Part shown: in pieces, positions 1 through 63,763 of the stretch | Layout: each line of letters opens with the position of its first letter | Position numbering within the stretch: the stretch's first letter is position 1 | Assembly: GCA_947588655.1 (NCBI GenBank) | Contig: CANPYS010000005.1 | Location: forward strand, 1-63,763 | DNA: 63,763 nucleotides | Source: an uncultured Alphaproteobacteria bacterium | Lineage (GTDB): Bacteria; Pseudomonadota; Alphaproteobacteria; RF32; CAG-239 | Direction: 5' to 3' | Position numbers and translations under genes: made by a program | Notes under the pieces: model-generated | Told to the model about the DNA's origin: nothing | Seen by the model: only the letters and a program-made list of their open reading frames with translations | The model's database searches: none

Positions 1-132
1 TGTTATGCGCAAACTTATCCTCTTTGCTAACTCTTCCCTTAAACCTTGTGCATAACTCTTTTATCTGGGTTGATGACACCTTCTTTATTGGCAGGACTCA
101 TTGGGCAATACACGAACTAGTTTATGGAAATA

Positions 133-531
133 CTAGCCAATTCCTAAAGTTTTGTTAATTAAAGAAGTCAAAAGGTTTTTTCCAACATCTGTAGCAACCC
201 CAAGTGAAAAACCTTTAACTTTATGAAAAATAGTATCATTTTTTAACGCATCTAAAAATTCAAGTCCTTGAGCGGTTATTCTTAGTTTTGCCCCATTTGC
301 ACGCATTGGACGGGAATAGCCTTGCCCTGTATAAAAACAAACACCTAACTCTGCAATAAGATTGGCATCTTTAGCTAAGAAAAAATGTCCTATAAATTTA
401 TCATTGAAAGGTTGCTCTTCATTAGTTTTTTCTTGCACTTGCTCTGCTAAAGTATTCAACATCATAAAATAACTTTTATTATCAGCCAGCGTTTGAAGAA
501 TTAATTTTATAAATTCCATATCTTGTTTCAT
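133..531 (-). CDS. DUF2513 family winged-helix protein
   Basis: Likely start MKQDMEFIKLILQ matches the MKRDMDLIRxIL family start; later LRITAQGLEFLD motif. Confidence 0.65.
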   Translation of the reverse strand: MKQDMEFIKLILQTLADNKSYFMMLNTLAEQVQEKTNEEQPFNDKFIGHFFLAKDANLIAELGVCFYTGQGYSRPMRANGAKLRITAQGLEFLDALKNDTIFHKVKGFSLGVATDVGKNLLTSLINKTLGIG

Positions 532-626
532 AAATTCTTTCCTTATGTAAAGATTAAACATAAATAAAAAATTTCTCAAACTCTTCCAAATTATCAGCAG
601 TAATTTGAATCTTTTCTTAATAATGC

Positions 627-1766
627 CTATGATTCAAAAAACCATTTTCTACTATTTTCGTTGTTTTTACTCAACAGTTTCTTTAATCCCTCTAAATCAT
701 CTGGTGATGATAACTTATGTATCATTCTATGACACGTTGGACATAAAATTAAAAAATCATCCGGTTTAACTATACGACTTTCACCTTCATCTAGTTCAGA
801 AAATGGAGTTTTATGGTGAGCTTCTAATATGTTTTTCATAGTCTCTCCATATTTTTTTACAGGATCTAAACCACACCCCATACAAACATACCCAAGATGC
901 TCTTTTATTGCTTTAATGTCTTTATTAGAAAGTCTCCCCTCATACTTAATATGATTATCTTTTCGCCGTTTTTCTTCCTCAAAAAACTCTATACGTTTCA
1001 GCACATGCTGAAAATTATTTTGTGGCAAAATCCCTTTAAATGATTTTAATTCATTCCTTAAATTCTCTTTTATATATTCTTCCCCAATTTCAGCTTCATT
1101 AATCAGTGTTTTTAAGCCTTTTTCTCTTGTTGGATAAACATCTGTATAATTAAATTGTTCGTTTGCTGCTTTGCCTATATTTTTATTACCCAATTCCTTG
1201 ATAAATAAGTTCTCGCGCTCGTCATCTGTTTTATTAATCAATGAAGCCCAATCTACACCCTTTTTCTCTAAAGATTTCAAAGCCTGCTTTATTTCTAAGG
1301 ACAATAAATCTTTATAATCATGTAAAGCAGGACTTGTAGAAAAAGATAATGCGGCGGAAGTATTGGATGTTTTATCAGTTGTGTTTAAACTAGCGCCTGA
1401 ATAAGAATGACCACTTGAATTTTTATAAGTATATTGAGACGAATTACCGGAAGAATTATGATTAGTTTCCATTGGCTCGTCTGGAACTTCATATATAACT
1501 TTGCGACCAAAATTACGATTTAACCATTGGTCTATATCATATTCATGTGTGTAAAAATATAGCGGAATACAACTTATAAAGGTTATGCATCCCCAAAAAA
1601 TAAGCTGCTCTATTCTATCTGGAGCATCAATAAATAAGGAAACTATAAAGTTTAATGGTCCGACAAGTAGTCCTACAACAGAAAGAGTACCAAGAAACAT
1701 AATAATTATTTGTATTGCTGATAAAATCTTTCCTATTAAACTTAATTCTATTTTTTCGTCAATCAT
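627..1766 (-). CDS. Membrane-anchored (2 TM) McrA-like HNH endonuclease
   Basis: Two N-terminal hydrophobic helices, Ser/Thr-rich linker, C-terminal CMGC...LEAHH...LCPTCHRMIH. Confidence 0.75.
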   Translation of the reverse strand: MIDEKIELSLIGKILSAIQIIIMFLGTLSVVGLLVGPLNFIVSLFIDAPDRIEQLIFWGCITFISCIPLYFYTHEYDIDQWLNRNFGRKVIYEVPDEPMETNHNSSGNSSQYTYKNSSGHSYSGASLNTTDKTSNTSAALSFSTSPALHDYKDLLSLEIKQALKSLEKKGVDWASLINKTDDERENLFIKELGNKNIGKAANEQFNYTDVYPTREKGLKTLINEAEIGEEYIKENLRNELKSFKGILPQNNFQHVLKRIEFFEEEKRRKDNHIKYEGRLSNKDIKAIKEHLGYVCMGCGLDPVKKYGETMKNILEAHHKTPFSELDEGESRIVKPDDFLILCPTCHRMIHKLSSPDDLEGLKKLLSKNNENSRKWFFES

Positions 1767-1857
1767 TTAAGATTCTTCCTTTCGTATCATGCATTAAAGA
1801 GTTCACTCTAATATTTACCTTATATAACTATTTTTTCTTTTTCAATACATATAATTT

Positions 1858-2754
1858 CTAGCCGCCTATTATCGTCTCAAAACAGTCCTTTTCTGTATAT
1901 CCCTCATCACATGGAATATCATTATCTTCGTAAAGAAGAACTGTAATAACAGCTTCAAGTTGTGGTGCTTTAAAAACAACTTCCTTTGAGACCAATCCCT
2001 TTCCCCACCATATTTCATGTTGGTCTTTTTCATATTGAATATCACATCCGTGGTAAACTCTATATGTTAGAGATGAAATAGGAACTTCTTCGCAATCAAA
2101 TTTATATTGAACCAATTTAGTTTTTAGTAAGCTTTTACTTTTTCGACACCATAATATAAAACCATTATCAGAAAACACTACCATAGCTTTTTCATCAGTC
2201 ATATCTATCCATTTAAGTATAGTGGCGGTTAGGGAGGTCGCATACCTGACGGCTAAATTCTGAAAAAGCGAGACACCAAATGGATATTGTGAGGCGGTTT
2301 TTCTAAAATCATCTAGAGGCATCAACAAATAAGAAGCAAAGATATTGGCTTCATTTTCTATTTCCGAATTAGCATTTCCGTCCATAATATCTTGTTTTGA
2401 GCATTGCAAACCCTTTGGGAATTTTTTACGATGTAATAAATAATGTCCAAACTCATGGGCTAAAGTAAAATTAATACGACCGCCGTACTTTATATTCTCG
2501 TTATATAATATAACCCATCCTTGAGGAGTTTTTCTGAGTAATCCATCGACCTTATCACTTAGTTTAATTGCTGTGATAGCAAAGATACAATCCTTATCTG
2601 TACATTGGTGGCATTTATTTCTGTTAGAACAAATATCTTTAGAATATTGTGCCGCGAATCCCCGTATGTTGATAGGAAATCGTTTTTCACCGTAAACAAT
2701 GGCTAATTGTCGGGATAGTCGAATAGCAGTTTTCTGTGGAGTTTCATTAGTCAT
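1858..2754 (-). CDS. ImmA/IrrE family metallopeptidase (CapP-like)
   Basis: RINFTLAHEFGH zinc motif and ENEANIFASYLLMP; overlaps the XRE gene. Confidence 0.9.
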   Translation of the reverse strand: MTNETPQKTAIRLSRQLAIVYGEKRFPINIRGFAAQYSKDICSNRNKCHQCTDKDCIFAITAIKLSDKVDGLLRKTPQGWVILYNENIKYGGRINFTLAHEFGHYLLHRKKFPKGLQCSKQDIMDGNANSEIENEANIFASYLLMPLDDFRKTASQYPFGVSLFQNLAVRYATSLTATILKWIDMTDEKAMVVFSDNGFILWCRKSKSLLKTKLVQYKFDCEEVPISSLTYRVYHGCDIQYEKDQHEIWWGKGLVSKEVVFKAPQLEAVITVLLYEDNDIPCDEGYTEKDCFETIIGG

Positions 2755-3067
2755 TTTTTTTCATTTTAATTATTAATTTAATCATTTCTTCAATTTTTTC
2801 TTGATCTGCCTCTGATAAATTGCTAACTCTGGTAAATATCCTTTGTGCTGTATCAAAAGTTTGATTTACATCTTCTTTCATTAAATAATCAAGAGTTACT
2901 CCAAAATATTTTGCTAGTTCTGATAATTTTTCAGCCGAAGGATTTTTAGTTCCCTTTTCAAGTTCCCACAAATAACTTTTACTAGATTGAGTTATTGTGG
3001 CTAACTCATCAAGAGAAAGACCTTTCTCTTGTCTAAGTTTTCTTAACTTTTCACCGATTGTAGACAT
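2747..3067 (-). CDS. XRE-family HTH regulator (CapH-like)
   Basis: MSTIGEKLRKLRQEKGLSLDELA...SKSYLWELE...NPS; GGGGG SD-like site upstream. Confidence 0.9.
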   Translation of the reverse strand: MSTIGEKLRKLRQEKGLSLDELATITQSSKSYLWELEKGTKNPSAEKLSELAKYFGVTLDYLMKEDVNQTFDTAQRIFTRVSNLSEADQEKIEEMIKLIIKMKKND

Positions 3068-3111
3068 TATTCCCCCGTTTAAAGTTATACACATAATTCA
3101 CAATGCATATA

Positions 3112-3163
3112 TAGCGAACAAAATTGTATTTGACAAGCATTATTTTTAGATATATGTTCGCTA
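3112..3163 (+). promoter_or_regulatory. Sigma70 promoter flanked by an inverted repeat (putative XRE operator)
   Basis: TTGACA 3130-3135, 17 bp spacer, TATGTT 3153-3158; TAGCGAACA (3112-3120) and TGTTCGCTA (3155-3163). Confidence 0.6.
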
Positions 3164-3240
3164 ATGAGGTACGATGTCGTATCTTGCGAGTCTGACATTA
3201 AAGTCAAACTTGCTTAACTTTAGAATAAAGGAGATAAAAA

Positions 3241-3513
3241 ATGCCTTATAACGTAAAAAATTTGAATGGAACTTCAAATAATAGAGTTCCATGCGGTTAT
3301 ACCAGTTGGTTGGATTTCTGGGAAAAAAAATCTGGTAAAAAAGCAAGGGAATGTGCCTGTTGCTATAAAAACGCGGAAGTCGGAGCTCATGTTCAAAAGG
3401 CTAATAGCGATGACCGTTCATGGTATATCGTTCCTTTGTGTTGTCATTGTAACTGTATATCATCTTCTGAAGAATTTACAGTTTATGATATACTTATTCC
3501 TGTAAATTCATAA
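3241..3513 (+). CDS. Small HNH-like zinc-finger protein (90 aa)
   Basis: AAGGAG RBS; CACC...GAHV...WYIVPLCCHCN resembles a His-Me finger. Confidence 0.65.
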   Translation: MPYNVKNLNGTSNNRVPCGYTSWLDFWEKKSGKKARECACCYKNAEVGAHVQKANSDDRSWYIVPLCCHCNCISSSEEFTVYDILIPVNS

Positions 3514-3525
3514 GGAGATGAAGAT

Positions 3526-3699
3526 ATGGCAACTAATCCACCATCAGGTGATGGACATAGAAACGGAGCTGTAAGAGACCGTTCTCAAGTCCATAATCCC
3601 CGAAATGACCGTTGGGTTAAGCGTGATACCAATTCGGGTAGATTTATTGACCAAAAGTCAAATAAAGATCCGTTTAAAGGTGTTCGTAAAGAAAAATAG
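3526..3699 (+). CDS. 57-aa basic small protein (not in ORF track)
   Basis: TAAGGAG RBS overlaps the upstream stop; translates to MATNPPSGDGHRNGAVRDRSQVHNPRNDRWVKRDTNSGRFIDQKSNKDPFKGVRKEK. Confidence 0.8.
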   Translation: MATNPPSGDGHRNGAVRDRSQVHNPRNDRWVKRDTNSGRFIDQKSNKDPFKGVRKEK

Positions 3700-3764
3700 C
3701 TTATCTAGCGGCAACTAGATAAGCTAGCTGTTCAATATAGCTCTGATTTTATCAGAGCTATATT
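3697..3764 (+). terminator. Two tandem perfect hairpins closing the small operon
   Basis: TAGCTTATCTAG/CTAGATAAGCTA (12 bp) and AATATAGCTCTGAT/ATCAGAGCTATATT (14 bp). Confidence 0.55.
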
Positions 3765-4125
3765 TTGTATAATAAAATGAAAAAAATGTCAATACTATTT
3801 ATAACATCAGCTCATTTCAACAATTTTCTTTTGAGCGACAGTGTTGTAAAGGTTGATATTTTTAGCGGCGACAGTTAATAAGAGTTCTTCTATCGCTAAA
3901 ATGTCAAAAATGTACTTTTTGGTTGGTCTCATATCTGCTTCATGTAAGCCAATATATCCCGAAAGGTAATAGGATTAGAACCGCGTTAAATACCTGTAAA
4001 ATAAAGGATTTCATCAGGGATGGTCCGTGTAACAAGCAAAAAACAGCTTTATTAAACTTATTTTACACGGACCGTCTGAAAGCGTTGGTTTATAAAGAAA
4101 AAAGCCACTTTTCAGCGGCTTTATC

Positions 4126-4149
4126 TTATGTGGCAGGGGCAGTAAGATT
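4126..4149 (-). repeat. att-like direct repeat of the tRNA-Trp 3' end
   Basis: TTATGTGGCAGGGGCAGTAAGATT is identical to 4448-4471. Confidence 0.85.
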
Positions 4150-4224
4150 ACTCCGCTACGCTCCGTTCACTGCGCTCATCGGCTACGCCGACCGCGATAC
4201 TCCGTCTCGCTTTCGCTTGTAGTC

Positions 4225-4340
4225 TTCTTGCTCGTAAACTCTGCTCTTTGAGCAATCGTTAACTCGCTTCGGTCACCGCTCTGTAACGTTTGCATCGGTG
4301 CCTGCCGGCACCTCGCAAGCTAACAATCGCGTGATGTCGC
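4225..4340. repeat. Dispersed structured repeat, family A, copy 1
   Basis: Reverse complement closely matches 28922-29037. Confidence 0.85.
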
Positions 4341-4421
4341 CCCAAAACACCAATTACTTTTGGTGTTTTGGGGGCTCCACTCACTTCTTCGTGAGTTCAA
4401 ACCTAACTTACCTTTGCCAAT

Positions 4422-4449
4422 AAAAAAACGCCACAAGGGCGTTTTTTTT
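4422..4449 (-). terminator. Intrinsic terminator of tRNA-Trp
   Basis: AAAAAAACGCC-acaag-GGCGTTTTTTT. Confidence 0.75.
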
Positions 4450-4452
4450 ATG

Positions 4453-4528
4453 TGGCAGGGGCAGTAAGATTCGAACTCACGACACTCGGTTTTGGAGACC
4501 GATGCTCTACCAACTGAGCTATACCCCT
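4453..4528 (-). tRNA. tRNA-Trp (CCA)
   Basis: AGGGGTATAGCTCAGTTGGTAGAGCATCGGTCTCCAAAACCGAG...GTTCGAATC...CCCCTGCCA; 76 nt with encoded CCA end. Confidence 0.97.
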
Positions 4529-4840
4529 ACAAAATCTTCCCGATTTATATCGTATAAAAAAATATAAATCAAGTACTTTTTTGATTTCCTTGCAAATATT
4601 GCGTTTGCGGCGTCTAGCCTGCTCATAAATTCCTCATTTTTTGCGGGGGCTTAGAGGGAAACCTCATTAGCCGCATTAGCCTCATTAGGTTTTTTGGCTT
4701 TTTTTTGCCCCACACCCATATTTTCGCGCGTTTTGCCTCAAATGTCCACACTTATTACGATAACTCTTTGAAAATTGGGGATAGTTCTTGGTAAATTAGG
4801 TGGGGATATAATTGTTTTACATACCATCCTAAAAAAACTA

Positions 4841-5659
4841 TCAAAATAAACTGTTTTGAACAACTTTAGGTAATGGAAATAGACCAATTATGATAAAAGG
4901 ATTTGTTGCCCAACCATGATATTGCCTTGTTGTACCTAGAAAGAAATATAAATCTCTTTCTTTTGCATAGTTTTCAAAAAATTTTTCCTTTAATTTCTGT
5001 AGTGCTATTTCTTCACTTTTGTAGTGAGCTTTCCAGTTCCAAAAAGCAGCTCCGACTTCCCAATCCTCTATCATTAAGGTTGATCGTTTGCCCTTAATGT
5101 CTTCAAAAACGTAAGAAAATTTATAGGGTAGTTTATCTACAATTTTGAATACATCATCATCTTCCCCATTAGCAAACAAATTTAATTGCTTTCTTTCCCT
5201 TTCAATTGCATCCAACTTTTCTTTAGAGTATTCTCTACCATCTTTTTTCCAAATAAAATCTATAATTTTTGATGGTTTGAATACAGCTAAAGACATATTT
5301 GTTGAGTTTGATTCCTCAATTAATTTTGATAAATCGTTATGGATTTTTTGTTTTAAGACAATGTTACTTTTACGTCCCCAGTCTCTAGCCTCTATTTGCT
5401 CTAATAATTTTATTCTAGCAAAATCAACCTTATAGCTTTCAATTCTAGGATCTTCATTACTCTTATACATTCTCGCTTCAATCCATCTATATTTTGGATA
5501 TTGTTGCTCGTCATTTAGTTTTCTAAAAGGAATTGGATATAATCTAAACCAATTTCCCTCTTCATCCATACCAGCTGTACAGACTAATTCTGTGTATTTT
5601 TTTGAAATAGAAGGATATGTTTTTACAAGGATTAAAATCTTTTTCGTTATAAAGTCCAT
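4841..5659 (-). CDS. Conserved partner of DUF488 protein (possibly dual-OB-like)
   Basis: ILVKTYP...YTELVCTAG...WFRLYP motif; TAATG coupling to the DUF488 gene. Confidence 0.6.
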   Translation of the reverse strand: MDFITKKILILVKTYPSISKKYTELVCTAGMDEEGNWFRLYPIPFRKLNDEQQYPKYRWIEARMYKSNEDPRIESYKVDFARIKLLEQIEARDWGRKSNIVLKQKIHNDLSKLIEESNSTNMSLAVFKPSKIIDFIWKKDGREYSKEKLDAIERERKQLNLFANGEDDDVFKIVDKLPYKFSYVFEDIKGKRSTLMIEDWEVGAAFWNWKAHYKSEEIALQKLKEKFFENYAKERDLYFFLGTTRQYHGWATNPFIIIGLFPLPKVVQNSLF

Positions 5660-6537
5660 TAAATATGCTCCAACTGCAAATCTGGTCTTTTCTTTATAAG
5701 CGCATTTGCTACCCTAGCTCTATGACACATATGATAATCAGCCTCAAAACAAGTCAATGCAACTCTTTTATATTTTGTAATTAGAGTTAAAATCTCATCT
5801 AAATATTTATCTGAATTTACAAGAATTGTTTTTTCATAGATTGCAAATAATTTATTATAATCATCTATTGTATTAAGCCCTATTCTTTGCTCGGACTCAA
5901 TACCTAGCTGAGGAAAATGAATATAATGCACGCCTAATTTTTCAATAATTTTTTGTAAAGCAGACTTTGAAAATCCATATTTTCTACTAATAGGATTCTT
6001 TCTAACATCACAAACGAGCTTTATATTATTTTTTATCAGTTTATTAATGTAGTCATCAATACTTTCGGATTCATACCCAATTGTAAATAATTGCATTTTA
6101 TTAGATGTTTCTATAGTGTATCTATCTTTATTTGGAAAAATTCTACTAAAAATTTCGCTATTTAAAGTATAGTATGGATATTCTTTATAAACGTATTTAA
6201 TTAAATCTTCACCCTTATATTTAGAATACATCTCCTTAAATTTAACAATTTTATTTTTATCGTTATTATTCAATAAAGATATATAATCAACATCAGTATT
6301 TTTTAATTCTATACAATTATTATAAATTATGTATTGAGCTTGTTCAAGATTCCTTATATCTGCATACGACTGAAAAGAAAAACATCCATATTTATAAGGA
6401 ACAAAACTATAGTCTCTTTTTTCCTTGGATTGACAGATTTGAGTATACAAAAATAAATATTTTTGGAAATCAGTTTTATCTAAGCTTCCACCAAACGCCT
6501 GTATTAACGATAAAATTAACTTCTGCCTATAAAACAT
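5659..6537 (-). CDS. DUF488 family protein with N-terminal SocA/Panacea-like helical domain
   Basis: LFTIGYE, DVRKNPISRKYGFSK, LTCFE...CHR; N-terminal QKYLFL...FVPYKYG. Confidence 0.8.
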   Translation of the reverse strand: MFYRQKLILSLIQAFGGSLDKTDFQKYLFLYTQICQSKEKRDYSFVPYKYGCFSFQSYADIRNLEQAQYIIYNNCIELKNTDVDYISLLNNNDKNKIVKFKEMYSKYKGEDLIKYVYKEYPYYTLNSEIFSRIFPNKDRYTIETSNKMQLFTIGYESESIDDYINKLIKNNIKLVCDVRKNPISRKYGFSKSALQKIIEKLGVHYIHFPQLGIESEQRIGLNTIDDYNKLFAIYEKTILVNSDKYLDEILTLITKYKRVALTCFEADYHMCHRARVANALIKKRPDLQLEHI

Positions 6538-6728
6538 TTCACATCCTCAAAAGTTTATTTATATCTAGCATAAAAAGTTTAAGAAATCAATAACTTATTA
6601 AAATATATAAAATATTTTTTTGATTTTTGATAATTAAATTAAAATCTACAGTTATCAAATTACCAACTCACAGCACAAAATAATTTCATTAAATTATTAT
6701 TCTAAAAAGATTTAATTATTTCCCAACC

Positions 6729-7355
6729 TTAGAGGAATTTCCAAGCAATAGCGCAAGTGCTGGCACTGCCGCAATCGCACAAAACATAAGCTTGTTCAAC
6801 GGTTAAATTAGGCATATCCTTAGGTCCGATTGTACTTTCGCTTGTTTCAATGGTTGCTTTCAAAAGGTTTGATGTTTCAGGGGTTAAGTCCCCGTCTTTC
6901 TTGATTGTTATGCCCAAAAAGCCCGACTGAATATCTGAGCCCCAGTTCGCCGTGACTAATTCGCGGCATTGGTAACTGTTCAACCCGTTATAAATCAAGA
7001 TAAAAGCGCCATTATCATCAACCGTTGTCTGGGCAGGTGCAATCGTGACTTCACCTTGGTTTGCATTTAAAATTTTGGTTTGATCCTCTGAAATCATACG
7101 TTCCGGCACGAACCCGCTATGAATAAGCACATAAGGAGATAAACCTGCATAGTCATCTAACTTAAAAAACATAGAGCGAATATTCGCGATAAGCGTTGAA
7201 ATTTCATCTTTCAGGTCGTTTACACGAAGTTTTCGCGCCGCCTGATCAAACCCCCAAATGCCACCTAAGGTTAGAAAGCCGACGATAGAAAGCACGCCAA
7301 TCATTTCCACCATAGAGCGCCCAGAAGCGAAAATTTTAAAATCCTTTTTCATCAT
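6729..7355 (-). CDS. Type IV prepilin (PilS-like)
   Basis: SG|RSMVEM cleavage motif with E at +5, hydrophobic helix, C-terminal Cys pair. Confidence 0.75.
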   Translation of the reverse strand: MMKKDFKIFASGRSMVEMIGVLSIVGFLTLGGIWGFDQAARKLRVNDLKDEISTLIANIRSMFFKLDDYAGLSPYVLIHSGFVPERMISEDQTKILNANQGEVTIAPAQTTVDDNGAFILIYNGLNSYQCRELVTANWGSDIQSGFLGITIKKDGDLTPETSNLLKATIETSESTIGPKDMPNLTVEQAYVLCDCGSASTCAIAWKFL

Positions 7356-7404
7356 AATAAAAAAATCTAGACTTTATTTCTTAACATTTCGCTAATTTTA
7401 AAAT

Positions 7405-9213
7405 TTATACAAAATCTATTTTAGTACGCTTGCGCAAAATGGGGTCTAAAATGCGTTTTCTTAAGCGCAAAGATTTTGGCGTCACCTCCAAAAGCTCATC
7501 TGCTTGAATATACGAAAGCGCTTGTTCCAAGCTCATTTTGCGTGGCGGAATCAAATCAATTGCCTCGTCTTTACCGGCGGCTCTGATATTTGTGAGTTGC
7601 TTAGTGCGCGTTGGATTAACCTCAATATCATTAGATTTTGTATGTTCACCGATAATCATACCCACATAAACAGGGCTATTGTGCTCCACAAACATTGGCC
7701 CGCGATCTTGAAGCTTCCAAAGCGCATAGGCAACAGCCGTGCCGTTTTCGCTAGAAACCAAAACACCTGTGCGCCGCCCCTCAATTTCGCCTTTATAAGG
7801 TTCATAAGCATAAAAAATGCGGTTCATCACGCCTGTGCCACGCGTATCGGTCAAAAATTCGGAATGATACCCAATCAGCCCGCGTGACGGCGCGTGAAAA
7901 ATCAGCCGGACTTTATTCCCAAGCTGAGAAGGAATCATATCTGTCATTTCGGCGCGACGTTGACCTAATTTTTCAACCACAGCACCAGAAAATTCTTCAT
8001 CAACATCAACAACAACTTCTTCCACAGGCTCTAAAAGATTGCCGTTTTCGTCCTTTTTCATCAAGACGCGCGGACGCGAAATAGAAAGCTCAAACCCTTC
8101 GCGACGCATTGTTTCAATCAAAACACCAAGTTGCAGTTCGCCCCGACCGGCAACTTCAAACGAATCAGTGCTATCAGTGCGTGAAATTTTAAGCGCGATA
8201 TTACCTTCCGCCTCTTTGCAAAGCCTGTCCCAAATCATACGCGAAGTCACTTTATCGCCCTCGCGACCAGCCAAAGGCGAGTCGTTGACGGAAAAAGTCA
8301 TAGCGAGTGTTGGCGGATCAATCGGTTGCGCGTGAATAGCGTCATTAACGCTATAATCACAAATCGTATCAGCCACCGTGCCTTTCACAACGCCTGCCAC
8401 CGCCACAATATCGCCAGCATGCGCCTCGTCCAAAGCGGTACGCTCCAAACCACGATAAGCCAAAATTTTGGTAATACGCGTACGCTCCACCTCGCCTTTT
8501 TCATTAATCACTTTAACAGCGTCATTAAGTTTTAAGCTACCCGATTCAATTTTACCCGTTAAAATGCGTCCCAAAAACTTATCAGCTTCCAAGGTTGTAA
8601 CGAGCATTGAAAAAGGCTTATCCGGATTGCATTTTGGCTCAGGCACATACGATAAAATCAGCTCAAAGAGCGGGGTTAAATCCTTCTTTTCATCACTTAA
8701 CTCTTTAACTGCCCAACCATTGCGACCCGAGGCATAAAGCACCGGAAAATCAAGTTGTTCATCATTGGCGTTCAAGCTCACGAACAAGTCAAAAATTTCG
8801 TTTAAGACCTCATCGGGGCGCGCGTCGGGTTTATCGGCCTTATTAATCACGACAATCGGCTTCAAGCCAATTTTAAGCGCCTTGCCCAACACAAACTTTG
8901 TTTGTGGCATTGGACCTTCGGAAGAATCAACAAGCAACACCACGCCGTCCACCATGGAAAGAATCCGTTCCACCTCGCCGCCAAAATCAGCGTGTCCGGG
9001 GGTATCTACAATATTAATATGTTCGCCTTTCCACACCACCGAGGTGCATTTAGAAAGAATAGTAATCCCTCTTTCTCTTTCCAAGTCGTTACTATCCATA
9101 ACGCATTCCGCCACTTTCTGATTATCTCTAAAAGTGCCGCTTTGCTTTAACAAACCGTCCACCAGCGTGGTTTTGCCGTGGTCAACGTGGGCTATAATTG
9201 CAATATTCCTCAT
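7405..9213 (-). CDS. typA: Translational GTPase TypA/BipA
   Basis: RNIAIIAHVDHGKTT, DTPGHADFGGEVER, GRGELQL. Confidence 0.97.
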   Translation of the reverse strand: MRNIAIIAHVDHGKTTLVDGLLKQSGTFRDNQKVAECVMDSNDLERERGITILSKCTSVVWKGEHINIVDTPGHADFGGEVERILSMVDGVVLLVDSSEGPMPQTKFVLGKALKIGLKPIVVINKADKPDARPDEVLNEIFDLFVSLNANDEQLDFPVLYASGRNGWAVKELSDEKKDLTPLFELILSYVPEPKCNPDKPFSMLVTTLEADKFLGRILTGKIESGSLKLNDAVKVINEKGEVERTRITKILAYRGLERTALDEAHAGDIVAVAGVVKGTVADTICDYSVNDAIHAQPIDPPTLAMTFSVNDSPLAGREGDKVTSRMIWDRLCKEAEGNIALKISRTDSTDSFEVAGRGELQLGVLIETMRREGFELSISRPRVLMKKDENGNLLEPVEEVVVDVDEEFSGAVVEKLGQRRAEMTDMIPSQLGNKVRLIFHAPSRGLIGYHSEFLTDTRGTGVMNRIFYAYEPYKGEIEGRRTGVLVSSENGTAVAYALWKLQDRGPMFVEHNSPVYVGMIIGEHTKSNDIEVNPTRTKQLTNIRAAGKDEAIDLIPPRKMSLEQALSYIQADELLEVTPKSLRLRKRILDPILRKRTKIDFV

Positions 9214-9349
9214 TTTTCCGCCTTATTAAAAATTTTTTCGTACCATAGCGCGAAAAATTTAAATTTCAAGAGTTTTTTCAAAAAAACACCCGCCGAAAAG
9301 CGAGCGAAAATAAATTTATAAAACAAAAACCATAACGGATGTTTTGAAA

Positions 9350-9571
9350 CTATTCTTTATGACGGAAAGTGATGCGCCCTTTTGTTAAATCGTAAGGGGT
9401 CATTTCAATATCAACCTTATCGCCGACCATCACGCGAATTCTAAATTTGCGCATTTTACCGGCGGTGTGCGCCAAAATTTCAACGCCATTTTCAAGTTTA
9501 ACGCGGAACATAGCGTTTGGCAATTTTTCAATAACTTCGCCCGTCAGTTCCAAAAGTTCTTCTTTACTCAT
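9350..9571 (-). CDS. infA: Translation initiation factor IF-1
   Basis: [13 protein letters not shown]...LPNAMFRV...[12 protein letters not shown]. Confidence 0.97.
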
Positions 9572-9663
9572 ACAAAAATCCTTTTTATTGCAAAACTTTT
9601 TATTGATATAAACCCAAAAAAAATTTTTTGCAAACATTTTCTGAACATTAAGCAAAATTTACA

Positions 9664-9689
9664 AAAAAAACCGCCTAAGCGGTTTTTTT
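9664..9689. terminator. Intrinsic terminator
   Basis: AAAAAAAACCGC-ctaa-GCGGTTTTTTT. Confidence 0.7.
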
Positions 9690-9691
9690 AA

Positions 9692-10009
9692 TTATTTAAC
9701 ATTTTGTTGTCTGTACTCTGCCAATTGCTTTTCAAGACCTTTTGCAAAACCTTGCAAACCATGTTCTTTGGCAAATTTTTCAATTTCCGGATTAGACTTA
9801 CGCTCGGCTTGTATACGACCAAAAGAAATTGTTTCAAGCCCCAATTCCTTTTTAAGCGTAGCAACAGAAGGACGATTGGGCTTATCATAATAGGTTACCC
9901 GATTACTTAAATTGTTTTCAACTGAGGCAACTAGTTTGCTTTTTATCCGAGGTCTTTTTGCCTTAACGCGTTCTTTAGCCTCTATAATTTCTTTTCCTAA
10001 ATCTACCAT
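9692..10009 (-). CDS. Hypothetical basic protein
   Basis: AAAGGA RBS; terminator immediately downstream. Confidence 0.6.
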   Translation of the reverse strand: MVDLGKEIIEAKERVKAKRPRIKSKLVASVENNLSNRVTYYDKPNRPSVATLKKELGLETISFGRIQAERKSNPEIEKFAKEHGLQGFAKGLEKQLAEYRQQNVK

Positions 10010-10159
10010 TTTCGTATCCTTTCGGTGTTCTTTTGTCCATCATAACCCACTTTTTATAATTTTGTCAAGAACTATTTTTAAATTTTTTATTTTCTTAACG
10101 CAAAGATAATCTTTTTATGTTAATTTCTCAATAACTTTATGCAACATGTGGAAAAAAGA

Positions 10160-12628
10160 ATGTCATTATTTAAATCTATTGCCACCTTTGGCGGATTTAC
10201 GTTTATAAGCCGCATAACCGGCTTTTTGCGCGATATGGTTTTAGCCAACCTTTTAGGCGCGGGCATGGTGTCCGATGCCTTTTTTGTATCGTTCAAACTG
10301 CCGAATTTATTCCGTAGCTTATTCGCCGAGGGGGCTTTCACAAGCGCGTTTGTGCCGATTTTTTCACAAAAATTGGTTTCAGAAGGCAAAAAAAATTCGC
10401 TCCTTTTTGCCGGACAAGCCATTTCGGTTTTGATTTTATTTTTAATTATATTTGTGGCGTTGTTTGAAATTTTTATGCCCACGGTGGTGCATATTTTAGC
10501 CCCGGGGTTTGTTCATGATGCCGGCAAAATTGAACTAGCGGCAAGTTTATGCCGAATCACTTTTCCTTTTTTGCTCTTTATTTCTATTGTATCATTTCAA
10601 GCGGGCATCTTAAACTCGTTTGAAAAGTTTGCCGCACCTGCCGCCGCGCCCATTATCTTAAACCTGACTATGATTTTAAGCGGTTTTATCTTTGTGCCTT
10701 TTACGCCAACGCCGGCGCATGCTTTTGCTTTTGGTATCACGCTTGCCGGAATCCTTGAAATTTTGTGGCTTCAATTTTTCTTAGCGCGACAAAACGCCTT
10801 TATTCGCCCTTATTTTCATCCGTTTGAGGTTTTGCGCAACCCGCAAATCAGACTTTTATTCAAACGCATTGCCCCTGGCATCGTTGGCGCGGGCATTTAT
10901 CAAATAAATATGGTGGTAGACACCATTTTAGTTTCATTGGTTGGCACGGGCGCTATTTCGTGGCTTTATTACGCCAATCGCTTGCAACAACTGCCTTTAG
11001 GCGTGGTTGGCGCGGCAATTAGCGTGGCTTTACTGCCCATTCTTTCCAAGCAACTTAAATCGGGCGATGTCGTTGAAAGCCGGCAATCACAAGACAAAGC
11101 CTTAGAATACGGCGCATTGTTATCTTTTCCGGCGGCGGTTTTAATGTTTACGCTTTCAAAACCGATGATTAACATTTTGTTTGAGCATGGACGCTTTAGC
11201 GCAACCGATACAACCCTCACATCTTATGCTCTCATGGCTTATGCTATCGGCTTACCGTGCTATGTGCTTGCCAAAGCCTTAATGCCTAACTTTTTCGCGC
11301 GGGGCGATACGGTAACGCCCGTTAAATACAGTGCGGTTGTTTTTGGCACAAATCTTGTGGCGAATCTTATTTTAATGCAATGGTTTGGACATGTCGGCAT
11401 TGCCGCCGCAACAACCTTAGCGGCTTTTGTTTCGGTTTATCAATATTTACACGGGCTTAAAAAGCGCGCTTATTGGCAAATGTCGGCAACCTTAAAACGC
11501 AAACTCTTTAAAATAGGGCTATGCAGTTTATTGATGGGCTTATCTGTTTGGATTTTGAGCTTTTTACTCGGCAACTGGCTTGAGCTTAACGTTTTGTTCA
11601 AGCTGATTGTTTTAGGCGGAATTTCAGTTTTTGGGTTGGCTGTATTTTTGGTATGCGCCAAGCTTTTGGGCGTGCTAGACGTAACAGAAATTTTAGCGAC
11701 CTTTTTGAAAAGAAAGAAAAAAAGCGCGATTGCCTTAGGGCTTGGACTTTGCCTTTTTGCCACAGTACCTGTGGCTGAGGCAAAAGAACCTCTGATAAAC
11801 TTTGAAAAACAAGGTGTGTTTCTATCAGATTTTTCCACGGCGGAACTGGAAGAATTTTATAAAGACGCGGATTATCAAAAATATATTGAACCCGAGGGCA
11901 ACGCTTATCCGCGCATTTTTGTGCGCAATTTGCCTTTTGATTACGCCGCTTATGCCAATTTAACCGAGCGCAACCGCTTGTTTATCAAAATTTTGATGCC
12001 CTTGGTGCTTAAAGTCAACAATGAAGTTCTTGAAGATCGTGCCGATTTAGAAGCGTTAAAATACGGTCGCGCCGACACCCCTGATTTTGACGCCACCGAA
12101 TGCGGCATTTTGGAAGAATTTTCCAAAAAATACGATGTTTTTACGCCTTTTGAAGATACGCGCCGTTGCGCTAAAATGCTTGATGAACTGCTCCAAAAAG
12201 CCGATATTGTGCCACCCTCTATTTTAATTGCCGCGGCGGCAATTTATACCGATTGGGGAACATCGCGGGTGGCGGTTGAAGGCAATAATTTATATCAGGC
12301 ACGCAACTGGTATAGCAATGAAGGGCTTGTTTCAACCGAAGAACCAAACGAGCCTTATCGCTTTAAGATTTATCCGTCTTTAGAAGAATCTATTCGCGAA
12401 TATGTGCTTAAAATCAATAGCCACGTTAATTATAAGCAATTCAGGGACGCGCGCGCGGTTTCGCACAAGTTTAGCGAGGTAATGTACGGCAAACGCCTAG
12501 ATTGGGCGTTTGTATTAGATAACAATTTACAAAATTACGCCGGACTTTTAGATTACACGCTCACGTTTTATCGTTTGCAAAGTCTGGATGAAGCAGAATT
12601 GGAGCCGGAATATGACTTTAAAGATTAA
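10160..12628 (+). CDS. murJ: Lipid II flippase MurJ fused to a Bax/GH73 glucosaminidase-like domain
   Basis: SRITGFLRD, LPNLFRSLFAEGAF, YYANRLQQLPLG; C-terminal DIVPPSILIAAAAIYTDWGTSR...GNNLY. Confidence 0.85.
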   Translation: MSLFKSIATFGGFTFISRITGFLRDMVLANLLGAGMVSDAFFVSFKLPNLFRSLFAEGAFTSAFVPIFSQKLVSEGKKNSLLFAGQAISVLILFLIIFVALFEIFMPTVVHILAPGFVHDAGKIELAASLCRITFPFLLFISIVSFQAGILNSFEKFAAPAAAPIILNLTMILSGFIFVPFTPTPAHAFAFGITLAGILEILWLQFFLARQNAFIRPYFHPFEVLRNPQIRLLFKRIAPGIVGAGIYQINMVVDTILVSLVGTGAISWLYYANRLQQLPLGVVGAAISVALLPILSKQLKSGDVVESRQSQDKALEYGALLSFPAAVLMFTLSKPMINILFEHGRFSATDTTLTSYALMAYAIGLPCYVLAKALMPNFFARGDTVTPVKYSAVVFGTNLVANLILMQWFGHVGIAAATTLAAFVSVYQYLHGLKKRAYWQMSATLKRKLFKIGLCSLLMGLSVWILSFLLGNWLELNVLFKLIVLGGISVFGLAVFLVCAKLLGVLDVTEILATFLKRKKKSAIALGLGLCLFATVPVAEAKEPLINFEKQGVFLSDFSTAELEEFYKDADYQKYIEPEGNAYPRIFVRNLPFDYAAYANLTERNRLFIKILMPLVLKVNNEVLEDRADLEALKYGRADTPDFDATECGILEEFSKKYDVFTPFEDTRRCAKMLDELLQKADIVPPSILIAAAAIYTDWGTSRVAVEGNNLYQARNWYSNEGLVSTEEPNEPYRFKIYPSLEESIREYVLKINSHVNYKQFRDARAVSHKFSEVMYGKRLDWAFVLDNNLQNYAGLLDYTLTFYRLQSLDEAELEPEYDFKD

Positions 12629-13322
12629 CCCTGTTTTATGCCGAGAAGGCATGATGGATAATTACGCCTATATTTTACAAGACGTTTCAACAGGTGTATC
12701 GGCGGTGGTTGACGCTTCCGAAGCCGCACCGATTGTTAAATGCTTAAACAAGCTTAAAATCAAGCCCGATTACATTTTAACAACACATCATCACTTTGAC
12801 CATGTTGGCGGCAATGCCGAGCTTAAAAATTTATATCAGCTCAAAATTATCGGTCCTGCGCAAGAAAGCCTGCTTATTCCCGAGCTTGACATCGGCCTCA
12901 ATGACGGCGATGTTTTTACCTTAGGCGAAAGCAAAATGCGCGTTTTGAGCGCGGCGGGGCATACCAAAGGGCATATTTTGTTTTATTTTGAAAAAGATAA
13001 AGCGCTTTTTACAGGCGATGTTTTGTTTAATTTAAGCATTGGCGCTATCTTTGAGGGTACAGAGACGCAAATGCTTCTTTCGCTTTCCAAAATTTGCGCT
13101 TTGCCTGACGATGTTTTGTTTTATCCAGGGCATGAATATACTTCCATGGGGCTTTCGGCGCTTTCGGATTCTGTTGAATCAGAAAAACTTTATAAAACTT
13201 TGGCGTTAGAAAGGCTTTCAAAAAACAAGCCCGTGCCGCCACTCACGCTTGGGCTTGAAAAACAATGCAACCCTTATTTGCGCAACATCGCGGCAGACTG
13301 CCACATTTTTTCAATGTTATAA
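12612..13322 (+). CDS. gloB: Hydroxyacylglutathione hydrolase (glyoxalase II)
   Basis: THHHFDHVGG, GHTKGH, FTGDVLF, PGHEYT. Confidence 0.9.
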   Translation: MTLKINPVLCREGMMDNYAYILQDVSTGVSAVVDASEAAPIVKCLNKLKIKPDYILTTHHHFDHVGGNAELKNLYQLKIIGPAQESLLIPELDIGLNDGDVFTLGESKMRVLSAAGHTKGHILFYFEKDKALFTGDVLFNLSIGAIFEGTETQMLLSLSKICALPDDVLFYPGHEYTSMGLSALSDSVESEKLYKTLALERLSKNKPVPPLTLGLEKQCNPYLRNIAADCHIFSML

Positions 13323-13606
13323 AAAGCGCGCACTTCAGGCTTAAAAATATGCACAATCACATCAAAAGCATCTATTAAAACCCAATCGGCTTTTTCCAAG
13401 CCCTCAACATTTGTTTTGACACCTGCTTTTTTAAGATTCTCGGCAATTTTTTCTGCAATAGAAGCAACATGCCTTTGCGATGTGCCGCTTGCCACGACCA
13501 TTTTGCCCGCAACCGATGAAATGCCCGTTAAGTCAATACTGATAATATCTTGCGCTTTCATATCTTCAAGTGTTTCGGTAACGATTTTTAATATTTTATC
13601 TTCCAT
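13274..13606 (-). CDS. rsfS: Ribosome silencing factor
   Basis: LEDMKAQDI...SGTSQRHV...WVLID...VHIF...FYNIEKMW. Confidence 0.95.
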   Translation of the reverse strand: MEDKILKIVTETLEDMKAQDIISIDLTGISSVAGKMVVASGTSQRHVASIAEKIAENLKKAGVKTNVEGLEKADWVLIDAFDVIVHIFKPEVRAFYNIEKMWQSAAMLRK

Positions 13607-13616
13607 TTTTTAATCC

Positions 13617-14678
<1,062 letters not shown>

Positions 14679-14729
14679 TCAAAACAAAAGGGGGCGAAAA
14701 CCTCACCCCCTCCGCCAATTGTGTTAAGA

Positions 14730-14981
14730 TTATTCGCTAACAACCGAAACAAAGACTTTGTCTTCTTTGCTCTTGAACTCAACCTTACCTTCGGCAACAG
14801 CAAAAATGGTGTGGTCTTTGCCCATATCCACATTATTGCCGGGATGATATTTTGTTCCGCGCTGGCGGATAATGATTGTTCCGGGGATAACAGATTCGCC
14901 ACCGAATTTTTTAACGCCTAAACGACGTCCGATAGAATCGCGTCCGTTAGAGGAACTACCGCCTGACTTCTTATGTGCCAT
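14730..14981 (-). CDS. rpmA: 50S ribosomal protein L27
   Basis: [16 protein letters not shown]...RQRGT. Confidence 0.98.
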
Positions 14982-14999
14982 TTCTTTACTCCTTAAACC

Positions 15000-15302
15000 T
15001 TATTTTGCGACAACACTGGTAATTTTAACCAATGTAATTTGTTGTCTATGACCGTTTTTACGACGATAATTTTGACGTCTTTTCTTTTTAAAGATAATCA
15101 CTTTCGCGTCTTTAGCTTGCTTTAAAACGGTTGCTTTGACGGAAGCGCCCTCAACAAAAGGCGTGCCAACAGTTTCGCCCATAGCCAAAACCTCGTTGAA
15201 AACGACCTCTTTGCCTTCTTCGCCGGCAATTTTTTCAATTTTCAAAACATCGCCTTCAGCGACTTTATATTGCTTTCCGCCTGTTTTAATAACTGCGTAC
15301 AT
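15000..15302 (-). CDS. rplU: 50S ribosomal protein L21
   Basis: MYAVIKTGGKQYKV...GHRQ. Confidence 0.98.
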   Translation of the reverse strand: MYAVIKTGGKQYKVAEGDVLKIEKIAGEEGKEVVFNEVLAMGETVGTPFVEGASVKATVLKQAKDAKVIIFKKKRRQNYRRKNGHRQQITLVKITSVVAK

Positions 15303-15392
15303 TTTCTTCACCTAATTTTTGATTTAAACACAAAATGTTGACTTGCACTATACATAACTTTTTTATCCTGTCAACAACATTTTAAGAAAATT

Positions 15393-15866
15393 TTAGTTTT
15401 TCTTCTTTTTTTGTTGTTCGCGCTTTAAAACGCGCCACAATTCAGGACGCATAAAACGCCCGCGCCATAAGCCTTTTTGGGCTTGTTTTGCCTCAGCTTC
15501 GGCTTTAACATAGGCTTTGCTCCGATAAGAAATAGCATGCCCCGATTGAACCATTTCGCGGTTAAGCTCAAGCCCGTCCGCCTTGCAAACACACAAATCC
15601 CGCCCGTAACGATCAGTTTTTTTGACTTTGCACGCCACATTTTTGGCTTTTGCGACCAAATTTTTCAAATATTCAAACGATTCTTTTCCACAGGCATAAG
15701 GCATATTTTGCGAATCATAGCAAATTTGCAAATATTCAGGCGCGTCAATGCCAATAAGCCGGATTTGGCGCGAGCCCTCTGCCAAACTGTCGCCGTCAAT
15801 CACCTTTATTTCGGCGCTTGCGACACTTGCCCATAACATAAAAAGCACTGCATATAAAATTTTCAT
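15393..15866 (-). CDS. Secreted thermonuclease (SNase family)
   Basis: Signal peptide, IDGDS, IRLIGIDAPE, DRYGR. Confidence 0.9.
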   Translation of the reverse strand: MKILYAVLFMLWASVASAEIKVIDGDSLAEGSRQIRLIGIDAPEYLQICYDSQNMPYACGKESFEYLKNLVAKAKNVACKVKKTDRYGRDLCVCKADGLELNREMVQSGHAISYRSKAYVKAEAEAKQAQKGLWRGRFMRPELWRVLKREQQKKKKN

Positions 15867-15988
15867 AGTTGACACCTTGATATAATTTGTGCGAAAGTAT
15901 ATGAAAGTATAAAAAAATCGCAAGCTTTTTTTGCGACGTTTTTATTTGTTAATAATCAATGCCCTTGATTATGCATGAGAGGTTGAGC

Positions 15989-17146
15989 GTGTTAAAAAAA
16001 TTGTTTTTATATTTGCCGATTATTGCTTTATTGCCGGTTTTGGCGTCATGTACCTATGTGGAAAAATATTTTTCTAAGCCCCAAGCAGAACCTGTCCGCG
16101 CGGAGATTTGGGAACCCAAAATAGCCCCCGCCGAGTCGGTTATTGTTTGCCGCGACAGACAATGCGCACCTGCCAAAATTTCTATGTCGCGCGAATATAT
16201 TTATAACTCGCTTTTGCATTTGTTAGACAACAACACGCAACAACGGGCGCTTTTGTGTACCGCCAACCCCGAATCACATGTTTGCACGGAAGAATATTTA
16301 GTTATGCCCATGACCATTGGCATTACGCCGGCGCACATGTATATTAACGATGTCAAAATTACAGATGTTTCCGTGGCGCTTAATCGCAAAAGCATTGACT
16401 TAATCTTAAATTATAACATTACCTTTAACGGGCAAACGCCTACCTGCAAGCCTGCCAAGACGCTTGTTTATGTTAAAAATTCGCAAAACATTGTCATGGA
16501 AGACGCCGGCTTTAGCTGCAAGATGACAACCATTGGCACCTCATCTGTTAAAACATTGTTTGCTATTGATTATATTGACTTAGATTATGGCTACATTGGC
16601 GGTTATTATTCCATAGGTGTTTCAGGGCCTGCGTTTGGCGGAAATTCGGGCTATATGCTTATGCGCCTACCCCAAAATGCTTATCCGCTCTCGCCTGACT
16701 TGATTTATAAAGAACCAGAGCCTGAACCTGAGCCTGAACCTGTCGTTGAGCCTGCGCCTGCACCTGCGCCTGTTCCTGCACCTGAACCTGTTGCAGAACC
16801 CGCGCCTGAAGCGCCAACAACAGTAACCGTGACTGTTACGGAAGAAGTGCCGGAAACGCAACCTTTATTATATAAAGCAGAGCCACAGCCGGATCCAACT
16901 TTTGTAACGGAAGGCGTGCAAGTTTTTCCGCTTAAGCGCAAATTTAGAAAACCTGCGCCTGAAACAACGGAAACCGTAACCGAAAAACCAGCGGAAAAGT
17001 CAACAACAAAACCTTCGGAAAAAGTGGCTGAAGAAAAGGTCGCGGAAGAAAAACCGCAAGCAAATGAAAAGCCTGAGCCCAAAACTAAAGCGCAAACACA
17101 AGAAAAAGCGCCTGAGCAAAAGCCTAGCCAAGAAAAAGCCTCTTAA
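15989..17146 (+). CDS. Lipoprotein with Pro/Glu/Ala-rich tail
   Basis: LASC lipobox; (EP)n and (AP)n repeats around 16710-16815; start codon uncertain. Confidence 0.7.
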   Translation: MLKKLFLYLPIIALLPVLASCTYVEKYFSKPQAEPVRAEIWEPKIAPAESVIVCRDRQCAPAKISMSREYIYNSLLHLLDNNTQQRALLCTANPESHVCTEEYLVMPMTIGITPAHMYINDVKITDVSVALNRKSIDLILNYNITFNGQTPTCKPAKTLVYVKNSQNIVMEDAGFSCKMTTIGTSSVKTLFAIDYIDLDYGYIGGYYSIGVSGPAFGGNSGYMLMRLPQNAYPLSPDLIYKEPEPEPEPEPVVEPAPAPAPVPAPEPVAEPAPEAPTTVTVTVTEEVPETQPLLYKAEPQPDPTFVTEGVQVFPLKRKFRKPAPETTETVTEKPAEKSTTKPSEKVAEEKVAEEKPQANEKPEPKTKAQTQEKAPEQKPSQEKAS

Positions 17147-17583
17147 AAGAGACTTTTATTTTGGGCGCAAGCTTTTATAAAAGCCTCAGCAATCGGAACA
17201 TCTGCTTTTGTCAGCGCATAATTCATAATTTCAGAGGGCTTAACCCAAGCATAAGATTCGTGTGCCGTTAAAAGCCCAATTTCAGGCGTGGCGCAAGTTG
17301 CGATAAACGCATGCAAATGAACAACCCCAAAGTCATAAGTATGACAAATGCTCATAAACGATTGCTTAACTTCCAACTCAAGCCCCATTTCTTCCATAAG
17401 CTCACGTTTAAGACATTGTTCCAAGGTTTCGCCTTTTTCAAGCTTGCCACCTGGAAATTCCCATAAAAAAGGCAACGATTTATCATGCCGCCGTTGCCCT
17501 AATAAAACTTTGCCGCCACATAATATGATGCCGGCGGCAATTTCAAGATTTTGAGAATCAGACTTTTTTGATAGGTTTAACAT
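17143..17583 (-). CDS. NUDIX hydrolase, MutT/NudG-like
   Basis: WEFPGGKLEKGETLEQCLKRELMEEMG Nudix box. Confidence 0.9.
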   Translation of the reverse strand: MLNLSKKSDSQNLEIAAGIILCGGKVLLGQRRHDKSLPFLWEFPGGKLEKGETLEQCLKRELMEEMGLELEVKQSFMSICHTYDFGVVHLHAFIATCATPEIGLLTAHESYAWVKPSEIMNYALTKADVPIAEAFIKACAQNKSLF

Positions 17584-18007
17584 AAGCCATCGCCGCATGT
17601 TCTTCACAATAGGTCTGTCCGCTTTTAACCTTTTTGCCACAAAAGCAAAAGCCCTCGTCACGCGGATCACCAATCGGCCACCGACAAGTATGATTATCAA
17701 GCTCTGTCAAGGGCAAACAGCCGTTTTGTTCTGATGAAGGAGCAACCATACTGGTATTATTAATTTCAATTGGGGTAATGACAAATTTTTTAGAGAAGTT
17801 TTCTGCCTGAACAGATACTTGCTCGTCCTGATTTTCATCTTCAGATTTCCTCTTAATTGGCGAAGGGCGTGCCGTCAGATTCAAGCGATGCACCTTGCCG
17901 ACAATAGAATTTTTAGAAACGCCTAAAGTTTTAGCAATTTCATTAGCGGTCAGGCCTTTTTTCCACATTTGGCGCAGGCCTTCAATCATTTCATCTGTCC
18001 AAATCAT
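17558..18007 (-). CDS. gcrA: GcrA cell-cycle regulator
   Basis: WTDE...SKNSIVGKVHRL; CRWPIGDP...FCFCG...YCEEH; AAGGAGG RBS. Confidence 0.92.
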   Translation of the reverse strand: MIWTDEMIEGLRQMWKKGLTANEIAKTLGVSKNSIVGKVHRLNLTARPSPIKRKSEDENQDEQVSVQAENFSKKFVITPIEINNTSMVAPSSEQNGCLPLTELDNHTCRWPIGDPRDEGFCFCGKKVKSGQTYCEEHAAMAYVKPIKKV

Positions 18008-18112
18008 TGATAACCTCCTTTGGATAATGATTTTTTTTATTTTATGCAAATATTTTGTTTAAGTCCAGCGCTTTTTTTGAAATAGTGCTTTTTATTTTTA
18101 AAAAAGTGTGTT

Positions 18113-19372
18113 ATGTCAGAAATTATGAAACAGAAATTGCAAATTTTTTTAATAATCGTATTTTCATTTTTATCAGCGTCTTGGGCAAAGGCTTCTGAGC
18201 CCTCAGACTTTGCAAAATATTTTGAGGTGGATTTAGACGCCCCGATTCCTGATTTGCAAGCTTTAGAGCATGAGTTTGAAAAGGCAACCGATGTTTATAA
18301 TCCGCGCTATCTTTTAAGCTGGGATATGGGCACATCGTTTGACCCTATTTGGGTTGCCACCATTACAAAGTTTGGTTTGTCTGAAACGCGCATAAAAGCC
18401 GCCGGCGAAGATAGCCTTTATGATATGATTAAAGCCATGCCATCCGAATATTATCCGTACATTGGACCGCAACTGCACATTTCACAAGGCATTTCAGAAA
18501 AAATTGTCAATATGCCAGGCATCAAGGAAACAAAACATCAATTTCCAAGCCGCATTGCACCGCAACTTGCCGACATTGAAGATTTGCAGTTTTTATCGCC
18601 TCAGCTTTATTTGCTTTTAATGCCCGAAGTTTGGCCTTCAAACATTAAGCCGACCGACGCGCCCCGCCGCCGACCAGCGCAGTTACCGCGCGTTTACACG
18701 CCTCAAAACGTTTTTCAAAATGCTTTTGCCAATGTGCCTGAAAACGGCTTTGGTGGCAGATCGCGCACCGAACAGGGCTTGAGTGCGGACAACTTGCGCA
18801 CCTTACACATAACAAAAACATCGCCTTTAACAAGCGCCGATGTGCTTGCTTTTTTAGATACGCTTGACGGCGTGGAGTCGTTTGGCACGCTTTCAAATTT
18901 GGTTAAAATCAGCCACGCGGGAGCGCTTTTAGATTTTTGGGAGCAATTAAACGGCAAAGCAATTCCCTTAAACGGCTTAAAAGACGCGGTTAATCCGTGC
19001 CAACGCTTGGTTTTGAAAATGAAATGGGCGGGCATTCATAATCAGTTTGCGCAAAAAGTAGGCGCGCAGGGCTTTGACGTTGACGAATGGGCCTACACCT
19101 GCGACAAAACAATTAAGGCGTTCCGTGTGGCGCGGATTTCTTCGGCGACTTTAATTTTAATCAAAAACTATAAAAAAGGCGTTTATCGGCAGTGGATTGA
19201 TCCCTTAAAGCCTTTTTACCGCGACAATCAGTATGCAAGCATGCAAGCCGTGATTGAAATGAACAAAGCGCCCAAGCAAGACGTTTTAACAGCGCTTAAA
19301 AACGAGCGCGCTATTCTTGAAAAATTGCGTCCGTTCGGCAATACGCTTTTAACAGCGCCTATAGCGCAATAA
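18113..19372 (+). CDS. Secreted hypothetical protein
   Basis: Signal peptide ending AKA; long ORF with core-like codon usage. Confidence 0.7.
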   Translation: MSEIMKQKLQIFLIIVFSFLSASWAKASEPSDFAKYFEVDLDAPIPDLQALEHEFEKATDVYNPRYLLSWDMGTSFDPIWVATITKFGLSETRIKAAGEDSLYDMIKAMPSEYYPYIGPQLHISQGISEKIVNMPGIKETKHQFPSRIAPQLADIEDLQFLSPQLYLLLMPEVWPSNIKPTDAPRRRPAQLPRVYTPQNVFQNAFANVPENGFGGRSRTEQGLSADNLRTLHITKTSPLTSADVLAFLDTLDGVESFGTLSNLVKISHAGALLDFWEQLNGKAIPLNGLKDAVNPCQRLVLKMKWAGIHNQFAQKVGAQGFDVDEWAYTCDKTIKAFRVARISSATLILIKNYKKGVYRQWIDPLKPFYRDNQYASMQAVIEMNKAPKQDVLTALKNERAILEKLRPFGNTLLTAPIAQ

Positions 19373-19447
19373 ATTTTTTAAAAAACTGTTGCATTTGATT
19401 CAAAATGTTTGTATAAGAAGTAAAATTTTAACATTTGGAGATAAAAA

Positions 19448-19921
19448 ATGGCTCGTGTTACCGTTGAAGATTGTGTTGATAAAATTCCAAACCGCTATGA
19501 GCTTTTAATGGTTGCCGCCCAACGCGCAAAAGATATTGAAGGGGGCGCAACCTTGCATGTGAATCGCGATAACGATAAAAACGCGGTTGTCGCCTTGCGC
19601 GAAATTGCGGAAAATAAAATCAGCATTGAAGATTTGCAAAAATCTTTGGTTCTTAATCTGCAAAAGTACGTTGAAGTTGAAGAACCCGAAGAAGAGGAAA
19701 TGGAAATTTCTGCCGCTGAGAAAGAATTGGCCGATTTGGACAATCAGTTTGATAGCTCCATGCTCTTGGAGACGGATGTCACCGACTCCATGCAAATCCG
19801 CGATGAGGAAGAAAATTTGGACGTAGACGAAGATTCTTCCTTTGATGATGATCTTGACGAAGATGACTTTGGCGATGAAGATGCCGCGGACGATTTTGCC
19901 GATGATAATGACGATTTTTAA
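19448..19921 (+). CDS. rpoZ: RNA polymerase omega subunit with acidic tail
   Basis: [19 protein letters not shown]...VVALREI. Confidence 0.97.
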
Positions 19922-20019
19922 GCAAAATTAACCTTTTGCCTTTATGATAAACAGGATATGCAAAATATCCTGTTTATTTTTTTAATAAATTAGGATAATA
20001 TGTTTATCAGTGAGGCACA

Positions 20020-22155
20020 ATGTTAAGACAGTATGAACTGGTTGATTTAGTTAAATCATACGATCCTGAGGCGGATGAAGACGCCTTGAACAGGGCGTAT
20101 GTTTTTGCGATGAAAAAACACGGCGGACAGTTGCGGAACTCGGGCGACCCCTATTATTCACACCCGATTGAAGTGGCCGGTATTTTAACAAAGTTTAAGT
20201 TAGACGCCTCATCTATTATTGCCGGCCTTTTGCATGATACGGTTGAAGATACAGACACAACCGTTGAAGAAGTCCGCGAGCTTTTTGGCGACCAAGTCGC
20301 AAGCTTAGTTGACGGCTTAACAAAACTTGCCTTGATTGAACAAAAATCAGGCAGTAGCAAACAGGCGGAAAACTTCCGAAAACTTTTGCTTGCCATGTCT
20401 GATGACATTCGCGTTCTGCTCATTAAATTGGCCGACAGACTCCATAATATGCGCACGCTCCACTTCTGCGCGGAAGAAAAACGAATGCGCATTGCCAAAG
20501 AAACGCTTGATATTTATGCCCCTTTGGCGGAGCGCATCGGCATGCAGGAAGTTAAGGACGAGCTTGAAGAAATTGCTTTTGCTGAACTACACAAAGAAGC
20601 GCACGATTCCATTGTGGCGCGCCTGAACTTTTTGCGTGAACAAGGCAGTAATATAGTCCCTAAAATTATTGCCGAGCTTGAAAAAGATATGGCTGAAAAT
20701 GACATCAAAGCCACCGTAACTGGTCGTGAAAAAGCCCCTTATTCCATTTGGCGCAAAATGCAGCAGAAAAACGCCTCGTTTGAGCAGCTTTCCGATATTA
20801 TGGCGTTTCGGATTTGTGTGGAAGATGTGGCGACTTGCTATCAAGCTTTGGGTATCATTCACAGCAAATATCACATGGTGCCGCGCCGTTTTAAAGACTA
20901 TATTTCAACGCCAAAGCCCAATGGTTATCAATCTATTCACACAGGCGTTATCGGGCCCTTAAACACGCGCATTGAAATTCAAATCCGCACCTACGAAATG
21001 CACGAAATTGCTGAAAAAGGCGTTGCCGCGCATTGGGCTTATAAGCAAGGGCAACGCGCTGAAGGGCGCAATTTCAGGTGGATGCGCGAGCTCTTAGAAA
21101 TTTTGGATCAGGCTGAAAATCCCGAAGAGTTCTTGGAAAACACCAAGCTTGAAATGTATAATGATCAAGTTTTTTGCTTTACCCCAAAAGGCGATTTGAT
21201 TGGCCTGCCACGCGGCTCCACACCGGTTGATTTTGCTTATGCCGTCCACTCTTATGTCGGCGATACTTGCGTTGGCGCGCGCGTCAACGGCGAAATTGCA
21301 CCGTTAAGAACGGTTTTGCACAACGGCGATCAGGTTGAAATTTTGACATCTAAAGCGCAACACCCTTCCACCGAATGGGAGCGCTTTGTCATAACAGGCA
21401 AGGCAAAAGCCGCTATTCGCCGTTATGTGCGCAACACCCAACGCGAACAGTTTGTCAACCTTGGGCGCGAAATGCTTGAACGCTTGTTCAAGGGCGAAAA
21501 TCAAGAGCTTTCGGATAAAGTTTTAGTCGGCATTATGCAAAATTTTGAGGCCGAAACAATTGATGACATTTATGCCAAAGTCGGCGAAGGGCTCGTGACA
21601 GGTTGGGACGTTTTGAAAGCGGCTTATCCGGCTTATAAGCAATCTAAGCTTGATAAAATGGTTAAATCTATTAAGGTGCCGAATTTCCATAAAAAGAAAA
21701 AGACCGAACCGCTTAAAATTAAGGGGCTTATTGCCGATATGGCGGTGCATTTTGCGGGTTGTTGCCACCCGTTGCCTGGCGATAGAATTGTTGGCATTGT
21801 AACCACGGGCAAAGGTGTGGCGGTGCATACCATTAACTGCAAGGCGCTTGAAAAATACACCAACGAACCCGAACGTTGGCTTGATATTGATTGGGGCGAC
21901 GAGGCTTCTCAAGAATTTCACACCGCGCGCATTAAGGTTATGCTTTCTAACGAACCCGGCGCTTTGGGCGAGCTTTCTAATCTAATTGCGCGGCAAGAAG
22001 CAAACATTTCTAACTTGAATATTGTTTATCGCACATTAAGTTATTTTGAAATCCTGATTGATATTGAGGTTAAAGATTTGGAACACCTAAACGAAATTAT
22101 CTCCATTCTGAAAAACTCAAAAGTCATCAGTTATGTTTCAAGAGCCAATACTTAA
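20020..22155 (+). CDS. spoT: Bifunctional (p)ppGpp synthetase/hydrolase
   Basis: HD motif LLHDTVED, KLADRLHNMRT, EIQIRT, TGS and ACT domains. Confidence 0.95.
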   Translation: MLRQYELVDLVKSYDPEADEDALNRAYVFAMKKHGGQLRNSGDPYYSHPIEVAGILTKFKLDASSIIAGLLHDTVEDTDTTVEEVRELFGDQVASLVDGLTKLALIEQKSGSSKQAENFRKLLLAMSDDIRVLLIKLADRLHNMRTLHFCAEEKRMRIAKETLDIYAPLAERIGMQEVKDELEEIAFAELHKEAHDSIVARLNFLREQGSNIVPKIIAELEKDMAENDIKATVTGREKAPYSIWRKMQQKNASFEQLSDIMAFRICVEDVATCYQALGIIHSKYHMVPRRFKDYISTPKPNGYQSIHTGVIGPLNTRIEIQIRTYEMHEIAEKGVAAHWAYKQGQRAEGRNFRWMRELLEILDQAENPEEFLENTKLEMYNDQVFCFTPKGDLIGLPRGSTPVDFAYAVHSYVGDTCVGARVNGEIAPLRTVLHNGDQVEILTSKAQHPSTEWERFVITGKAKAAIRRYVRNTQREQFVNLGREMLERLFKGENQELSDKVLVGIMQNFEAETIDDIYAKVGEGLVTGWDVLKAAYPAYKQSKLDKMVKSIKVPNFHKKKKTEPLKIKGLIADMAVHFAGCCHPLPGDRIVGIVTTGKGVAVHTINCKALEKYTNEPERWLDIDWGDEASQEFHTARIKVMLSNEPGALGELSNLIARQEANISNLNIVYRTLSYFEILIDIEVKDLEHLNEIISILKNSKVISYVSRANT

Positions 22156-22167
22156 GAGAGCGATACA

Positions 22168-22644
22168 TTGATTAAAAAAATTCGTTTATATCTTGACGAC
22201 CTTTTTGCAAAATTAAAGAGCTTAAAGGTTGGCATTTACGCCGTTTCAGCAGGTTTTGCTTGTGGCGCAGCAATTTCATTGACGCCCTTTGTAGGGTTTC
22301 ATCTGATTTTAGCGGCGCTCACGGCCCTTATTTTGCGTGCAAGCGTTGTGGCTAGCGCCTTAGGAACAGTTGTCGGCAATCCATGGACATTTGCTTTTAT
22401 CTGGCCTTTAACGCTTTATACAGGGCGCTTTATTTTACACCAACCCTTAAGCGAGCAAACAAATTTTGAGCTTTTGTTTCATAAATTATTTTATGCCTTT
22501 ATCCACGCCGATTGGGCTTTGCTTTTAAACGATGTGTGGCCAATTTTATACCCGATGATTGTGGGTTGCATTCCGTATTATATTGTGGTATGGTTTATCA
22601 GTTATAAAATTGTCAAACACTTTATGCAAAAGAGAAAGCTATGA
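22168..22644 (+). CDS. DUF2062 family membrane protein
   Basis: GFACGAAISLTPFVGFH...GNPWT. Confidence 0.75.
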   Translation: MIKKIRLYLDDLFAKLKSLKVGIYAVSAGFACGAAISLTPFVGFHLILAALTALILRASVVASALGTVVGNPWTFAFIWPLTLYTGRFILHQPLSEQTNFELLFHKLFYAFIHADWALLLNDVWPILYPMIVGCIPYYIVVWFISYKIVKHFMQKRKL

Positions 22645-23027
22645 TTTTGGGTATTGGAACAGACCTTGTTAATGTGACGCGGCTTGAAAAGTCAGAAGAT
22701 TTTTTAAACAGATTCATCAAGCGCGCCCTAACCTTTAAAGAAGAGCAGATTATGGAGCGCCGCGCGTTGATTGATCCTAAAATGCGCGCGCTATTTGTCG
22801 CCAAACGGTTTGCTGGTAAAGAAGCGGTTGTTAAAGCGCTTGGCACAGGTTTTCGGGACGGGCTTTTTTTAACGGATATTGAAATTTTAAATGACGAACT
22901 CGGCAAGCCTTATGTGCGCTTATCCGGCACGGCGGCGCAAATTGCCAAAGCGCGCCACATTTCGCAAGTTTTGGTAAGTTTAACAGATGAATATCCTTTA
23001 GCAATGGCCCAAGCAATTGCAATTTAA
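22641..23027 (+). CDS. acpS: Holo-ACP synthase
   Basis: ILGIGTDLV...KRFAGKEAVVKALGTG...GKP. Confidence 0.95.
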   Translation: MILGIGTDLVNVTRLEKSEDFLNRFIKRALTFKEEQIMERRALIDPKMRALFVAKRFAGKEAVVKALGTGFRDGLFLTDIEILNDELGKPYVRLSGTAAQIAKARHISQVLVSLTDEYPLAMAQAIAI

Positions 23028-23110
23028 GGTTAAATAAAGAAGCTCTAAGATTTTAAAATTGTTGACTTTTTCTAAAAAAGCGCGTATATACAAAAGCAAG
23101 GAAGGTAAAG

Positions 23111-23491
23111 ATGAGGTACACACCGCCACCATACGAAGAATACATCAAAGACTGGAAAATTGATAAAAAGAATATCCGGTTAAAGCATATCTGTGGTTTT
23201 GAAGGAGGATGGTTACCGCTTAGTATTCGCCCAAGTGGCGTAGAACCTTCTATTTTAGTAAATCACAAAAGGTTTGCCAAATTTGATAAGCTTTTAAATC
23301 AACGAGGTATAACAGAACAAGCGGATCACGAGCGTGCAATATACGACTTATTGCGCCAAGTAGAAGAAATTTTTCTCAGAGACATCAAGCCTTTATTACG
23401 TCAAAGATATCATGGCGCTCTTTGGCAACCTGTTTCTAACCAATCTCAACCGGCTGTCAATACTTTCCACCGCATCAATGAAGGTCGGTAA
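23111..23491 (+). CDS. Hypothetical protein
   Basis: Own TTGACT/TATATA promoter and AAGGAAGG RBS. Confidence 0.6.
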   Translation: MRYTPPPYEEYIKDWKIDKKNIRLKHICGFEGGWLPLSIRPSGVEPSILVNHKRFAKFDKLLNQRGITEQADHERAIYDLLRQVEEIFLRDIKPLLRQRYHGALWQPVSNQSQPAVNTFHRINEGR

Positions 23492-23508
23492 ACTTTTTTC
23501 AAATTTTA

Positions 23509-23673
23509 TTACCACGGAACGCCGTTAATGCACTTATCCGGGTGCTGCTCGCAAAAGTTTGTTTCATGCTCTGCGCCCATATTGTGCAAGCGTTGCCTTT
23601 TAGCCGAAAATTCGCCCGCTTTAACGCAACCACATAACAACAAAACAAACATCATCAAAAGAGCTTTTTTCAT
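23509..23673 (-). CDS. Small lipoprotein
   Basis: MKKALL...LCGC lipobox; C-terminal Cys pair. Confidence 0.6.
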   Translation of the reverse strand: MKKALLMMFVLLLCGCVKAGEFSAKRQRLHNMGAEHETNFCEQHPDKCINGVPW

Positions 23674-23680
23674 CACAACC

Positions 23681-24049
23681 TCACAACCCAAATTTAAGAC
23701 CGATATAAATCACCACAAAAATCATAAGTTTAGCAATCCGCCGCACCCAAATACTTTTATCATACTCATTCGCGCTACGCCACACGCCAAAAATCAACAT
23801 CACGCTATACATAACCAAAATGGCGGCAAAAACAAAATAACCAATTGTATATAACAGCATTGCGCTGTCCATATTCAAAAACTTAAAAACATGCAAATAA
23901 TAATAGCCAAGCGTCATCCCTTTAAGTTTTTGGAGCAAAAAAGATTTAAAAATTTTGCAAACAAGCGCCACCGCAAAAATGCCAAAAACGCCAAACTTCC
24001 AAAAAGTTTCTTTAAGCGAAAATTTTCCGTAAACCAAGTTCCCAAACAT
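23681..24049 (-). CDS. Hypothetical membrane protein
   Basis: Three hydrophobic segments; GxxSLxETFW and GVWRSA motifs. Confidence 0.7.
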   Translation of the reverse strand: MFGNLVYGKFSLKETFWKFGVFGIFAVALVCKIFKSFLLQKLKGMTLGYYYLHVFKFLNMDSAMLLYTIGYFVFAAILVMYSVMLIFGVWRSANEYDKSIWVRRIAKLMIFVVIYIGLKFGL

Positions 24050-24127
24050 TGCAAAGTCCTTTCAGTTTTTGGTAACATAACATCTTTTTATGCGCTTGTC
24101 ATCAAAAATCGGCAAGAATGAATAGAA

Positions 24128-24156
24128 TTGACAAGGAAAGAATTTAGGTGTATAAA
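24128..24156 (+). promoter_or_regulatory. Sigma70 promoter of putative toxin mRNA
   Basis: TTGACA, 17 bp spacer ending in TG, TATAAA. Confidence 0.7.
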
Positions 24157-24228
24157 AAATACGCCCGACGCGGTAACGTCGGACGTTTATTTAACTAGAA
24201 AGGGTTAAACCCATCTTTAACTCATTCT
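24152..24228 (-). ncRNA. Putative cis-antisense antitoxin sRNA (about 75 nt)
   Basis: Minus-strand promoter TTGACT (24263-24258), 17 bp, TATCTT; ends in hairpin ACGTCCGACG-ttaccg-CGTCGGGCGT followed by a U-tract. Confidence 0.55.
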
Positions 24229-24341
24229 TAGTTAAAGATAACCTATTTTTTTTCAAAAGTCAAGTATTTTTTCTTAAACTTTTAATAAAATAGGGTGGGT
24301 TTTTCTCTTTCCAACCGCCTGTAAGGGCTGAAAGGAAAGAA

Positions 24342-24404
24342 ATGGTAATAAAACTTATTATTATCATTCGGAAAATCCGAATTTTCTTTTCTATTAAAAA
24401 TTAA
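24342..24404 (+). CDS. Putative type I toxin peptide MVIKLIIIIRKIRIFFSIKN
   Basis: AAAGGAAAG SD with upstream anti-SD TTCTCTTTCC; hydrophobic/cationic 20 aa; double stop. Confidence 0.55.
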   Translation: MVIKLIIIIRKIRIFFSIKN

Positions 24405-24417
24405 TAGTCTAGAAAGG

Positions 24418-24444
24418 CAAGGGGCGCAAGCCCCTTGTTTATTT
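24418..24444. terminator. Intrinsic terminator
   Basis: CAAGGGGC-gcaa-GCCCCTTG followed by TTTATTT. Confidence 0.75.
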
Positions 24445-24448
24445 ATCC

Positions 24449-26140
24449 TCAAAAATCGGCAACAAGGCGGATATACGGTTTAAGTCCCAAGCTTTTTTGG
24501 CACTGCGCAATATACGCATTAAGCTCGCCCCAACTGCTCCAACGATTTATAAATTCTTCAGCCGACTGACTTGAGCGCGAGAGCTGAACTTCAATTGTTT
24601 TTTTGAGCAAAGCATATACAACAGGCTGAATTTTTTCAAACCGAATATGAAGTTTTTTATTTTCATCAAAGAAAATCGCCTCATTTTCCAAAAGGAAATT
24701 AAATTCAATCAAATCCGCCACGCGATGCGGCTTTGAAAGCACGGGTTTTGCTTGCAAAAACAGGCTCAAAACCCAAGTGGCATAAATTTTTTTCAAATCA
24801 TCGCCCGAATATTGTTCGTGCATAAAGGCAATAGAAACGGTATTTGCCTTGTGTTCTTCAATCACATGCTGATAAACACCCAGTGCGTTTTTATACGAAT
24901 TATCAGGCCCGAGCGAATGCCCATTTTCATGCCCAATCACAAAATAATGCCTTGATTCCACATCAATATAAGCATGCAATTCGGGCGCGACCAACATATC
25001 CAAAATTTTTTGCTGACGTTCTAAATCTACCGCCGCGCGCACCTGCCGATGATAAACGTTGCGCCGCCCCAAACCGCGCTGAACGGCAAGTTTATCGTCA
25101 TTTGGCAGATTTTGCGCCGTGGTAATGCCACCGCGACACATTGCATAATCGCCGGTTAAAAGCGCCAAGTCGGCGTCAACCATAGTTTGCTTCACATCAT
25201 GACGAACAGATTGCTTGTAACAATCCGCAAAAGGCATTTGAAGCGCCAACAACGGCAACCCTTTTTGCGATTCCAAAATTAAATTTGTACCCGATAAATT
25301 CAAAAACCCCACGCGACAACCGAGCGTATCTTTAGAAACAACCTGAATATCATTTTGTTTTAAAATATCAGCAAGTAAAGGATAATCATAAACTGTGCCG
25401 GTCATTTCATCTTCATAATTTTCGCGCGAGATTGTAAATTCTATAGCATTAAATTGCATTTGCGCCCAATGTTCATCTGCCAAAGCGTCCATTTCGGGAT
25501 TGTTCTGCAAAAGCGCCTGCGCCTGCCAGCCAAGATAATCTTTTAAAAGCGAATCAGTCGTATAATGCGCCGCCACTTCCAACTCATTTGCAATATCTGA
25601 AAAAGCCTGCGCAAAATATTCGGTATAATCTATAGCCTTTAACAGACTTCCCTCGCGCCTAACCATTGTCCGCGCCGACAAAATCCGCCTGATTTCATCA
25701 ATCATGCCTTTTTGCGCCATTTTAATAAGAATTTGTTGAAATTCCTCAACGCTCAAATCCGCCGGATAAAAATTGCGTCCTTTCAAAAGCGGCAAGCCCT
25801 TAAAAATCTGCACAGGTTCAGGATCAATGCCGTTCAAACCGGCAACACCGTTTAAGCTTTTAAAAAGTTTGAGCGCCTTAGCGGCATATTCGCTATGCAA
25901 AGCCTCGGTTTCAAGAGCTTTCAGCAAGGGACGATTAAGCGCGTTATCTTGTTCCAAAGCCACGTCATTTATCAAATGCGCCGCGCGGCAAAGGTGTTCA
26001 AAAGCCTTTTTATCGCCCTCACTAAGCGCCTGATAAGCCGCAAAATTATGCGTGACCAACTTAATCTCGCGCGTTTGTTTTTCCAAAATATGATTTAGTT
26101 CTTCTTCGCTCAAATTAAGCTCATAACCGTTAATTTTCAT
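24449..26140 (-). CDS. Peptidase M49 (dipeptidyl peptidase III-like)
   Basis: NFYPADL, AQNLPND, HENGH, IEEHKA. Confidence 0.8.
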   Translation of the reverse strand: MKINGYELNLSEEELNHILEKQTREIKLVTHNFAAYQALSEGDKKAFEHLCRAAHLINDVALEQDNALNRPLLKALETEALHSEYAAKALKLFKSLNGVAGLNGIDPEPVQIFKGLPLLKGRNFYPADLSVEEFQQILIKMAQKGMIDEIRRILSARTMVRREGSLLKAIDYTEYFAQAFSDIANELEVAAHYTTDSLLKDYLGWQAQALLQNNPEMDALADEHWAQMQFNAIEFTISRENYEDEMTGTVYDYPLLADILKQNDIQVVSKDTLGCRVGFLNLSGTNLILESQKGLPLLALQMPFADCYKQSVRHDVKQTMVDADLALLTGDYAMCRGGITTAQNLPNDDKLAVQRGLGRRNVYHRQVRAAVDLERQQKILDMLVAPELHAYIDVESRHYFVIGHENGHSLGPDNSYKNALGVYQHVIEEHKANTVSIAFMHEQYSGDDLKKIYATWVLSLFLQAKPVLSKPHRVADLIEFNFLLENEAIFFDENKKLHIRFEKIQPVVYALLKKTIEVQLSRSSQSAEEFINRWSSWGELNAYIAQCQKSLGLKPYIRLVADF

Positions 26141-27272
26141 CGTTTAAAACCTCCACCGCGCGGAACAAATAAATTTTATCATCAGGCGACCAATAATCAG
26201 GGCTCAAGCCAGCTTTAACCCTTAAAGCTTTCAAAAAGCCCTCTTTTGTTGGATAATTTTGCCACTCATAGGGCATAAGATAAGCTTTCCGGCGTCCATT
26301 AACAATCTTCAAGCCGTCTTTTTGTGAAACAAGAGAATCCAAAAACGCATCTTGAGATGAAATTTTATTTTCAAAAAACGAGGTCAAAACCCAAAGACTA
26401 TAATGCCCTTGGGAAGCCAAACGCCGCGCCTTTTCCTGATAAGTCGCAAGCAACCGAATAAACGCATATTCGTCATCAAGCGCGCCAAATTCAAACACAT
26501 CGCCGTTTTCATTTACGACATGCGCCGCAAGAACGGCTTTATCAAACAAAGGACGCGGCGCGTTTTCAAAATCTTGAACAAAGCGCTTAAAATCATCTTT
26601 AAAATCATTGACATACGCTTTCAGATTTTCTTCTTCCGCCGCCAGTTCAAAATAAAGTGGCGGACGATTTTTATTTTCAATTTCTTCAAGCGATTCGCCC
26701 TTAACCAGATTAAACACCCGCGGACGCAAATTTTGCTTTCGCGCCATATTTTCCATAGCCTTAACGCCGGCTGTTTTTTCCGCTGAATCCAAATTTTCAA
26801 GCCAAAGAATAAGGGCTTGTTCTTTGCCTAATGACTTTTCCAACACATTTTGAAGCTTTTCTGCCGACATCTGATGATAAACAACCACATCGGCCACATT
26901 TGAAAGCGCGTTTTCAAGTTCCGGCGCGTTATTTTGAAGAACAAGTTTTAAGGGCTTGTTTTGAGCATAAATTTGGACAACTTTCAGCGCGAAGTCAAAA
27001 ATTTCAGAATCTTCTGCCATGCGTGATTTCGGCAAAACAATCATTTTCGCGCTTTTATCTAAAACGGTTTCATAAACCGCCAAAGGCGCGGGATAGCGAA
27101 ATTTCATCAGAATATCTTCAGGTGTCTGATAAGCCGCCACACGCGTAGGATTCACGCTGATAAAGCGCTTAAAACACAAGCCGTTATAAAAAACAAACAG
27201 AGCCAAAGCCAACGCTAATGCGGTTTGCTTCAAACGCCTAATTAAAATTTCACGTTTATAATTTTGCAACAT
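26130..27272 (-). CDS. Membrane-anchored protein with degenerate C-terminal AMMECR1 domain
   Basis: DGLKI...AYLMPYEW...FLKALRVKAGL...DYW...FRA. Confidence 0.6.
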   Translation of the reverse strand: MLQNYKREILIRRLKQTALALALALFVFYNGLCFKRFISVNPTRVAAYQTPEDILMKFRYPAPLAVYETVLDKSAKMIVLPKSRMAEDSEIFDFALKVVQIYAQNKPLKLVLQNNAPELENALSNVADVVVYHQMSAEKLQNVLEKSLGKEQALILWLENLDSAEKTAGVKAMENMARKQNLRPRVFNLVKGESLEEIENKNRPPLYFELAAEEENLKAYVNDFKDDFKRFVQDFENAPRPLFDKAVLAAHVVNENGDVFEFGALDDEYAFIRLLATYQEKARRLASQGHYSLWVLTSFFENKISSQDAFLDSLVSQKDGLKIVNGRRKAYLMPYEWQNYPTKEGFLKALRVKAGLSPDYWSPDDKIYLFRAVEVLNDEN

Positions 27273-27286
27273 AACCCGAGTTTAAC

Positions 27287-27967
27287 TTATTTGGTTTCGG
27301 ATAAAAGCAGATTTTCATAAAAATCAACAAACGAATCAAAGTATAAAACATTTTTCTCGTGTTGCTCCGATTGTTCAAAAATAGGCAATCCAATGCGAAT
27401 AGCGCGTGCGCCGGCATTGAGCGCGCAAAGGCTATCAACCGAGCTATCGCCAACAACCCAAACGCTTTCGGGGCAAATTTCAGTGGGTTTCATAAAATCT
27501 TTTAAGGTAAAAATCAGATGATTGCCGTCGGGCTTATCAGCTTTAGCCTCATGCCCGCAGACAATGTTATCAAATAAATCCGGATTAAAAATTAAGGGCA
27601 ATTCATATTCCAAAAGTCGGCGGTCTTTGTTGGTCATAATCATCAACTTCACGCCGCGATTTTTCAAAAACTCAAGCACTTCGCGTGTTTTAGGAAAAGC
27701 CGAAATAAACCGCCGCACGTTTTGAAGATAAATTGCCGCATATTTTTCATAAGCCTCTTGAGCATTTTTACCAAAAATAAGCGGAAAATTATCCCGAAAC
27801 GAAAGGTTAGGATTACGCTTATGACAAACCTTATCCCAAGGTTCCAAACCATATTGCGGCAAAACCTGATTAACGGCATAAACAAGCGTGGAGCGACTTT
27901 CCGCAAGCGTGTTATCCCAATCAAAAACCGCGGCTTTCAAGCCCGAAATGTCTAAAACTTTTTTCAT
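27287..27967 (-). CDS. HAD-family phosphatase
   Basis: FDWDNTL, TNK, KPD, VGDSSVD. Confidence 0.9.
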   Translation of the reverse strand: MKKVLDISGLKAAVFDWDNTLAESRSTLVYAVNQVLPQYGLEPWDKVCHKRNPNLSFRDNFPLIFGKNAQEAYEKYAAIYLQNVRRFISAFPKTREVLEFLKNRGVKLMIMTNKDRRLLEYELPLIFNPDLFDNIVCGHEAKADKPDGNHLIFTLKDFMKPTEICPESVWVVGDSSVDSLCALNAGARAIRIGLPIFEQSEQHEKNVLYFDSFVDFYENLLLSETK

Positions 27968-28204
27968 AACACACAAAATAAGCCGTTTTAAAACAACTTT
28001 CAAGCTTAAAAATGCTTTGTGGTTACTGATTTTGCGGGGTTTAAAAAACATTGAAAAAAAACGAACGTCTGAAATCAATATATCTGAATGCTCTAAAGAT
28101 GTCAATATCTTTTATTTAAAAACATTGAAATTTAACGTTCCTTTTTTGACAATGTTTTTTAAAAAAGAAACGCTCTGAAGTGTAACTTTATAAAGGATAT
28201 AAAT

Positions 28205-28831
28205 ATGAACAAAATTTTATTAATGGCAGGTGTTGCAACAGTTTTATTTGCTGCAAACGCCAACGCTCTTGATTTTCAACAATATGTTTCTGTTAAAGGT
28301 ACATATAATGATATGTCTAACAAAGTAAAATGGGTGGATCCCGGAGATGAGAAGGAACCTACCGGTAAAGATAAGTTAAATGATGAAGTCTTTGGCGCAG
28401 GCTTTGCTTATGGTGTTAAAACGGGTCCGGTCAGAACCGAATTGGAATTTAATTTACATCAAGATGCAAAAAGCAGAATTGCGGCAGATGATATTGATGT
28501 CAAAATGAAAAATGATTCCGTTATGTTGAACGCATACTATGACATTAACACAGGCACAAAATTTACGCCTTATGTCGGCGCAGGTCTAGGTTTTTCTCAT
28601 CAAAAAGTTAAAGCTGATGATATCAAAAAATCTTCTAACGAATTTGCATGGCAGGTTGGCGCCGGTGTTTCTTATGCCGCCACAGACAATATTTCGGTTG
28701 ATTTCGGATACAGGTATGTTGATAATGGTTCTTTTACAGTTTCACGCGAACAAGAAGGAAAAAATATGGTTAAAACAGATTTTGAATCCGAATCTAACGA
28801 ATTTTATCTTGGCGTGAGATATGCGTTTTAA
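28205..28831 (+). CDS. Outer-membrane beta-barrel protein (OmpA/opacity-like)
   Basis: Signal peptide, NAYYD...PYVGAGLG, FAWQVGAG, terminal GVRYAF. Confidence 0.9.
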   Translation: MNKILLMAGVATVLFAANANALDFQQYVSVKGTYNDMSNKVKWVDPGDEKEPTGKDKLNDEVFGAGFAYGVKTGPVRTELEFNLHQDAKSRIAADDIDVKMKNDSVMLNAYYDINTGTKFTPYVGAGLGFSHQKVKADDIKKSSNEFAWQVGAGVSYAATDNISVDFGYRYVDNGSFTVSREQEGKNMVKTDFESESNEFYLGVRYAF

Positions 28832-28880
28832 TAAATTCTGTTAGAGAACTTCGTTTCTGTTAGAGAACTTCTTTATAGGG

Positions 28881-28912
28881 GAGGGGCTTGTTTTCAAAGC
28901 CCCTCTTTTTTT
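28881..28912 (+). terminator. Intrinsic terminator
   Basis: GAGGGGCTT...AAGCCCCTC followed by a T-tract. Confidence 0.75.
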
Positions 28913-28921
28913 GTTTTGAAA

Positions 28922-29037
28922 GCGAGATAACGCGATTGTTAGCTTGCTTTGGTGCCGGCAGGCGCCGATGCAAGCGTTACAGAGCGGTGACCGAAGCGAG
29001 TTAGTTTTGCGACGAACGCAAAACTTACGAGCAAGAA
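28922..29037. repeat. Dispersed structured repeat, family A, copy 2
   Basis: Inverted homolog of 4225-4340. Confidence 0.85.
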
Positions 29038-29069
29038 TCAGGCTGTTTCATCTTTTTGCACAGACACTC

Positions 29070-29215
29070 GGAAAGCCAGATAATGAGGTGGATGGAGTGA
29101 TTTTTTGCTCAAAAGTACCGCAGTGTACGTAAAAGGTACATGAGGACACTTTTGAGCAAAAAATTGCTCTAGACGCCCATTAGATGGCTTTCCCTGCCAG
29201 CTAGACGCCTTTCCC
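29070..29215. mobile_element. RPE-1-like palindromic element plus terminal fragment of a second copy
   Basis: Ends GGAAAGCCA/TGGCTTTCC; core GTACCGCAGTGTAC...GTACATGAGGA; 29195-29215 is identical to 44261-44281. Confidence 0.75.
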
Positions 29216-30484
29216 AATCTTAGTTACATTCATATAACTCTGAAGTTTGGGAGGAATGTTGACGGTGCCGTCCTCATTCTGATGATTCTCAATGAATGGA
29301 ACAAGAACGCGAGGGGTGGCAATGCCGGTGTTGTTGAGGGTGTGGACGTAGTGAACTTTGCCATCGGTATTATCGCGATAACGTAGATTGGTGCGACGCG
29401 CTTGCCAATCGGTAATATTGGAGCAAGAGTGCGTTTCGCGATAGCAATTTTGGCTTGGCACCCAAGCTTCCAGATCATATTGACGATATTTTGGCGCGCC
29501 CATATCGCCGGTGCAAACTTCCAAAACCTGATAAGGAAGTTCCAAATCCTGTAAAATTTCTTCTGAAATTTGCAAAAGTTTTTGATGCCATTTTTCACTT
29601 TCGGCAATGGAGTCTTTACAAATAACAAATTGTTCGGTTTTCATAAACTGATGCACACGCACAAGGCCACGCGTATCTTTGCCCGCGGCGCCTGCCTCGC
29701 GGCGGAAACAGGGCGAAAAGCCGGCATAAAGCACGGGGAGTTCGTTTTCAGATAAAATTTCATCTGCACGCAGAGAGTTCAAAATCAGCTCAGCCGTGCC
29801 GGAAAGATATAAATCGTCTTCCGGCATATAATAAACTTCATCGCGCGAAAACGGCAGATAACCTTGCCCATAAAGCGGCTTTTCCTTAGAAACGGAAGGC
29901 ACGGTAATCACGGTAAAGCCCTCAGCGCGGAGCTTGTCTAAAACCATCATATGCATGGCAAGTTCAAGCTTGGCAAGCTCATTTTTAATAGCGTAAGTGC
30001 GCGAGCCTGAAACCTTGGCGATGCGCTCCATTTCCGACCAATCGTTTATTTCCATTAAGGCGATATGGTCGCGCGGTTCAAAATCAAAATGCGGAATTTT
30101 CCCAACTTTCCGGCGCACCACATTCCCCGAATCATCAGGGCCAACAGGGCTTTCGGGCGAGGGCAAATTAGGCATTTTAAGCATAAAGAGGTCAAATTCT
30201 TTTTGTTTGGCATCAAGTTGATCTTGCTCTTGCTTAAATTTTTCGCCAACGGCCTTGCTTTGCGCGATAATATTCGGGCGTTCGTCCGGCGCGGCGCTTT
30301 TAATGCTGTTGCTGAGCTTATTTTTTTCTTCCGCCAACGCCTGTGACGATGTTTTAAGCGCCGTGATTTCCTTATGAAGTTTAATCAGTGCGTCAACATC
30401 TAATTCCTCGGGCGTATAGCCTTTTTTTTGGAGCCCTTCTTTAACAAGGGCGGTATTTTCAACAATAAATTTAATATCAGGCAT
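29201..30484 (-). CDS. serS: Serine-tRNA ligase
   Basis: GTAE, FRREAG...DTRGLVRVHQF, ETHSCS, HTLNNT. Confidence 0.97.
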   Translation of the reverse strand: MPDIKFIVENTALVKEGLQKKGYTPEELDVDALIKLHKEITALKTSSQALAEEKNKLSNSIKSAAPDERPNIIAQSKAVGEKFKQEQDQLDAKQKEFDLFMLKMPNLPSPESPVGPDDSGNVVRRKVGKIPHFDFEPRDHIALMEINDWSEMERIAKVSGSRTYAIKNELAKLELAMHMMVLDKLRAEGFTVITVPSVSKEKPLYGQGYLPFSRDEVYYMPEDDLYLSGTAELILNSLRADEILSENELPVLYAGFSPCFRREAGAAGKDTRGLVRVHQFMKTEQFVICKDSIAESEKWHQKLLQISEEILQDLELPYQVLEVCTGDMGAPKYRQYDLEAWVPSQNCYRETHSCSNITDWQARRTNLRYRDNTDGKVHYVHTLNNTGIATPRVLVPFIENHQNEDGTVNIPPKLQSYMNVTKIGKGV

Positions 30485-30539
30485 AGCTTAACTCTTTCAA
30501 AAAAATTCTTTTTCTAAAATACAAGTTTTATCATAAAAA

Positions 30540-31211
30540 TCAACGACTATTTTTGAATAAAAAATTTTGAACAAAAACATCTGCGGCGGCAATTTCTTCT
30601 TGAGCGTTCATTTCAGAAGTGTCCAAACAGATAGCATCTGGCGCGGCTTTAAGCGGCGCGCTTGCGCGTTCGGAGTCGCGTTTATCGCGTTCTTTAATTT
30701 CGCCCAAAACTTTTTCAAGCGATGTTTTAATCCCTTTTGCAACAAATTCTTTGTAGCGCCGCATTGCGCGCACTTCAGGATTCGCCGTCACAAAAAACTT
30801 AATATCCGCTGAGGGGCAAACAACTGTACCTGTGTCGCGACCGTCATAAACCGCGCCTTTAGCAGGCGTGCCGTCTGCAAAAACAGGGTTTAGCGCAAAA
30901 TCTTGTTGCATTTTCAAAAGCGCGGCGCGCACTTTAGGCAAAGCCGAAACCTTAGAGGCGGCCTGTGCGCCCACATTAGAGCGAAAATCAGGATGTTTGG
31001 AAAGTTCGGACATTTTTTCAAAAGTCAGATTTTGAGCATATTTTTCAGCCGTTGTTTCATCATCAACCGAAACGCCTGTTAAAACCATTTCAAGCCCCAC
31101 TGCCCGATAAACCATGCCTGTATCAAAATAAGCAAGCTCATATTTTTTAGAAAGTGCGGTGGCAAGCGTACCTTTGCCGGCGGCGGCCGGCCCGTCAATT
31201 GTGATAATCAT
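30540..31211 (-). CDS. cmk: Cytidylate kinase
   Basis: IDGPAAAGKGT, DTGMVYR, DGRDTGT, ERDKRD. Confidence 0.95.
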   Translation of the reverse strand: MIITIDGPAAAGKGTLATALSKKYELAYFDTGMVYRAVGLEMVLTGVSVDDETTAEKYAQNLTFEKMSELSKHPDFRSNVGAQAASKVSALPKVRAALLKMQQDFALNPVFADGTPAKGAVYDGRDTGTVVCPSADIKFFVTANPEVRAMRRYKEFVAKGIKTSLEKVLGEIKERDKRDSERASAPLKAAPDAICLDTSEMNAQEEIAAADVFVQNFLFKNSR

Positions 31212-31312
31212 TTTTATCCCTCAACATGTTAGACGTTATGTATTCATTAACACATATTTGTTACAATGTAACCCATAATTTAATTTATACATAGTTTTTT
31301 GAGGTCAAGCCC

Positions 31313-32047
31313 GTGAGTGAAAAGAACCGCATACGCCTTTATACCAACGCCAAACTTTTTGAAAACGCCAATATTGAGTTAAACCCTCTTCAAGCGCACT
31401 ATTTGAACACTGTTCTAAGGCTTTCAACAGGGGACAAAGTTTATGTATTTAACAACATATCGGGCGAGTTTGAAACCACAATCACAAAAATTGGCAAAAA
31501 AAACTGCGCTTTGAAAGTCTTAAGAAAAATCGCCGATTACACCCCCTGCCCTGATATTATGCTTTTGTTTGCGCCACTTAAAAAAGACGCCACAGAATAC
31601 CTTATTCAAAAGGCGGTGGAGCTTGGCGTTTCGGTTTTGCAACCTGTGATAACCGAATACACCAACACCAAAATTTTTCGTGAACAAAGGGCGTTATCTT
31701 GCGTTATTGAGGCGGCGGAGCAATCGCGGCGCACGGATTTACCTAAAATTTTACCCTTAAAGCCTTTAAGCGAAATTCTTTCACATTGGGATAACAAACG
31801 CGCCCTCATTTACCTTGATGAAACAGGCAGCGGGCAATCTTTTTCCACTGCCGCACCCAAGGCTGTTGCGCCCGCGGCATTACTTGTAGGACCCGAGGGT
31901 GGATTTTCTGAAAAAGAACTAGCGTTTTTAAAAAAACAGAATTATAGTATAGGCGTAAGCTTAGGCAAGCGCATCTTACGCGCTGAAACAGCCGCAGCGG
32001 CGGGGCTAGCGTGCTGGCAAGCGCTTTGTGGCGATTGGTTATCATAA
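31313..32047 (+). CDS. rsmE: 16S rRNA m3U1498 methyltransferase
   Basis: QKAVELGV, EAAEQS, VGPEGGF, LGKRILRAETA. Confidence 0.95.
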   Translation: MSEKNRIRLYTNAKLFENANIELNPLQAHYLNTVLRLSTGDKVYVFNNISGEFETTITKIGKKNCALKVLRKIADYTPCPDIMLLFAPLKKDATEYLIQKAVELGVSVLQPVITEYTNTKIFREQRALSCVIEAAEQSRRTDLPKILPLKPLSEILSHWDNKRALIYLDETGSGQSFSTAAPKAVAPAALLVGPEGGFSEKELAFLKKQNYSIGVSLGKRILRAETAAAAGLACWQALCGDWLS

Positions 32048-32062
32048 AAAACGGAGCAAGCA

Positions 32063-32767
32063 ATGGTCAACTTGATTAACATTTCAAAAATTACCAAAAT
32101 TCCCTCTTACATCACGGAAGTTTACGGCAATTTATATCAAAAAGGCAAATTGGCCGATTTTTTGGATAACGACCGCGTATTGGCATTTTTAACCTTAGGC
32201 GCGCGCAAAAAACTTGTTCAAGACGTTGTCCGCGAGGTTGCGCCAAACAGCGCCGTATTGCAAATTGGTTGCACGTTTGGCTCTGAAATTGAGGCGGTGG
32301 CGGATAAAATCACGCCTTACGGACAGTTTGATGTTTTTGATGTCTGCCCCGAACAAATCAAACGTTGCCGCCACAAAACAATTTATCAAAAAATCAATTA
32401 CGAGGTCTTTGACGGACGACGCGCTTTAAGCCAAAAGTATGATACCATTGTTTTGTTTATGCTTTTGCACGAAGTACCACCCGCAAGCAAAGGAAAAATC
32501 TTAAACAACGCGCTTGATAACGTGGTAACAGGCGGCAAGGTTGTGATTATAGATTACGCTATGCCTTCAAAATTTAATCCGCTTTGGTATTTTATCAGGG
32601 CTTTCAACCGGCTTTATCAGCCTTTTGCGGAAGATATGTGGAAACGTTCGGTTCAAAGCTACGCGCTCAATCCCAAAGATTTCAACTGGCGGCGCACTTT
32701 TTATCGGGGCGGCATGTATCAAAAAGTTGTTGCCACACGCAAAACTGCCGAACACAAGCATGATTAA
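32063..32767 (+). CDS. rquA: Rhodoquinone biosynthesis protein RquA
   Basis: IPSYITEVY N-terminus, atypical SAM motif LQIGCTFG, DVCPEQI, FMLLHEVP, GGKVVIIDY, NPL. Confidence 0.75.
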   Translation: MVNLINISKITKIPSYITEVYGNLYQKGKLADFLDNDRVLAFLTLGARKKLVQDVVREVAPNSAVLQIGCTFGSEIEAVADKITPYGQFDVFDVCPEQIKRCRHKTIYQKINYEVFDGRRALSQKYDTIVLFMLLHEVPPASKGKILNNALDNVVTGGKVVIIDYAMPSKFNPLWYFIRAFNRLYQPFAEDMWKRSVQSYALNPKDFNWRRTFYRGGMYQKVVATRKTAEHKHD

Positions 32768-32824
32768 AAAAACTTGATTTTTTAAAAATTTTATGATACA
32801 CTATAAGAAATGCGGAGAAGACAA

Positions 32825-33286
32825 ATGAGATTAATATTTTTATTCATAATGCTTTTAGCCGCTCCGGCATATGCTCAAATATGCACGCAAAGCAATACGG
32901 GCACAGAAGGTTGCAACGCTTTGGGTTACACACAAACAAAGAACGATTGCATAGATTCTGAAGGCAAAAGCATCGGTGGCATTGCCTGTCCGTTTGACAG
33001 CTCAAAGTGGATTTGTAGCCCTTGGAAATGCTCTGACGGCCGCTATTCTGATTCTCCGACAAAAGAAGGCTACACTTGTTACAAAACAATATTTAAAAAG
33101 ATCACCTGTTACGATTGCATTAAAGACTGCGTCGCCCCTGAAATTGACTACGACACCTGTTGGGGCGGTCGTTTTATGAAAGTCATAACCGAATGTGAAG
33201 AGCAAGGCTACACCGATTTGCCCGAAAGTTGCGACAACTATCTGCGTTGCCCGTCTGATTACACCAAAATCCGTTGTATCGGCTGA
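32825..33286 (+). CDS. Secreted Cys-rich protein
   Basis: Signal peptide; two CxxxGYT...C...CP[FS]D..K..C modules. Confidence 0.7.
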   Translation: MRLIFLFIMLLAAPAYAQICTQSNTGTEGCNALGYTQTKNDCIDSEGKSIGGIACPFDSSKWICSPWKCSDGRYSDSPTKEGYTCYKTIFKKITCYDCIKDCVAPEIDYDTCWGGRFMKVITECEEQGYTDLPESCDNYLRCPSDYTKIRCIG

Positions 33287-33368
33287 TTTTTCCGTATATA
33301 TCTTTTAAAAAACACTTTTGAATCTGCGCAAAAGTAATATAATCTGCCATTATATGTGAAAGAACACA

Positions 33369-36300
33369 ATGCAAGATCCTAAATTTATACATCTGCGCGT
33401 ACATACAGCGTATTCTTTATCTGAGGGCGCAATGCTTGTGCCAACGCTCATTCACAAACTGCGCGAGCAAAACATTCCGGCAATTGCTATCACAGATACG
33501 GCGAATATGTTTGGCGCAAAGGCTTTCTCCACTTATGCCGCAAACGAAGGTATTAAGCCAATTTTAGGGTGCCAATTTAATGTTCGCAACCCCGATTCGG
33601 ACAATTTGCTCAAATCCAAAGGCAAGCCCCTGCCCTTAGACAAGCTTGTTTTGCTTGTGATGAACGAAACGGGCTATAAAAACATTATGAAGCTGATGAA
33701 AATCTTTTACCTTGACAACACCGCGCAAGGCGATGAACCTCAGCTCAAAATCTCTGATTTAGAAACTTATAACGAGGGGCTGATTGCCCTTTCTGCCGGC
33801 ACGCAAGGGGCTGTCGGACGGCTGATTTTGGAAAACCGCCTGAAAGATGCCGAGCAAATGCTCTTAAAACTCGCCGATATTTTTAAAAACCGCTTTTATG
33901 TAGAAATTTCACGCATTGGCACGCCTGAAGAGGCAAAAACCGAGCAACTTTTTTTAGATTATGCCTTTAAGCACAATCTGCCGATTGTTGCCACCAACGA
34001 GGCGTTTTTCTTTGACGCGGATATGTATGAGGCGCACGATGCCTTGGTTTGCGTGGCAATGGTGGAATATGTGGCGAACGAAAATCGCAAACATTTTTCG
34101 CCCAACAATCGTTTGCGTTCCGAGGCAGAAATGTTAGAGCTTTTTAAAGACCTGCCCGAGGCGGTAATGAACACCGTTCAAATTGCTAAACGATGCAATT
34201 ATCTTTCTGAAAAAGTCAAACCTTTGTTGCCAATTTTTGAATGTCCTGACGGCAAAACGCAAGAAGAATATATTGATGAGCAAGCGCACAAAGGGCTTGC
34301 TGAGCGGATGCAAAAGCACGTTTATTTTGAGGGTATGACCGCCGAGCAAAAGGCTGAAATTGATAAAAAATATTATGAACGTTTGGAATATGAACTGAGC
34401 GTGATTAAGCGCATGGGTTTCCCCGGCTATTTTTTAATTGTGTCTGATTTTATTCGTTGGTCAAAAGGGCATGGCGTGCCGGTTGGGCCGGGGCGTGGTT
34501 CGGGCGCGGGTTCTATTGTGGCGTGGTCACTATACATCACGGAGCTTGACCCGATTAAGCTGGACTTGCTTTTTGAGCGCTTTTTAAACCCCGATCGCGT
34601 GAACATGCCTGATTTTGACGTTGACTTTTGCCAAGAAAACCGCGCCAAAACCATTGAATATGTGCAGAACAAATACGGCTTTGACCATGTGGCACAAATC
34701 ATCACTTACGGAAAGCTCCAGTCTAAGGCGGTTATTCGTGATGTGGCGCGCGTTTTGCAAATGCCTTATGCCGAGGCGGATAAAATTTCCAAGATGATTC
34801 CAATGCCGGTGCAGGGCAAAAATATGAGCTTAAAAGAATCGCTTGAACAAGTCCCCGAGCTTGAAGAAATGCGCCAAAACGATCCGCGTGTGAACAAGCT
34901 TTTTGACATTGCCATGAAGCTTGAGGGGCTTTACAGACATTCGGGCGTGCATGCTGCGGGCGTTGTGATTGGCGATCGCCCGCTTGACGAGCTTGTGCCA
35001 CTTTATAAAGATCCGCGCGCGGATATGCCTGTCACGCAGTACGATATGAAATATGTTGAAGAAACGGGGCTGATTAAGTTTGACTTTTTGGGCTTAAAGA
35101 CGCTGACCGTTATCAAAAAGGCGGTGGATTGGATTAAAAAAATTCATAACGTTGACTTAGACATTGACGCCGTACCACTTGATGACAAACCCACTTACGA
35201 ACTGATGCAAAGAGGCGATACGGCGGCGGTTTTCCAATTTGAATCGGCGGGTATGAAGGACGTTCACAAGCAAATCAAGCCCGACCGCTTTGAGGATTTA
35301 ATCGCGATTGTTTCGCTTTACCGCCCAGGGCCAATGGATAACATTCCAACTTACATCAAACGCAAGCACGGCGAGGAAGAAATTACTTATTTGCACCCGA
35401 GCTTAGCGCCAATTTTAGATGAAACTTACGGGATTATGGTTTACCAAGAGCAAGTGATGCAAATTGCGCGCGCTTTAGGTGGCTACACAATGGGCGAGGC
35501 CGACAAGCTCCGCAAAGTGATGGGCAAAAAGCAACGTGAAGAAATTCCCAAACAGCGTGAAAAATTTACCAAAGGCGCTATTGCAAACGGCATTTCCGAA
35601 GATGTCGCGAAAAATATTTTTGATCAAATGGAAAAATTTGCCTCGTACGGTTTTAACAAATCGCACGCCGCGGCATATTCCCTCATTTCATATCAAACAG
35701 CGTATTTAAAAACGCATTATCCCGTAGAATTTATGACCGCGGTAATGGATTTAGATATGACAAACGTTGATAAATTGGCGTTTTTCACGGCGGAATGCAA
35801 GGCGGCGGGTATCAAGATTTTACCGCCCGACATCAACGCTTCCGGCGCGGATTTCAGGGTTGAAAACGGGGGCATTCGTTACGCTTTGGGCGCAGTCAAG
35901 AGCGTTGGCGAGGCGGTTATGCGCAATGTCGTTGCCGAGCGCGAATTGAACGGTGTATTTAAAGACATTTCTGATTTTTGCCACCGCGTTGACATTCGCT
36001 TTATCAATCGCAAGCAGTTAGAACAGCTGATAAAAGCCGGCGCGTTTGATTGCTTGGATAAAAATCGCGGCAAGCTTTTTGCCAACATTGAAACCATTAT
36101 GCAAAACATTTATGCCTCAACCGAAGTTAAGACCAGCGAGCAGAAGTCGCTTTTTGGGGCGGAAGAGCTTTCAAGCAAAATCAAACTCAAAGACATCCCC
36201 GACTGGCCCATGCTTGAAAAAATGCGTTATGAGGCGGAATCTATCGGGTTTTATCTTTCGGGACACCCCTTAGACGGCTATCGCGAAAGCATTAAAAAAC

Positions 36301-36842
36301 TTGGCGTGACCGATAGCGCTCATATTTTAAGTAACATTCAGCCTGGCGATAGGCTTCAACTTAATGCCGCCGTGTGTGTAGAGAGCTTTCAAAAGCGCTT
36401 GAGTAAACAAGGCAACCGCTACGCCTTTGTTAATTTTTCCGATTCGTTTGGCTCTTTTGAGGGGATGATTTTTTCAGAAGGCATTGCCAAGTACGAGGGC
36501 ATTTTAACCTCGGGCGAACCAGTGCTTGTTAAAATCACCGCCGAGCAAACCAACGATTCGCGGCCACGGATTTTGATAAACAGCGTCAAAACGCTAGATT
36601 CCGCTATTGCCGAGCAAGCACGCGGGTTGCAAATTTTTGTTTCAGACGCGCGGGCGCTTGCGCCGATACATCAAATCTTAAGTCGGGATAAAAAAGGCGC
36701 GCGCAAGGTATATATCATTCCGCAAATACCTGATTGGGATGTTCAGATTGTTTTGCCCGACACTTACGCCTTTTTAGACACGTCGCTCATAAGCAATCTA
36801 AAAGCCGTTTCAGGCGTGATTGATGTAAAGGAGATTTCATGA
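33369..36842 (+). CDS. dnaE: DNA polymerase III alpha subunit
   Basis: HLRVHTAYSL, GPGRGSGAGS, PDFDVDF, YGFNKSH. Confidence 0.98.
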   Translation: MQDPKFIHLRVHTAYSLSEGAMLVPTLIHKLREQNIPAIAITDTANMFGAKAFSTYAANEGIKPILGCQFNVRNPDSDNLLKSKGKPLPLDKLVLLVMNETGYKNIMKLMKIFYLDNTAQGDEPQLKISDLETYNEGLIALSAGTQGAVGRLILENRLKDAEQMLLKLADIFKNRFYVEISRIGTPEEAKTEQLFLDYAFKHNLPIVATNEAFFFDADMYEAHDALVCVAMVEYVANENRKHFSPNNRLRSEAEMLELFKDLPEAVMNTVQIAKRCNYLSEKVKPLLPIFECPDGKTQEEYIDEQAHKGLAERMQKHVYFEGMTAEQKAEIDKKYYERLEYELSVIKRMGFPGYFLIVSDFIRWSKGHGVPVGPGRGSGAGSIVAWSLYITELDPIKLDLLFERFLNPDRVNMPDFDVDFCQENRAKTIEYVQNKYGFDHVAQIITYGKLQSKAVIRDVARVLQMPYAEADKISKMIPMPVQGKNMSLKESLEQVPELEEMRQNDPRVNKLFDIAMKLEGLYRHSGVHAAGVVIGDRPLDELVPLYKDPRADMPVTQYDMKYVEETGLIKFDFLGLKTLTVIKKAVDWIKKIHNVDLDIDAVPLDDKPTYELMQRGDTAAVFQFESAGMKDVHKQIKPDRFEDLIAIVSLYRPGPMDNIPTYIKRKHGEEEITYLHPSLAPILDETYGIMVYQEQVMQIARALGGYTMGEADKLRKVMGKKQREEIPKQREKFTKGAIANGISEDVAKNIFDQMEKFASYGFNKSHAAAYSLISYQTAYLKTHYPVEFMTAVMDLDMTNVDKLAFFTAECKAAGIKILPPDINASGADFRVENGGIRYALGAVKSVGEAVMRNVVAERELNGVFKDISDFCHRVDIRFINRKQLEQLIKAGAFDCLDKNRGKLFANIETIMQNIYASTEVKTSEQKSLFGAEELSSKIKLKDIPDWPMLEKMRYEAESIGFYLSGHPLDGYRESIKKLGVTDSAHILSNIQPGDRLQLNAAVCVESFQKRLSKQGNRYAFVNFSDSFGSFEGMIFSEGIAKYEGILTSGEPVLVKITAEQTNDSRPRILINSVKTLDSAIAEQARGLQIFVSDARALAPIHQILSRDKKGARKVYIIPQIPDWDVQIVLPDTYAFLDTSLISNLKAVSGVIDVKEIS

Positions 36843-37645
36843 AAAAGCAAAAAATGAACACTGTATTTAAAGAAAATCTGCCAATGCGCGAAAAACCAAA
36901 ATACAGTGTATTTAAAGCAATCTTAAATCCTTTTAATCAAATTTCAGATAATCTGATATTTTTTGTGATATTGGCGCTTATTTTTACGCTCATTTTAAGT
37001 GGCTTGACTTATTTTTACAAAGCGGTTTTTGCCGCGCAAACCACGCCTGAAACCACGGGCGAGCTTTGGAATGAGGGCATAAGGCTTGGGCTTTATATTT
37101 TAACCAAGTTGCTAATTTTAGCGGTGTTTTTGCGTTGCTGGACAGATGCTTCCGCGCAAGATAAAGATCTTTTGATGAATGTTAAGAAAACGCTTGCTGA
37201 CATTTTCAAAATATACGCGGTTATTTTAGTTTTTTTGGTTATCAACGCTTTGCCGGCGTTTTCATCTTTTGCCTTGTTTATACGAACGCCAAACCCCAAC
37301 TGGTTGCTTGAGTTAGCTTATTTCACGTTTATAAGCTTAGGTTTTGTCGCGCCGTTTGTTTTAATGCGCTTTTACGGCGGTTTTGGCGCAATTTTGGAAG
37401 GGCAACCAACATCGCTAGGCAATTTTTGGATATTAACGCGGGGTTACGCCTACAAAATTATATTATCCGCGGCGCTTTTTTATACGCTGATTTTGGTGCT
37501 TTTCATTGGTTTTGGTGGCATAAAAACCGCTCAAACTGTGGCGGACACGTTGTTTTCAAACTTTGCCGTGCTTTTAATTGGCGCTTTAACGGCGGGCTTT
37601 ATGCGCACGCAACACGCTATATTTTCAGCGCAAAAGAGCGTTTGA
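36839..37645 (+). CDS. Hypothetical multi-pass membrane protein
   Basis: About six hydrophobic segments; ATGA overlap with dnaE. Confidence 0.7.
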   Translation: MKKQKMNTVFKENLPMREKPKYSVFKAILNPFNQISDNLIFFVILALIFTLILSGLTYFYKAVFAAQTTPETTGELWNEGIRLGLYILTKLLILAVFLRCWTDASAQDKDLLMNVKKTLADIFKIYAVILVFLVINALPAFSSFALFIRTPNPNWLLELAYFTFISLGFVAPFVLMRFYGGFGAILEGQPTSLGNFWILTRGYAYKIILSAALFYTLILVLFIGFGGIKTAQTVADTLFSNFAVLLIGALTAGFMRTQHAIFSAQKSV

Positions 37646-37693
37646 CTTTTACCCTCAAATCTGATATGATGTTTTTATGACATGGGAGGGAAA

Positions 37694-37942
37694 ATGAGCA
37701 AAGCATTAAACAAAGTTGTCGGTGCAACACTCGTTACCGCGGGCGTTGCGGCAAAATTGGGGCAATGGGGGCTTTCGGTAGCGCGCGTTGTTGGCAACGG
37801 CGCGACAGGCTTGGCGGCGGAGTTTGTCGGCAAGGGCGGCAACCTCAAATTGGGCGATACGATTGTTTCAAACATGCACGGACAAGTCAAAAAACTAAGC
37901 GCCTGGTTTTTTAAAAAGGGCAAAAATTTTTGGAGCCGCTAA
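37694..37942 (+). CDS. Hypothetical Gly-rich protein
   Basis: GGGAGG RBS; TTGACT promoter upstream. Confidence 0.6.
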   Translation: MSKALNKVVGATLVTAGVAAKLGQWGLSVARVVGNGATGLAAEFVGKGGNLKLGDTIVSNMHGQVKKLSAWFFKKGKNFWSR

Positions 37943-38250
37943 TGGAACACGAAGACAATTATAAAGTGATTATCACGCACGAGGGCGTTTTGGTTTTTTT
38001 AATAAAAGAGCGCACGCAAGCGCCTGAAAAGCCTTTTGTGCTTTATGACGGTGGCAATCACGCCACATTTTACCGCCGCGCGGACGAAACGGTTTTGTTT
38101 GATTATCTTAATCCGGAAATTATCCCGATAATGCAACAATCTGACCACATTGTTATCTTTGAATTTAGCGACCAAACGCAAGATGTTTCGCGCGATTATG
38201 CCGCGCCCATTCGGCACATCAAAAAAAATTCGTTCACAGACGGGCTTTAA
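37942..38250 (+). CDS. Hypothetical protein
   Basis: TAATG coupling to the upstream gene. Confidence 0.6.
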   Translation: MEHEDNYKVIITHEGVLVFLIKERTQAPEKPFVLYDGGNHATFYRRADETVLFDYLNPEIIPIMQQSDHIVIFEFSDQTQDVSRDYAAPIRHIKKNSFTDGL

Positions 38251-38412
38251 GCCCGTTTTTTTAATTAAAAATTTACCATAAAACATTATGCTGACACCAA
38301 AGGTTAAATTTGTTACAGAAATATGAACATTTAGCTCTAAAAGCCTTATTTTCTGGACTTTTTGCAAAAAATGTGATAGCTTGAGAATAGGTTAAAAGAA
38401 CGGACGAAACAA

Positions 38413-39204
38413 ATGTATTTATGGATTGTATTGGCAACGTTTATTGTTTTGTTATACTCGTTCAACATCGGTGTTCGGGCTGATTTGGATCGTGTTTTTG
38501 CTGAAACAAAAGCGCAAGTTGTTTTAACCAAGTTTTTAGCCCAGCACAATGCGGTCAAAGAATATTTAAACGAGCAATCGCCTGATAAATTAGGCGCGCG
38601 CGGACAATACACCGAAAGCGAAACCGAACGCGCCGCAGTTAGCTATTTTCCTGGAGACGGTTATAATCTTTCGCCCGATCAAGAGGGCAACACGCTAGGC
38701 GCTGATTTCAAAAACACCGAGGCCAAAGCAACCATTGAAAACTATTTGCCCGTCGGCTTTGAGCCTGAGGCTGATGCCGTAACCAAGGTTTTTTGTTTCA
38801 AAAACGGCGACAAAACGCAAAATTGCAATTCTTCCAACGGACGCAGTTGTTGTAGCGATATGTTTACGGGCGTTTACGTTGTGTCGTTTATGCCCATTCC
38901 GGGGCGTTGGTTTAATCCGGTAACCGACCAACCGCACACAGACTTAATTGGCGCGATGTCGCGACTTGGCGGTTATGGACGCGATGTCGGCTACATTGGC
39001 GAAAAAAACGGCAAACTGGTTATTGTCGGCGGTTACCAGCTCCCGAAAGGAAGCACGGACGAAAACGGCAACACGCTTTTAGATAATGCCGTCACATACC
39101 GCGAGATATGGCAAGCCGTTAAAGACGATCCCGATTTTATAAATTCAGGCTGTAACGATGCCAACAAGCATTGTTTATACGCCGTGCAACAGATTTATGG
39201 TTAA
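38413..39204 (+). CDS. Membrane-anchored putative pilus-associated protein
   Basis: N-terminal hydrophobic helix, Cys pairs, co-transcribed with the PilV-like gene. Confidence 0.6.
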   Translation: MYLWIVLATFIVLLYSFNIGVRADLDRVFAETKAQVVLTKFLAQHNAVKEYLNEQSPDKLGARGQYTESETERAAVSYFPGDGYNLSPDQEGNTLGADFKNTEAKATIENYLPVGFEPEADAVTKVFCFKNGDKTQNCNSSNGRSCCSDMFTGVYVVSFMPIPGRWFNPVTDQPHTDLIGAMSRLGGYGRDVGYIGEKNGKLVIVGGYQLPKGSTDENGNTLLDNAVTYREIWQAVKDDPDFINSGCNDANKHCLYAVQQIYG

Positions 39205-39215
39205 GGAGAAAAAAG

Positions 39216-42200
39216 ATGATGACGCCTTTTCAAAAATCTAAATTAAAATTAGCGCAAGCTGGTAGCTTAATGGTTGAGGCCATGGCGATGCTAGCGCTGA
39301 TTTCGCTTGTAACGCCGACCTTATATAAAAAATCGGCGGAACGCACCACCGAGTTGCAAGACATCAACACGGCATCGCACGCGCGAACAGTCTTAAAAGC
39401 GTTAGATAACTACGTTAAAACAAACTATTCCACCCTTATGGAAGAAATGGGCAGTGGCGATTCCACTAAGCAAATTTCAGCCGAAGACTTAGCCAAGGAA
39501 GACGGCGATTACAAGCCTTATTTTCCGTTTGGCTACAAGTTTGAAGACCTCAAAAACTTTGCCGCGCCGCAAGCCGCTTTAATGAAAAAAGGCGATTCTA
39601 TCACGGTGTTTGTTGACTTTCCGACCAATGTTGACTTGGGCGAAACCCGCGCCGCGCGCATTGCTTCTATGATTGGGAGCAACGGCGGTTACATCAACAA
39701 GGACGAAAAAGCGCAAGGCGTTGGCGGCGTGTGGAGCTTGGAAACGACCGATTTAAGCAACATGGGCTTTGCTACCGATAAAAAAGACTCCATTGTGGTT
39801 GCCTCGTCCGATGCTATTAACTCGGCTATGGCGGGCGCGCTAGAAAACGAAAAATATTTGCAACGCACCAAGCCCGAAACAGAATCCGAACGTTGGCGCA
39901 ACGCGATGACAACCGACCTTTATATGGGCGGTGTGGCAAACGCTGAAACAATGTATAAAATTTTGGGCGTTGAACAGCTGATTTTAGGCGAAACCGATAG
40001 CCCTGTTGACGCCGACTTAGTTATTACCGAAGACGCAACAAGTGGTGGCGCGGCATGGATGGCAGGCGCATTACACGCCTTAAACGAGACCTTTAATGTT
40101 GAAGGCACGCCTGAAGATGCCTCTTTAGACTTTGGCGAGGCTATTAAAGCCCAAACGGGCGAAGGCACGACAAACCGTGTTTCATTTAACAACGAGGATA
40201 TTATTTTTGAGGGCTCTTCTTCCACCGGTACAGGGGGCGAAACCTCTTCCGGCACAGCCTTATTTAAGGTAAAAACAACTGTTGACAACGCCTTAGAATC
40301 AACAGGCGACACCCGACTTGCCAACAAAGATAACTCTGTTTTTGAAGCTGGTCCAAACGGCAAATACATTAAAGTAACACCCGAGCAAGGCGAATTAAGC
40401 CTTATGGACGGCAACATCATTACAAAAAAGGTTACAGGTCAAGATAATGGCGTGCGCACCGACATTAAAACCAAACTTTATGTCAATGATGAAACCAACA
40501 TTGGCACCGTAGGAACAATGAGTCCTGAAGCAACAAGCATTACAAACTTTGATCCCAAACTTAAAGTATGGGGCGATGCTTATGTTGATGAAACCCTTTA
40601 TGCCAACGACCTTAAAGTTAAGGAATTTGATACATTAAGTCTCCGCGCCGGTAAGGAAAATTTTGGAGAAGGGAATTGGCGCTTAAATGTCACAGATCAA
40701 GATTTTGAAGTTCAAGATAAAAACGGCAATACAAGGTTGTCTTTAAATGAAGGTGAATCCACTGTTCTCAACACAACAGGAACTTTAGATGACAATGGTC
40801 GGACGGGAAGCTCCATTCAACTTGATGATGGTGTTGCTGATATCCGTGGCAAAAATACCTTAAACTTACATACCCAAAACTTTGGAAATGTAGATATCCA
40901 AAGCGGTGCTTTAACCGTTCAAGGCACTTCCACAGCTTTAGACGGAAACTCAAAAGTTATTGCAAAAGCACCTTTTATGGTTCATACTGACAACGAAGGG
41001 ACATCAGACAATGCAACCCTTTATGCCGACCCTAACAATAACGGAGAGGTTCAAATTAATGCTCAAAACACGCAGATTACATCTTACAGCACATTAATTG
41101 CCCCTCAAGACAAAGGAACTTCTAGCAATGGGGTCTTCGCTATTGGAGGTAACTTAACATCAACTGATAACGGTGTTTATTTGGACAACATCGCTTTCCG
41201 TGTTCAGCCAAAGGTTGATGCTAACACAGCTTCGTCAGATAACAGCATTGTAGATGTATATGAAAACGCCTTTATCTTAAATGAAAAAGACCAGGCAGAA
41301 AGTGATAACCCCGTTGTGTATGCTGATTTAAATAAGGGCTCAGATTCAACCACAGAGGACAGCACTAAAATAAATGCCTCTATATACATTCGCCGTGGCG
41401 CGATTGAAGTTGAACCCGAAACAAACGAGGGTTTTGACGCTGATGATGGTAAAGGTTATATTGAGGCATCGCGCTTTGTGGCAAACAACCCCGGAACCGA
41501 TAAGAGCACACCTATCGTCCCGATATTCGCTGGCGAATATGATGAATCCATCTATTATCAAAACGAATCTCCTCGCGTGGCATACGACCGTTATATGATA
41601 AACCCGGCTTACACCTCGGTGATGCACGATATTAAGCTGACCACGCGAGGTGGCGCGCGCTTGAGCGATATTTTGCCAGACTTTATCAACAAAGGTATTT
41701 ACCTTGTCAACAACTCTTATACAGAAGAAGGCACAAGCTTTGATGATATTAGGCCAAGCGTCACTGAGGGAGGAAGAATTGAGACTAACTTTACGGAACA
41801 ACTCATTGGAGGTGGTTACCAAAACACTTACGCTTCCGCCTTTATGGGCATTGTACCGGCGCCACAATGTCCGCCAGGATATGCGCGCGTGATAACGCTC
41901 ACACCGGCAACTTTCCAAATGGCGCAGGCCGGTAACATCCGTTATGTAAACCTTGGAGGAGGTGGAAATAGCGGCACAGATCTGAATCGTTTTGAAGTGG
42001 TTTCTCTTTCCAACGAAAATACTCTCTCAAATTTGGATAAAAACGATATTAAGATTAACGAAGTTGGTCAAGACATCATCAGTGGCGCACGGTGGACAGA
42101 AATAACGCAGTCAGATGGAACATCCCGAAGCGTTTTGGGTGACCCTGTGGAAGGAACAGATGACGACAACGTTAAAGCCTTAAGAACGGTTCCTTTTTCC

Positions 42201-42686
42201 TTCCAACAAAACACTTGGTTGCGGAGTATGGTTCAAACGAGGAGAACAGGCTCTACAGACTCTTGCGGTGACAACAAAAGTGGTGCCTCTGGCTCACAAA
42301 GCGCCAATGTTAGTTGTCCGGACTTTATTGGGTGGTCAGCAATTATGGGCTTTATTTATCCTGAAACTCAATATAAAGGATTGATAGATGCTATTACAAC
42401 CCTTTCTGGAGGCTCGTACAGCACTTCCAGTGATGATAGCAACAAGATTTACTGGAACTTATATCCGGTACAGACATCTTCATTGGAAGCGTATGCCACA
42501 GTGTATTGCTACTTTGATAGAAGCAACTTATGGGGATCCTCTAAACAAAATTCCGAAATGGTTGACCAATACGACCAGCTGAATAACTTCTCAAGTGCTT
42601 ATACAAAGACAAGAACAAACGATCAGGCAGGAGACTATGTCAACCGCTTAGACGATCCGGCATTAAAATACCGCGATCCATGGTAA
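39216..42686 (+). CDS. Large PilV-like minor pilin/adhesin
   Basis: AG|SLMVE prepilin motif; AARIASMIGSNGGYI resembles the PilV N-domain; long beta-rich stalk; TAAGGAG RBS. Confidence 0.65.
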   Translation: MMTPFQKSKLKLAQAGSLMVEAMAMLALISLVTPTLYKKSAERTTELQDINTASHARTVLKALDNYVKTNYSTLMEEMGSGDSTKQISAEDLAKEDGDYKPYFPFGYKFEDLKNFAAPQAALMKKGDSITVFVDFPTNVDLGETRAARIASMIGSNGGYINKDEKAQGVGGVWSLETTDLSNMGFATDKKDSIVVASSDAINSAMAGALENEKYLQRTKPETESERWRNAMTTDLYMGGVANAETMYKILGVEQLILGETDSPVDADLVITEDATSGGAAWMAGALHALNETFNVEGTPEDASLDFGEAIKAQTGEGTTNRVSFNNEDIIFEGSSSTGTGGETSSGTALFKVKTTVDNALESTGDTRLANKDNSVFEAGPNGKYIKVTPEQGELSLMDGNIITKKVTGQDNGVRTDIKTKLYVNDETNIGTVGTMSPEATSITNFDPKLKVWGDAYVDETLYANDLKVKEFDTLSLRAGKENFGEGNWRLNVTDQDFEVQDKNGNTRLSLNEGESTVLNTTGTLDDNGRTGSSIQLDDGVADIRGKNTLNLHTQNFGNVDIQSGALTVQGTSTALDGNSKVIAKAPFMVHTDNEGTSDNATLYADPNNNGEVQINAQNTQITSYSTLIAPQDKGTSSNGVFAIGGNLTSTDNGVYLDNIAFRVQPKVDANTASSDNSIVDVYENAFILNEKDQAESDNPVVYADLNKGSDSTTEDSTKINASIYIRRGAIEVEPETNEGFDADDGKGYIEASRFVANNPGTDKSTPIVPIFAGEYDESIYYQNESPRVAYDRYMINPAYTSVMHDIKLTTRGGARLSDILPDFINKGIYLVNNSYTEEGTSFDDIRPSVTEGGRIETNFTEQLIGGGYQNTYASAFMGIVPAPQCPPGYARVITLTPATFQMAQAGNIRYVNLGGGGNSGTDLNRFEVVSLSNENTLSNLDKNDIKINEVGQDIISGARWTEITQSDGTSRSVLGDPVEGTDDDNVKALRTVPFSFQQNTWLRSMVQTRRTGSTDSCGDNKSGASGSQSANVSCPDFIGWSAIMGFIYPETQYKGLIDAITTLSGGSYSTSSDDSNKIYWNLYPVQTSSLEAYATVYCYFDRSNLWGSSKQNSEMVDQYDQLNNFSSAYTKTRTNDQAGDYVNRLDDPALKYRDPW

Positions 42687-42690
42687 AAAA

Positions 42691-42717
42691 GAAAAGCCCC
42701 AATCGGGGCTTTTCCTT
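42691..42717 (+). terminator. Intrinsic terminator
   Basis: GAAAAGCCCC-aatc-GGGGCTTTTC. Confidence 0.7.
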
Positions 42718-42804
42718 TATAATTGAACAAAAAAATTATTGTAAAGATATAAAAAATAGATAATAATTTGAGAACATGCTTTAATAATAAAAGGTAATTA
42801 AAAA

Positions 42805-43863
42805 ATGAAACGATTTATAAAACTTATAAGTATTTTTATTCCGATAAAAAAATGGAGAAAGAAATTTAGAACAAAATATCTGAATAAAAAAAAGAAAAGT
42901 CCAATAATTAACAGCGCCTATTACGGAAAAATATACTTTCCATATTACCCTGATATAAAAATAACCAACCAAGGAAAGCCTAAATTATATAACGAATGGG
43001 GGGGGGGACTAGACATATACTTTATTAGAGATAAAGTCGGATGCCATTGCCCTTACGCTGAAACTTCTAAATATTTTTTATGGGACAGATTTAATATAGG
43101 TTTAGATACACATTTTTATACTCACGAAACAATGCTAGAAACAATGGGTAAACCTATTCATAGGTATGGATATTTTTATGAATCCGAAGCTATTATTCCT
43201 GAAGAATATAAAATTTTTGATAAATATAAAGGAATTGAAAAAGATTTTGATGCGGTTTTTACATATTCTGAAAAATTATTAAACAAACTAGATAATGCGA
43301 TTTTATTTCCCTCTTGTGCAACTGTTTGGTACAGCAAGGAATATTATAATGGAATACAAGACCCTGTTCAATTAGATGAGAATTTGTATCAGAAAAAAAC
43401 CAAAAATATATCTATGATATGTTCTTCAAAACTACTTACGGAAATGCATAAAATTCGTCATAAAATTGCCTCGGATGCTTTAAAAACAGGGAAAGTTGAT
43501 TTATTTGGCGGATTTCTAAATGGGAAAATGTTTCCTTATAAATCTTCAACATTAAAAGATTACAGATTCCAAATTGTTGTTGAAAATGATATTACGCCCT
43601 ATTATTTTACCGAAAAAATAATGGATTGCTTTGCATCTCAAACCATTCCTGTTTATCTAGGGGCTACAAAAATAAATAACTTTTTTAATGAAGACGGAAT
43701 TATTAAAATTGAAAAAGATGTAGACATTGAAAAAGTAATAAATAACTTAAATGAAACAGCGTACCAAAACAGAATTAACGCGGTAAAAGAAAATTATAAG
43801 AAAGTTATGAAATATCTTAATATAAATGATTTACTATATGAGACCTATTTTGCAAAAAAATAA
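42805..43863 (+). CDS. Glycosyltransferase family 10 (fucosyltransferase-like)
   Basis: YRFQIVVEN...YYFTEKIMDCF...TIPVYLG; AT-rich; internal G10 tract. Confidence 0.8.
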   Translation: MKRFIKLISIFIPIKKWRKKFRTKYLNKKKKSPIINSAYYGKIYFPYYPDIKITNQGKPKLYNEWGGGLDIYFIRDKVGCHCPYAETSKYFLWDRFNIGLDTHFYTHETMLETMGKPIHRYGYFYESEAIIPEEYKIFDKYKGIEKDFDAVFTYSEKLLNKLDNAILFPSCATVWYSKEYYNGIQDPVQLDENLYQKKTKNISMICSSKLLTEMHKIRHKIASDALKTGKVDLFGGFLNGKMFPYKSSTLKDYRFQIVVENDITPYYFTEKIMDCFASQTIPVYLGATKINNFFNEDGIIKIEKDVDIEKVINNLNETAYQNRINAVKENYKKVMKYLNINDLLYETYFAKK

Positions 43864-43901
43864 TATATGACATAGTTTTCAGAGCAATAAACTTATCTGA
43901 A

Positions 43902-43983
43902 TCGTCATTCGCGAGGAATCCAGGAAAAATAAAGCTATATTATTGTCCTGGATTTTTCCTCCCTACGGTCGTCAGAATGACGA
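43902..43983. repeat. REP/RPE-like palindrome
   Basis: TCGTCATTC/GAATGACGA ends with inner AATCCAGGA/TCCTGGATT stem. Confidence 0.65.
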
Positions 43984-43992
43984 CTCTTTAAC

Positions 43993-44281
43993 GGAAAGGC
44001 GGATAGCGTGTGCAGATGGAGTGATTTAAGGGGAAAAAGTACCGGAGCGTTTTAAAGCCTTGGAAAGGCGGAGAACCGCTCAATCCAAAAAACGCGATTA
44101 ATGAGGTGATTAGAGTGATTTTAAGCCCGAAAGTACCGGATTATTTTAAAGCCTTGGAAAGGCGGATAGCGTGTGCAGATGGAGTGATTTAAGGGGAAAA
44201 AGTACCGGAGCGTACATAAGAAGTACGTGAGGACACTTTTTCCCCTTAAATTGCTCTAGATGCCAGCTAGACGCCTTTCCC
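43993..44281. mobile_element. Tandem array of RPE-1-like elements (two truncated, one complete)
   Basis: Units start GGAAAGGCGGA at 43993, 44062 and 44156; the last has GTACCGGAGCGTAC...GTACGTGAGGA and ends CGCCTTTCC. Confidence 0.75.
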
Positions 44282-44287
44282 CGCCCT

Positions 44288-44797
44288 TTAAGCACGTTTT
44301 AAAAGACTCAACAACTTCTGATTCGCCTCCTCCAAGGAACTATTATCAAAAACAGCAACCTCGCTGGCTAGACGATCAAGAGCTTGTTCGTAGATTTGGC
44401 GTTCACTGTACGATTGTTCGGCTAAATTTTCGGACCGATACAAATCGCGCACAACTTCGGCAATCGCGACGGGATTACCGGAATTGATTTTATTTTCATA
44501 TTCCTGCGCGCGGCGCGACCACATGGCTTTTTTCACACGCGCCTTGCCTTGGAGGGTTTGGAGCGCCTCGTTGATTGTGGATTCGCCCGAAATACGACGC
44601 AAGCCCACATGCTCAACCTTAGCCACCGGAATACGCAATGTCATTTTATCCTTGTCAAAGTTGACAACCAACATCTCAAGTTCTGTGCCGGCAATGGTTT
44701 GCTTTGAAACATCGGCAACCTTGCCAACACCTTGTGTTGGATAAACGACATACTCGCCGGAGCTGAAAGCCTGAAAAGGTTTTTTCTTTGTGCTCAT
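44288..44797 (-). CDS. carD: CarD family transcriptional regulator
   Basis: VVYPTQGVG, WSRRAQEY..KINSG, AEVVRDL, SYSER. Confidence 0.92.
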   Translation of the reverse strand: MSTKKKPFQAFSSGEYVVYPTQGVGKVADVSKQTIAGTELEMLVVNFDKDKMTLRIPVAKVEHVGLRRISGESTINEALQTLQGKARVKKAMWSRRAQEYENKINSGNPVAIAEVVRDLYRSENLAEQSYSERQIYEQALDRLASEVAVFDNSSLEEANQKLLSLLKRA

Positions 44798-44906
44798 ATT
44801 GTTTTCCTTACTTGATTATGTCTTGAACAAAAAAGAATATACCACATTTTTAAGCCAAAAAAAAGCCTAAATTTTAAAATTTTTCATTTTTTTACATTTT
44901 AAAGCT

Positions 44907-45377
44907 TCAAACGCTAGGAAACAAGCCAGTTTGACGCAACGCCTCGCCAACCACCATGGTTGCCGCCACCGCCATATTGATAGAGCGCGCGCCTGCTTGC
45001 ATGGGAATTAAAAGTCTTTCGTCAGCCGTTTTATGCACTTCTTCAGGCACACCGGCACTTTCGCGCCCCAAAAGAATAATATCGTTTGGCTTAAAGCAAA
45101 AATCGGTATAAGGCTTTTGGGCGTGCGTTGTCAACAAAACAAGCCGCCCATATTCGTCCTTATTCTCAGCCCGAAAATCCAAAAACGCCTGCCACGAGTC
45201 GTGGCGCTTAAAACAAGCGTTTTGCAAATAATCCATACCGGCGCGACGCATTTCTTTGCCACCAAAGACAAAGCCGCACGGTTCAATAATATCTAAAGGC
45301 AAGCCCAAACAGGCGCCCAAACGCAACAAAGTGCCTGTATTTTGGGCAATATCGGGCTGAAAAAGCGCCAACCGCAT
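44907..45377 (-). CDS. trmL: tRNA (cytidine34-2'-O)-methyltransferase
   Basis: QPDIAQNTG, RRAGMDY, GRESAG, RSINMA. Confidence 0.92.
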   Translation of the reverse strand: MRLALFQPDIAQNTGTLLRLGACLGLPLDIIEPCGFVFGGKEMRRAGMDYLQNACFKRHDSWQAFLDFRAENKDEYGRLVLLTTHAQKPYTDFCFKPNDIILLGRESAGVPEEVHKTADERLLIPMQAGARSINMAVAATMVVGEALRQTGLFPSV

Positions 45378-45827
45378 TTATGCATTACCTTTTTTCTGCC
45401 TTACCGCATAAAGCGCCGCAAAATCAATTGGGTTCAGCATAATTGGGGGCAAACCGCCTTCTGTCAAGCAATGTGTGACCACATTTCGGGCAAAGGGGAA
45501 CAAAAGCCTTGGGATTTCAATACCCAAAACAGGCTCTACATGCTCCGCCGGCACATTAAGCGTGACAGCCGCGCCGTACGAAAGCTCCAAAATAAAAAGC
45601 TTTTCATTTTCAACATCGCCGTTTAAGCTCACATTCAGCACAACCTCATGCGTGGTGTCATTTAATTTTTGCGACTTAATCTGCACATCAACCTTAATTT
45701 GCGGTTGTTGGCGAATTTTACCAAAAACCTCGGGCGCATGCGGAATTTCAAAAGACAAATCTTTAATATACTGACTGTTAATCACAATCGGCGGTACATT
45801 TTGGTTTTGTTTATTTGTATCAGACAT
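45378..45827 (-). CDS. secB: Protein-export chaperone SecB
   Basis: QYIKDLSFE, PRLLFPFAR, PIDFAALY; AAGGAGG RBS. Confidence 0.95.
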   Translation of the reverse strand: MSDTNKQNQNVPPIVINSQYIKDLSFEIPHAPEVFGKIRQQPQIKVDVQIKSQKLNDTTHEVVLNVSLNGDVENEKLFILELSYGAAVTLNVPAEHVEPVLGIEIPRLLFPFARNVVTHCLTEGGLPPIMLNPIDFAALYAVRQKKGNA

Positions 45828-45943
45828 ATTTCCTCCTTTTTTGTCATTCATAGCGCAAATAATTGAACACGTCAAATATAATAGTTGATAATACCACAAA
45901 ATGCGTTATATATAGACTTAGTTATCTTAAATGAGGTTAAAAA

Positions 45944-46540
45944 ATGTTTGCCAACATAGATATTGTTTTTTTGATGATTGCGGCGGGTTTGATTTTGATG
46001 CGCCTGTATAAAATTTTGGGAACGCGCCCTGATGACGAATCTTCCAAAGTCGTCAAAATTGTTGCTGAAAAAACCGCACCAACCCCCGCGCCAACAGATG
46101 ACGAAACTATCAAATGTAGCGTTATTCCAAACTTTAATAAAGCGGATTTCTGCGCCCGCGCCAAGGTTGCTTTTGCTATGATTTTAGAGGCATTTGCCAA
46201 CAAAGACCTTGAAACGCTTAAAATGCTCACAGGCAAAAATCTGTTTGCTAAATTTAAAGAAATTATCACCGAGCGTGACGCTCAAGGCATAACCGCCGAG
46301 ACCGATTTAATCCGTATTTCACAAATGCGCATTATAGACGCGGGCGTTTCAACAAAAGGCATTGCCCGCGTTGTGGTGCGCTTTGTAAGCGAGCAAATCA
46401 ACCTCATTAAAAACAAAGCCGGCGAAGTGATTGAAGGCGATGAAAATTTTGTGCAAGAAATTACCGATGTTTGGACTTTTGAGCGCAATCTTAACAACGT
46501 TTCGCCTGTTTGGTTTTTGGTTTCCACAAAGAAAAAATAA
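45944..46540 (+). CDS. Tim44/TimA family protein
   Basis: RLYKILG...AFAMILEAFA...VRFVSEQ...DVWTFER...W; conserved secB-mltA context. Confidence 0.88.
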   Translation: MFANIDIVFLMIAAGLILMRLYKILGTRPDDESSKVVKIVAEKTAPTPAPTDDETIKCSVIPNFNKADFCARAKVAFAMILEAFANKDLETLKMLTGKNLFAKFKEIITERDAQGITAETDLIRISQMRIIDAGVSTKGIARVVVRFVSEQINLIKNKAGEVIEGDENFVQEITDVWTFERNLNNVSPVWFLVSTKKK

Positions 46541-47709
46541 TGATAAAGCGACTTTTTTTATTAGCCCTTTTTGTTTTGGCGGCGTGCCGACAATCTTATG
46601 TTTTAAAGCCGGAAAGCGCGCACTTTGAGGGCTTTAGCTTAAAAAAAGCCTCGTACACCGATTTAAAAGGCTTTGAAACGGACGATTTCAGCCAAGCGAT
46701 TATCGCTTTTGAGCGCAACTGCAAAGCCCTTGATAAATTAGCGCCAAAATCTTCATCAGTAATCAAGCTTTCTGCCGATTCGCATCAAAAAATCTGTGCT
46801 GATTTTCAAACGCAAAAAATCAAAACCTCTGAAGATATGAAAAATTTTATTCAGGCGCATTTTGAGCCTTATTTAGTTTTAAATAACGGTTCGTCACAAG
46901 GGCAGTTTACCTCGTATTATGAGGCAGAAATCAGAGCTTCAGAACAAAAGCACGGCAAATATCAATATCCTGTTTATGGCAAGCCGCGCGACTTGGTGAC
47001 TTTTAATCCGGCGGATTTTGATAAATCGCTTACCTCAAAACGCTTTGTCGGCAAACTCCAAAATGGCCGCTTAAAGCCCTATCCGACACGCGCTGAAATT
47101 GAGCTTTCAGGCATTGACGCGCCTGTTATTTTATGGGCGGATGACCCTGTTGATGTCTTTTTAATGCAAATTCAAGGCTCGGCAATTGCCTTAATGGATA
47201 AGGGCGATAATAAACGGATTCGCTATGCCGATAACAACGGACAACCTTTTATCGGTATCGGGCGGATTTTGCTTGACGATAAAGTTTTAGAAAAAGGGCA
47301 AGCCTCTATGGATAAAATTCGCGATTGGCTAAAACAAAACCCCGAAAAAGCCCAAAAATATATGCGCCAAAATCCGCGTTATGTGTTTCATCAGCTTTCA
47401 GACGCCGAAGGACCAATCGGCGCGCTGGGCGTGCCTTTAACCAGCGGCCGCAGCTTGGCTGTAGATGAAAAATATATTCCGCTTTCAAGCCTTTTGTGGC
47501 TTGAAACAACCGCGCCCGATAACACAGCTCTGCAAAAGCTTGTCTTTGCGCAAGATATTGGCGGTGCTATTCAAGGGCCGATTCGCGGCGATTATTTTTG
47601 GGGACATGGCGAACAAGCCTTGCTTTCTGCTGGAAAAATGCACGCTAAAGGACAATATTATATTTTGCACCCCAAGGATTCGGAGCTTGAATTTAACAAT
47701 GGAAAGTGA
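46540..47709 (+). CDS. mltA: Lytic transglycosylase MltA
   Basis: LAAC lipobox, FTSYYE, QIQGS, AVD, QDIGGAI...RGD (3D domain). Confidence 0.92.
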   Translation: MIKRLFLLALFVLAACRQSYVLKPESAHFEGFSLKKASYTDLKGFETDDFSQAIIAFERNCKALDKLAPKSSSVIKLSADSHQKICADFQTQKIKTSEDMKNFIQAHFEPYLVLNNGSSQGQFTSYYEAEIRASEQKHGKYQYPVYGKPRDLVTFNPADFDKSLTSKRFVGKLQNGRLKPYPTRAEIELSGIDAPVILWADDPVDVFLMQIQGSAIALMDKGDNKRIRYADNNGQPFIGIGRILLDDKVLEKGQASMDKIRDWLKQNPEKAQKYMRQNPRYVFHQLSDAEGPIGALGVPLTSGRSLAVDEKYIPLSSLLWLETTAPDNTALQKLVFAQDIGGAIQGPIRGDYFWGHGEQALLSAGKMHAKGQYYILHPKDSELEFNNGK

Positions 47710-48214
47710 TGACGATTTAAAGGCTTGGCAAGAGGCAATTCAAGACGTGAAACCTTTACCCGAAAAGCGCGTGGAACAAGCTCCCGCGCCGGCAAAAATT
47801 AAGCTTAAAGAAAACAAGTTTGAAACTGTTGCCCTCAAACCTTATAAGCACGAAGTGCGCCTGAACGCCACCGCCGATATTGACCGCAAAACCTTTGAAC
47901 GCCTGAAAAAAGGAAAAATTTTGCCCCAAGCGACACTTGATTTGCATTATCAGACCGAAAAACAAGCCTTTGAAAAAGTGCAAAACTTTATCACACAATC
48001 ATACTTGCAAAACAAGCGTTGCGTTTTGATTATAACCGGCAAAGGGCTTCACGCAGCGGACGAGTTTACACCCCGCGCTTGCCTTAAAACACGCGTACCA
48101 CAATGGCTTTCGCAAGAAGAACTTCAACCCTTGATTTTAACCTATGTTCACCCTACCGAACGTTTTGGCGGTTCGGGTGCGTTGATGATTTTGTTGCGTC
48201 GCCGCCGCGCCTGA
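47699..48214 (+). CDS. Smr domain protein
   Basis: LDLH...IITGKG...GGSGA. Confidence 0.88.
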   Translation: MESDDDLKAWQEAIQDVKPLPEKRVEQAPAPAKIKLKENKFETVALKPYKHEVRLNATADIDRKTFERLKKGKILPQATLDLHYQTEKQAFEKVQNFITQSYLQNKRCVLIITGKGLHAADEFTPRACLKTRVPQWLSQEELQPLILTYVHPTERFGGSGALMILLRRRRA

Positions 48215-48979
48215 TTAAACTTTATAAGGCAAATGCCTAAACAACACGCGGCTCACACACTCGGGCAAAACCGATCCAAACCACGCCGCCATACGCATCG
48301 GAAATGGAAACGCGATTAATCCGCGATTGTTTTCAATCCCCTGTGCAATCAAGCGCGCCGCCTTATCTGCGTCCATAAGGAAAGGCATCGGGCAAGTGTT
48401 TTGTGCCGTTATGCGCGAGCGCACAAACCCTGGGCAAATGACATTAACTTGTATGTTTTCGTCACAAAGCCTTCCGCGCAACGCCTCACCATAAGCCTTA
48501 ACACAGGCTTTTGACGCACTGTACGACGGGCAACTAACCATGCCGTGATAACCAGCCAAAGATGATACTATCGCGACAATGCCTCGCTGTTCCTCGGGTC
48601 TTTTTCTATAAATGTTAATTGCGGGATGAATAGTATTTAAAACGCCTAAGACATTGGTTTCAAAAGTATTATAAATATTACACCCTGTTTCCGCGCTCGT
48701 TGAAACACCAGCATTAGCAATCACTAAATCCAAAGGTGCTTCTTTGTTGCAGATTCTCATCCAATTTGCAAAATTTTCTCTATCGCGAACATTTATAATG
48801 CGCCCCTCGGCATGTACACCATGCTTTCGGCAAAGCCGTTCCACTCTTGGCACACGCAAACGATCGCGTCCGCATAAGAACAAGTTTTCCGCACCATTTT
48901 GCGCATAATACAGCGCCAACGCCTCGCCAATACCTGACGATGCGCCTGTAATTAAAATATTTTTAATCTGCTTTTTCAA
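48215..48979 (-). CDS. Short-chain dehydrogenase/reductase
   Basis: ITGASSGIG, NAG, YSASK. Confidence 0.92.
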   Translation of the reverse strand: MKKQIKNILITGASSGIGEALALYYAQNGAENLFLCGRDRLRVPRVERLCRKHGVHAEGRIINVRDRENFANWMRICNKEAPLDLVIANAGVSTSAETGCNIYNTFETNVLGVLNTIHPAINIYRKRPEEQRGIVAIVSSLAGYHGMVSCPSYSASKACVKAYGEALRGRLCDENIQVNVICPGFVRSRITAQNTCPMPFLMDADKAARLIAQGIENNRGLIAFPFPMRMAAWFGSVLPECVSRVLFRHLPYKV

Positions 48980-49053
48980 AATTTTTATTTCCTAAAAGAT
49001 TTTTAACGTTTCAGGGTTATGATACACATAAACTCTTAAAAAGGAGTAAATTT

Positions 49054-49725
49054 ATGGAAGATATTGTAAATGTTTTAAGAAAAACCCGCAAAGGCGCGAT
49101 GTTTATTATTGAAGCGCCGTCCGGAACGGGCAAAAGTACCGTCATCAAAGAGCTGATGAAACGCGATTCTAACCTCAAGTTTTCAGTGTCTGTCACCACA
49201 CGCGCCAAACGCGAGGGCGAACAAGAGGGCGTGGATTATTATTATATTACAGATGAACAATATAACGAACACCTTAAAAATAACGATTTTTATGAATATG
49301 TAGATTCGGCATACGGTTCACGCTACGGAACATTGCGCTCAGAAGTTGACAGCTTTATCAACATTGGGCAAGACGTTATTTTTGATATGGATTGGGTTGG
49401 CGCACAGCAAATGCGCGAAAAAGCCCCTAACGAAGTGGTCACAATCTACCTGTTGCCGCCCTCCATTAAAGAAGTTTATCGCCGCCTTGTTTCACGCGGG
49501 ACAGATTCGCCCGAAACCATTGAAAAGCGTATGAATTTAGTGGTTGAAAAAATCAAACATTGGCACGAGTTTGACTATATTGTTGTCAATGTAAACATTG
49601 ATGAAACAGTTGCTAAAATCCAACGCATTATCTCGGGCGAGCGTATGAAACGCGTCCGTCAACCAGGGTTGCCGGCTTTTGTAGATGAACTGATGACTGA
49701 AGCAAAAAATTTGTTAGGAGTTTAA
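49054..49725 (+). CDS. gmk: Guanylate kinase
   Basis: APSGTGKST, SVTTR..R.GE..GVDY, YGT. Confidence 0.95.
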   Translation: MEDIVNVLRKTRKGAMFIIEAPSGTGKSTVIKELMKRDSNLKFSVSVTTRAKREGEQEGVDYYYITDEQYNEHLKNNDFYEYVDSAYGSRYGTLRSEVDSFINIGQDVIFDMDWVGAQQMREKAPNEVVTIYLLPPSIKEVYRRLVSRGTDSPETIEKRMNLVVEKIKHWHEFDYIVVNVNIDETVAKIQRIISGERMKRVRQPGLPAFVDELMTEAKNLLGV

Positions 49726-49726
49726 A

Positions 49727-50671
49727 ATGGGAAAAATTTACCACTCTGTAACGGAACTTGTTGGACACACACCGCTTGTTGAGCTTTCACGCTTGGCGAC
49801 AAAGCACAAGCTTAAACACAAACTTTTAGCCAAATGCGAGTGCTATAATCCGGCGTTTTCAATTAAAGACAGAATAGCGCTAAAAATGCTTGAAAAAATT
49901 CCGCCTGAAAGCATTACTCCCGACACAATTTTTCTTGAGGCGACATCAGGCAATACAGGCGTTGGACTTGCCGCAATGTGCGCCGCCAAAGGCTACAAGC
50001 TGGTGATTATTATGCCTGAAAATATGTCGGTAGAACGCATTAAGCTGATGCGTCATTTTGGGGCAGAAGTTATTTTAACGCCGGCAAGCGAGGGCATGGA
50101 CGGCGCGGTCAAAAAAGCCGAATTGCTGGCGCAAAAAAACAAAAACGTTATGATGCTAAAACAATTTGAAAACCCAGCTAATCCTGAAGCGCACACGCTT
50201 GGAACAGCAATGGAGCTTATGGAAGACACAGGTGGCGATATTGACGCGCTTGTTTCAGGTGTTGGCACGGGCGGCACTTTAACCGGCACGGCAACCGCGC
50301 TTAAAAGCTGCAACCCCGATTTATATGTGGTGGCGGTTGAACCAGCGGAAAGTCCGTTGCTTTCGGAAGGTTATGCCGGTGCGCACAAAATTCCGGGGAT
50401 TGGGGCAAATTTTGTGCCACCGCTTTTAAAACGCAATCTTATCAGTGAAATTTGCAAAGTGCCAAGCTTAGCCGCTTTTGAAACAGCCAAAGAATGCGCC
50501 GCCACAGAGGGCTTAGCAATTGGAATATCTGCCGGCGCGGCGCTTTATGCCGCCCTTGAAACCGCCAAAAAATTAAACGGCAGAAACAAAAATATTGTGG
50601 TTATTTTGCCCGATAGCATTGAGCGTTATTTATCTTTGGATTACTTTACACTTGAACAGAGTAAAGGATAA
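49727..50671 (+). CDS. cysK: Cysteine synthase A
   Basis: SIKDR, TSGNTG, GVGTGGT. Confidence 0.92.
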   Translation: MGKIYHSVTELVGHTPLVELSRLATKHKLKHKLLAKCECYNPAFSIKDRIALKMLEKIPPESITPDTIFLEATSGNTGVGLAAMCAAKGYKLVIIMPENMSVERIKLMRHFGAEVILTPASEGMDGAVKKAELLAQKNKNVMMLKQFENPANPEAHTLGTAMELMEDTGGDIDALVSGVGTGGTLTGTATALKSCNPDLYVVAVEPAESPLLSEGYAGAHKIPGIGANFVPPLLKRNLISEICKVPSLAAFETAKECAATEGLAIGISAGAALYAALETAKKLNGRNKNIVVILPDSIERYLSLDYFTLEQSKG

Positions 50672-50673
50672 CG

Positions 50674-51783
50674 ATGAACCCAAACAGCATTCTTGGCCGC
50701 TACCTTTCCAAACAGATTGTTTATACATTTCTGCTTGTTTTGGTAACCATTATGGGCATTATCATGATGTTTGACGCGATTGAGGCACTCAGACGCATTT
50801 CAGGACGCGATGACACAGGTATGAGCTATGTTGTTGTTTATACCTTAACGCGCCTACCGCAAACGGTTGAAAAGGTTTTGCCTTTCATTATGATGGTTGC
50901 CGCGATGATTGTTTTTTGGCGGGTGAGCAAAAGCAACGAATATGTTATTATTCGTTCTGCAGGTGTTTCAATTTGGGGATTTTTAGCGCCGGTTTTGCTT
51001 TCCGTTTTGCTGATTGGTTTTATCAACGTGGCTTTTATCAATCCATTTTCAGCCAAAATGTACGAATGGCATGAAACCATTAAATATCGGTTCAGCACGC
51101 ACAACCCCAAAGCTATGCTTTTTTCAAGCAAAGGTCTTTGGATTCGCGAGGCTTTAGACGATGATCGTGTTTTGGTCATTCAGGCAAAATCGTTGCGCCA
51201 AGAAGAAGGCGAAACCCTTTCTATGCGTGACATCAATCTTTTGGAAATGGATAGAAACGCTCAAATTTTACGCCATATTGACGGCTTGGTTGGCACTTTA
51301 AAAAACAACAAACTTTTGCTCCGTGGCGTGCGTATTTATGAAACAGGAAAAGAAACCAAAAACCTGCCTCAAATGGTTTATGACACAAACATCAATTTGC
51401 AACGCATTAAAGAAAATTTTGTTGATCCTGACGCTATTTCATTTTGGAATTTGCCAAGCACCATTCAATTTTATGAAACATCGGGCTTTTCGGCGCAACG
51501 ACATCGTATGCGTTGGCTTTCGCTTTTAGCCTCGCCGTTTTTATTAGCGGCAATGGTTTTGCTTTCGGCGTTGTTTGCGCTTAAAGCCAACTTCCGACAA
51601 GGCGGCGTGATGTTTATGATTGTGGCGGGCATAACGACGGGTTTTGTGGTTTATTTTACCTCGCAATTAATTTATGCTTTCGGCATTAACGGCTATATTC
51701 CTGTATGGTTAGCCGTTTGGTCGCCTATTGCCATAGTCTTTTTGCTTGGCGCCACATTCTTAATCCAAAAAGAGGAAGAATAA
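50674..51783 (+). CDS. lptG: LPS export permease LptG/LptF
   Basis: RYL...NEYVIIRSAGVS; TM-periplasmic-TM topology. Confidence 0.8.
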   Translation: MNPNSILGRYLSKQIVYTFLLVLVTIMGIIMMFDAIEALRRISGRDDTGMSYVVVYTLTRLPQTVEKVLPFIMMVAAMIVFWRVSKSNEYVIIRSAGVSIWGFLAPVLLSVLLIGFINVAFINPFSAKMYEWHETIKYRFSTHNPKAMLFSSKGLWIREALDDDRVLVIQAKSLRQEEGETLSMRDINLLEMDRNAQILRHIDGLVGTLKNNKLLLRGVRIYETGKETKNLPQMVYDTNINLQRIKENFVDPDAISFWNLPSTIQFYETSGFSAQRHRMRWLSLLASPFLLAAMVLLSALFALKANFRQGGVMFMIVAGITTGFVVYFTSQLIYAFGINGYIPVWLAVWSPIAIVFLLGATFLIQKEEE

Positions 51784-51788
51784 ACCGC

Positions 51789-52766
51789 TTAAAAGCAAAT
51801 AAGGTCAAATTCTTTTTTCAAGCTACGTTCAAACAAAAGCTTAATTGACTGCTTAATATCGGCCTCTTCATAAATAACCTTATAAAGCATTTGGCAAATA
51901 GGCATATCAATGTTTTCTTTATCAGCAATCAGCTTAACCGCCTTTAAGGTTGCCACGCCCTCTGCCAATTTACCAAAGCGCTCGCCTTTTGCAAACATTT
52001 CGCCATAGGTGCGGTTGTGACTATACTTTGAAAAAAGCGTTGCCTCGTAATCGCCCAAGTGCGCTAAGCCGTACGCGGAAAGCGGATTGCCGCCAAAATG
52101 CTTAATCAGCCGCCCCACTTCAACAGGTGCGCGCGCCATTAAAGCGCCTTTAAGGCCATACCACTCCAAACCGTCTAAAATGCCAGCGGCAATACCAACC
52201 ACATTTTTAAGCGCCGCGCCAATCTGATTACCAATCACATCATTGCCGTAATAAAACCGGATAAGATCGCTCTGCAACAGATTAATCCAGTGCGCTTTTG
52301 CCTCTTCTTCATAACTATCAATCACGGCGCAAGACGGCACTTTTTTCATATAATCTTGCACATGACCAGGGCCACCCAAGCAAGCCACATGCACATCTTG
52401 CGTAACTTCTTGCTTAAAAACGTCAACCAAAATTGTTGCGCTTGGCTCTTCAAGCCCTTTCATCGCTAATAAAAAGTTTTTGCCCGCCAAATTGTAGGCA
52501 TTAAGCTGTTTGGCAAGACTCCTCAAATGTTGGCAACCAATAGAAATGATAATATCATCAGAGGCAAGCACATCTTCAATATTTTCTTTCAAAAACATAT
52601 TATCAGATAAAGAAAGATACGGATTTTTGCGCGTGTCTTTCAGCTCTATAAAGTTTGGCGAAGTTGGAATGTCATACAAAAGAACCTGATCAACGCAATA
52701 ATTAGCGGCATACCAGCCCAAAAATGTTCCCCAGCGTCCGCACCCAATAACAGAAATTTGTTTCAT
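51789..52766 (-). CDS. gpsA: NAD(P)H-dependent glycerol-3-phosphate dehydrogenase
   Basis: GCGRWG, KGLE, GAALKNV, GLAHLGD, AEG. Confidence 0.88.
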   Translation of the reverse strand: MKQISVIGCGRWGTFLGWYAANYCVDQVLLYDIPTSPNFIELKDTRKNPYLSLSDNMFLKENIEDVLASDDIIISIGCQHLRSLAKQLNAYNLAGKNFLLAMKGLEEPSATILVDVFKQEVTQDVHVACLGGPGHVQDYMKKVPSCAVIDSYEEEAKAHWINLLQSDLIRFYYGNDVIGNQIGAALKNVVGIAAGILDGLEWYGLKGALMARAPVEVGRLIKHFGGNPLSAYGLAHLGDYEATLFSKYSHNRTYGEMFAKGERFGKLAEGVATLKAVKLIADKENIDMPICQMLYKVIYEEADIKQSIKLLFERSLKKEFDLICF

Positions 52767-52858
52767 GCAAACCTCATAAAATGTTAAATAGATAACATAA
52801 TTTTAATAACGAACGGAATATTTTGCAACGGATAAAACAAAAAAGTCAACAGAAGGGG

Positions 52859-53218
52859 CTAGAACTTCTGTTTCTTCATACGCTGACGCCCGATAATAGC
52901 GTTGATATAATCAAAATTTTGGAAAGAGTGATAAGCATAATCAAAACTTTGCTTATCGTAGGTGTAAAAGACTTTGTTAGCCATATTCCGGATCGCATTA
53001 TCAATTTTGCCAAACGCTTCGTTATAGTCTTTGCTATAATTATTTTTGGCTTTTTTCTGAACAATAGCATGATAAGCGGTAATAACCTTAGCTGTTTCAT
53101 CCGCGGAGTTGGCATAACCTTTTTGCTCAAAATCGTGCATAATTTGAGCAGTTGTTTGGTAGAAACACTTGTTTGTCAAGATGTTTCTTTGTGATTTATT
53201 ATTGCTATTAATAATCAT
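52859..53218 (-). CDS. Hypothetical protein
   Basis: ORF fills the gpsA-uvrC gap; no recognisable motif. Confidence 0.4.
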   Translation of the reverse strand: MIINSNNKSQRNILTNKCFYQTTAQIMHDFEQKGYANSADETAKVITAYHAIVQKKAKNNYSKDYNEAFGKIDNAIRNMANKVFYTYDKQSFDYAYHSFQNFDYINAIIGRQRMKKQKF

Positions 53219-53348
53219 TTCAAGCCAACATCATTTACAAAACCTGGCTTAGATATACCATAAAATTTTTTAAAAAGCAAGGGGAATTATAGAAAATTTT
53301 ATTTTAAGTTTTGTTTTTTCGGATTATATTATGGATAAAGAGGAAAAA

Positions 53349-55154
53349 ATGTCTGACATCAAACACGGCTTAGAAGTCTTGAATAAAAACGTTCAGCTCG
53401 CGCCCCAAAAACCGGGGGTTTATCGTATGATAAGCGCAACGGGCGAAGTTTTGTACGTTGGCAAGGCAAAAAACATCAAAAAGCGCATTGTGGCTTATAC
53501 AAAGTTTGATAAATTGCCACTTCGCTTAAAGCGTATGGTATCAGAAGTGGATCGTATGGAGTTTATTATTGTTGAAAACGAGGCAAAGGCGCTTTTAATG
53601 GAAAACGAGCTTATTAAGCGCTATTCGCCACGGTTTAACATTTTGCTTAAAGACGACAAAACCTTTCCGCACTTGATGATTGATTTAACAGAAGATTATC
53701 CTGCTTTGCGCAAACAACGCGGTCACCGCAACGATAAATGCCGCTATTTTGGGCCTTTTGTTAATGCCTTAGCGGTCAACAACGTTATGGACACGCTCCA
53801 AAAGGCGTTTTTGCTCCGCTCGTGCCGCGACAATCAGTTCAAAAACCGCGAGCGCCCTTGCCTTTTGTACCAAATCAAACGTTGCGCCGCGCCGTGTTGT
53901 CATAAAATCAGCAAGGAAGAATATCACGCACTCGTCAACGATGTTATTGATTTTTTGGAGGGCAAAAACGCCAAAATTCAAGAAACTCTTTCCAAACAAA
54001 TGCGCGCCGCAAGTGAAAATATGGACTATGAACAAGCCCTGTCTTTGCGCGATAGAATCAAGGCTCTAACCTCGGTTCAGACAGGCTATTTAGTGGAATA
54101 CGCCGACTTAAAATCTGTTGACATTATTGCCATTGCGCACAAAAACGGATTAGCGTGCATTCAGTTGTTCATCATTCGCGCGGGGCAAAATTGTGGCAAC
54201 GTGCCTTATTTTCCAAAGCAAACCGAAGACGCGACAGACGCTGAAATTTTAGAGGCTTTTATGAGCGAATTTTATACCAATCATATTCCGCCCAAAGAAA
54301 TTTATATTTCTGAAACCCTAGATAATGCAAGCTTTTTAGAAGATGCGCTTGGGGTGAAAATCTTAACATTTACACGCGGCAAAAAAGCAAAACTGATTGA
54401 AAACGCCAAAAATAATGCCTTAGCGGCATTGGAGCGCAAAATCGCCATGGAATCTTCGGTGCAGAAAAATCTTGAGGAAATGAAAACATATTTCGGGTTG
54501 CCAAACCTTCCCAAGCGCATAGAAATTTATGATAACTCGCACAATCAGGGGAGTTTTGCGATAGGCGCTATGGTTGTGGCAACGCCTGACGGCTTTGATA
54601 AAAAGGCATACCGCACTTTTAACATTAAAAATCCAAACATCACAAACGATGACTTTGCTATGATGCAAGAGGTTTTAACGCGCCGTTTTGAAAAACTAAC
54701 GCCCGAAAATCGCCCTGACGTGATTTTGCTTGACGGCGGTTTAGGGCAACTTCACGCAGTACATGAAAGCCTTAAAAATTTTGATTTATCGGGCATCACG
54801 ATTATTGCAATTTCCAAAGGACCGGAGCGCAACGCCGGCAAAGAATTTTATCACATTTTAGGGCGCGAAAGCTTTGCGTTGCCGTATCGTTCTTCAATTG
54901 CGTTTTATCTGCAAAATTTGCGGGACGAGGCGCACCGATTCGCGATTGGCACACACCGCAAAAAACGCGCGAAATCCATTTATAAATCGCGCCTTGATGA
55001 GGTTGAGGGCATTGGCTCTAAACGCAAGCGCGACTTGCTCTCGCACTTTGGCTCGGCGGAAGATGTGGCGCAAGCCTCTATTGCCGATTTATCAAAAGTT
55101 GAGGGCATCAGTAAAAAAACGGCTGAAAAAATATTTAATTACTTTCACAAATAA
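53349..55154 (+). CDS. uvrC: Excinuclease ABC subunit C
   Basis: PGVY...YVGKAKN, DNSH, DGG.GQ, RDEAHRFA, HhH. Confidence 0.97.
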   Translation: MSDIKHGLEVLNKNVQLAPQKPGVYRMISATGEVLYVGKAKNIKKRIVAYTKFDKLPLRLKRMVSEVDRMEFIIVENEAKALLMENELIKRYSPRFNILLKDDKTFPHLMIDLTEDYPALRKQRGHRNDKCRYFGPFVNALAVNNVMDTLQKAFLLRSCRDNQFKNRERPCLLYQIKRCAAPCCHKISKEEYHALVNDVIDFLEGKNAKIQETLSKQMRAASENMDYEQALSLRDRIKALTSVQTGYLVEYADLKSVDIIAIAHKNGLACIQLFIIRAGQNCGNVPYFPKQTEDATDAEILEAFMSEFYTNHIPPKEIYISETLDNASFLEDALGVKILTFTRGKKAKLIENAKNNALAALERKIAMESSVQKNLEEMKTYFGLPNLPKRIEIYDNSHNQGSFAIGAMVVATPDGFDKKAYRTFNIKNPNITNDDFAMMQEVLTRRFEKLTPENRPDVILLDGGLGQLHAVHESLKNFDLSGITIIAISKGPERNAGKEFYHILGRESFALPYRSSIAFYLQNLRDEAHRFAIGTHRKKRAKSIYKSRLDEVEGIGSKRKRDLLSHFGSAEDVAQASIADLSKVEGISKKTAEKIFNYFHK

Positions 55155-55200
55155 AAAAATTAGATTAGACTGGTATAAAATCAAACTTTTTTTAAGGGGA

Positions 55201-55845
55201 ATGGGCGTGTATAATTTACCTAATTTGCTAACCATATCGCGGATTGCCGTGATTCCGGTTGTTTTTCTTTCCATTTACATCAATTCATTTACATGGTCAA
55301 TGTTTGTTGGCGTGTTGTTTATCGCGGCTGCCATTACAGATTATTTTGACGGCTATTTAGCGCGTTCACGGCACGAAACTTCGGCTTTCGGACGCTTGCT
55401 TGACCCTATTGCCGACAAGCTCTTGGTCGCCTCCGCCTTGGTGGTGGTTTTGGTTAAACAAGATATGCTTTGGACAACTTTAAGCTACATTCCGGTATTT
55501 GTGATTTTATGCCGTGAAATTTTAGTTTCGGGCTTGCGCGAATTTTTGCGCGAAGTCAACGTTGGGTTGCCCGTTACGCGTTTAGCCAAGTGGAAAACCA
55601 CGTTTCAGATGACCGCGCTTTGCATGATGCTTTTTAACGGGCTTTGGATTTGGGGCGGCATTGGCGAATTTTTGCTTTGGATTGCCGGCATTTTGACCTT
55701 TATCACAGGTTATCAATATTTTCAAAAAAGCCTTGATTACATCCATTCGGTTGAAAACGCCAAAACCGTTGAAGCTAAAATTGTAATGAAAAAAGCGCCC
55801 CAAAAATCTAAAGCAAAAACAAAAAAGGTTAAGAAAACAAAATAA
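55201..55845 (+). CDS. pgsA: CDP-diacylglycerol-glycerol-3-phosphate phosphatidyltransferase
   Basis: NLPNLLTISR, TDYFDGYLAR...FGRLLDPIADK; follows uvrC. Confidence 0.95.
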   Translation: MGVYNLPNLLTISRIAVIPVVFLSIYINSFTWSMFVGVLFIAAAITDYFDGYLARSRHETSAFGRLLDPIADKLLVASALVVVLVKQDMLWTTLSYIPVFVILCREILVSGLREFLREVNVGLPVTRLAKWKTTFQMTALCMMLFNGLWIWGGIGEFLLWIAGILTFITGYQYFQKSLDYIHSVENAKTVEAKIVMKKAPQKSKAKTKKVKKTK

Positions 55846-56537
55846 TGTGTCAAAATAAAAAACACATTTTAGTTGTTGATGATGATACGCGTTTACGGGC
55901 GTTGCTTCAGCGTTTTTTGCGTGAAAAAGGGTTTATGGTATCAGGCGCTAAAGACGCCGCGGACGCGCGTTTGCTGTTGCAAGATTATCGTTTTGATTTG
56001 CTCATTTTAGACGTTATGATGCCTGACGAATCAGGGCTAGACTTTTTAGAAAGCTTACGTCTTGAAAACGACACCCCGGTGATTATGCTAACCGCAATGG
56101 GCGAAACAGGCGATAGAATAGCCGGCTTGGAAAAAGGCGCAGACGACTATATTGCCAAACCCTTTGAGCCACAAGAGCTTGTTTTAAGAATTCAAAACAT
56201 TTTAAAACGAACACCACGCCCTGAAACGCTAAGCCAAACATTAGATTTAGATTTATGCCTGTACGACACGCTTAAAAAAGAACTTTATCATAAAAAAGGC
56301 GGCTTAATTCATCTTACGCCCGTGGAGCAAGCGTTGCTTTATGCGCTTGCCGAAAAGGCGGGGCAGACACTTTCACGCGAAAGTCTTGCCGAAACCTTAG
56401 GCGGCGACCAAAGCCCCCGCTCCATTGACGTGCAAATAACTCGCCTGCGCAAAAAAATTGAATATGATCCCAAAAATCCGCGCTTTTTGCAAACGGTACG
56501 CGGTAAGGGTTATCGGCTTTTATCCAAAGAGAACTAG
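55845..56537 (+). CDS. ompR: OmpR-family response regulator
   Basis: VVDDD, LDVMMP, GADDYIAKPF, RSIDVQITRLR. Confidence 0.88.
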   Translation: MCQNKKHILVVDDDTRLRALLQRFLREKGFMVSGAKDAADARLLLQDYRFDLLILDVMMPDESGLDFLESLRLENDTPVIMLTAMGETGDRIAGLEKGADDYIAKPFEPQELVLRIQNILKRTPRPETLSQTLDLDLCLYDTLKKELYHKKGGLIHLTPVEQALLYALAEKAGQTLSRESLAETLGGDQSPRSIDVQITRLRKKIEYDPKNPRFLQTVRGKGYRLLSKEN

Positions 56538-56546
56538 GAGGTTTCC

Positions 56547-57902
56547 ATGCATATAATGTTTCCGCAAAAAATTGAAAATTCGCTCCGTTTTTTAAGGCTT
56601 AAACTTCTGCCCAAAACATTGTTTTTCAGAACAATGCTTTTGATTTTTATTCCGCTGATTTTGGTTCAGGTTGTTTCAATCATTGCCTTTTTTGACGGCA
56701 ACTGGAGCAAAGTCGGGCGGCGGCTTTCTGATAATTTGAGCAACAACATGGCGTTTGTGGTGCGTTTATCTGAGCAAAATCCGCAAAGTTTTGAACAAAT
56801 ACAAACCCTTGCTCAAAACGTTTACGCCCTTGATGTTGAATATTTTGATAATTCAGAAAAAATTGATGTTTTAAGCAAAGCCTCAAGGAAGAACAAAATT
56901 ATGACCGGCTTTTTTGAAGACGCCTTAAAGCAAGATTTCTCTAATGCCGTCACACACTTGTATCTAACCGATAAAAACAACACGCTTTTAACCTTTATTG
57001 ACACGCAAGACGGTTTATTTCAGTTCAAAACTTCGGTTAAAAACATTTTCAGCACCTCTATTTTTGGCTTTATTGCATGGATGATTGGCACATCGCTTTT
57101 GCTCTTTGTGGTTTCGGGCTTGTTTTTACGCGTTCAGGCGCGCTCCATAAAGCAATTAGCCGAGGCGGCGGAAGACTTTGGTAAAGGCATCAACACGCCT
57201 TTCAAGCCTTATGGTTCGTCTGAAGTGCGCAAAGCGGGCATTGCTTTTACCAAGATGAAAGAGCGCATTAATCGTCAGATTTCCGAGCGCACGCAAATGC
57301 TTGCCGGCGTTTCGCACGATTTGCGCACCCCCTTAACGCGTATGAAATTGCAATTGGCAATGATGCCTAAAAATGATGAAAACAAAGAATTTTTGGACGA
57401 CATTGCTGAAATGGAAAAAATGCTAGACGGCTATTTAGCATTTGTCAGCGGCGAGGGTGGCGAGCCAAATACATTTGTGGATATGAACGAGCTCATTATG
57501 AGCATTTTGAACAAATTCCGCAATTCCAAGGCCTTTATTCGTTACAGCACAAACGATCAAGTCAGCGCCATTCAAGGACGCGAGCAAGCCTTAAAACGCG
57601 CGCTCACAAACATCATTTCCAACGCCTTTTACTACGGCAAAACGGTGGCTGTTAAGCTTGAGAGCAACAACAATAAATTAGAAATTAGCGTTGAAGATGA
57701 CGGCCCCGGCATTCCCAAAGACAAGCGCGAAGAAGTCTTTAAGGCGTTTTACCGCATTGAGGGTTCGCGCAACAAAGAAACAGGCGGCGTTGGCTTAGGG
57801 CTTTCCATTGCCAAAGACGTTATTGTTTCGCACGGTGGCACCATAGAATTGGGCGAGAGCGAACTTGGCGGCCTGAAAGTTTTAATTTCCATTCCGCTTT
57901 AA
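56547..57902 (+). CDS. envZ: EnvZ-like sensor histidine kinase
   Basis: VSHDLRTPLTR, DDGPGI, GLGLSI. Confidence 0.85.
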   Translation: MHIMFPQKIENSLRFLRLKLLPKTLFFRTMLLIFIPLILVQVVSIIAFFDGNWSKVGRRLSDNLSNNMAFVVRLSEQNPQSFEQIQTLAQNVYALDVEYFDNSEKIDVLSKASRKNKIMTGFFEDALKQDFSNAVTHLYLTDKNNTLLTFIDTQDGLFQFKTSVKNIFSTSIFGFIAWMIGTSLLLFVVSGLFLRVQARSIKQLAEAAEDFGKGINTPFKPYGSSEVRKAGIAFTKMKERINRQISERTQMLAGVSHDLRTPLTRMKLQLAMMPKNDENKEFLDDIAEMEKMLDGYLAFVSGEGGEPNTFVDMNELIMSILNKFRNSKAFIRYSTNDQVSAIQGREQALKRALTNIISNAFYYGKTVAVKLESNNNKLEISVEDDGPGIPKDKREEVFKAFYRIEGSRNKETGGVGLGLSIAKDVIVSHGGTIELGESELGGLKVLISIPL

Positions 57903-57926
57903 GAGGAAAAAACATAATTTTCTAAA

Positions 57927-58277
57927 TTAGTCTTTTTGAATATCAATTTTCAAAAGATCGGCCATAGATTTCCGATAATCTTCCGCCCATTTAGTCATAG
58001 ATTCAATAACGGGTTTAAGATCATAGCCGAGTTGCGTGAGCGTATAATCAACGCGCGGCGGTATTTGGGCATAAACTTTGCGCACCAAAATCCCTTTTTC
58101 TTCCAAAAGCCTAAGGTTTGAGGTCAAAACCTTTTGGGTAATTGTGCCAAGCTCACGCTTAAGCTCGCCAAAGCGTTTTGTTCCGTCCATCAAATTTTCA
58201 ATAATCAGCATTTTCCAGCGGTCGCCCACCATTTTAAGTGTCATTTCCGCCAAAGAGTCCGCTGTTAATTCAGGCAT
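57927..58277 (-). CDS. HxlR family winged-helix regulator
   Basis: GDRWKMLI...RFGEL...ITQKVLT...PPRVDYTLT. Confidence 0.92.
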   Translation of the reverse strand: MPELTADSLAEMTLKMVGDRWKMLIIENLMDGTKRFGELKRELGTITQKVLTSNLRLLEEKGILVRKVYAQIPPRVDYTLTQLGYDLKPVIESMTKWAEDYRKSMADLLKIDIQKD

Positions 58278-58486
58278 TTTGAATCTCCTTTATTTAAAAT
58301 CCGATTCGTTTATAGCACAAAATTTTAAATGAGCAAGTTTTTTCGTAAAATTTTAAGCCGGATTCGCTCATGGGGCAAAAATTTTGCTTGACTTCAAACA
58401 AAAATCAGGTTATAAAGCGCGAACAAATAACCGAGAACCTTGGTTTTACAAGGTTTTAAATAACGATAATTAACCGGAGAACTTTT

Positions 58487-58621
58487 ATGAAAAGAACCTA
58501 CCAACCCAGTAAAATTGTGCGTGCGCGCCGTCATGGTTTTCGCGCGCGTATGGCTTCAATCGGCGGTCGCAAAGTGTTGTCCGCGCGTCGTTTGAAAGGC
58601 CGTAAAAAACTTTCGGCATAG
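58487..58621 (+). CDS. rpmH: 50S ribosomal protein L34 (not in ORF track)
   Basis: [44 protein letters not shown]. Confidence 0.98.
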
Positions 58622-58624
58622 CAG

Positions 58625-58987
58625 ATGTCTGAAAAAAAGACCATCTTAAAAAAGCGGAAAGACTTTTTAAGAGTCGCCAGAGGTGTGCATGTTGTAACGA
58701 CATGTGTTATCGTACAGGCGGCTCTTAATTTATCTAAAAAGTCCAATCAATGGCACGTTGGCTACACCGCCACCAAAAAAATCGGCAAAGCATATGTGCG
58801 CAATCGTTCCAAACGGCGACTGCGCGCCGGCGTGCGGCAAATTTTTCCTCAATTAGCGCTTCCAAACGCCGAATACGTGCTTATCAGCCGACACAATACG
58901 CATTATTGCCCGTTTGCCCTGCTTTTGAAAGACCTCAAATACGCCCTAAAAAAAATCAATGAGCAACTTTTGGGAGGAAAGCGGTGA
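58625..58987 (+). CDS. rnpA: RNase P protein component
   Basis: [22 protein letters not shown]; operon context. Confidence 0.93.
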
Positions 58988-59211
58988 AAAATCTTCTCAA
59001 AATGCTGATTAAGTTTTATCAAACGTTTTTATCGCCCTTTTGTTCGGGGTGTTGTCGTTATCGGCCCACATGCTCGCAATATATGCTTGAGGCGATTGAA
59101 ACGCACGGTATTTTGAAAGGCGTTTTTTTAGGCATAAAGCGGTTGTTGCGGTGTCATCCTTGGGGTGGCTCGGGTTATGATCCTGTTCCGCCAAAGCGCA
59201 AGAGTGAGTAA
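58984..59211 (+). CDS. yidD: Membrane protein insertion efficiency factor
   Basis: [10 protein letters not shown]...[14 protein letters not shown]. Confidence 0.95.
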
Positions 59212-59278
59212 CCGCTTTATAAAGCTTGCGTTTTATAAAAATTTAGAATAAAAAGAAAAAAATTGAAGGAGCATAAAC

Positions 59279-60946
59279 TTGAAAGAAGAAACAAAAGGTT
59301 TGGTTTGGGCGGTTTTGCTTTCAATCGCTATCATTTACATTGTCAACTGGATTTTTCCGGCAACGCCTGTTCAAACAGTGCCAAACAGCGCACAGGAAGT
59401 TCAGCCGGCAACCATTTCTGAAAACACCGAAAATACGGCGCAGCCCTTGCCGGAATCTGAAATTTTGGCGCAAGACGCACGTCTTGAGATTGATACGCCC
59501 GCTTTAAGCGGAAGCATTCGCCTAAAAGGCGCGCGGTTGGATTCTCTCAAGCTCAAAAAATATAAACAAACGCTTGAATCGGATAGTCCCGACGTTGTTT
59601 TGCTTGCCCCGCAAGGCTCGCAAGACTCTTATTTTGCGCAACTTGGTTGGTTAAGCGCCGATTCTACCCTCAACCTGCCAAACGCCGATTCTCTTTGGCG
59701 CACGCGTGGCTCAAACAAACTCACGCCGGAAACACCTGTTGTTTTGGAATGGGATAATGGTCAGGGCTTAAAATTTGTGCGCACCATTTCTGTTGATGAA
59801 AATTATTTGTTTGAAATCAGCCAAGCGGTTGAAAACAACACCGATAAGACAATCACGCTTTATCCATACGGGCTTTTAAGCCGCCACTACGATTATAAAG
59901 CGCAAAATGCGCAAGCGGTTGTTCATCAGGGTGTTTCGGCGGTGGTGGACGGCACTTTAAAAGAGTTGCGTTATTCTTCCATAGACGATTCTGAGCCCGA
60001 AACGTTTGATTTTCAAGAGGGTTGGGCTGGTTTTTCGGACAGATATTGGTTTACCGCCTTAATTTTAGAAAACAACGAGCCTTCTGTCTTTAAGGTTTCA
60101 AACAATGGTCAAGACACTTATCAAGTAGATTATCGTGGCTCGGCGCTAAGTGTTGAGCCAAGCGCTATAGCGTCTAACAAACTGCGCTTGTTTGCCGGCG
60201 CCAAAGACATTAAGCTTTTAGATAAATATACCGATGAGCTTAATATTAAAAAGCTTGATTTAGCGGTTGACTTCGGTTGGTATTACTTTTTAACAAAGCC
60301 GTTCTTTTATATTCTAACTTTCTTATATAACCTGATTGGCAATATGGGTTGGGCAATTTTGCTATTTGCGGCAATTTTAAGGCTTTTGATGTTCCCTATT
60401 GCGAACAAGTCGTTTGAGAGTATGTCTAAGATGAAAAAGCTTCAGCCGAAAGTAATGGCTTTGCAAACGCAATATAAAGACAACAAAGCCCTGCTCCAAC
60501 AAGCCACTTTAGAGCTTTATCGGCGTGAAAAAATTAATCCGGCATCGGGTTGCCTGCCGCTTTTTATACAAATTCCAGTCTTTTTCTCGCTTTACAAAGT
60601 TTTGAACATTGCGCTTGAAATCAGGCACGCACCCTTTATCGGCTGGATAAAAGACCTTTCAGCGCCTGACCCGCTCACAATTTCTGTTTGGTCGCACATT
60701 CCGTTGCCCTCTTTATTAGACATTGGTGTTTGGCCGATTTTGATGGGCCTCACCATGTGGATTCAACAAAAGCTTAACCCGGCGCCAGTCAACAAAGATC
60801 AAGCGCGTATGTTTGCGCTTATGCCCTTTATTTTCACGCTTATGTTGGGGCATTTTGCGTCAGGCTTGGTCATTTACTGGACGCTAAACAACTTGCTTTC
60901 AATTGTCCAACAAAAAGCTATTATGCGTAAAAACGGAGTAAACTAA
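59279..60946 (+). CDS. yidC: Membrane protein insertase YidC
   Basis: AVDFGWY, GCLPLFIQIPVF, WIKDLSAPDP, GLVIYW. Confidence 0.97.
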   Translation: MKEETKGLVWAVLLSIAIIYIVNWIFPATPVQTVPNSAQEVQPATISENTENTAQPLPESEILAQDARLEIDTPALSGSIRLKGARLDSLKLKKYKQTLESDSPDVVLLAPQGSQDSYFAQLGWLSADSTLNLPNADSLWRTRGSNKLTPETPVVLEWDNGQGLKFVRTISVDENYLFEISQAVENNTDKTITLYPYGLLSRHYDYKAQNAQAVVHQGVSAVVDGTLKELRYSSIDDSEPETFDFQEGWAGFSDRYWFTALILENNEPSVFKVSNNGQDTYQVDYRGSALSVEPSAIASNKLRLFAGAKDIKLLDKYTDELNIKKLDLAVDFGWYYFLTKPFFYILTFLYNLIGNMGWAILLFAAILRLLMFPIANKSFESMSKMKKLQPKVMALQTQYKDNKALLQQATLELYRREKINPASGCLPLFIQIPVFFSLYKVLNIALEIRHAPFIGWIKDLSAPDPLTISVWSHIPLPSLLDIGVWPILMGLTMWIQQKLNPAPVNKDQARMFALMPFIFTLMLGHFASGLVIYWTLNNLLSIVQQKAIMRKNGVN

Positions 60947-61572
60947 TGATTGGGGCGCGCTCAGGACAAACCCCCGAACGCCCTTTATTTAATCGGCCTT
61001 GCCGGTTTATATTAAGTGTTGCTAATATAAGCCAGTTACCACCGGCTGATTTGCCTGAAGTGGCGTTTATTGGGCGCTCTAATGTTGGCAAATCAAGCCT
61101 GATTAATGCGCTTGTGAATCAAAAAAACCTAGCGCGCACATCAGCCACACCGGGGCGCACGCGTTTAATTAATTATTTTGAGATTGATAAATCTCTTTAT
61201 TTGGTAGATTTACCAGGGTACGGATACGCCAAGGTTTTAGATAAAGACGCGTTTCAATGGCAAAAAAACATTTACACATATTTTCAAACGCGCGCCAATT
61301 TGCGACGTGTTTTTTTGCTTATAGACAGTCGCCACGGCTTAAAGCAAAGCGATATTGACGCGCTTAAAATGTTATCTGATTTAGGTATGAATTGCCAAAT
61401 TGTTTACACAAAAACCGATAAAATTAAGCAAAAAGAGCTTGAACAACTCAAGCTACAAAGCCCCGAAATTTTACAAGCATACCCTATTATATATCCCACA
61501 TTTCTTTACACAAGCGCCAATAAAAGAAACGGCTTAGAAGAGCTTAAAAAAGAAATTGCCAGTTTGGTTTAA
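60946..61572 (+). CDS. engB: GTP-binding protein EngB/YihA
   Basis: GRSNVGKSSLIN, PGRT, DLPGYG, TKTD. Confidence 0.95.
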   Translation: MIGARSGQTPERPLFNRPCRFILSVANISQLPPADLPEVAFIGRSNVGKSSLINALVNQKNLARTSATPGRTRLINYFEIDKSLYLVDLPGYGYAKVLDKDAFQWQKNIYTYFQTRANLRRVFLLIDSRHGLKQSDIDALKMLSDLGMNCQIVYTKTDKIKQKELEQLKLQSPEILQAYPIIYPTFLYTSANKRNGLEELKKEIASLV

Positions 61573-61646
61573 AAAATGCTTGACACTTTGTCCAAATTTT
61601 GTTAAATTAAACTTCCTCAAAAAATTATTAATTTAAATTTTTATAT

Positions 61647-62228
61647 ATGAGAGAAGAAATAAAAAACCTCGGTTGGCTGCCAGAGAACAGTCTGACCGAT
61701 GAAGAGCTGCATGAATGGCATGCTCTTGAAAAAAAGCTCCTGAAAAAGGAAGAAAATCTGCCTAAAGAAGAGGCAATTAAAATGGCACGGCGGATTCGCC
61801 CCATTTTACGCCTGACCGAAGATCAAATGCATGTAGGCATTATGCTCAACGGTCGCCGGCATTCTCGCAGATATTGGGTTAAAAGCCGCAATATTTACGA
61901 CCAATGCTTTAGCTACAAGGCTGAGCCCTACGCCGCCGTTTATGGCTTGAAAGAGGTAACAACGATTGAAACGTGGCACAAGTCGCCCAATTCAAGTCTG
62001 TTGCGCCCTTCTGTGTACGAGGTATTATACCAAATACCGGAAGACTTGCGCGACAAGGTGGTTGCCTTTGAGCTATACTCTGAAAAAAGCTCCATTTGTG
62101 AGCTTTGGAGTAGCGTCTTGCGCCGCCACCGCCTCAAATGCGTGCTTTACACAGGCAAAATGCCTAAAGAAGTGCAGAAAAAACGCATTTATTGGGCAAA
62201 ACGCCGACGACGAAAAACACCTACTTAA
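61647..62228 (+). CDS. Hypothetical protein
   Basis: TTGACA promoter upstream; terminator downstream. Confidence 0.6.
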   Translation: MREEIKNLGWLPENSLTDEELHEWHALEKKLLKKEENLPKEEAIKMARRIRPILRLTEDQMHVGIMLNGRRHSRRYWVKSRNIYDQCFSYKAEPYAAVYGLKEVTTIETWHKSPNSSLLRPSVYEVLYQIPEDLRDKVVAFELYSEKSSICELWSSVLRRHRLKCVLYTGKMPKEVQKKRIYWAKRRRRKTPT

Positions 62229-62259
62229 ACGCCCCGTTTTGATTAACGGGGCGTTTTTT
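62227..62259. terminator. Bidirectional intrinsic terminator
   Basis: AAACGCCCCGTT...AACGGGGCGTTT. Confidence 0.75.
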
Positions 62260-62278
62260 ATATCTAATGATAATATAC

Positions 62279-63763
62279 TTAAAACTGCAAGCTCACCCGA
62301 ACATTGTAGTCGTAGTGCTTAGAGTCGACGCCACGTTCACCATTCTTCATATTGAGGTACCATGCTCCCCAATCATTTTCTGTTGACGACCAATAGTAAC
62401 CACTATCTAATGTTTCAGCACTAACACCCTTGTTCTTTAAAGCAATCAAGGTCTTGTTTATAATTGCCTTATTGCTCCCATTTGCCCCTGATGTCCCATA
62501 AGCACTCGTTACTAAATTGTTATCACAACCATACAAGTCCGTAAGTTCTCCAAGCGCAGGTAAATACCAATGCCCGTCACCAACAATCGGATCACCAAAC
62601 CACGCTTCTGGTGGATAAAAAGCCCGTGCAGCTTCCGCCGCTTCCGCAATACAATACCAGAAATAAGTTTCTGTTACATATTCAGGGTCTTCACAATATG
62701 ATCCGAGTCCCCACGATATAATCGCATCAGTATCTCCCTCACCGTCATATAATGACCAATAATTTCTATTCTGTAATGCTGTGAGCACTTCACTATCGCT
62801 CAACCCTAGGACAACATCGCCATCCAATCCCCAATAAAGCAGACTTCCCGAACTATATGGATAACGAGGGTCAAATGGATCCTCATAGTCGCTTTTACCT
62901 AAATTGTCCAGGTTAATCACCTTACCATGTAACCCATTGTCTCTAGTCCAATAGACCACACCAACCGGTGTTTTGTTTGAACCTTGAGTATAGTCATTCA
63001 CATCGCCACAACTTCCGTCCGCATAAAACACATCGCCGATGGCACAAGTCTTAATACATTTGTCATCATCTAATATATACCCATCCTTACACGCCCAAGA
63101 TTTACATTTATCATTCTTTCCACATGCTGAATGATATCCATTGCAAGTGGCGTTTTCGGGAACAGTTACAGATGTTGTATTATCTGTGCAATCTTTATAT
63201 TTGTTGTTGCAACATTGTGTCCCTAAAGTACCTTCGCCTTTGTTGTTATTATCCCAAATGCATTCTGTGGCATTACATTGGCAAGCATAACAAGGACTAT
63301 CGCCAGAGTATTTTCCTGTTGCTGGCTTTGAGCCACCATACGAACCGGGGAAACTACATGTGCTGACACTATTACTTGTGTCACTTCCCACGGGGCAAGC
63401 TACAGGTTCACAAGCTGTTTTATTAGCATTCGGTGTCCAGTAGGTGTCACAAGATATAACTTGTTTTTTAACAATTTCGCCACTTTGGCAATCGCCACAT
63501 TGCGCGTGTGCCGGACAAACCGTGATGTTATACCCTTCGCAAGTATTTGCTAAACAACTTGCTCCTGATGCATAATAGCCGTACTTGCAATCCCAACCTG
63601 TATAACCTGCTTTGTTACACCCGTCACAGTAATTTTTACCTGTGGCATGATCAGGCACAGTTACAGGCGAACAACTTGTGCTACAGTCTTTATATTTATC
63701 ATTGCAACACTTGGTGCTTAAACTACCACTTGTTCCTTTGTTGTTATTATCCCAAGTGCATTC
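62279..63763 (-). CDS. Cys-rich repeat surface protein with C-terminal DUF1566/CLec-like domain (5' end outside window)
   Basis: Frame stays open to the window edge; WYLPALGEL...YYWSSTE...AW...NVR; repeated ECxWDNNNKG...CCN.KYKDC unit. Confidence 0.75.
   Translation of the reverse strand, partial: ECTWDNNNKGTSGSLSTKCCNDKYKDCSTSCSPVTVPDHATGKNYCDGCNKAGYTGWDCKYGYYASGASCLANTCEGYNITVCPAHAQCGDCQSGEIVKKQVISCDTYWTPNANKTACEPVACPVGSDTSNSVSTCSFPGSYGGSKPATGKYSGDSPCYACQCNATECIWDNNNKGEGTLGTQCCNNKYKDCTDNTTSVTVPENATCNGYHSACGKNDKCKSWACKDGYILDDDKCIKTCAIGDVFYADGSCGDVNDYTQGSNKTPVGVVYWTRDNGLHGKVINLDNLGKSDYEDPFDPRYPYSSGSLLYWGLDGDVVLGLSDSEVLTALQNRNYWSLYDGEGDTDAIISWGLGSYCEDPEYVTETYFWYCIAEAAEAARAFYPPEAWFGDPIVGDGHWYLPALGELTDLYGCDNNLVTSAYGTSGANGSNKAIINKTLIALKNKGVSAETLDSGYYWSSTENDWGAWYLNMKNGERGVDSKHYDYNVRVSLQF

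Follow-up and report, generated by a model that had tools for sequence, protein, structure and literature searches.

Near the start of the window, i.e., the whole 63,763-nucleotide stretch of DNA that was analysed, which comes from an uncultured gut alphaproteobacterium, a capH-like and a capP-like gene are divergent from a compact two-gene operon, which has a promoter, two ribosome-binding sites (RBSs) and two terminator hairpins (Table 1). The two regulator ORFs share 8 nt. The genes of the operon, encoding a 90-aa Cys-rich protein (P90) and a 57-aa basic protein (p57, net charge +7), are 12 nt apart and lie on one predicted transcript with a common terminator.

Table 1 Features of the locus, with positions in the window
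Feature	Position	Strand	Basis
capP-like gene, predicted ssDNA-activated Zn metallopeptidase, 298 aa	1858..2754	-	PADLOC capP, Pfam Peptidase_M78, PDB 7T5T
capH-like XRE/HTH repressor gene, 115-aa ORF	2747..3094	-	PADLOC capH, Pfam HTH_3, PDB 7T5U
Candidate operator, 9-nt perfect inverted repeat TAGCGAACA / TGTTCGCTA around a promoter-like site	3112..3163	.	sequence search
Two predicted 5'-UTR hairpins (3166-3185 and 3186-3213), 5' of the 90-aa gene	3166..3213	+	RNAalifold
P90, 90-aa Cys-rich protein	3241..3513	+	ORF, relatives, third-position bias
p57, 57-aa basic protein, PADLOC candidate PDC-S38 / phrog_12550	3526..3699	+	PADLOC, PHROGs
Two tandem terminator-like hairpins closing the operon (3697-3726 and 3734-3764)	3697..3764	+	folding vs shuffles

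For the 298-aa protein, the PADLOC capP model is matched at 1.4e-56 (model 7–241 of 242) and Pfam Peptidase_M78 at 9.2e-18. Its best and only match in the PDB is 7T5T, the 'CapP toxin' (1.9e-34, residues 5–208), with HE.GH and QCS aligned between the two; towards the C-terminus, where CapP carries a GAF domain, the phmmer alignment to 7T5T ends at 208, and the capP HMM match reaches residue 275. The zinc-binding HExxH motif of CapP is found as HEFGH at residues 100–104 (H100-E101-x-x-H104). C118 is the candidate for the cysteine switch, its 'QCSKQD' being aligned with 'QCSDAD' of Thauera CapP, and the acidic residues D122 and D125 follow downstream. According to the accessible parts of a preprint (Calloji et al. 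2026), many CapP proteins, but not all, have such a loop cysteine after HExxH. Unlike Thauera CapP, the window protein carries an extra 10-residue Cys-rich insert (C42, C48, C51, C56).

The 115-aa protein matches PADLOC capH (5.1e-27, model 4–100 of 103) and Pfam HTH_3 (4.7e-15), and its best PDB match is 7T5U, the CapH HTH domain (2.1e-13, with 'SKSYLWELE' aligned). As in CapH, an N-terminal XRE HTH with the conserved Trp (W43) is followed, within the model span, by the C-terminal part that serves dimerisation in CapH, and the gene directly precedes capP and points away from the cargo. Since the alignment to the capH model begins at residue 10, the true start of the gene is likely M10 at 3067, which would give 106 aa. 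With HExxH, the switch cysteine and the HTH Trp of CapP/CapH all present, the regulators next to the two small genes are, as judged from their sequences, a CapH/CapP-type switch, and the CapH/CapP-like identity proposed in an earlier sequence-only reading of this DNA is confirmed by the PADLOC and PDB matches. The accessible text of Lau et al. 2022 describes the same arrangement, an HTH repressor and an M78/IrrE-like peptidase which overlap and precede the cargo genes in the opposite orientation, and CapH/CapP are reported there, and in the available parts of the Calloji et al. 2026 preprint, to regulate CBASS and other immune operons. Unlike in these immune operons, the cargo in the window consists of two tiny proteins, without CD-NTase, DISARM or ubiquitin-like genes.

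In front of the operon, TTGACA-17-TATGTT at 3130–3158 (+) is the top sigma-70-like site of the region (10/12). Both arms of the inverted repeat around it and the -35 element are invariant in two related loci, L002 and L132, and this arrangement of repeat and promoter occurs only once in the 1.55-Mb genome. CapH may bind this repeat. RBS-like AAAGGAG and TAAGGAG are found 7–8 nt 5' of the two small-gene starts. In the predicted 5'-UTR hairpins, RNAalifold gives 18 pairs, 4 of them with changes on both sides, and these hairpins are a lead only, since the alignment has just three sequences. The tandem hairpins at the end of the operon fold at -35.9 kcal/mol (z = -7.2), a value equalled by none of 200 shuffles. 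The layout described in the sequence-only reading, that is, overlapping XRE and HExxH genes divergent from a compact operon with two RBSs and double hairpins, is therefore upheld. The same is true of the two small ORFs. The differences between the P90 gene and its homologues are distributed over the codon positions as 115/85/190 (4 comparisons), and those of the p57 gene as 926/549/2573 (71 comparisons), with 1870 synonymous against 991 non-synonymous codon changes. Since the differences concentrate at third positions, both ORFs are real genes, and the CxxC...GAHV...LCxxCN protein and its basic neighbour are both encoded as had been claimed.

P90 carries the motifs C38xxC41, G48-A49-H50-V51 and L66-C67-x-x-C70-N71, of which C38, C41, H50, C67 and N71 are conserved among its relatives. 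No family was found for it in Pfam (at E<=1), PADLOC, PHROGs or NCBIfam, and no match in the PDB sequences at E<=10. Its relatives include 74 of near full length, and the family comprises 2826 representatives at 50% identity (E<=1e-3). By these searches, P90 is a separate, large, unannotated family. Tandem two- and three-repeat forms exist among the relatives. The AF2 model is confident (pLDDT 91.3), with strands 47–53 and 62–66 and a helix 68–71, and fold searches with it gave no match and no solved relative.

The order CxxC ... His ... CxxC-Asn is that of the T4 endonuclease VII-type motif, and both the residue order and the predicted order of strand, strand and short helix resemble HNH/His-Me finger nucleases of the T4 endonuclease VII and P1 Ref types. 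Unlike these nucleases, P90 has no above-threshold match. The hhalign probabilities of 5.3% with P1 Ref and 2.8% with a 4-sequence Ref alignment are not significant, the latter alignment being thin since a RecA_dep_nuc search of 301 genomes gave only 3 members. Among 142 P90 relatives, nothing in Pfam was better than E = 0.0018, and sub-threshold matches to four His-Me families (RecA_dep_nuc 12, DUF968 6, HNH_5 4, Endonuclease_7 1) concern at most 23 of them. In some divergent relatives with repeats, both the His and the Asn are missing, which weakens the nuclease reading for the whole family. Overall, the motif and the strand-strand-helix order behind the proposed His-Me nuclease stand, but no significant match to the superfamily was found by HMM, profile or fold search.

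The other protein, p57, matches two models from end to end, the PADLOC model PDLC05010 (PDC-S38; 2.1e-32, residues 1–57 on model 1–57) and phrog_12550 (2e-20). PDC-S38 is a PADLOC candidate by genomic context only and is listed there as a single gene; in the window it is the second gene of an operon under predicted CapH/CapP control. The earlier statement that the locus lacks a CD-NTase and any other known cargo holds for the operon, with one amendment, since the 57-aa gene is itself a PADLOC candidate. The p57 family occurs stand-alone in at least 3134 clusters at 90% identity and retains ~80% identity across phyla. In the AF2 model (pLDDT 77.6), three strands follow a disordered N-terminus, and Foldseek against the PDB gave generic beta-blade rows only (best E 0.99). 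The nearest ESM Atlas clusters of both p57 and P90 are unnamed 'hypothetical protein' clusters. A fusion search returned 45 longer proteins against the 3134 stand-alone clusters, most of which are singletons fused to the product of an adjacent gene (ThiF, HTH); these are probably read-through or miscalled starts, so they give no domain clue. A relation of p57 to DUF2188 (PDC-S16) was considered and rejected, with no Pfam match and an hhalign probability of ~0.6%, obtained with 7 of 12 sequences after removal of 3 non-DUF2188 and 2 redundant ones (L056, L067).

We have examined the neighbours of both genes in loci fetched from sequence databases. These counts, derived by naive ORF calling, in many cases on short metagenome contigs, describe a non-random sample, since the best-scoring 80 loci were taken per scan. 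Of the 115 p57 loci, 28 were nearly identical to others and were removed. An HTH/M78 cluster is present at 33 of the 87 non-redundant ones, and upstream sequence of at least 1 kb was available at only 63 p57 loci. The Pfam scans covered 123 ORFs upstream and 131 downstream of p57 (7 of 130 and 4 of 135, respectively, were removed as very long or as duplicates from L124, L126, L127 and L130). Upstream, Peptidase_M78 (23), HTH_3 (25), WYL (6) and WCX (4) were found. PDC-S38 is typically found beside ssDNA-sensing regulators, either XRE/M78 or WYL-WCX, and the former include CapH/CapP pairs as well as fused XRE-M78 proteins. Downstream, a co-directional ORF lies within 120 bp in 35 of 78 loci, and the scans gave YdjM (6), ThiF (5), DUF6791 (4), Multi_ubiq (4), DncV-like (2) and Cap15 (2); the cargo 3' of p57 is variable and includes ubiquitin-like operons, CBASS, YdjM and DUF1883. 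On a 5.4-kb Klebsiella plasmid, for example, a WYL gene is divergent from p57, DUF1883 and a hypothetical gene.

Around P90, the defence genes in 80 loci include AbiLi-like (16), capP-like (8) and DUF2188 (PDC-S16; 8) genes. With ORFs over 900 aa removed, the nearest neighbour is most often DUF2188 (9 of 148 ORFs), which hints that P90 may favour a small partner of some kind. P90 was found in three plasmid records, all from Vibrio.

The same regulators could also control a cassette for DNA-damage tolerance or repair, i.e., a member of an IrrE/DdrO-like regulon whose small proteins help the cell to cope with damage. Deinococcus DdrO proteins are indeed the next-best solved relatives of the capH-like protein, the capP model also matches in the Deinococcus, Bacillus, Corynebacterium and Lactococcus control genomes, and YdjM, counted above downstream of p57, is a member of the SOS regulon in E. 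coli. However, the neighbours of P90 and p57 are mostly defence genes (AbiL, TIR, caspase, SIR2, CBASS, restriction-modification, PDC-M19), and the distribution is patchy and accessory, with the family on plasmids and viral contigs. We consider this explanation unlikely.

Less probable still is the obligate two-gene abortive-infection module of the sequence-only reading, in which P90 would be a mini His-Me nuclease toxin and p57 its inhibitor or cofactor. The close spacing and common transcript of the two genes speak for it, as do P90, whose motif and secondary-structure prediction are compatible with a beta-beta-alpha metal finger, and the retention of the arrangement in L002 and L132 despite 53–71% identity of the regulators and P90 to those of the window. 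But the window and these two related loci are the only places where the adjacency is known: it is seen at 1 of 80 loci fetched with P90 and at 1 of 115 fetched with p57 (0/35 and 1/80), and P90 is mostly without a small partner gene. In the same database, at least 3134 p57 clusters stand against the 74 near-length P90 matches, and p57 keeps its level of identity whatever the neighbours are, unlike a cognate antitoxin. The conserved co-occurrence of a toxin and its partner is thus not observed. Since they are mostly found apart in bacterial defence islands, P90 and p57 are independent small cargo of such islands, not a dedicated toxin-and-partner pair, and PDC-S38 probably neither inhibits P90 nor serves as its cofactor. 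A complex prediction for the two proteins scored 0.00 (mark 0.32), which counts neither for nor against. Some functional cooperation may exist in the lineage of the window, L002 and L132, because these three independent loci keep both genes with a conserved promoter region.

Overall, the best explanation, which we hold to be probable, is that ssDNA triggers the derepression of two small, mutually independent genes of defence islands. CapH would repress the divergent promoter through the inverted repeat, and ssDNA arising from phage attack or DNA damage would activate the CapP peptidase. Activated CapP would then cut CapH and switch on the transcript, which would deliver P90 and PDC-S38 as two unrelated proteins. 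P90, presumably zinc-binding and with an invariant His and Asn in the arrangement known from HNH-type nucleases, would most likely be a small nucleic-acid-targeting effector acting as a homo-oligomer. The target of PDC-S38, a very conserved basic beta protein, is most likely shared by all the systems in which it occurs, e.g., nucleic acid or a host factor that is conserved, and the protein may serve as a damage-induced accessory or growth-arrest protein. A further-reaching version is put forward more as a speculation than as an expectation: PDC-S38 might be a regulator-agnostic third component of ssDNA-triggered switches, a binder of ssDNA or a host factor that tunes or executes the response below CapH/CapP, XRE-M78 and CapW/BrxR-type regulators, with P90 founding a new minimal family of zinc-dependent, nucleic-acid-targeting effectors without a solved relative.

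Recent work has described CapH/CapP, CapW/BrxR and CapK/CapS as switches that activate bacterial immunity on ssDNA. In the accessible texts, operons with DUF2188 or DUF3892 are linked to CapH/CapP (Lau et al. 2022), and a YegP homologue comes after CapK/CapS (EMBO J 2026, PMC13373217). As far as these texts go, the window resembles them in that an ssDNA-sensing regulator is followed by a small uncharacterised protein as sole or first cargo, and it differs from the DUF2188 operons in that PDC-S38 has no detectable relation to DUF2188. Neither PDC-S38 nor P90 was found in the accessible parts of the CapH/CapP and CapK/CapS papers, supplementary tables aside. A literature search found neither the name 'PDC-S38' nor its link to ssDNA-sensing regulators, and one on DUF2188 gave nothing on function among the matches listed. 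With the locus, two further tiny proteins join the cargo set of DUF2188, DUF3892 and YegP. Since PDC-S38 is found repeatedly next to sensors of at least two unrelated classes, and in front of many different effectors, it may represent an unassayed shared step in damage-triggered immunity. P90, for its part, offers a large unannotated family with a confident model. Both proteins, being only 57 and 90 residues long, lend themselves to expression, mutagenesis and structure determination.

The locus lies on the 3' side of a tRNA-Trp gene (4453–4528, minus strand) in a low-GC island (~30% vs ~45% in core genes), and the low GC continues to the contig end. An Rfam search of 3700–4900 at E<=1 gave the tRNA plus two chance-level rows only. 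A mobile element integrated at this tRNA, with an ImmR/ImmA-type switch that controls element genes and not defence cargo, would agree with this setting and with the PHROG matches of p57, the peptidase and a DUF2513 neighbour, but this reading is very improbable, given that no integrase, excisionase or replication gene is found from position 1 to the tRNA, that the peptidase is of the full-length CapP/IrrE type and covers the capP model from one end to the other, and that strong terminators close the operon behind its two small genes. The low GC and the scarcity of matches in related genomes mark the locus as accessory. A same-genus genome has no DNA match to the locus. Of 24 same-family genomes, 21 are likewise without a match, two have only short ones of 34–47 bp, and one (G410) has a 253-bp match covering the 3' part of p57 and the hairpins. 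Among the sequencing runs listed for the stretch there is no RNA run; it was found in seven DNA runs from three gut-metagenome studies, and three of these runs may be its source.

The two regulators beside the operon are CapH and CapP. The 298-aa protein matches the PADLOC capP model (1.4e-56, model positions 7-241 of 242) and the 115-aa protein the capH model (5.1e-27, positions 4-100 of 103), and their Pfam families are Peptidase_M78 and HTH_3, respectively. In the PDB, the peptidase has a single relative, Thauera CapP (7T5T, 1.9e-34), and the aligned region takes in HE.GH and the 'QCS' cysteine (H100, E101, H104 and C118 in the window protein). This cysteine is described, in the accessible part of a 2026 Corbett-lab preprint, as the switch of CapP, whose zinc site is blocked until ssDNA binding. 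The window CapP differs from 7T5T in a Cys-rich insert (residues 42-56, with C42, C48, C51 and C56), which falls in an alignment gap and may provide an additional metal site or a redox site. For the repressor, the top PDB relative is the CapH HTH domain 7T5U, with Deinococcus DdrO next. These matches bear out the CapH/CapP-like switch proposed in the sequence-only reading, and the ORF map and sequence agree with its layout of overlapping XRE and HExxH peptidase genes divergent from a two-gene operon. The same opposite orientation, with capH-capP upstream of the cargo, is described in the portion of Lau et al. 2022 available to us.

Features of the CapH/CapP locus and its surroundings
Feature	Position	Strand	Remarks
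DUF2513/phrog_585 protein	133-579	-	follows the 379-aa HNH-like protein
379-aa protein	627-1766	-	hydrophobic N-terminus; C-terminal HNH-like region
capP ORF, 298 aa	1858-2754	-	ORF map and sequence
capH ORF, 115 aa	2747-3094	-	ORF map; 8-nt overlap with the 298-aa ORF
Inverted repeat, left arm	3112-3120		TAGCGAACA
Promoter-like site	3130-3158		TTGACA-17-TATGTT
Inverted repeat, right arm	3155-3163		TGTTCGCTA
Two predicted leader hairpins	3166-3213		operon 5' leader
P90 ORF, 90 aa	3241-3513	+	ORF map; opposite strand to capH/capP, beyond the intergenic region
p57 ORF, 57 aa	3526-3699	+	ORF map; 12-nt gap from the P90 ORF
Two hairpins 3' of p57	3697-3726, 3734-3764
Terminator-like hairpin	4101-4122	-
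GC-richer segment	4123-4452		between hairpin and tRNA-Trp
tRNA-Trp	4453-4528	-
PDC-M19B and PDC-M19A	4841-6537	-	PADLOC candidate pair (1.8e-98; 7.6e-104, DUF488 domain)

The transcription signals noted earlier for the operon are present as well. Its promoter is the top sigma-70-like site within 1700-4600, RBS-like AAAGGAG and TAAGGAG precede the starts of P90 and p57 (the first and second cargo genes), and the two hairpins 3' of p57 reach -35.9 kcal/mol (z = -7.2). Codon-position statistics against homologues indicate protein-level selection on both ORFs. A perfect 9-nt inverted repeat flanks the promoter and is found nowhere else in the 1.55-Mb genome, where capP and P90 have one copy each. 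Its arms and the -35 are unchanged in two related loci, L002 and L132, where the proteins are just 53-71% identical, and we propose it as a candidate operator to which CapH would bind. The leader hairpins are also retained in L002 and L132, where four of their base pairs have both partners changed. On three sequences only, they are compatible both with an RNA element and with another palindromic operator.

The sequence-only reading had further taken the two small proteins as one abortive-infection module, a 90-aa mini His-Me nuclease with a 57-aa inhibitor or cofactor. L002 and L132 do share the full layout and promoter region with the window. However, P90 and p57 are adjacent in only 1/80 P90 loci (L002; best 80 of 184), in none of the 35 genome and viral p57 loci, and in 1/80 metagenome p57 loci (L132; best 80), and p57 in one genome of the same family comes after an unrelated ORF of 103 aa, next to a methyltransferase. 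Since adjacency is so rare and the genes occur separately elsewhere, the pair is a lineage-specific combination of two modules, each occurring alone, and a dedicated pair is left as a minor alternative. At other loci, each gene is found as cargo of CapH/CapP-like regulators. HTH and/or M78 protein clusters lie near p57 in 33/87 non-redundant loci, and capP-like genes within 4.5 kb of P90 in 8 of its best 80.

The 57-aa protein aligns with PADLOC PDC-S38 over the full length of both (2.1e-32) and also matches phrog_12550 (2e-20), and no family was found in the Pfam and NCBIfam searches. PDC-S38 comprises 3134 clusters at 90% identity (31-100 aa), with relatives in several phyla typically 75-85% identical to the window protein; extended forms are rare (45, mostly singletons). 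Of 401 genomes sampled in the phylum, 15 have it, counting that of the window, and it also occurs on 73 plasmid records and 24 viral contigs. The AF2 model (pLDDT 77.6) has a three-stranded sheet and a disordered basic N-terminus, and a fold search with it gave no match.

We have fetched 115 p57 loci (11 genome, 24 viral and the best 80 metagenome), from which the 87 non-redundant ones derive; 10 of these carry a PIN-like protein nearby. Among 123 upstream ORFs (two nearest neighbours per locus; only 63 loci extend 1 kb or more upstream) there are Peptidase_M78 (23), HTH_3 (25), WYL (6), WCX (4), TIR (4) and PIN (4), and among 131 downstream ORFs YdjM (6), ThiF (5), ResIII (5), DUF6791 (4), Multi_ubiq (4), DncV-like nucleotidyltransferase (2) and Cap15 (2). 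On a complete 5459-bp ColE1-type Klebsiella plasmid (NZ_CP110173.1), a WYL gene points away from p57, DUF1883 and a hypothetical gene of 220 aa. From these counts and this plasmid, PDC-S38 recurs beside ssDNA-sensing regulators of two or more unrelated classes, ahead of varying cargo. This cargo includes ubiquitin-like and CBASS operons, types established for CapH/CapP in the accessible part of Lau et al. 2022. In 35 of the 78 loci with sufficient sequence, p57 is followed within 120 bp by the start of an ORF in the same direction; in the remaining 43 it is the final or sole gene. The Klebsiella plasmid holds little else but replication control, and offers a very small natural system for testing the protein. 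In addition, p57 follows caspase-like (Peptidase_C14) and TIR genes and faces a ~1300-aa ORF in IMG/VR contigs (L108-L127), and on a Phocaeicola plasmid it lies between TIR-SIR2-TIR genes and a retron-type HNH gene.

P90 has no family in Pfam, PADLOC, PHROGs or NCBIfam. It has 74 relatives of near-equal length, and a profile search of 1.84 billion representatives gave 2826 at E<=1e-3 and 1176 at E<=1e-10, mostly of 88-105 aa, a few being tandem two- or three-fold repeats. Invariant or nearly so are N7, W23, W27, C38, C41, G48, H50, V51, Y62, I63, P65, C67 and N71, and either Cys or His occupies the fourth ligand position. In the AF2 model, which is confident (pLDDT 91.3), the strand that holds H50 leads into a second one and then a short helix bearing N71, an arrangement that fits a zinc-stabilised beta-beta-alpha finger. 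The fold assignment was confirmed by no sequence, Pfam or hhalign test: PDB sequences gave no match at E<=10, the best Pfam hit of 142 relatives had E = 0.0018, and hhalign gave 5% for P1 Ref and 3% for a small Ref alignment. Sub-threshold Pfam matches of these relatives were TT_ORF2-like (28), RecA_dep_nuc (12), DUF968 (6), HNH_5 (4) and Endonuclease_7 (1). Many members have an extra N-terminal C-x-C...W..H motif, which leads to the weak TT_ORF2-like matches. Six proteins (P0200, P0201, P0215, P0220, P0231, P0303) hold two or three tandem domain copies. Some divergent repeats have lost the conserved His and Asn, which are substituted in P0201 and P0231.

Scanning one genome for each GTDB species gave the 184 P90 relatives, from which the best 80 loci were kept; they belong chiefly to Bacteroidota, Firmicutes and Alphaproteobacteria of gut and rumen. 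These 80 loci show, within 4.5 kb of P90, AbiLi-like ATPases in 16, AbiLii/RloB in 9, and HTH and DUF2188 (PADLOC PDC-S16) in 8 each; DUF2188 is top among 148 nearest-neighbour ORFs (9), before AAA_21 (8) and HTH_3 (7). Several loci (L008, L036, L057, L059) have P90 in divergent orientation to a capP/capH-like pair, and DUF2188 is present in some of them. P90 directly adjoins the AbiLi/AbiLii (AAA_21 and RloB) pair, usually divergently, in nine loci (L007, L017, L025, L037, L040, L047, L050, L052, L054). Such loci are mostly from Bacteroidales, and the system could include P90 as a third component.

On the most likely reading, which we hold with moderate confidence, an ssDNA-triggered CapH/CapP switch would derepress two independent small defence-island genes. 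P90 would probably be a zinc-binding effector directed at nucleic acid, and PDC-S38 an accessory or growth-arrest protein with a target common to many systems. Tiny DUF2188 or DUF3892 proteins as CapH/CapP cargo, and YegP downstream of CapK/CapS, are described in the parts available to us of Lau et al. 2022 and of an EMBO J 2026 paper (PMC13373217), respectively. The locus in the window widens this established pattern, in which a regulator that senses ssDNA comes before a tiny protein of unknown function.

Surrounding the locus is a low-GC stretch (~30%, versus ~45% in the BipA region) that runs from the contig start past tRNA-Trp to the PDC-M19A/B pair; because this pair is on its other side, the tRNA gene is inside the defence island. 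No DNA match was found in a same-genus genome or in 21 of 24 same-family genomes, two had short matches of 34-47 bp only, and in the same-family genome G410 a 253-bp match takes in the hairpins together with the 3' portion of p57. The 379-aa and DUF2513 genes directly adjoin capP within the island and may be a further defence gene pair; the former matches Pfam HNH barely past the cut-off (2.5e-4) and several PHROG HNH families. Finally, the segment between tRNA-Trp and the terminator-like hairpin has 42-49% GC in surroundings of 30%. It holds short ORFs only, Rfam at E<=1 gives chance-level rows alone, and the segment may encode an unannotated RNA made in one transcript with tRNA-Trp.
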